A stretch of 64,000 bases of DNA from Eledone cirrhosa (taxonomy: Eukaryota), in NCBI GenBank assembly GCA_964016885.1, contig OZ024754.1, positions 558,001 through 622,000 of the forward strand. Reading direction: 5' to 3'. Positions within the stretch are counted from its first letter, which is position 1; every line of letters begins with the position of its first letter. This document shows positions 1-64,000 of this stretch, piece by piece. A model generated the notes under the pieces. The model saw only the letters and a program-made list of their open reading frames with translations, made no database searches and was not told the origin of the DNA. The position numbers and the translations under genes were made by a program.

Positions 1-27
1 TATCATTGACATTTTTCTAATGTTGAA

Positions 28-1080
28 TATATATATATATATACACACACTTATAATATATATATATATATACACACACTTATAATATATATATATATAT
101 ACACACACTTATAATATATATATATATATACACACACTTATAATATATATATATATATACACACACTTATAATATATATATATATATACACACTTATAAT
201 ATATATATATATATACACACACTTATAATATATTATATAATATATACACACACTTATAATATATATATATATATACACACTTATAATATATATATATATA
301 TACACACTTATAATATATATATATAATACACACTTATAATATATATATATATACACACTTATTATAATATATATATATATATAATATATATAATATAATA
401 TATATATATAATATAATATATATATATAATATAATATATAATATATATATAATATATATATATATATAATATAATATATATATATAATATATATATATAA
501 TATAATATACTATATATAATATAATATATATATATATATAATATATATATATAATATAATATATATATATAATATAATATATAATATAATATATATATAT
601 ATAATATATATATATTAATATATATATATATAATAATATATATATATATAATATATATATATATATAATATATATATAATATATATATAATATATATATA
701 TAATATATATATATATAATATATATATATATAATATATATATATATATAATATATATATATATATAATATATATATATATATAATATATATATATATATA
801 ATATATATATATATATAATATATATATATATATATAATATATATATATATATAATAATATATATATATATAATATATATATATATATAATATATATATAT
901 ATATAATATATATAATATATATATATATATAATATATATATATATATAATATATATATAATATATATAATATATATAAATATATATAATATATATAATAT
1001 ATATATATATATAATATATATATATATATAATATATATATATAATATATAATATATAATATATAATATATATATATATAT

Positions 1081-1137
<57 letters not shown>

Positions 1138-1138
1138 C

Positions 1139-1223
<85 letters not shown>

Positions 1224-1236
1224 TAATATATAATAT

Positions 1237-1279
<43 letters not shown>

Positions 1280-1386
1280 TATATATAATATATATATATA
1301 AATATATATATATATAATATATATATATATAATATATATATAATATAATATATATATAATATATATATATAATATATATATAATAT

Positions 1387-1431
<45 letters not shown>

Positions 1432-1433
1432 TC

Positions 1434-1464
<31 letters not shown>

Positions 1465-1466
1465 AT

Positions 1467-1527
<61 letters not shown>

Positions 1528-2008
1528 ATATATATATATATATAATATATATATATATAATATAATATATATATAATATATATATATATAATATATATAT
1601 ATATAATATATATATAATATATATATATATATAATATATATATATATAATATATATATATAATATTATATATATAATATATATATATATAATATATATAT
1701 ATATAATATATATATATATAATATATATATAATATATATATATTATAATATATATATATATAATATATATATATATAATATATATATATATAATATATAT
1801 ATATATAATATATATATATATAATATATATATATATAATATATATATAATATAATATATATATAATATAATATATATATATATAATATATATATATAATA
1901 TATATATATATAATATATATATATATAATATATATATAATTATATATATATAATATATATATATATAATATATATATATATAATATATATATAATATATA
2001 TATATATA

Positions 2009-2047
<39 letters not shown>

Positions 2048-2054
2048 TAATATA

Positions 2055-2085
<31 letters not shown>

Positions 2086-2220
2086 ATATAATATAATATA
2101 TATATATATATATATATAATATATATATATATATATAATATATATATATATATATAAATAATATATATATATATATATAATATATATATATATATATAAT
2201 ATATATAATATATATATATA
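28..2220. repeat. Degenerate (TA)n/TATAA microsatellite array 1, starting with a ~25-bp minisatellite ((TA)n-CACACACTTATA) at ~28-360
   Basis: Seen directly. After ~360 it is almost pure A/T with frequent AA phase shifts, and it runs into the N gap. Confidence 0.97.
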
Positions 2221-2420
2221 NNNNNNNNNNNNNNNNNNNNNNNNNNNNNNNNNNNNNNNNNNNNNNNNNNNNNNNNNNNNNNNNNNNNNNNNNNNNNNNN
2301 NNNNNNNNNNNNNNNNNNNNNNNNNNNNNNNNNNNNNNNNNNNNNNNNNNNNNNNNNNNNNNNNNNNNNNNNNNNNNNNNNNNNNNNNNNNNNNNNNNNN
2401 NNNNNNNNNNNNNNNNNNNN
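2221..2420. other. Assembly gap (200 N)
   Basis: Run of exactly 200 n, probably a fixed-size scaffold spacer, so contiguity across it is unproven. Confidence 0.99.
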
Positions 2421-5400
2421 CAGCTGGATGCCCTTCCTAACACCAACCTCATTTACAGTGAGTGCTGGGTGCTTTTTCGTGGCGCCTACACGTCCACTTT
2501 ACAGTGTGGGCTGGGTGCTTTTTTGCCGTGGCACCTCCACGACCACCTTGCGGTGGGGGGGGGGGGGGGCATATTGTTTATATGCTTCAGCATGTACCCA
2601 TGGGAGGTCGGGTACCCTGTATTACTGCGTGACGCCAGAAGTCACGGTCGTGTGTCATTGACTTTGAGAGGTGTAGTTGGGTAAGGTCGGCTTTTATCAC
2701 CTCATCCCAAGTCATCTTGGGTCTCCCCACTCCGCGGTTTCCATCAACTTCTAGTGCTCTGCACCTTTTTATGCAGCTGTCATCCTTCATACGCATCACA
2801 TGTCCATACCAGCGTAACCGCCTCTCCTGCACGCAGCATTTGATTCCTCTTATGCTCAGTCTCTCTCTCAATTCATTTATGCTTTGTCGTTCACGTATAT
2901 TACTGTTACACATCCATCGGAGCATGCAGGCTTCGTTTCTCTCTAATCTACGTAAGTCTTCCACCTTCAGCGCCCAGGTCTCACTACCATGCAACATCGC
3001 TGTTCGGATACACGCATCATACAGTCTGCCTTTCATTCTGAGGGAGAAGCCTTTTGCAGCTAGCAGTGGTAGTAGTTCCCTAAACTTCTTCCATCCCGTT
3101 CTTACCCTAGTTATTGTACTTTCTGAGCACCCACCTCCGTTGCTAATTCGGTCACCTAGGTAGCAGAAGCTGTCTACTGTTTCTACAGGGCCCTCCCAGA
3201 GATTGGTGGTACTTGTTTCCTGTGGCTGTTTGCTTGCTGTTTCAGCACAGCTGCTGCATGTGAATCCTACATTCTTAATTAAGCTTCCTGAGATCCCGCT
3301 ACATCTCTTGTGTACCCATTGTTTGCATTTGGGGCAAAGAATGGAGTTCCTACCTACACCTTTCCTACATACTGAGCAAGGCCATTTCCCTGAGGGGATC
3401 TGGGTTCTGTTTTCTCGTCTACTTATAAGGACCTTAGTCTTTGTCATGTTGACTTGAGGCCCTTTCTCTCTAGTCCCTGCTTCCAGGTTTGGAATTTATT
3501 CTCTAGTTCTACCATAGATTCAGCTATGAGTGCGAGGTCATCAGCATACAGGAGTTCCCATGGGCATCCGGTCTTAAACTCCTCCGTTATTGCCTGCAGG
3601 ACTATGATGAACAGGAGAGGGCTAAGAACAGAGCCCTGGTGGACCCCAACCTGTACGCTAAATTCCTCGCTATACTCATTGCCAATCCTAACTTTGCTGA
3701 CTGCTCCCCTATACATGGCTTGTACCGCTTTCACAAGCCATTCATCTACTCCTAGTTTTCTAAGAGCCCACCAGATTACTGCACGTGGAACTCTGTCAAA
3801 GGCTTTCTCAAGGTCGACAAATGCCAAGTAGAGTGGCTTACTTTTAGCTAGGTACTTTTCCTGTAATTGCCTCACAAGGAAGAGCGCATCAGTGGTGCCT
3901 TTCCCTGGAACAAACCCAAATTGCATCTCGTCTATATTCACCCGGTCCCTAATCAGCTGTGCTATAACTCTTTCTGTTACTTTCATGACCTGGTCCATCA
4001 ACTTTATACCTCTATAGTTTCCTCTATCTAGTGCATCGCCTTTACCTTTGTAGCAGTTGACAATGATGCTACTGCACCAATCTTTTGGTATGGCCCCCTC
4101 TAGTATTACCTGGTTAACGATACGTGTGGTTATAGTGTGACCTACAGACCCAGATGCCTTCAGCATCTCGGCAGCTATACCCGATGGACCGGTTGCCTTC
4201 CCTATCTTCATATCTCTGATTGCCTTACTTACTACGCTGCCGCTGACTTGTACTGCTGGTCCCTCTATAGGGTCTACGTGGGGTAGGGTCTCTTCTTCCC
4301 ATGCATTCTCCTCATTTAGTAATCTATCATAATGACTCTTCCATGCATCTTTCTTCTCAGCACTTGTGAGGGCAAGCTCACCTTTATCATTCGGATACAC
4401 TTCTCTCCAATGACATCACAACTATCTCTGACACACTGCCTCGCAATCTTGAATACCTCCTGTTTCTGGTCCTCACGTTGTAAAACATGCTTGAATTTTC
4501 TATCCTCTGCTTCCCTCCTAGCTAAGTATACTTGTCGCCTAGCTTCCCTCTTGGTCTCTATGTAATGTACCCTGCTCCCCCCGTTCTTCCATTCTTTCCA
4601 TGCCTGTCTCTTGGCCTTGACTGCTTCATCTACCTTATTGTTCCACCACCAAGTCACTCTCCTCCTGCTTGAGGTCTTACTCCAGCCACAAACCTCATCC
4701 GTCGCCTCTAGTAAGTTATTTTTTAGGAACTCCCAGTTCTCTTCTACGTTAAATGTCTCTATCTGTTCTTCTTTACTGTCGTAGGCGTTGAGTAAAATAT
4801 CTTTAAATCTGTTACTGGTTGAGGGGACTTTCAGCTTCCAGATCTTTCTTCTCCAGGTTGGCCTCTGTTTCAGGGCTCGTCTAGTTCTGACCGTGAGGTC
4901 GCTGACAACTAAGCTATGTTGGGATGTACATTCCTCACTAGGGAAGGCTTTTGTGTTTACGACCGTCCATCTGTCACGTCCTCTGATGAGGATAAAATCT
5001 AACTGACTAGAGTGCTCCCCTGATCTATAGGTGATCAGGTGGTTGTCGGGTTTTTTAAAGTTTGTGTTACATATCGACATGTCATTGGCGTCGCAGAATT
5101 CTAGAAGTCTGAATCCTTCCTCATTCCTTGTGCCAACTCCATGGCCTCCATGTACTCTATTGAAGCCGTCGCAGTGTTTACCTACGTGTCCGTTAAAATC
5201 TCCTGCAATGATTAGGAAGTCCTTGTCGTCTGTTAGAGCAGTAGTGTGTATTAGGGACTCGTAAAACCTATCCTTAAGTTCGTCTGGCAGCCCCGATTGG
5301 GGTGCGTAAGCTGATATTATTGTGGTAATTGTCTTATTCAGGACTAGTCTGAGTTTAATGATTCTTGCATTTACCCTGTACACTGAGATTACTTTATCTA

Positions 5401-5676
5401 CCCACTTGTCAGCTAATAGTATACCTACACCACCCATCCCATCGTCATTTCCCACCCAGAAAAATTTGTAGCACTGGCTTTTTCCTACAAGGACTCTAGC
5501 AGACCCTCCTCTCCATCTAGTCTCTTGCACACAGCATACATCAACTTCCTTTCGCTCTAGCATTTCTACGATTTCTCCTGCTCTTCCTTTCATTGAGCCT
5601 ACATTGATGGTACCAACTCGGAGTTTTGGGCATTTGTCGACACTCGTAGGGGAGGGTCTCTGGGTTGGCGCTTCAT
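2421..5676 (-). mobile_element. LINE A: RTE-clade non-LTR retrotransposon, lacking a 5' UTR, with its 3' tail lost in the gap
   Basis: APE motifs ([33 protein letters not shown]) and RT motifs (NYRGIKL, QFGF, FVDLEKAFDRV, GVHQGSVLSP, LLYADD, YLG). The 3' UTR at 2421-2586 matches SINE tails elsewhere in the window. Confidence 0.95.
2587..5676 (-). pseudogene. APE-RT ORF of LINE A, split into three frames by 1-bp deletions near 4392 and 3454
   Basis: ORF pieces 4316-5676, 3444-4400 and 2587-3447 are collinear (…GEKCIR/NDKGEL… and …RKGLK/VNMTKTK…) with no in-frame stops inside the homologous segments. Confidence 0.9.
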
Positions 5677-11882
<6,206 letters not shown>

Positions 11883-12027
11883 TTTACTTATTGACACTTA
11901 TACGTACGACATACACACACACGCATACATATGCGTGCACACAGCAACACTCACACACACAACAAACACACACACACGCTACTCTACTCACTTACACGCA
12001 CACACACACATATATATATATATATAT

Positions 12028-21672
<9,645 letters not shown>

Positions 21673-21872
21673 TTAATTACTTTAAATATATATATTATGT
21701 TACTTGAAAGTCAAAAAATCCGCTTTACGCTCTTCACCCTCCAGCTACTCCACGAGGGGCTGCGGTCAGCCACAATCTCTCTCCCCCTTCCCCTCTCTCT
21801 TTCTTCCCTTTCCCCTCTCTCTCTCTTCCCCTTCCCCCTCTCTTCCCCTTCCCCTCTCTCTCTCTCTTAGCT

Positions 21873-21941
<69 letters not shown>

Positions 21942-22279
21942 ATAAGTTCTCCTTCATGTTTATTCACTTTCGCCAATCCATCGCTGCTTCAATTATTCCT
22001 ACTACGGTGTACCCATGTAAATCGTAAAGTACAAATTTTTCTCTATCTACCCCACGCTCAATTTCGTACATAGTCCAAACATCCAATCTCGCAAAATCCG
22101 AAATCTGTATTTTTTGTTATCTATTTAAGGTTTAAATACGGTGTTTTTGTCGTATTGAACAGAACAAATCTTGCAGTTTTGCTTTTTGTTAAATCGCTTG
22201 TTAAACATTCATAACCTTCCAGCTAGCTACCCCACACCCCTCCCACCCGCCCCACACACCACCATTCTTAATACATGGA

Positions 22280-22397
22280 CCAATCATAAGCCAGAGCCCC
22301 CCCCACGCATCACCATTATTATTATTATAAGCCAGAGCCCCCCCCCCCCACGCATCACCATTATTATTATTACGCGAACCAATCATAAGCCAGAGGC
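22280..22397 (+). repeat. Short tandem duplication (ATAAGCCAGAG-polyC-ACGCATCACCATTATT, ~2.5 copies) upstream of LINE C
   Basis: Unit repeated at ~22286 and ~22326, with a partial copy at ~22385. Confidence 0.75.
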
Positions 22398-22585
22398 CTA
22401 TACTATTGCTTGCCCGGTTGCCTTCGATATATGATGGATGGATGGATGGATGGATGGACGGACTGCGGAATCCTGGAGTGGAAGGGAGAGAAAAATCTGG
22501 ACGCTCAGAGCGAAAATGCCAAAGTTAAAGTCAAATTCACCTCGTGGACGAGAATGCGAGCACTCCTCTTTGTTTCGTCCGCGGA

Positions 22586-25500
22586 TGGCTAACATAACCC
22601 TATCTCCCCCCGCCCCCCACCACCCCCACCCTCCAAACGCAACCCAAAACTTCAGAGCACCCTAAAGGGTCGCGCTAACGAGGTTGTAGAAATGCTTGAA
22701 CGTAAGGAGGTCGATGTTTGTTGTATTTCAAGAGACCAGGTGGAGGGGTGGGTCTGCTAGATTCATTGAGGGTAAAAAAACGATGTTATAAGCTTTTCTG
22801 GGTGGGAAACGACGATGGGCTGGGTGGAGTAGGAATCATGGTAGCAGAAAAGTGGGCAGATAAGATAATAGACGTAAATAGAGTGAACGACAGAATAATT
22901 AAAATACGACTTGTCCTCAATAGAACTACGGTGACAGTAATATCTGCGTACGCACCCCAATCCGGACTGCCCGGCACTATAAAAGACAGATTCTATGAGA
23001 CACTGTTGCTAACTACCTCCCAAATATCTGACAGTGGACTATATAATTATTGCAGGCGACCTAAATGGTCACGTTGGACAACATTGTGACGGCTACGACA
23101 GAAATCCATGAGGCTATGGGTTTGGGTACTAGAAATGAGGAAGCTCCAGAATCCTGGAATTCTGTGATGCAAATAACCTAACTATCTGTAACACTAACTT
23201 CAAAAAACGTGACAATCACCTGATCACCTATAGATCCGGGGAACACACAAGCCAGGTAGATTATATCCTTACCAGAAGACGTGACAGAGTGTCTGTTGTA
23301 AACACTAAATCTCTCCCCCATGAAGAATGCACCTCCCAACATAGACTGATAATTAGCGACCTCATAGTCAGGACGAGACGTACTCGACAGCAGAAGAGGA
23401 CTATCCTCAGGAGGAAAAATATGGAAACTAAAGGACCCCACAGCCAGAAATAAATTTCAAAGCATATTACTTGATGCTTTCGACAGTAAGGAAGAGCATC
23501 TAGAATCGGACAATATAGAGAGACAGTGGGAATTTCTGAAAGCAAACCTGCTGTTGGCGACAGATGAAGTCTGTGGCTGGAGCAGGCCTGTAGGCAGGAG
23601 GAGAGTAACATGGTGGTGGAACAGTAGGGTGGAGGGGTCAATTAAGGCCAAAAAGCAGGCTTGGAAAGTATGGCGGGATGGGGGAAGTAGAGTAGACTAT
23701 CAAGTGGCCAGGAGGGAAGCTAGGAGAGAAGTGTACTTAGCAAGAAGGGAAGCTGAGGAAAGAAAGTTCAAGCATGTTCTACAACGCGATGACCAAAAAC
23801 GTGAGGTGTTCAGGATTGCTAGGCAATGCGTCAAGGAAAACCCGTTATATTGTCGGGGGAGAAGTGTATACTTAACGATGATGGCATACTTGCCATCACC
23901 GACACTGATAAGAAGGTAGCTTGGAAGTGTCACTATGAAAGGCTACTAAATGAGGAGAATAAATGGGAGAAAGACAGTCTCCCCCATATCGACCCAATAG
24001 AGGGACCAGCAGTGTTAGTCGAGGGGAGTATAATAAGTAAGGCAATCAAGGATATGAAGAGGGTAAGGCGGCTGGCCTTTGGAAATAGTTGCTGAGATGC
24101 TGAAGGCATCTGGCACGGTGGGACACACCATGGTCACCCGCATAGTTAACCAAGTCGTACAGAATGGGGTTGTTCCGAAGGACTGGCGTAGCAGCATCAT
24201 CGTTAACTGTTATAAGGGTAAGGAGACGCCCTAGATAGGAGTAACTATAGAGGCATTAAATTAATCGACCAGGTCATGAAGGTCACGGAAAAAGTAATAG
24301 CGCAACTAATCAGAGAGAGAATTGACCGAGATGAAATGCAGTTCGGGTTTGTGTCAGGCAAAAGCACCACAGACGCTCTTTTCATAGTACGACAACTACA
24401 GGAGAGTACCTAGCTAAAGGTAAACCCCTCTACTTAGCTTTTGTTCGACTGGAGAAAGCCTTCGACAGAGTCCCCCCGTTCCATTATCTGGTGGGCTCTT
24501 AGAAAACTAGGCGTTGACGAATGGCTTGTGAGGGCTATACAAGCCATGTATAAAGAAACAGTCAGCAGGTTAGAATTAACAACGAATATAGTGAAGAGTT
24601 TAGCGTAAAAGTTGGCGTCCATCAGGGCTCTGTTCTCAGCCCCCTACTATTTATTATTGCCCTTCAGGCTATAACAGAGGAGTTCAAGACAGGCTGCCCA
24701 TGGGAATTCCTATACGCAGACGACCTGACACTCATAGCGGAATCAATGGCCGAGCTAGAGAAGAAATTCCAAACATGGAAGCACGGCCTAGAGTCAAAGG
24801 ACTTAAATTAACCTGGCTAAGACCAAAGTTCTAGTTTGTAGGAAAGAAAACAAGGCGGCGGTCCCTTCTGGGAAATGGTCGTGCTCGGTGTGTAGGGAAA
24901 GGCGTAGGTAGAAACTCCATTTTATGTCCTAAATGCAAAGTATGGGTGGGTGCATAAAAGATGTAGTGGGATCACAGGTAAGCTAACTAAGACCATAGAT
25001 TTTACATGTGGCCGGTGTTCTGGTGCAATAAGTAGCAGCAAGTGCCCACAAAATACTAGCTCTTTCAATTGCGCAGAGGGTTCTATAGAAATAGTGGACA
25101 GCTTCCGTTACCTGGGCGATAAATCAGCAGTGGGGAGGGGTGCTCTGAAAGTACTGTAGCTAGAGTCAGAACTGGTTGGAAAAAGTTCAGAGAGCTTATA
25201 CCACTATTAGCTGCTAAAGGGTTCTCCTAAAAATGAAAGGCAGGTTGTACGATGCCTGCATACGAACAGCAATGTTGCATGGTAGTGAGACCTGGGCATT
25301 GTGTGCAGAGGATATACGCAGACTAGAGAGGAACGAAGCTTGCATGCTCCGCTGGATGTGTAACAGTAATATACGTGAACGGCAAAGCATAAACGAACTA
25401 AGGAAAAAATTAGAGATAAGAGGATCAGATGTTGTTTACTCGAGAGAAGGCTGCGTTGGTATGGACACGTGATGCGCATGAAAGTCGATAGCTGTATAAC

Positions 25501-25610
25501 AAAGTGCAGAGCAATAAAGATAGACGGTAGCCACGGAATAGGCAGACCTAGAAAAACCTGGGATGAGCTGATAAACTCCGACCTCACACACTTACACCTC
25601 TCCAAGACAA
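22586..25610 (+). pseudogene. LINE C: decayed RTE LINE of the same lineage as LINE A, many frameshifts, 3'-truncated
   Basis: Collinear fragments: [64 protein letters not shown] (~24710), PHD-like cysteines, [29 protein letters not shown]. Candidate ATG at 22586 follows a hairpin at 22543-22584. Confidence 0.93.
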
Positions 25611-25620
25611 TATTGTACTC

Positions 25621-34027
<8,407 letters not shown>

Positions 34028-34028
<1 letters not shown>

Positions 34029-34243
34029 TAAAATACAAATAATAATAAAATAGATGTTCTTTTGATCAATTAAATTTTATTATACATATTTCAGAAGAAA
34101 GAACATCTTTTTTATTAATATTTGTATTTTAACATTAACTCTGGAAATTTTTTTTTTTTTTTTTTTTTTAAAGATGTAGAGTGCTTCCAATCTACTGTAA
34201 AACTCATTCTTTGATGTACTCATTGAATCTTTTTTAACTCTTA
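34028..34243. mobile_element. Internally deleted relative of the 37415-37805 palindromic element
   Basis: Inverted arms TTAAAATACAAATAATAATAAAATAGATGTTCTTT / AAAGAACATCTTTTTTATTAATATTTGTATTTTAA. Shares TTTTATTATACATATTTCAGA and the tail TAACTC.GGAAA…GAGTGCTTC.AATCTA.TGT.AAACT…TCATTGAA with 37415-37805. Confidence 0.7.
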
Positions 34244-34272
34244 TATATATATATATAATATATACATACGAA

Positions 34273-34303
<31 letters not shown>

Positions 34304-35292
34304 CGGGGTAACAAATAATAGTTATATGCAGTCCACTTAGAGAAACAATGGTTAGCAATGAGAATAAAAATCTTTTTTGTATAGCAAACCATGTCAATTT
34401 TCTTTCCTGATTTTATATATATATATATATATAGAAAGTGTATATACAAATATATATATTATATGCATACTAAATATAATACATACATACGTATATATAT
34501 GAATATACATTACAAACGTAACATAGATATGTATGTATATTATATTTGTAATGCAATATACACATTTATGTACATTACATGTAATTTATTTGCATAAACC
34601 CGATGATTTCCGGAATAACTGTTGCGTGAATCGTCGGCTTGACACATTATGTACACACTAGCATTATGTATTGGGTATATATATATATATATACTATACA
34701 AGCTATTTTGATACATAAATATAGTGTGTATATATGATTTACTGTAGTCTGCTATCAATATATCCATTATTTTTATATGCGTATATACTTTGTATACAGT
34801 ATAGTTACTGTGATATATAATTTATAGGTTTGCTCATTGCAGTTTAGCATTTCCAGTTTCGAAATATTTCTTCATTTTTATAATTTTGATTCTTGTGTTG
34901 TTTGGTAAATCGTAACAGGGTTAAAGATTACTTTAAGTGGTTCTGCTTGTTTTTTTCTTTGTATATTGGACAGGTGATTACGTATGATTTTATTATATTC
35001 AGTGTTGATTTTTTTGTTAGTTTTCTATGTGTAATGTTTCTTAGTATATATCAAGAAATACTTGTGGAAGGTCACAAACGATCTTTTTTTTGTATTTGAA
35101 GATGAAGGTAGTAGGAGGAAGTGGTTTTATTTATCTAACAACATCCTATGACATAAAATTTAAGGTGTGACATAGCGTATGTCTCTAGTCACACGCACAC
35201 GTATATATATTTATATACACGTATACATACATACATATTTGTAGTTATATACATACATGGTGTACATACATACATACATGCATGTATGAATG

Positions 35293-35349
<57 letters not shown>

Positions 35350-37378
35350 CGTGTACATCATTATCTCCCCTTGCCAGTAGTGACTGGATGGGCTTGGTTA
35401 TGAAATATAGTCACATTTTACACATTTCTTCAAAGGAAACATACCCACATATATAACTAGTATATCTTTCATAGTAAAAGACGCCCCTGGAATTTAAGTT
35501 AGTAGGATTTTATTAATTTATTACATTAAAAGGTCTCTTTAAATTGCATGTATTGACCGTTTTCACGTATATTGTTTAAAAATGTACATCTGTTAACTCG
35601 CACAATTCGCTGGCGGCATGAATATATTAGCGGAGTTTATTTCGTATAATCTATTTGAACAGGGGTGTGGATGATGACAATGATTGCGGTTGATTTATTA
35701 CACAAAAGGAAAAAAAAACGTTATAATTAACAGCCATAGAGCAGGCAGGAAATTGCATCGTTGGTGATTTCCTTAGAAATTAGACTTAGTTTAACGAGAA
35801 CTTTACCACGGAGTCTTTTATTAAAGGCCGCTTTAGGTTTTGTAGGATGCTGTGACTTTGTTTTTTTTATACCTGAGGTCAGTGAAAAGCTTCAAATAAG
35901 AATCGAGAATTGGTTGAGGAACTCAGCTAGTTTGGAACTTTTTTTTCTGTTACAGTACCCGCCATACTAATCTATTTTCATTCTCATATTAATTAATCTT
36001 AAGTCCCTGATGCATTTTAATAATTAGTAGTACAATTTTGACAGAACTTTTAACTGAAGATTGTATTTTTTTTTACGTTGTTACTAAGGGCATTTAACGA
36101 CTGCCTTTTTCCATTAGTCCACTACACCCCCTTTTGCCTTGTATATAGTAGATTTAGTTTCATTTTCGTTACTAACATAATTTTCTCGCCTGCCTTATGA
36201 TAGCTAACTAACAGGGTCCATATAGTGTTTGTAATGTGTATGTATATTCATTATTTCACCAATGAGGTGGCGCTAGCTACCATGATGTCATCTCTCTCGC
36301 TTGTAATCAGCCAATATACAAAGCATATAAATGTGTGTGTGAGAGAGAGAGAGAGAGAAGCAACTAGCAGTACTACTCGACTACTAATATGAACTGCATG
36401 TACGTTTTAACAATCAATCCAAACATTTCCAATTGTTGGTGATAATAGTAATATGTCAGCCATGCTGGCTATTCATCTTCATGTTAAAATCCTTTCATAT
36501 CTTCCTTTAACTTAGCTTACTTCACACATTCATTCAACTTGGCCAGAAGTGCTTCAATTCGATTTTTCTATGATAGCTTGGAAGCTTAGCATTTAAAAAG
36601 AGAATGTTAATCTCATCAAGCTATGATAATTTTCCCTTTTACTTATTACTTGATGGTTGTTCTTAGGGCAATTGTAAAGGTGCAGACTGTAAAGGGGCGT
36701 CATTGGTGTTTTCGGTAGAAAACCTTCTCTTGATCGACTGTAGTAGAATTAAATACCAGTTATATACTTGTGTCGATATTATGAACCAACTTTTTCAAAT
36801 AATCTTTACACCCCACTGGGTACACAGGAGGGGTTGAATATTGTTCCGCTATCTTTATTAATGTGGTGTCATAATATCCGTTCTATAACTTACTAAATAA
36901 AGCTGATAAACCTGATTGTATTGAAACACGTCTCCTCAAATTAGGACAATGTTTGAGCTTATATATATATATATATTTTGTGTGTGTGTCTGATCTTTTA
37001 CATTTATTTTTACTTCTGGTGTATCTACTGCAATTTGTAAAGCTTAAATTGAATAAAATCTGCTTTTCACTTCTTTCGGAGCATGACAAGACTTGTTAAG
37101 CTTTGTGCATATGCGCGTGAGTGTGTTTATATTATCATATGTACTTTAAGCACTCAGTGAATTTACAATAATCATATTTTCTCGCCCAAGCGAGATGGTT
37201 TTCTCAACGCCTGTATCACTTGAAAATGGTTCTAGATGTTCGGTAATTTATTATTTCTGTGTAGATTGGCCAATATAATACTTTACCTTTGATGTGTGTT
37301 TCCAGTACAAGCTGAAGTGTGTATTGTCCATGGATACAACTGTGACATTATTACGGAACTGCTGACCGACACACACAC

Positions 37379-37414
<36 letters not shown>

Positions 37415-37457
37415 AATTCAAAATATTAACAAATATAGACATTCATGTGATCAAGTA

Positions 37458-37524
37458 TATTTTATTATACATATTTCAGAGGTGCTGAGCTATTTTCAAC
37501 AGTACGTCCTCATCAGATAAAGTA
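37458..37524 (-). ncRNA. Minimal type I hammerhead ribozyme (left arm)
   Basis: Reverse complement reads TACTTTAT-CTGATGA-GGACGTACTG…CAGCACCTCT-GAAA-TATGTA-TA-ATAAAATA; one extra mismatch each in helix I and helix II. Confidence 0.72.
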
Positions 37525-37599
37525 AGTTGATGCTTGACATACTCTGACTATGTTGATGGTTAAAATTCAGTCATAGTCAAGGTATGTCAAGCATCAACT

Positions 37600-37666
37600 T
37601 ATTTTATCTGATGAGGACGTACTGTTGAAAATAGGTCAGTACCTCTGAAATATGTATAATAAAATA
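37600..37666 (+). ncRNA. Minimal type I hammerhead ribozyme (right arm)
   Basis: Helix I TATTTTAT/ATAAAATA; CTGATGA at 37608-37614; helix II GGA.GTACTG/CAGTAC.TCT; GAAA at 37647-37650; short helix III TATGTA; UH = TA, predicted cleavage after 37658. Confidence 0.82.
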
Positions 37667-37798
37667 TACATGATCACACGAATCTCTATATTTGTTAATA
37701 TTTTGAATTAATATTAATAACTCCGGAAAACCAAACTGTGGAGTGCTTCTAATCTATTGTGAAACTTTATTGATTTATTCATTGAACCTTGTTTAACC

Positions 37799-37841
<43 letters not shown>

Positions 37842-37905
37842 CTTGGCCTGTTACGGTCAAACCATGTAATGTTTTTTACCATGGACACACACACACATAC
37901 AATAT

Positions 37906-38150
37906 CGTCACCGTCACCGTTTTACGCCCATTTTCTACATCAGCATGGGTTAGACGAGTTGTCCTGTTGTGGGCAATGCTAGGTAAGGTGACGATGTCAT
38001 GCTCATACAGAACTGATTTTGGCTTGGTTTCTACAGCTGGGTGCCCTTCCTAACCCAACTTCATTTACAGTGTGGCTTGGGTGCTTTTTGTCGTGACTCC
38101 TACTCGACCATTTCAGTGTGGGATGGGTGCTGTTTGTCATGACGCCTACA
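37906..38150 (-). mobile_element. RTE (LINE A family) 3' UTR/tail fragment
   Basis: Reverse-complement match to 39140-39385 (TTCTACAGCTGGGTGCCCTTCCTAAC, GCATGGGTTAGAC, GTTGTCCTGTTGTGGGCA). Confidence 0.85.
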
Positions 38151-38481
38151 ACAGTGAGTTGAAATAAATAAATAGTCGTTGACCTAAGTAGACAATTTAC
38201 AACATTCTTACAAACTTTGAGTCGAATCGGTTTGAAATTGTGCAAATGTATAAACATGGAACACACACACACACACACACGCCCAACAACAATCTGCCTT
38301 TTATAGATAATGATATATATATATATATATATAATACATTGATTGGTGACGAGTATTTCGCTATTGATCAGCTTAAGGTTCGATCTGTATCAATTTGGCC
38401 TGACTCTGGAATCAAAAGGTCGTCGGACCTGTGCTGTTGTGAACCTACAGTAACTTCACGTTACACTCCCTGGATATATAT

Positions 38482-39388
38482 AGCTAAGAATGTAGGCTTT
38501 ACATGTAGCAGCTGTACTGGGACAGCAAGCAGCAAATGTCTACAGAAACACGCACCACCAAACTCTGGGAGGACTCTGAAGAAACAGTAGACAGCTTTTG
38601 CACCTAGGTGACCAAATTAGCAGTGGAGGCGGGTGTTCGGAAAGTACAGTAACTAGGGTAAGAACAGGGTGGAAGAAGTTCAGGGAGTTACTGCCAGCTG
38701 CAAATGGCTTTCCCCTCAAAATGAAAGACAGACTATATGATGCGTGCATACGAACAGCAATGTTACGTGGTAGTGAGACCTGGGACTTGCGTAGATTAGA
38801 AAGAAATGAAGCTTATGAAGCATAAGAGGAATCAAATGCTGTGTGCAGGAGAGGAGGTTGCGTTGGTATGGACATGTGATGCGTATGAAGGATGACATGT
38901 GCATAAAAAGGTGCAGAGCACTAGAAGTTGATGGATGCTGTGGAGTGGGGAGACCCAAGAAGACTTAAGATAAGGTGATAAAAGCCAACCTTACCCAATT
39001 GCACCTCTCAAAGGTGATGACACAGGACCATGACCTCTGGCGTCACACAGTAATACAGAAGACTCGACTTCCCACGGGTACAAGCTGAAGCATATAGACA
39101 ATATGCCCTCACCCCCTCCCACTGCAAAGTGGTTGTGGAGTTGCCCTGGCAAAAAAGCACCCAGCCCACACTGTAAAGTGGTCATGTAGGCGCCACGAAA
39201 AAAAAAGCACCCAGCACTCACTGTAAATGAGGTTGGTGTTCGGAAGGGCATCCAGCTGTAGAAATCAAGCCAGAATCAGTTCCCATATGAGCAACACAAG
39301 GTCAGCCGACCGGACACTGCCCACAACAGGACAACCAGTCTAACCCATGCTAGCGTGGAAGAATGGACATAAAACAGTGATGATGATT
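38482..39388 (+). mobile_element. 5'-truncated copy of the LINE A family with a complete 3' UTR and (TGA)n tail
   Basis: [66 protein letters not shown]; two internal deletions; ends GGACATAAAACAGTGATGATG. Confidence 0.93.
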
Positions 39389-39424
39389 ATGGTATCAATA
39401 CATATTTAACATATTTAATATGTA

Positions 39425-39801
39425 TGAGGCAAGCATGCTCCGTTGGATGTGCAATGTCAATGTGCGTGAACGACCCAGCATGAATGTGTTGAGAGAGAAA
39501 TGGTGTCTGAGAGGGATAGAATGTAGTGTGCGAGAGAGGAGACTGAGGTGGTATGGACATGTGAAGTGCATGGAGGATGACCGATGGGTGAAGAAGTGCC
39601 AGGAAATGCCAGTTGAAGGAAGACGTGGTAGAGGTAGACCACGAAAAACATGGGCGGAGGTGGTGAGAACAGACCTCAGATCACTGAAGCTCACGGTGGA
39701 GATGACGAATGACTGTGACAAGTGGAGAGATGCTATGCTGAATAAGACCTGTCCCACCCTTGCAAGCAGGGAAAAGCGGACGTAAAATGATGATTATGAT
39801 G
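39425..39801 (+). mobile_element. 5'-truncated RTE LINE of a second subfamily (D)
   Basis: EASMLRWMCNVNVRERPS…RRLRWYGHV…GRPRKTW; ends GTCCCACCCTTGCAAGCAGGGAAAAGCGGACGTAAAATGATGA. Confidence 0.9.
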
Positions 39802-40214
39802 TTAGCACAAAGTTAACTGCTTCAACATAGGGGTTTCTTTTACTCTGAAAAAATAGCCAAATAAGTTGGGCATATGGCCCCTAGAGAGAGGGGTATAAGT
39901 GGGATAGGATAGCATTGTCTGTCACCAGCTTATTAGTTATATTACTAAATCCCTTAAAATTCTTGATTATTTTAAAAATTATTTTAAAATTATAGCATCA
40001 AAAGTGGAAATTATATTATAAATTTTCTTATTACAGTAGATTAGTTACATAATGAACAATTCTAAGAGAGCATTAACTTTAAAACAATGTCTGATTTGAA
40101 TCCTTCCTACTAAATGTAATGACTAATAAGACAGTACATAGCATGAGAATGTTGTCTCTTAAAATTTAGCTACTTAGCTATTTAATGAGTGTTTTATGAA
40201 GTGTCATTATTTGA

Positions 40215-41172
40215 ATAATTGTTTCTAAGTCCAGCAATTTGAAGGGAAAAGGAAAGTCAATTAACCCTCTCTCACCTCTTTCTGTTCAAACTTGCTATAA
40301 CTGGCTGCTCATATTGATGTTAAGGTGTTCTCAAAATAAATATCATCAAAATCTCATATATTTGATATTATGTGAGATAATTGTGTAAGATAAAGCTTTT
40401 ACCACAAAAATACAATACTAAATATAGAGTAATGTAAATGCTAAAGGGTTAAATCGAACCCTGGTACTTTATTTTATTGACCCTGTAAGAATGAAAGGCA
40501 AAGCTAACCTGGTGAAATTAGAACTAAGAACGCAAAGGACCGTAACTATGCTGCAAAGCATATTGTCCAACACTCTACCGATACTGTCATTCCACCACCC
40601 TTCATTTAAATAATGATTTCTACTTTAGGCACAAGGCCAGCAATTTGGGGGAAGGGGAAAGTCGATTAAACGACCCCAGTGCATTACTGGTGCTTTATTT
40701 TATCAACCTCGTAAGGATGAAAGGCAAAGCTAACCTCGACAGGATTTGAACTCAGAAAGTAAAGAACCATAACTATATGCCACAAAGCATGTTGGTAATA
40801 ATTGTTTCTACTTTTGGCACAAGGCCAGCAGTTATCCAGTACATTACTGGTACTTTATTTTTTCGACCCCATATGGATGAAAGGCAAAGTTAACCTTGGC
40901 GGGATTTGAACTCAGATCGTAAAGGGACGTAACTATGCTGGAAAGCATGTCCGACCCTTTACCGATACTGCCAATTAACAGTAATAATTGTTTCTACTTT
41001 TGGCACAAGGCCAGCAATTATCCAGTACATTACGGGTACTTTATTTTATCGACCCCATAAGGATGAAAGGCAAAGTTAACCTCGGTGGGATTTGAACTCA
41101 GAATGGCAAGGGCCGTAACTCTATGCGTCAAAGCAAGGTGTCCGACCCTCTATCGATACTGCCAATCCACAG
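40215..41172 (-). mobile_element. Four head-to-tail copies of a tRNA-derived SINE with a Nin/Deu-like domain
   Basis: Units start at ~40215, 40609, 40797 and 40984. On the - strand each has a B-box-like GAGTTCAAATC followed by TTTGCCTTTCATCC…GGGGTCGATAAAATAAAGTACC. Confidence 0.85.
40265..40448. mobile_element. TTAA-flanked (piggyBac-like) MITE nested in a SINE
   Basis: TTAA at 40261-40264 and 40449-40452; CCCT…AAATGCTAAAGGG ends; body matches 50740-50933. Confidence 0.85.
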
Positions 41173-41317
41173 ACCTCCACAGTAATAATGCAAGTTATTA
41201 CCTGCCATAAAAGTCTTAGTTTTGTTAATTTATATTTTTAAATGAAATAGTCCTTTCTAATCGAAGCTGAAGATGTATATTGACATTAATAAATACTAGC
41301 AATGTCTCTTTGTTTTA

Positions 41318-41504
41318 ACCCTTAAAGTCCTGTACCACACGAAACTGCATTAGCAAGATATTAGCAACACTATAACTGTATCCCATGAAAAATTCAACGA
41401 AATTTTTACAGTGATCTGTCCACTAGTAAAGATACTATGAACATTTGAATTAAGAAACTCTAGTTTTAGACATTTATTACTCAGTCATTACTGGATGTTA
41501 AGAG
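41318..41504. mobile_element. TTAA-type MITE, second family
   Basis: TTAACCCTTAA…GATGTTAAGAGTTAA ends; right half matches 49987-50077. Confidence 0.6.
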
Positions 41505-43417
41505 TTAACTGATGCAAATTTATCTCTGTATTCCGACAATAATTTCTGTTAAATCTCTCTAGGCCTTGCTGTTGAGGCTCTTTTTCAGAATTCTTTGAGA
41601 TTTTGCTTTCTCCTTAGGCTACTCCTACTGAAAGTGAGATCATTTGCTATCAGAATATGTCTCAGCAGATAAGATGAGCTTTCATAATATGAAGGAACAG
41701 TTGCCTGCAGCCACATCTTTTGTAGTGTGTGTGTGTGTGTTGCCAATTTTGACTGGCCACCAAATACTAGGAAGTTTGTAGCTATTACTTCAAACTCTTT
41801 TCTTGTTGAACCTGCATTGATTCATATAAATGTAATCCCAATTTACCCGGAGAGCTATTCCCATGAGTTGACATTCAATCACAGGGCTCACATAAATTAG
41901 AATCAGCCCCTGCTAGTTTTTTTTCCTTCATATTATGTTCTCACAAGAGATTGAAATTTATGTTGTCTCCATTTGTGTTTTCATGGAAGGAGCACTTTAT
42001 GAATATCCTAGGAACAGTTCTTCCATTGCTATAAGTGCAATTTTCAACTAAGTTTAACTTTTAAGTTTACAGTTGTCTTAGTTTTAACATGTTTTTTTCC
42101 TCATTTTCCACTAAAATATATGTAAATGTTTGCCTGTATTATTTATTTTCTAGATATCTATTGACCTAATTACTCTAAAATATCTCAGTACATCTTACAC
42201 CTGAAAACAATGACATCTCGCGATTTACTCATTTATTTGCATTGTTGTCTATTATTTTATAGATAGACATTAGTGTTTAATGAGGAATCTACAGGTTTGG
42301 GTACTTGGAATTCAAGTTCAGAACATTGATCTGTAATAGTAAAATTTAACAAAATAAAAGCAAAATCCTTAACTATCCCATTATTGTATTTCTTCTTAAT
42401 TAATTTTGAATTAATTAATGAAGAATTTAGAGGGAATTGCTAAAATCATTAAATTATTTCATTACCAAGGAATATGTGACAGAAAAATTAATGGCAAAAT
42501 GGGGTAGGTGGGTGGTGGGTCATTTTATATTTGGGATCAATATTTTGACAATTTTCACCATTTTACCATCAATTTTTTTTTTTTTGTCACTTATTTCTCT
42601 ATATACAAGTATATATAGTATATTAAAACATTACAACTATTGAAATTTTATATCTGATTTTTATTGCTCTCATGCTTGCCTTCTCTCTCTTGATGTCTTT
42701 CCCTCTCTCTCTTGATGTCTTTCCCTCCCTCTTCTACTCTATGAATTCCTATACAAAGTTCTTAGTCGATCTCTTGTTTTAATGTACTAGAGTGACTGGA
42801 AGTAAATAAAAATTTGAGAAACTTGACATTTTATAAAACGGATGAAATGGTAAAAAAGGCATTACATAAGGGAGTTGGGAAACAAAAACTGTACTCTAAA
42901 CTTCAAAAATATATTTTATACCCATGAGAATTTTAAACCCATGCCATCTAAATATGTGTTGATTAGCTGCCTTGGCTTATAAACGGGGTTTGAATTTTTG
43001 CCTATTTCTCGGACATAAAATAGGGGTGTTGACTTATAATTGAGTCTATACGGTAAAAAGGAATCCTTTAGAGTGGGTGGTTTTGTTTAATAGAACCATA
43101 GGCAGTTTTGGGTGGATTGACATCAAAAGGGTTAAGATGATTTAATATTTCACTCTGAGATAACAATTCAATAGAATTGTAATGATTTTCTTAAACATAA
43201 AATTTATTAGAAAAATATATTTTTTTTTCTTTTGTTAAAAAATCGTGAATATTAAATGATTTGATGTAAATGTAACTAGATTTTTTAAACTAGAAGCCTT
43301 TGCTGTAATAAGAATGTAGACACTTTTCACAATTCCGCTCTACACAGAAAAACATAAGAGATTACCTTTATGCATTTTGAACATTTTTGTCTCCTCATTA
43401 AAGAGATTGATTTAAAG

Positions 43418-43711
43418 CAGGCATGGGCAGCCATTTTCGAGAAGTTGGTTGCATGAGATATGGCTCATCATCAGACGGGCCACAAGCGCTAATTTACATT
43501 CATGCCTGCATTAAAATAAAAGGACGGTAACTCAGATTGTTTTGATTTGTTTCTTCAGAATTCGTACATGTTGTTTTCCTCGATCGTAAAAATGATAGAA
43601 AGATAAATTATGACTGAAAAGTTGGGGTAAAAAAAAATCAGAAAGATTTCACTTAGGTGACTTAGGCGAGCCATTCAGAAAGCTTTGCGGGTCGCAGGTT
43701 GCCCATGACTG
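43418..43711. mobile_element. hAT (Charlie-like) MITE
   Basis: TIRs CAGGCATGGGCA / TGCCCATGACTG; 8-bp TSD ATTTAAAG/ATTTAAAT (7 of 8 match). Confidence 0.82.
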
Positions 43712-44400
43712 ATTTAAATCCTCCTGCGATCAATGTGTTTTATGATGCTTAATAAATGGTTGCTTTTTTTCCATTTCAAGTTTAATTGTAAAGATTAGAT
43801 TCAGCAGTTCAATATACAAATCAACAAACTTATTTACATAACACCTGAATGAAGTTTGCTGGTTCAGCTTGCCTTTCAAGTTGAATCTTTGCCACTGGCT
43901 AGATCACATACAATTTGGAGTAAGACTGCATTCCATTAATGAAAACTGTTAGACTGTTGTTGATCACTGAAGGATTTGTGTTGATAACTTGTCATGTTCT
44001 CTCTTATCTGTCATTGTAGTGATGTCAACCTAAATATAAAGTTAATTTATTAACATTCTTGAAAATTTCCACATTATAATGGTCAAACTGCAAAGTGGAT
44101 AGGTATTGACTTTCAACAGTAGTAGTTTATAGGAGCAGTAGTTTTGGAGATGGCAAACCTATGCGTTTTAATTTCTTTTGGGGACATGAAATATTCATGG
44201 CATTTTCAGCAAAATTTGTGCCTCTTAGTCTTGTTCTGGCTGATGGTAATTCAATACTAAAGTAAACACTCTCTGAATTGAATGTTATTGATTGTGAGAA
44301 CATTACCATTTGCTTGGTTATAGCAATATTAACTTTCAGACAAACCTACCTTGAAGCATCTGTAAGTTTATTCAGTATGATTCAGGGATCAGCATAGTAT

Positions 44401-44552
44401 GGAAGGCACATATCCAAGTGATGAGTGTATTTGGCTCACAATCATCAGGTCATGTGTGTAATAGCTGGACAGCTTGTGCCCTTCAACTAGTACAGATTAC
44501 TCCAGTCCACTGAGCTAAAAATATTAATACCAGTAGCTGGTGGGGGCTAACC
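44401..44552 (+). mobile_element. Old tRNA-derived SINE head and core
   Basis: Degenerate match to 56325-56468 (GGAAGGCACAT…CTCCAGTCCACTGAGCT…ACCAG). Confidence 0.55.
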
Positions 44553-44599
44553 TTATGACAGAAGCCCTAACAACTCTGCTGAATCACTGCTTAATTCTC

Positions 44600-44763
44600 A
44601 AATAGGTTTGAAAATAATCAAGAATTTGCAGGGTTTATTCCATTATTAAGCTGGAGTTTGGTACATAACTTAGAGGTTCTTAAATAGAATTACGATGGGT
44701 TTTAAAATAAACAGCTCTCAGTACCATAGAAACTAGGAGTAGTTTTAGTATCAAAAGGGTTAA
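44600..44763. mobile_element. TTAA-type MITE fragment, third family (ends TATCAAAAGGGTTAA)
   Basis: Same terminus and sub-terminal sequence at ~47430-47590 and ~43090-43135. Confidence 0.55.
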
Positions 44764-45217
44764 ATATTAATAATATAGTGGATTTGATGCAAACAGCTAT
44801 TCTCTCTCACCTATAACAAATGGCTTTGTGTGTTTTAAAAACATAAAAAAATCTATATAATAGAAATATTAAATAACATTTTTACTTGAAGTTCTATAAT
44901 AATTCTTTTATGAAAAAATCCATCTTGATACTTACAATTTCTTTATTTCTTAATTACAGATCAATCGGATTGTTAAATTGTATTTAGGTCACCTACAGCA
45001 TCAAGTAAGAATTTCTATACCTTTTATTTAAATTGTATGATTCTAAGGTGAAGTTTGTAAAAGTGATATCAAATACAAAACTATTATTGGATAGTGTCTA
45101 ATTTGTTACAGCTTAACATTTATCTCACCACCTCTTTAATATAGTTTGTGGTTAATTTTATTATCAGTGATACTTGCAATATCATCATCATCATTTATCT
45201 ATGTTTGCATGGGTTAA

Positions 45218-45410
45218 CCCTTTAGCATTCACATTACTCTATATTTACTATTGTATTTTCATGGTAAAGGCTTTATCTCACATAATATCAAATCTATGAG
45301 ATTTTGACGTCATTTATTTTGAAAACAGTACATGTTGGATGGGCAGCCAGTTTGAAGTGAAAGAGGTGAGAGAATTCTGGCCGTGTACGGCCAGTTTAAA
45401 TGCTAAAGGG
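45218..45410. mobile_element. TTAA-flanked (piggyBac-like) MITE inserted into a SINE/RTE tail
   Basis: TIR CCCTTTAGCATT / AATGCTAAAGGG; TTAA at 45214-45217 and 45411-45414; flanks resemble an (ATC)n…CATGGGTT…TTTCTACAG tail. Confidence 0.88.
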
Positions 45411-46987
45411 TTAAATGAGATCCTTTTTGTAGCAGGTTTTCTACAGTTTGATGCATATCCTGATGCCAACTCATTCTTATTCTTAAGTATGGTGTATGCT
45501 GCTGCTATTTGTCAAATTACTACACTGCAGGTGTAGAACCTTCTAGTCCTATCAAGGATCTGACAATATCTCTAGTGCTGCTGCCACAATAAAATGCACC
45601 CTGTACATTCAAGTGGTGGTGCTGGTGCCATGATAAAATACACTAAGGTGAATTTCTTAACCACACAGCCATCCTGTATGTTTGAATTAGTTTGATTTTG
45701 TTTTTTTATTTAGATTATATTTTGGGAGGGTTTTATTGGATATTACCATTTGGCAAAATACTTCAATTGTGATGTGTTTTTTATACATTCTAGGAATGGG
45801 AAAACTAAAGATTGACTGTTTCATGCAAATCTCATTATGAGAAGTCAAAAATTATATGCACTTTTGTTTCTTAATTTTTTAAAACAAAAGTAGGGGTTGA
45901 ACAATTACATAATTTTTCAACATAATCTCCTTGCTTTTTGATACTGTTCTTTCACCATCTTACTTAGAAACATGTAAAGATTAGAATCAGTGTTTTAAAA
46001 AGGTTTCGACCAACCTATGTAGCATGCAAAAGCAATGATGACTACAGATTTTGAAACAGTTCTTTGTTTTCCAAATCTATCTTTTGTTTTATAATATATA
46101 CTTTCTCTTTTCTCGCTCATCTCTTTCTCTCACATTCATTCTTAAAGATTATGAAAATTTGGTTATTTTATTACAAATCATTTTAAATTCATTAAATTCA
46201 TTAAAATTTCACAGTTATAGAAACTGCATGACAATGACAAGTACTTCATCTCACTGCAAATTACTAATAGATTAAAAAAGATATAAAAAATAAAACAGAA
46301 AAATAAACATCCTTTCCCCAGACAAAAATTTTATCCTAGAAAATGTGGAACTTTCATTGTAACTTAAAAGTACTGTTATCAGTATAGTGTACCAATTGAA
46401 ATGTAACATTATTCCTTTAGAATGTTCCTTACACACACAAAGCTATTATGTTTTTTCTGTGAAATTTCGTAATTACTGCTTTCTGTATGTGCTTATGTAT
46501 TAGCTGCTGCTTCTACTACTACTACTGTTGCTGCCAACTGCTAGCATCTGGGAAATTTATCAAAATATGCTCCACCTCACCCCAACCCCACTTCCAATAG
46601 TGTGATGTTATTTGAAATTCCTATTGTTTTGTGTTGCTATCTATGATTAATAGAAAAATGAGATGAAGAAAAGAATTTTATTTTGTAGGCTTGAGCAAAA
46701 CATAAGTGTACTTAGTTAAAAAGCATCCTTTTCTTTAAAAAAATATAGCTTTTTATTCTATTGTAAACAGCCTGGGCAAAATTTCAAGTTGAATATAATA
46801 TATCCACTTATGAGTTTTTATTTGAGGCTAATTAAGGAGTAATGTTAAATGATTTAGTATTTAAATATAGTGTCTGTTTTCATTCAATCTTTTCAATTAG
46901 CTACATTTGAGATTCTATTCCTTTTGTACTTCTGACCTCTAAAGTAGCAGTTTGGGTTTCTTACAAGATGGTGACTATTTGGTTTGT

Positions 46988-47314
46988 ATCATCATCATCA
47001 TCATCATTTTTTACATCCACTTTTCCCTGCTTGCAAGGGTGGGACGGCAACTGATTCTGGCTTGATTTCTACAGCTGGATGCCCTTCCTAACACCAACCT
47101 CATTTACAGTGAGTCCTGGGTGCTTTTTTTCTGTGGCGCCTACACGTCCACTTTACAGTGTGGGCTGGGTGCTTTTTTGGCATGGCACCTCCACGACCAC
47201 TTAGCAGTGGAATGATAGGGATCCCAGTCCTATCATCTCATTTCTACAGCTGAGTAAACTGGAGCAATGTGAAATAAAGTGCCTTGCTCAAGGAAACAAC
47301 ACATCACCCGGTCT
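46988..47314 (-). mobile_element. 5'-truncated SINE of the same family as 56325-56654
   Basis: (ATC)n tail, CCACTTTTCCCTGCTTGCAAGGGTGGGAC, a LINE A 3' UTR segment, then the core TTCTACAGCTGAGTAAACTGGAGCAA…CTTGCTCAAGG. Confidence 0.92.
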
Positions 47315-47639
47315 AATCACTTAGGGGCCACTTTAAAAAAAAAAAAATTTTTTTTTATTACAATTTACTGTTTCCTTACCCTATTTCTATCGAAATACAT
47401 TTTCCATGTTTCAATCAATTTTAAAAAATAATCTAGAATTTGGAAGTGTTTAATGAAATAAAAGAACACATTTCTCTATTAGGCTGTTGTTTGAAACATA
47501 GCTTAAAAAGTTTTTACATAAAATTTTGAGAGCAGAACTGACAGTTTTGTATCATAGAACCAGAGGCAGTTTGGTATCAAAAGGGTTAAAGAGTTAGTGT
47601 CTGAATATCAAATAAAATGGAGAGAAAGAAATGGGTATT

Positions 47640-47776
47640 ACATGATATCGAATCTATGGGATTTTAATATTTATTTTGAAGACAATACCTTAACATCAGT
47701 ATGAGCAGCTGATTTGAACAGAAAAAGGAGAGAGAATTCTGGCCAGATATGGCCGGTTTAAATGCTAAAGGGTTAA
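47640..47776. mobile_element. Partial copy of the CCCTTTAGCATT MITE
   Basis: Matches 45280-45414 and ends AAATGCTAAAGGGTTAA. Confidence 0.8.
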
Positions 47777-47792
47777 TTAACTTTAGTTTATA

Positions 47793-49050
47793 CTAGCAGA
47801 ATGGCCCGGCATTGCTTGGGATTCTAAACATAGATTGGCATGTTTATCCCTCATTTCTGAAACAGTACAGAGAAGTACGGGATACCTTGACCTGGGGATG
47901 GTGTCTGCATTTTGTGCTTATGAAAAAAATTTGTCGTAGATTACCAGGGGTTTAACTTAATTGGGTGCCTGAGAGTAAAATGTTCAACCCACGAAAGCTA
48001 AGACAATAGGGTTAAGTAAAAAGGCATTCGACAAACCGAAAAAGTATTCGTTGTGCTATGGTACAATGAAAGCAATAGTTACAGAGCAATAAGCATGTGG
48101 GACTGCAGTGGTGGAGAGTGGTGTGGTCTTACTCCTTTCAACGTTTCGTTATATGTTCACCAATTGATGCAGAAGTCCTAATAAAAAGTGAAGTCGCCTT
48201 GGGTGAATAGGCAAATAATTTTCCATTACGATTTTTCAAAAGCATGTAATTGTGTTCCCTCTCTTTTTTGTTGTTGTTTTTGCTGCTGTTGGTGTGATAG
48301 CAGCTGTTGGTCGTACTACTAACAGTCTCGTCCTTCTTCACCCAATCGTGTATATCCCCTTCTGCCTCGTCTACCTAAAAAATGATTGTAGCACCTCCCT
48401 TTTCTTGCTGCTTTCGCAGTATTTCGGCCAATGGAGTATCTCTTCCTTCGAGGCATGACGTAAAAGCAGGATGAAGTACACTAAGACTAACTGGTAGAGT
48501 AAGGAGTAAACTCATCAGTAATGCATATGATTTACGAACCGTTGACTATGTAATCACTAGCCTTGATTGTTTATATTTTGTTTTTGTATATGCAAAAATA
48601 TCTGTACACGAATATATATATTAAAATAACAGATTAAAGTTTAAGCAAAGAATCACTGCTTTCACTCTTAATGGGATCTTCTGAAACTAAAAAAATCAAT
48701 CTGTGAACGCAGAAGTAAATATTTCGAAAAAACATTACACACTATATACGCACAGAGAGAGAGAGATAGTGTCATAATGTCGTAATGCAGACAGCCAGAC
48801 ATACAGACATATATTATAAGGGCGCGACGTTGTAGCTATGTACCTATCTAAAAAGACAGACTAAGAATTATAGAGAGATCGCTAAATGGGGCCTAATGCG
48901 GCCCCTAGGGCATTGAAAATTTGAAATATTTTTTGCTCAAAACACTTACACGACCATAAGTATTACATGTGTAAAGTTTGAAAACAATCGGTTGGGTGGT
49001 TCTCGAGTTTTAGGGAGTCAGACAGACATTCTCTGTTTTAGATATATAGA
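47793..49050 (-). mobile_element. Non-autonomous Helitron (~1.26 kb)
   Basis: On the - strand it starts a|TCTATATATCTAAAA…TGTCTGTCTG and ends with the hairpin CCCAAGCAATGCCGGG then CTAG|t; A|T target and no TSD. Internal MPRRKRYSIGRNTAK remnant from 48456. Confidence 0.82.
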
Positions 49051-49377
49051 TTATATAGTAAGAATTAAAAGAAACTATCTTTGGTATTTTATATTCTGTA
49101 ATATTTTTAACCAGGCTTCCTTTTTGGCAAAACTTTTCCTGAAGGATTTAATTTTTCTATTATATCAGTCAGTTAGGATTTATCATCTGACTTAATCTAG
49201 GATTTTTGCCATATTTTAGATAGTTAAAAGAGCTTGCCAGTAAAGTTTTCATTATTCATTTCTGAATGTTATATAGATGTGGTGTAGAAAACCTACCAAC
49301 ATATGCCAGCATGAGAAATATATATAAAAATGTCACACACATACAACCCCCCCCCTCCTACACAAGTAACTCTTTGC

Positions 49378-49408
<31 letters not shown>

Positions 49409-50387
49409 ACCCATACACTCTTTATCTCTCTCTGATATGGGACCATTTTCCTGCCACGCTTTGAACCTGAGGATTGTCAGAACCTGGAGTAATCAACATT
49501 CAAGCAACCAGTCTTAAAATATACAAAAAATATGACAGAATAAGGAATTAATATTTATAGATTAGCAAAGTTTTTTTTCTAGTGTTTTGGGGAGTTTCTG
49601 TAACTTATATTGTAAAGTTCTTATAAATCCCCCATCCTCTATTTCTAACCCAGCTCTTCTGTACAGTTTGTTGACATCCAGAAGTATAATATATTTAAGC
49701 CTTAAGTACAGTTTGACACTCAGACAGAAGTAAAATATACTTTAGCCTCAAGTACAGTTTCTCACTAGCCATAGATGATAGGGTTGGTGATCTGGTGAAC
49801 AGAAATATAATCACAAGAAAAAAGGGCACATTTTTTGTTAGGAAAAAGAATCACATTTTATGAATGTTAAAAACCTGTACTGCATGAAAATACACTAGCA
49901 AGAATTCTTGAAAAGTACAACACAGCACTATGACTGCATCAAATTAAAAAAATAGTTTTAACTCTAATACTGCAGATTCTTACAATCTGTCCAGTAGTAA
50001 AAATACTATAAACATTTGAATTAACAAACCTGTTTTTAGATATTTTTTACTAAATTATTATAAGATGTTAAGGGTTAAATATAAAAAAAAAAGAAAGTTA
50101 TTTGAAATATTAGAAACATACCTACAAAACTATAAGAAAAAACCTACTGAAAGCACTTAAATTCCAGTTTAAACTTTATCACCGAAGAAAATCTTTGATA
50201 ACTCTAAGAATCTACAGATTTGATTGTATATTTCTCCTGGATTACTTGTTTGAAAAGATTGTTACTATTTTGAAAGTTCAAAGGCTTGTTCTTTTATCAG
50301 TAACAAACAGTTTGGTTTCATTCAGTCATTTAGTATTTCTACAACAGCATTATATTTTGAGTCATTGAGTTTTAATTCTTTTGCTGA

Positions 50388-50555
50388 TGAAGGCATGTGA
50401 CCTAGTGGTTAGGATGTTGGTCATATGATCATAATGTTATATTTTTAAACAAGACACTCCATTTTACATTGTTCCAGTCCAGCTTCTGAAAATGAGTACC
50501 AGTAGCAGCAGCTGGGATTGGATTAACCTTGCTGCCTGCATCCCATCCAAGAGGA
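50388..50555 (+). mobile_element. Old tRNA-derived SINE
   Basis: A-box-like TGACCTAGTGG and core CAAGACACT…TTGTTCCAGTCCA…AAAATGAGTACCAG. Confidence 0.65.
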
Positions 50556-50739
50556 ATCATGGGCTGGCCAAGATACTCTCTTTTTCAATATATTCCCTAG
50601 AGAGAAACAATGCAATTAAGAAAAGTTGAAATTAATGCATGCAAGATTTTACAGCTCTAGCATAAATCTTTTATAGTCAGCCTATGAACTTTTCAGCCAA
50701 CCCTTGTACTGCTAAGATGCAAAGTTTTTATTCCATTAA

Positions 50740-50933
50740 CCCTTTAGCAGCTGTATCCGGCCAGAATTCTCTCACCGCTTTCTGTTCAAACTGGCTGTAA
50801 CTAGCCGCTCATACTGATATTAAGGTATTGTTTTCAAAATAAATATCAAAATCTCATAGATTCGATTATTATGTGAGGTAAAGCCTTTACCATGAAAATA
50901 TAGTAAATATAGAGTAATGTAAATGCTAAAGGG
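50740..50933. mobile_element. TTAA-flanked (piggyBac-like) MITE
   Basis: TTAA at 50736-50739 and 50934-50937; TIR CCCTTTAGCA / TGCTAAAGGG. Confidence 0.88.
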
Positions 50934-53390
50934 TTAAAAAATGTTGCATTGAAGCAGGATATATATTTTCACAGTGTTTTATTCCTTACTACACATGAAC
51001 AATTTTGTATATGGGTCATCTTAGATGAACATCTTTCAGCACAGTTACTCACTCTCACTTTAATTCTATACTAGCTGATCCTGTGGAAATTCCAGATTTA
51101 AAGATCAGGTTTAACCATCAATATGGCATTTTAAGTGTTTTAGTTATATACTTAAGTACATATATATGAATCAAAACAATCTAACATATGACTGAAACTC
51201 CCCAAATGAAATACTTTACTCACAATTTAAGGATAAGCAATATTTTTCATATAACATAAGTTTAAATAAAAAAAAATGTTGACACCACCACTGCTGTCCC
51301 TCTCCCCCTCCTTCCCTTTTAACAAAAATGCAAGATTTAAAAATTTTGGTATTTGCTGCATCCACCACTACTGCTATCTTTCTCTATCATACACTCCTTT
51401 CTAGAGTATGAGCAGCAATTTACACCTCATGTCATCTATTATTAGCACTTCATTATACTAGATTTTACATTCTTGTTCAGTATAATGTCTTATATAATGT
51501 CATTAACTTGAGTAATTCATATTGCTCTATTAGGAATCCATAGGTCATGAATTGGTAGGGTTGTTAGACTCAGGACAAAATGCTTTGCAATATTTGTTTT
51601 GGCTCTCTGGGTTCTGAATTCAAATTCTCCTGTGGTTTATTTGGGTGGTAGACTTAATTGACTGCTTAGTTTAACATAACTATTTAGCCCTTAGATCCAC
51701 TCTATTGCAAGCGTTTGGTCCAAGTCTCAACTCACCAGTTTCAGAGGCCCTAAAAAGAGTCATGGCTACTATCCATCTCTCCATGACAAAACAGTATTTT
51801 TTGTTGTCAAACCAATTAGATTGTGGTCTTCTCAACCTTCCATCTGCTCTTATGTTAAAGTTCTCGCATAACTGTTGCTCCCTTGCCAGTCACCTTGCAT
51901 GTTTTTCTTTCTTCAAAAGTTATATCTGTTTTCAGTCATTCTAAACCCAACATGTAGCCCTTTAAGCAATTAGATGTGGCTCTCATGTACAATTTTGAAT
52001 TATACTCTTATGCAGAGACTGGTGTCAACAATTACATATTTTTAATATGCTAGAGAATTAGGGATTTCCTGTTATAATTATGTCACCTCTTAGATTGTCT
52101 TTGAATGTGTGCCAGTACTTTAACTTTATTTCAAAAGAGTAATTATACAACCATTATCAGTATCTTGCCAGCATTGAGTGGTGAGGAAGGAGGTCTGAGA
52201 GAGCAGGTTGATGTGAGAAACAGTGTAGGGTATGAATTATTTAGGAAGCGATTTGGGATCAAATTTTAAGGCTATCTCTAACTAACATAACAGTGGATAT
52301 CAAGCTTCAGTTTTAAAAGATCCATTAAAATTTCTATTATATCTTTTTTTTTGCCAAAATAGAATTTGTATTATTTAAAATGTTTCATCAAATTTAAATC
52401 TTGTCATTCCATTGATAAACACTTTATTTACATGTTTTGCATCTTATAACTTAGTGTATTATGCTTTTGATAATTCTACAATTTGGTTCCCATTCATCAA
52501 ATTGGCTCTTATTAAAAGGTTGAAGTCTTCTGTTCTAAATATTTCTTAACAATATATATTTTGCTAGAGAACAGTAAAGATATTAGCATCTAATTTATGT
52601 CAAGAAGAAATAATGGACATAGCTCTTGTTGAATCTCAGATCAACCCTGATCAAGACTGATAATCTTTGACATTCTAGTTGCAACCATCTTGTTTTCCTG
52701 TATATCTGGAACATAATCTGTCTCTTCAAGATGGTATGGTGAGATTTTGTTACTATTTTTAGAGGTTCTGTTCTTCAACTTTCTAGTTATACAGCAGTAC
52801 CAAGTGTTTTAAGACCATTTTCCCTTGTGGGCTCCATGAAAGGCTTCATGTTCACCATCAGGTGCTTTTTTAAACAATGTTTTACAACTGGATTCTCTTT
52901 CTGGCACCAACTGTTTTAGTTATCTCTTATGACACACTCAGATACGGTGTACCTATTCTAAACTGGATACACGGCACTGTTGTCTTTCTAGTTATAAAAG
53001 ATAAGATTATCATTGTTATTATTTCCATATTCATTCATTATTAGTCTAGACCAACCTGATTAATTTCCATATCAAAACTACTTTTATTTTAATCCTCAAT
53101 TTATTTCAGAGAATTAAATTGTTACAATCCTATTATATTTCATACTTTTTTCTTTATTTTATTATTTTTCTAAAATTTCCCCTGGTACATATTATTCTCT
53201 TCTCTCATTTTCTATGCTTTACATCATATTTTCTCCCGTCATTTAATTTCTTAGAACAATTTTTAATTTCTTGGTGAAAATTTCAATAACTCTTTAATGA
53301 GTTCTTGTTAATTTGATTCAAATGACAATACATTTTGATTTCATCTGTTCCCCACTGACCATGAAATAAAATTTACAGCTCACATCTATG

Positions 53391-53474
53391 CAGGTTTTAG
53401 TTGGCCTCCTATGAGGTTATATTTCATAGGAGGTTTCTTGTATGTTTTAATGATATGGAGCCCTAGTCCTATCA
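53391..53474. repeat. Dispersed two-hairpin repeat, copy 1
   Basis: Aligns with 58038-58118; hairpin CCTCCTATGAG…TTCATAGGAGG. Confidence 0.7.
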
Positions 53475-53714
53475 TCCCCTGACCATGTATTTTAATTAAT
53501 CTATGTTTTGTAGATAAACTAGAGTGTGGCCTATTATATGACAAGTAATTTTGGGAGTATATACTTTTGTCACATAATTTTACATAGGTGAAATAATTGT
53601 AGTTTTATGGTGTTTAAACAAAATAATGAAATGAATACTAATTTTGAAATGAATACTAATTTTGAAAATAAGAATAGTTGGCTTTAGGATTAAAAATAAC
53701 AAATCTATTATTTG

Positions 53715-54687
53715 TGTATTTGCAATAAATCAGTAGAGGAGCTAGAGAATAAATTCTGGCTATGGAAACAGCAGTTGGAATCAAGAGGACTGAGAGTGAA
53801 CCTAGCTAAGGCAAAAGTGTTGGTAAGTAGAAGAGAGGACAATACTCTGATTCCATCAGGGAAATGGCCATGTTTGATATGTAGAAAAGGAGCTGGCATA
53901 AATTCTATAAAATGTACACAAAGCAGATCTTGGGTACACAAGAGATGTAGTTGGATAGCAGACAAACTAACAGGTAGGGAAAACTTCATATGCAGTAGAT
54001 GTACAGGGAAAGTTGGCAGTATTAATCGCAGTGATACACATTTTTCCAATGCAGGTGGGTTCTATAGAAGTGGTTCATAACTTCCGGTACCTAGGTGATC
54101 AGATTAGCAGGGGGGGGTTCGAGGCCATAGTATCTAGAATGACGGGTTGGAATAAGTTTAGGGAGCTGCCTCCTTTGTTGACAAAGGGTTTCTCCCTGCA
54201 TACGAAAGGCCAGTTATATGATGCTTGTGTGAGATGTGCGATGCTGCATGATAGTGAGACATGGGCGGCAACTGCGGAGGATATGCAACGGTTGGAGAGA
54301 AATGAAGCAATCATGCTCCGTTGGATGTGCAATGTCAATGTGCGTGAACGACCAAGCATGGATGAGTTGAGTGAGAAACTGTCTAAGAGGGATAAGTTAT
54401 AGTGTGCGGGAGAGAAGACTGTGATGGTATGGACATGTAATGTGCATGGAGTATGACCGCTAGGTGGAGAAGTGCCAAGAAACCTCAGTAGAAGGAAGAC
54501 GCATTAGAAGACCACCACAAAAAACATGGGCGGAGGTGGTGAGAGCAGACCTCAGATCGCTGAAGCTCATGGAGGAGATAACAGATGATGATGAAGGACC
54601 GTGACAAGTGGAGAGATGTTGTGCTGAATAGGACCCGTCCCACCCTTGCAAGCAGGGAAAAGGGGACGTAAAATGATGAGGATGATG
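53715..54687 (+). mobile_element. 5'-truncated, decayed RTE LINE (subfamily D) with PHD-like finger
   Basis: GLRVNLAKAK, GKWPCLICRKGAGINSIKC…WVHKRC…FICSRC, FRYLGD, LYDACVRCAMLHDSETW; same 3' end as 39751-39801. Confidence 0.92.
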
Positions 54688-54689
54688 TA

Positions 54690-54887
54690 AGGTGGTCATG
54701 CTGGTGACATGACAAAAAAGCATCCAGTCCACACTGTAAAGTGGTTTTGTGGGTAACCCGACAATAAACACCCAGTTTACCCTTTAAGGTGGTTGTTTCG
54801 GTGCCATGATAAAAAGCACCCAGTTCACACTGTAACATGACAACTCATCTAATCCATGCAAGCGTAGAAAATGGACGTTAAATGATA
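54690..54887 (+). mobile_element. RTE/SINE 3' tail fragment
   Basis: Two AAAAAGCA.CCAGT.CACACTGTAA units and CCATGCAAGCGTAGAAAATGGACGTTAAATGAT. Confidence 0.75.
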
Positions 54888-55020
54888 TCAGTATAAATAA
54901 TACTGTAATACTCTAAGGGAAGGATTTGAAAAAATTCCAAATGAGTTATATTTTCATTATATAGCCAGGAGAATCACATTATATAGCCAGGAGAATCACA
55001 TTTTCTCTCGTTCTCTATTT

Positions 55021-55022
<2 letters not shown>

Positions 55023-55080
<58 letters not shown>

Positions 55081-55091
55081 CACACACACAC
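55023..55091. repeat. (CA)n microsatellite
   Basis: Seen directly. Confidence 0.97.
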
Positions 55092-55489
55092 TCAGTCACA
55101 AGAAAAAGCTTATTAGATATTTAAAAAGGATTTGTAATAGTGGTTTTGTCAGCTTAGAACAGGGGTCGGCAACCTTTTGGAGAGAGAGGGCCAAACAGCT
55201 ATGCAGTGTCATGGAGCAGGGCCATGTTATTAAATATGTAAATAAATTTTCTGGAGGTTTAAAGCAAAACAAGGAATTTAATATAATTTTATTTTAACAA
55301 AGCCCTTTATTTTACTGCAGGAATAACAAAAAAAAAGAAAACAAAACTACAAACACATTCAACAAAAAAAAAAAAGCAAATTCCTTATTTACTGCAGGAA
55401 TAACAGAAAAACAACTACTATTACAATCAACAAAAAAAAAGAAGCAAATCCCTTGTTACAAACGAAATACAGTTAGAAATGGTAAATGA

Positions 55490-56190
55490 TTTATTGAGAC
55501 ACGTGTTTCTGCTTATTGTGCGATAACTTCTCCACATGAGGTGAAATATTTGTCGATGACAGGAACAAAACATCATCCAGGTAGTCGTCGTGCAACCTTG
55601 TTCTTAAATGACTTAGTATATTTCATTTTGGAAAAAAGTTGTTGACAAGCATATGTACTTCCAAACAATGATATCATCAGTTTCGCATTAGTCAAGATGT
55701 TTTTATATTTTCCGCTTGCCAATATATATTTCTTGTAGAAGTCAGCAGTGGATTCGAACTGAAATTTCGATTTCAAAGATTTGTCGCACTGTAAGTCAAT
55801 TAACTCCAACTGATATTCTTCTGCCGCTTGCTCCACATCTGTTTCGTAAGGAGTACCAAATAACTTAAATAGAGTTCCATATTGCCGGAAGTCAGCAAAA
55901 CGAGAGGAAAACTCGCATCTCAAATCCTTAATAGAGCTCACAAAGATGTCTGGTATTATATCTCTCTTGGGATTTTAGAGACTTGGAAAATGAAAGTAAA
56001 ACTTTTTGTAATGATTATGACGAGTTTCATCGTGCCGTTTAATATTTGAAACTTTCTTCACGGCAATGGTTTCTTGACAAATTAAGCAAACACATTTTCC
56101 GAAGTGCTCAATGAAAAAATAGCTAAGTGTCCAGCCATCGTTAAAAGTTAGGCACTCCAAATCCACTTTTCTTTTCTTAGCTTCCCTGGG
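55490..56190 (-). pseudogene. hAT transposase remnant: N-terminal zinc finger joined to the C-terminal dimerisation region, catalytic core missing
   Basis: KKRKVDLECLTFNDGW…CVCLICQETIAVKKVSNIKRHDETRH lies only ~60 bp from EFSSRFADF…QLELIDLQ…SLFGSTYACQQLFSKMK. Confidence 0.9.
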
Positions 56191-56324
56191 CTTGTTTTTG
56201 TTCAAACAAAAAAGATTTATGGAAAGGAAAAAGTACAAAAAGTATAATAATCAGAATGAAGAAATAAGAAACAATGAAAGCAAATGCAAATACAGTAATG
56301 CGATAAAATATGATAATTGTGAAT

Positions 56325-56654
56325 GGAGGCACATGGCTTAGTGGTTAGAGCATTGGCTTTGCAATCGAAAGGTTGTGAGTTCAATTCTCAGACCGGGTGA
56401 TGTGTTGTTTCCTTGAGCAAGACACTTTATTTCACGTTGCTCCAGTTTACTCAGCTGTAGAAATGAGATTATAGGGACTGGGATCCCTATCATTCGTGGA
56501 GGTGCCACGGCAAAAAAGCACCCAACACTCACTGTAAATGAGGTTGGTGTTAGGAAGGGCATCCAGCTGTAGAAATCAAGCCAGAATCAGTTCCCGTCCC
56601 ACCCTTGCAAGCAGGGAAAAGTGGACGTAAAATGAAATGATGATGAAATGATGA
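56325..56654 (+). mobile_element. Full-length tRNA-derived SINE (Meta/CORE-like core, RTE-derived tail) nested in the hAT element
   Basis: A box TGGCTTAGTGG, B box GAGTTCAATTC, core CCTTGAGCAAGACACTTTATTTCACGTTGCTCCAGTTTACTCAGCTG, LINE-derived 3' end and (ATG)n tail. Confidence 0.93.
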
Positions 56655-58037
56655 AAACCAGGTTTCTAACGACGTTGTTAGATCAGAGTTGCCATTTGTT
56701 TTTTTAAACCACTTTTGGCCTAATTCTAATAATAATAATTCACACAATTTATCACAAATAATTAAATAAACGTTATTATCGAATAAAGATACCTACTGTA
56801 TAGTTTTTATACCACCAGACAACAAACTCAAATGAAAATACTCTGGGGAGGAGGGAATGAAGTAATTTTTCCAAGAACAGCTTTACCTTGTGCCGGGGGG
56901 CACAGGTAAGGTCAGGCAAACAAAGACGACAATAATTCACGAGTGATTTTTATTGAATGACAATATGGGTATAAAAGCGAGTCATGCGAACCTTCCAGTC
57001 GCTGACGAAAATGCATACTTCCAGCCAACATTTGTGTTTGTTGACTGGAACAAAAACACATACATTAAATCACAGGAAATAATAATACAGGTGATATAAT
57101 GCTTAATAATACAGGTGATATAATGCTTGGCGGAAAACCCAGAAAAAGATGGATAAGAGGAAATAATAATAAATGGAAAATATAAGGTTACAAAGGTATC
57201 TGTAAATATATACGGTATGAGCAGCGATTTGTAATGGACATCAGGTCGGCACAACCTTGAAGTGAACTACTGTATCTGTATTCGATACTAATTAGATAAT
57301 TACTGTCCAGTGTAAGATGGCGGACCGGACAAAAATCACTCGAGGGCCGGGGGTTGCCGACCCCTGGCTTAGAAGTATAACAATTAGCCCAAAATGACTG
57401 TCATGAACAGTATGAAAGTATAAGTGTTATGATATTAATACAAGAGTATCTTTGTATGTGAGGAGTTGGGCATGCTTTTGGTTGAAGAAGGTGGTGTTAT
57501 CCTAAATGAAGTGGGGGAGAGAGAGAGAGAGAGAGAGAGTGTGTGGTGGTAGTGGTCAGGAGGCAGCTAATTTCCTTTATATTTTATTGGACTTAAACTT
57601 TATTTATTAATAAAAATCCTCAATAATTTAATGCATGTTCCTTGGTGTAAGTAATTATGTTAAATAATGGAGACTTGAACCTGGACATTGTCTTTGTAAA
57701 TTTGTATATAAAAAAAACCGGGTGGTTGTTACATTTCTATTATAGCTTGTTCATTGTTCTGTCAAATATAAAAAAATGGTGAAATTCGATTTTAAATTGT
57801 GAACTGCTATAAGAAACAATGGCAGAAGGTGAAAACATATCAAGTACTTGTGAATTAGCGCCAGGTGTCCTGATATATAGAGAGCTTTGATCTATTCAAA
57901 TCTAAAAAAAAAAGCCTGGTTTGGTTGCATGTGTCTATCATACACACCTTAAAGAGCAGCTAGGTTAGTTGGCATAAAAGACAAGTAGCTGTTCAGAGTA
58001 TCCAACAGTATATACTGTTGCTATAGTTCACACCTTA

Positions 58038-58118
58038 CAGGTTCAGCAGGCTTCCTATGGGGTTGCATCTCATGGGATGTTTCTTAGTGTTTTAATGATA
58101 GGGCCCCTGATCATATCA
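58038..58118. repeat. Dispersed two-hairpin repeat, copy 2
   Basis: Aligns with 53391-53474. Confidence 0.7.
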
Positions 58119-58569
58119 CATGTACTAACATATATATATGTGATAGACTTTAAGGAGTTATGACTTATCACTCACTGGTTCACATGTTAGCTGCAAAGTG
58201 CTAATTCTATAGCATCATCAACTTTGACCCAAGTGACATGAACCTTCCCTTCATGTTTCAGAGACTGCAGTTTCCCTTCAGATTAGCTTGCTCCATGATA
58301 GTTGACAAAACTTAAGGACAGACTTTTAATAGTTAGAATTTACTAATCACAACCAATTTTTAAACATGGTGTGTTTGTGCAAACTATAATATCCAAATAG
58401 AAGTTGCGCTGTCCAAAAATGAAAGCCATGGCACTAAAACAAAAATTCCTTTTACTAAAAATATTGTTTGTTTGTGTGCGTGAACTTACAACACCCAATG
58501 GAGTTGTATTGGCACTTTAAACCTGGTGGAGCCCATTCACTCTTCATGTTTGAATACAGCTGATTTCTT

Positions 58570-58765
58570 CCAGAAAAGGAGAAAAGAAATGAGAGATATA
58601 GAAGAATCAACTTCAGTACTGGACTAGTACTTTTTTATTTTATTATTGACTTTGAAAGGATGACAGGCAAAATTGACCATAGCAGGTTTTGAATTCAGAG
58701 AACTAGAATGAATCCTGCAAAGCATTCTATCTAACATTCTAATGATTCTGCCAATTCATTGCCCA
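58570..58765 (-). mobile_element. Old Nin-like SINE copy
   Basis: TACTTT…TTTATTGAC…AAGGATGACAGGCAAA…TTTGAATTCAGA…CTGCCAATTCA matches the 40-41 kb units. Confidence 0.75.
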
Positions 58766-60529
58766 TAAGGATGTTATAGTCTTTTTGGTACTTGTTTGTT
58801 TTTTAAAATTCTTTTACTGGTTTCTGCCATTTGACTGCTATTATGCTGGGACACCACCTCAGAGGGATTTAGTGAATCATATCAAACCATTTACTTTGTC
58901 TATTATTTTATCTATCTCTTTTCACCGAAACTACTAAGTTATCGGACAAATGTGTATCCATGTTTGCATTTATATTTACTGTTTGTTAAATATATTTTGT
59001 AGTGTACACATGTAACTTAAGTATTTTATACAAATAACTTGAGTATTGTATATATTATTTGTGCATGCACACGCACACATATATAAATAATGCATGAAAA
59101 ATGTGTCTTTTCATTATTATTTCAGACAGAATGACACTGAGACAATTCTAAGTACTTAGATTTTATAGTAAACATCACTGCCAAAGTGTCTGTTGTAAAT
59201 ATATGTTCTGATGACATGGGAACATACATTTGCTGGGGTCTGGTTGGTAATGAAATGATGATTGTTTAGAAAACTCGTCTAAAATTGTGATAGTATTAAG
59301 AAGCATCAATGATCAATTTGCATGATCATAATTTAGGTCACTGTGCTGATATATTATTGATATTTTTGTTTCCCTTTAGGATATATTTGTCAGGTGTTCA
59401 CATACTAATATATGGAATTTATTTCCCAGGCTTTGATATTATGTAAACTGTTTGTAGTTATTGTAAAATATTGGATAAGATGTAACTATTTTACTTTGGT
59501 TTTCTATTCTTCCACTTCATTATTTTTAATTTAGATATATCTAATCAAATTTCAATTGCAGTTAAGGAAGGTGTTAAATTTTATTAGAGAAAATATCGTA
59601 AGAAGTGAATGGGAAGGTATCTGGACATAAAACATTTCCTTAAAAGGGGTCCCATGATGAAGTTTTTTATGGGTCTCTTATATTTACAAGTAGAAAATTT
59701 TCTCAATATTAATTGATTGATGCAATCTGTGGTGTATTCATTAAGAAATTTGTGGAAATGCAATCGTTTAACCACCAAGTTGGTTCTAATCCCATGGACT
59801 AATGATCAACAATATTCCAACCATGACAATCCAATATTTTCAAGCAAAATGTATTTCGGATTACATTATCTTAAGTATCCCTTTTTTTTTTATCTAGTGA
59901 GGCAGATTGGATTGCTATTTCAAGCAGATGGAGTAACCATATAACAGCTCTTGCATTGGTTTAGGTAGTTTATATAGTGGAAATTGGGTCCCTTCCCCTG
60001 CTGAAGGAGACAAGATTGACATGATCGATTAGAGGATATTTTCATCAAATCAGTTCTGATTTGGCTTGAAGTATGACACTAGGGTGTGGAAAGTTAGGGA
60101 AGAATGAAGGCATGGTGAAAACAAAACACTCTTATTAGGTATGTATGTCTTTCCACATCCTTCACCCAATCAAACCTGAAACCACACAAGTAGTTCACTC
60201 ACTGGCACTGCATATATATATACCAAAGAATATTGCTTGAGGAATTTATCCAAGACTGCAATGCTGGTATGATAAAGACCAGAACCGGCAAGGATGTCTT
60301 TGTGTATCACACATCCTTTGAAATTACAGCTGGCCTCTTTCCAAGACAAATGTTGTGCAGAATCCTCCTACTTGCAATATTTCAACTAAGATAGTTCTAT
60401 AAGCAGCACTCTTAGTGATAAAGCCACTTTATTTACTGCTTGTTTTATCTCCAGCCCCATATTACATGTATATCCTGAAACTGCTCTCAAACTGTCCATA
60501 TGTTCCAGGTCCATGTATACATAGTTGCC

Positions 60530-61757
60530 AAGTGTGAAATATCTGATAAGATAGCAGATTTAGATGGTATTGCTTCCATTACCCTCAAACACCACATCCT
60601 AGTGTTAAACTATATCCTAACTCCCCTTTGAGAGATCTATCCTAACCTATAAAAATATTGACCTACTACTCACAATTCTGGTATGCCAAAGGTGATGACA
60701 GTTGTAAGCAATTACCACAATGAATCTCTCTCTTCTATCTCAGTGACTACCAGTATGATTTCTTAAGAACCAGATATAATGGACGAAAAGTCTCATGCTC
60801 TCATCTCTTGATTCAGAAGTTTCCTACAAGATGACCGAGATGAATCTCTGTTTGAGATACCTTAAAGTTTACTTACACAATCTTTCATCTGTTTATTAAT
60901 GACCAACTTATTTCAAACTACATACATTTCTATCCAGATAATGCTTCTTTCACCCCTCCTTAACACAATTGCCACACTTATCAAAGAAATAATGGAGAAC
61001 CATAGTCATATAAGAATTAAAGCTCTCAAACACACTCCAAATGTCAGGCCTTAACAATCTCTCTTCATTTTTCATGGTGACCTCACAAATATTACATTTC
61101 CACAGCTCTGATCAGCTGCTGATCTTTTGCAAAGCTCTGATCAGCTGCTGATCCTTTGCAAAGCTCTGATCAGCTGCTGGTCCTTTGCAAAGCTCTGATC
61201 AGCTGCTGATCCTTTGCAAAGCTCTGATCAGTTGCTGATCCTTTGCAAAGTTCTGATTGGCTGCTGGTCCATTCCAAAGTTCATGCATGATCTACATTGG
61301 CATATTTGACACACATCACAAATGGTGCTGCTGCTTCACTCACAAACATTATAGTCTGTATTTATTCAAAAGAAAGCCATTTTGCTGAATGACAAAAACC
61401 TCTTGATTTACATGCTACAATCACTGGATCACAGATATGTTTGTTTCTTTTTCACCGTTCTCCTACTCAATAATCTGTTTCTCTTCTGAATTAGTAAACT
61501 GCATATCTCCACCATACTGACGTATCAGTCTCTCCCTCCTCTCCTCTCTATTTTCCCATCTTAGATTCTATAGTAAATACTTATTTACTAATTATTCCTT
61601 AATACTGTAACTCTTTGAAATTTGTTCTATGTTTTACATGCAGATGTTGATTTAGAGAATTTCTAGAACATCAGCCACACCAATCTCATCAGCCTGTAAA
61701 GGTCATGGGCACAACCAATCTTATTCTGGTTAACCACCCCAACTCCCTGAAAGAAAA
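60530..61757 (+). mobile_element. Highly decayed CR1/Jockey-group LINE RT remnant
   Basis: Degenerate motifs in the expected order: DGI..ITLK (~60560), PKGD…NY…SL (~60685-60735), LQSLDHR…SSELVNCIS (~61415-61510), then an A-rich end. Read by eye only. Confidence 0.6.
61104..61277. repeat. 29-bp minisatellite, six copies (AGCTCTGATCAGCTGCTGATCCTTTGCAA)
   Basis: Six contiguous units with no spacers; each contains GATCAGC-T-GCTGATC or a variant. Confidence 0.95.
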
Positions 61758-62074
61758 CCCACCAAACAAAACAAGCAGAAACAATTTTGAGGTTGTTCAT
61801 TCTAATGTTTATTTGTAGCATTCTAAAAATAGGTGTGTGTGTGTTGTATACCGCTATTTATTTTCTGAGCTGTTATGCGTCGATTAAGTGTTTCTGGTTG
61901 TATTTTGGCTTTGTCATCTAGTTGTTGTTTCCTATATTCTTTAGTCAATTTTCTAGCCTTTAGCATTTTTCAAACTCATTTATGCATATAAAGCAAATGA
62001 TTTAATTTTAGATGTTTTATTTTTCTTTTCTTCATTTTTTTTGTGCTCCTCCCTCAGATCCTGTTATTTGGAAT

Positions 62075-62242
62075 CTACAGATTACAATTTTAACATCAAT
62101 AAGTTTCAGTGGTCACTACAGATTAGTTTTAACATGAATTAATTGAATGTTTTAGTGGTCACTACAGATTACAATTTCAACATCAATAAGTTTCAGTGGT
62201 CACTATAGATTAGTTTTAACATCAAGAAGTTTTAGTAGTCAC
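62075..62242. repeat. ~41-bp tandem repeat, four copies in ABAB order
   Basis: CTACAGATTA…AACATCAATAAGTTTCAGTGGTCA units; copies 1 and 3 have TTACAATTT, copies 2 and 4 have TTAGTTTT. Confidence 0.9.
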
Positions 62243-63911
62243 TTTATTGTTCTACTGATTATGTCTCATTTTATAACAAATCTAAAAGTATTTCTCTATA
62301 CAAACTATGTATTTGAATGTATGTTGTCTATTAGCAGATATACCAAATTATCTGCTACGTTTGTGCTAGATTGAATTTTTTTTTTGTTACTTACTGCCGA
62401 TTAAGACCATCATTTTTATCTTGTAAGCCCATCCAAACTTGTATTTTTTTCTGGTATGTTAAACAGCAACATAAATTTGTATGATATAATTCGAAGGATT
62501 ATTAGGAGAAAACTCATTTTAGTGTACAGTTGCATAATGTGGATTGATATCGGCTGACAGCTCCTTCAACAAAAGGATTTATTCTCAATTAGCAAACATG
62601 TTTCCTCAAGACAACATCCAAACAGGTTTAGTTTCACAATTTGTTGTATGTCTTGAGAAAAGAACGAAGAATTGTTTCATGCAGTTGTTAGTTGCTGTTG
62701 ATAGAAGTCATCTTATTAAATGTAAGGTTTCAAGGTGAACTAACTCCTGTTTGTCTTCACTGCTAATTGTATAGTCTTCCATAATGTACCTTTATATTAC
62801 TCACATTAGCCATTCCCCTTTATTACTAATATTATGTTGGAATATTTTATTTAAATATGAATCCTTTAAATTGAAGGTAGTATTAATTTCATATCTGGGT
62901 ACCTTTGACATTTTAATGTCTTGGAGCCTGACATGCAACCATCTATCCTTTCACTTATAATTTTTGTCAGATCAAAATCCTTTAAAATTTGTAAGTTAGG
63001 CCATAAATGGAAAATATAGGTAAAATACTATATTTAATTTTGGCATTTTTTTTTAAAAAGAAACAAAACTGTATCCCAATATTAAATATACCCAAAGATC
63101 ATCCATTATTAAAAATTTGATATTATTATTATAGTGTCATCACAAATAATAAAATGTCTAATTACTTTCTTGGGTGTTGACGAAGCCATAGTAATTATAG
63201 AAGTAGACTTAATGGTAAAATAAGTGAATAACATTTTCTGTAATTTCTGAATTATAGTAGTGTCAACATTTTTGTTGTAACTTTTGAGTAGAATCTGAAT
63301 CAGTTGCAAATGTAAAAAATATTATTTGATGATTTTTACTAGATTGATACAACTTTGAGTTTTGGCCTCTTTTCCATACAAATGATAGATTTCACCCCAC
63401 CCCTCCAGCATTTATAATCCTTGCCAATAGCAGCCAGTTGAAGAGAATCATTGGAATTACATTGATCATATTGTAAAGGCTTTGATATTGCATTAGTGAA
63501 TATGTTGCTGATTGTGAATTATAGCAATTAGCATTGATCTGAGCCTGTTCTAATGCCAGTGCTTGTTGTATTGCATGGAGTTTAAGAGCCACAGACCATG
63601 GATTCTGATGCTTGTTGCTTATGAGTTGTCAATAAGTAAAAAGGTAAAGCTATATTTTTTTTTATTCAATGTAAAGAGACAGACTCCAGTTCATTAATGC
63701 ATGCACACAGTAAAGGTATTACATGATGTAATATGTTCTGTTAATAAGAAATTAGCTTATTTTGAAAAGTGCAATATGTGACCACTTTGTCTGTGCCCCA
63801 GCATGACTCAGCCTGTCAACTGGAACATGTGATGGACTGAAGTTATATACTCAGATGAATAATAGAAATTAGTCTTGGCTACAAATATTTCTCCATTATT
63901 TTATGTTTGCA

Positions 63912-64000
63912 GTGGATTGGCAGTATCAGTAGAGGGTCAGACGCCATGCTTTGCAGCAAAGAGTTACGGCCCTTTATGGTCTGGGTTTAAATCCCGCCAA
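63912..64000 (+). mobile_element. Head of a Nin-like SINE, cut by the window edge
   Basis: Reverse complement of 41083-41170 (GTGGATTGGCAGTATC.GTAGAGGGTC.GAC…GTTACGGCCCTT). Confidence 0.85.

Follow-up and report, generated by a model that had tools for sequence, protein, structure and literature searches.

The 64,000-nt window analysed here (Eledone cirrhosa, contig OZ024754.1, positions 558,001 to 622,000; coordinates below are those of the window) contains two inverted arms between runs of (TA)n, each with a hammerhead ribozyme motif, which raises the question of what left them there and by what route. The palindrome consists of two 5'-truncated, hammerhead-bearing pLTR ends of a Penelope-like element (PLE), joined head to head within (TA)n. 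For a PLE this is an ordinary locus and a new example of a known arrangement: pairs of hammerheads on opposite strands have already been published, as have inverted pLTRs and tails on one side only (PMC4209133, PMC8557442). The origin of the inverted arms and the one-sided tail is stated as open in the text of PMC8557442, and the family described below suggests a possible answer.

Anatomy of the locus

The target runs of (TA)n, identified by repeat calling, occupy 37379-37414 on the left and 37805-37838 on the right. Between them, the two inverted arms of about 138 bp described in an initial annotation were confirmed at 37415-37552 and 37572-37709 (138 bp, eight differences, 19 nt between them); the repeat finder lengthens the arms to 149 nt (93%), reaching into the TA runs. 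According to the family alignment, the left arm is a 5'-truncated pLTR copy on the minus strand, extending from 37574 to the fixed end termed 'short' at 37410, with positions 37410-37414 common to the arm and the left TA run. The right arm is a 5'-truncated pLTR copy plus tail on the plus strand, extending from 37572 to the fixed end termed 'long' at 37804. The two copies overlap in the microhomology CAT (37572-37574), which forms the head-to-head junction. What had been regarded as a unique 19-bp spacer (37553-37571, minus strand) is additional 5' pLTR sequence of the left copy, and the tail of about 95 bp, likewise regarded as unique, is the parent sequence from the short to the long end (37715-37804, plus strand, ~90 nt), which continues the pLTR in the parent element. 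Within the tail, 5 nt 3' of the short end, lies hairpin 1 (RCTCY-loop-GAGYGCT, 37720-37747, plus strand); its twin, hairpin 2, which the parent carries 3' of the long end, is missing from the palindrome copy.

Target-site duplications are unreadable inside (TA)n. No coding ORF was found near the locus, where only microsatellite frames and decayed retroelement pieces occur, and the arm differences gave no scars of A-to-I hyper-editing (2/8 are A>G on the plus strand and one on the minus strand). As a mobile-element fragment, the palindrome copy is likely inactive.

Elsewhere in the window, another fold-back, smaller and from a related subfamily, lies at the edge of the long TA array (34029-34251), with a short-ended inverted arm (~34037-34095) and a long-ended arm that carries hairpin 1; both arms start within helix II, so that no complete hammerhead is present. 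Degenerate (TA)n arrays of great length (2-8 kb) extend over 26-2220, 5678-11883, 16865-21695 and 25622-34028. At 40795-41166, a SINE-like repeat occurs as a tandem of two 186-bp units, and the same repeat interrupts several PLE copies elsewhere.

Hammerhead motifs

A type I descriptor, applied to both strands of 34501-64000, matched only the two motifs in the arms, compared with a mean of 0.01 matches in 100 Markov resamples. The right motif (37600-37666, plus strand) is composed of helix I (37600-37607/37659-37666, 8 bp), the CTGATGA core (37608-37614), helix II (37615-37624/37637-37646, nine pairs and one C.C mismatch), GAAA (37647-37650) and the helix III/loop ATATGTAT, with the triplet AUA and a predicted cut after 37658. 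A predicted distal helix I (37587-37591/37669-37673) is weakened in the palindrome copy by a change at 37670. With its core, three helices, AUA site and the covariation described below, the right arm is the complete type I hammerhead that it had been proposed to be, and the proposed very short, near-palindromic helix III of the dimer type corresponds to the self-complementary octamer AUAUGUAU at 37650-37657. For the left arm, the same motif on the minus strand was recovered by descriptor and fold (37458-37524, mirror cut site after 37466), but in decayed form: the descriptor match stands, whereas helix I and helix II are broken by substitutions at 37522 and 37484, both private to this copy (found in 0/75 and 0/76 other copies), and the hammerhead fold comes to +0.1 to +3.6 kcal/mol versus -8.3 kcal/mol for an alternative fold. 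No hammerhead model of Rfam matched either arm at E<=10, minimal PLE variants being defined by descriptors and not by Rfam models; the 15 Rfam matches at E<=10 include miRNA hairpin models, below threshold.

The initial annotation had further expected long-dsRNA folding and self-cleavage to compete. Whichever strand is transcribed, the antisense arm precedes the ribozyme arm in the RNA, and the duplex in read-through RNA (-216 and -205 kcal/mol for the two strands) is far stronger than the ribozyme fold (about -8.5 kcal/mol), so that the ribozymes are predicted to be sequestered in such RNA and a real competition is not expected. The ribozyme in the palindrome copy is likely silent; it comes from the parent, in which cleavage is likely limited to dimers or to RNA assisted by a protein. 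Among the 13 arm starts beyond the hammerhead core, none falls at the ribozyme cut site.

An alternative hairpin at 37582-37621, also seen in family copies, pairs sequence from GTATGTC with the CUGAUGA core; it is the minimum-energy fold in the palindrome's family and, as modelled, could hold the ribozyme off. Sister families possess a long distal helix I extension of unrelated sequence.

Family size and covariation

An arm search of the 3.0-Gb source genome returned 1,273 candidates, with 56 matches from the 40 that were scored. The 26-nt family core occurs in 3,895 exact genomic copies (reversed control 0), and a looser hammerhead frame with helix II left free in 41,366 (reversed control 0). 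The source genome thereby holds more than 41,000 copies of one hammerhead frame, to be compared with up to 120,000 hammerheads in axolotl according to a section heading in PMC7229834.

The 191 motifs collected fall into nine helix II clusters with 86% of cells paired, compared with 36-51% when the strands were slid and 69% when they were shuffled (0/2,000 shuffles), and helix III is fully self-complementary in 181 of them, including the change from AUAUAUAU to AUGCGCAU. In ten hand-chosen sequences, seven of the nine helix II pairs change on both sides (0/500 shuffles). As the sequences are related and the search patterns fix the core, these helix II and helix III figures are to be read as support and not as probabilities. 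Other genomic copies are thus found in the thousands and keep helix II covariation and helix III self-complementarity. For a sister family picked by its ORF, the hammerhead core was found behind the ORF in 12/20 loci.

Nesting of insertions from different PLE hammerhead families within one TA run is frequent (L014, L019, L021-L025, L030, L153, L169); each PLE insertion leaves TA targets, so the next one can nest in the same run.

Parent element

Parent copies were obtained from the best 40 of 361 candidates, which were scored, and have the layout pLTR-hammerhead-short end-hairpin 1-long end-hairpin 2-ATG-ORF-2 kb 3' UTR-pLTR. In long copies, the ORF shares the strand of the hammerhead and lies upstream of it, across the ~2 kb 3' UTR; in other copies, the tail continues into the ATG and RT. 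The hammerhead-to-hammerhead distance is about 4.5 kb (two parent copies). The single ORF contains the RT motifs QMDIASYY, ITMGSS, LYRDD and VNFLDVTL, followed by a C-terminal GIY-YIG endonuclease (LVYKC...YIG, R, NH, E, N). Among 20 fetched copies, an intact full ORF was not found, the longest open stretch being 750 aa.

In the ESM Atlas, clusters carrying GIY-YIG, RVT_1 and HTH_animal were retrieved at 0.96-0.98; in the look-alike clusters, GIY-YIG is annotated in 26-50% and RVT_1 in 18-77% of the members. Pfam gave no significant RT or GIY-YIG match for the parent proteins (best E 0.027, for the sister protein), a PDB sequence search with the parent protein returned nothing significant, and the AlphaFold model from its single sequence reached a pLDDT of 32. 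The linked RT and GIY-YIG ORF that the initial annotation had suggested looking for is thus present on the same strand in long copies, and together with the pLTR and the hammerhead in the same genome it bears out the suspected Penelope-like origin. The assignment to the Penelope-like family is near certain, and the parent is an autonomous PLE.

Judged by its motifs, the parent is of the Hydra-clade type (Craig et al. 2021, PMC8557442). With that clade it shares DKT in place of DKG (KSDKTNNL), RW(K/R) in the K-to-R variant RWR (RRLRWRAFHF, copy L039), the linker CxCX5C (CNCRNRSNC), the absence of CCHH, with one Cys in the GIY-YIG core, and CxxC and CxH surrounding the conserved E and N (CNLCTME ... 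NKKSELFSNCLH, copy L033); the canonical pLTR hammerhead and (TA)n insertion of the Hydra clade are both found as well. A position in the Neptune/Nematis clade (Neptune having been the first reading) was dropped, because the linker is CxCX5C and not CX2-5CxxC and CCHH is absent. Several features differ from the Hydra families in the text and supplement of PMC8557442: the parent here measures about 4.5 kb with a 2-kb 3' UTR, whereas described families are generally <3 kb; copies here number in the thousands; the tail is 90-100 nt long versus 30-40 nt there; and the hammerhead is unlike any in File S2, two short motifs being absent from the supplement text, and differs in sequence from that of Hydra-1_Obim.

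One copy, L043 (G000:C184:97657-101009, minus strand), contains in its first 1,500 nt six head-to-tail leader copies, each extending from the helix III/cut site to inside hairpin 2 and alternating with (TTAGGG)n-like runs, followed by the ORF, which is a telomere-like context for an endonuclease-bearing element.

Fixed ends

Insertions of the family end at two fixed stop sites, the short site at 37714 and the long site at 37804 (right-arm numbering). The count over 79 loci, after removal of two duplicates and with larger fetches in place of five small loci, was 63 short, 57 long, seven other and 21 read-through alignments; 120/127 terminal alignments thus stop at the two sites, with TA-rich sequence next in 97/120. 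Genome-wide, exact junctions into TA number 2,053 for the short and 1,756 for the long site, with 28 read-throughs, in agreement with the targeting of (TA)n proposed initially. In three sequencing runs of unstated kind, available as contigs, depth changes steeply at the long end and loose ends rich in TA occur there; these runs are silent on RNA. At both ends, copies share 2-6 nt of AT microhomology with (TA)n.

In divergent pairs, the two sites nearly always occur together. All 38 divergent pairs in the 79 loci combine one short with one long end, and an independent coordinate test found this combination in 18/19 divergent pairs (p 3e-5; 100 short and 74 long listed ends in the first 194 Mb of C1). 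Sister-family pairs were short+long in 7/7, read by eye among the pairs listed. The exception, L185 (G000:C1:58832800-58835100), is a true long/long divergent pair of 1.28 kb. Arms are without any overlap in 10/38 pairs. In 13 pairs, arms differ by 3.2 per 120 nt within an insertion versus 7.0 between insertions; the arms of the palindrome itself have six differences to each other versus a median of 5.5 to other copies, and gene conversion could be an alternative source of arm likeness. A partner arm was detected by script within 1.5 kb in 11/29 position-sampled loci, and many copies have no visible partner inside 3-kb loci, so that one-armed insertions may occur as well.

Centres and arm lengths of the palindromes differ between the loci inspected, which identifies the palindrome as an insertion product and not as a spreading unit; the distinct non-autonomous, ribozyme-bearing retroelement of the initial annotation is for this reason given up. 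The insertions have the architecture known for PLEs, namely 5' truncation, an inverted truncated pLTR and a one-sided tail of post-pLTR parent sequence.

Hairpins and 5' ends

In the parents, the motif RCTCY-loop-GAGYGCT is confined to two places in the unit, about 5-8 nt past the short end and 3-9 nt past the long end, with 0.006 occurrences expected by chance per element. Both hairpins are present in 5/6 parent copies of the palindrome's family (L044 being without a match for hairpin 1) and in 2/2 sister-family parent copies. Hairpin 1 is closed by an A-U pair and hairpin 2 by a G-C pair, and the predicted stability is weak (-1 to -6 kcal/mol). The motif was defined after two families; for a third, the hairpin after the long end was predicted beforehand and found with 43 matches (control 0), the test pattern itself requiring the motif, and a Hydra-like ORF start follows directly behind the hairpin in 13/15 loci (script). 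The position of a hairpin at each end point suggests that it likely tells the copying enzyme where to start; the motif could also be read on DNA instead of RNA. The loop of hairpin 1 (37728-37738 and family copies) is far more variable than the surrounding sequence.

The opposite, 5' ends of the arms are variable and cluster at one place: 17/35 and 10/16 arm starts fall in a 9-nt window at TCACT (p 2e-9 and 2e-7 versus uniform), with TATAAA 31 nt upstream and the hammerhead core 64 nt downstream. From these truncation points we infer a transcription start at TCACT. The arms of the palindrome begin about 6 nt (left) and about 28 nt after this candidate start, so that the putative TATA/Inr-like promoter is missing from the copy. 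A leader intron around the hammerhead, with GTATGTC at 37582 as a donor-like site and an AG behind the tail, was considered and is unsupported: GTAYGTC is kept in four families, a fifth is without it, and AG after the tail is absent in both sister parents.

In the literature searched, as text, no end-rule count, twin hairpins, 5' pile-up or twin-priming model for PLEs was found; figures and most supplements may hold hairpins.

Proposed insertion mechanism

Taken together, the ends and hairpins make it probable that the insertion arose by twin priming at two fixed RNA sites, each likely set by a hairpin and presumably near the RNA 5' end. A more specific version, in which a dimeric telomerase-related RT would copy a single RNA twice from two leader hairpins into cut (TA)n, is put forward tentatively, with slightly less than an even chance. 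In the proposed sequence of events, a probable protein dimer would bind the two hairpins in the mRNA 5' leader, the enzyme of the element would introduce a nick into each strand of the TA run, and one cDNA would be started at each fixed RNA site, the two sites being about 90-100 nt apart. As both sites would lie in the 5' leader, the cDNAs would run just 170-270 nt to the RNA 5' end, and their joining by microhomology would yield a promoter-less palindrome. Arms overlap in most pairs, so the same stretch would have been copied twice, either by re-reading of one RNA with strand displacement or from two RNAs of one source. PLE RTs are not known to carry RNase H, so one RNA could be read twice. 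If true, the two-hairpin rule would account for the inverted arm and the tail on one side, for the pairing of short with long ends, and for the thousands of hammerhead palindromes that lack a promoter.

A biochemical precedent exists in a Poseidon RT, by which each of the two strands is cut and extended and for which two internal RNA positions, bounding the tail, serve as starts (PMC11167929). Initiation there is described as proceeding without target homology, in contrast to the 2-6 nt that both sites share with (TA)n here. The short+long rule, the hairpin at a fixed offset and the 5' pile-up define exact mutations for this existing in vitro system.

The strongest competitor would place the decisive step on DNA: the duplicated inverted motif would be a GIY-YIG endonuclease site, and a longer cDNA or tandem intermediate would be resolved at two places. 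In PMC8557442, endonuclease-mediated resolution is held responsible for the tail, PMC11167929 cites that endonuclease recognition requires the tail in D. virilis, and the A-T/G-C covariation of the closing pair fits a DNA inverted repeat equally well. We nevertheless consider this model unlikely, because the tail boundaries are RT start sites in PMC11167929, because hairpin 2 is never inserted in long-ended copies and yet sets their end, as RNA 3' of a start would, and because the non-overlapping arms (10/38) match twin priming. These same pairs weigh against fold-back copying, in which one copy would be made and then copy itself into an inverted arm, as suggested for an antisense template in Adineta vaga (Arkhipova et al. 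2013, PMC3846280). Head-to-head palindromic junctions are indeed common and arms often share private variants, but neither arm contains the other in 10/38 pairs, which fold-back copying cannot produce and which argue for twin priming; in the palindrome, moreover, the arm with the short end extends farther in the 5' direction, the other arm contains 90 nt that the first lacks, and both outer ends are fixed and TA-joined. Self-priming is rated somewhat more doubtful still.

Considerably less probable than either is an independent non-autonomous palindromic retrozyme, with a ribozyme and its own antisense copy in one RNA. Thousands of short ORF-less copies, a real hammerhead and the derivation of retrozymes from PLE pLTRs (bioRxiv 10.64898/2026.07.22.740005) would suit it; against it, no two inspected palindromes share centre or arm lengths, the locus has no direct tandem of hammerhead units, only the inverted pair, the TATA/Inr site is missing from the copy, and the duplex would sequester the ribozyme. 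Lastly, long inverted repeats with TA flanks are also what a MITE of a TA-targeting DNA transposon would present, the hammerhead then being there by chance. The continuation of long copies into an RT and GIY-YIG ORF already refutes this, and the unequal ends, the variable 5' truncation and length and the covariation of helix II across families render it hardly credible, so that the plain MITE named as a fallback in the initial annotation can be set aside. TA-flanked fold-backs of such kind should be annotated as retroelement ends, and not as MITEs or miRNA genes. Twin priming at the two fixed sites is retained as the preferred reading.

Comparison with known systems

The insertion form has direct counterparts. 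An inverted 5'-truncated copy with a one-sided tail is described for PLEs in PMC8557442, and Penelope-13_HM, in the supplement of the same work, has an inverted 5'-truncated copy with a hammerhead on each strand. Adineta vaga Penelope likewise has an inverted pLTR, one arm of which may bear a tail, and its pLTR contains TATA and a TCACT initiator-like sequence, as here (PMC3846280).

The PLE hammerheads of Cervera and de la Pena (2014, PMC4209133) have in common with those of this family the type I fold in the pLTR, a long helix II and a short palindromic helix III suited to dimers, reside mostly in truncated elements and include opposite-strand pairs 100-700 bp apart, as here; their activity is described as low. 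There, a G10.1-C11.1 pair and an extra base are typical; here, helix II opens with G-U or A-U and A9 is not followed by an extra base, and a conserved C.C mismatch at the fourth position and an 8-bp helix I with a predicted distal extension distinguish the present motifs further.

With Poseidon_Ac (Frangieh et al. 2024, PMC11167929), the family shares two internal start sites bounding the tail and AT-rich targets; extension of both target strands, a predicted dimer and the dispensability of hammerhead cleavage for insertion are further points of likeness to the model proposed here. The Poseidon_Ac sites are located 111-118 nt into the ORF, at one AC-rich stem-loop and, according to the text of that report, with no target homology, whereas the sites here precede the ATG, are about 90-100 nt apart, have a hairpin each and use AT microhomology.

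Metazoan non-LTR retrozymes (PMC7229834; bioRxiv 10.64898/2026.07.22.740005) likewise carry type I hammerheads, are non-coding, reach high copy numbers and are tied to PLEs. They are direct tandems of 150-450-nt units, in contrast to the inverted pair here, which is cut from a coding element. A retrozyme-like arrangement was observed separately at L030:191-1121 (G000:C1:365527449-365530587), where a 310-bp direct tandem has a different type I hammerhead in each of the four units seen.
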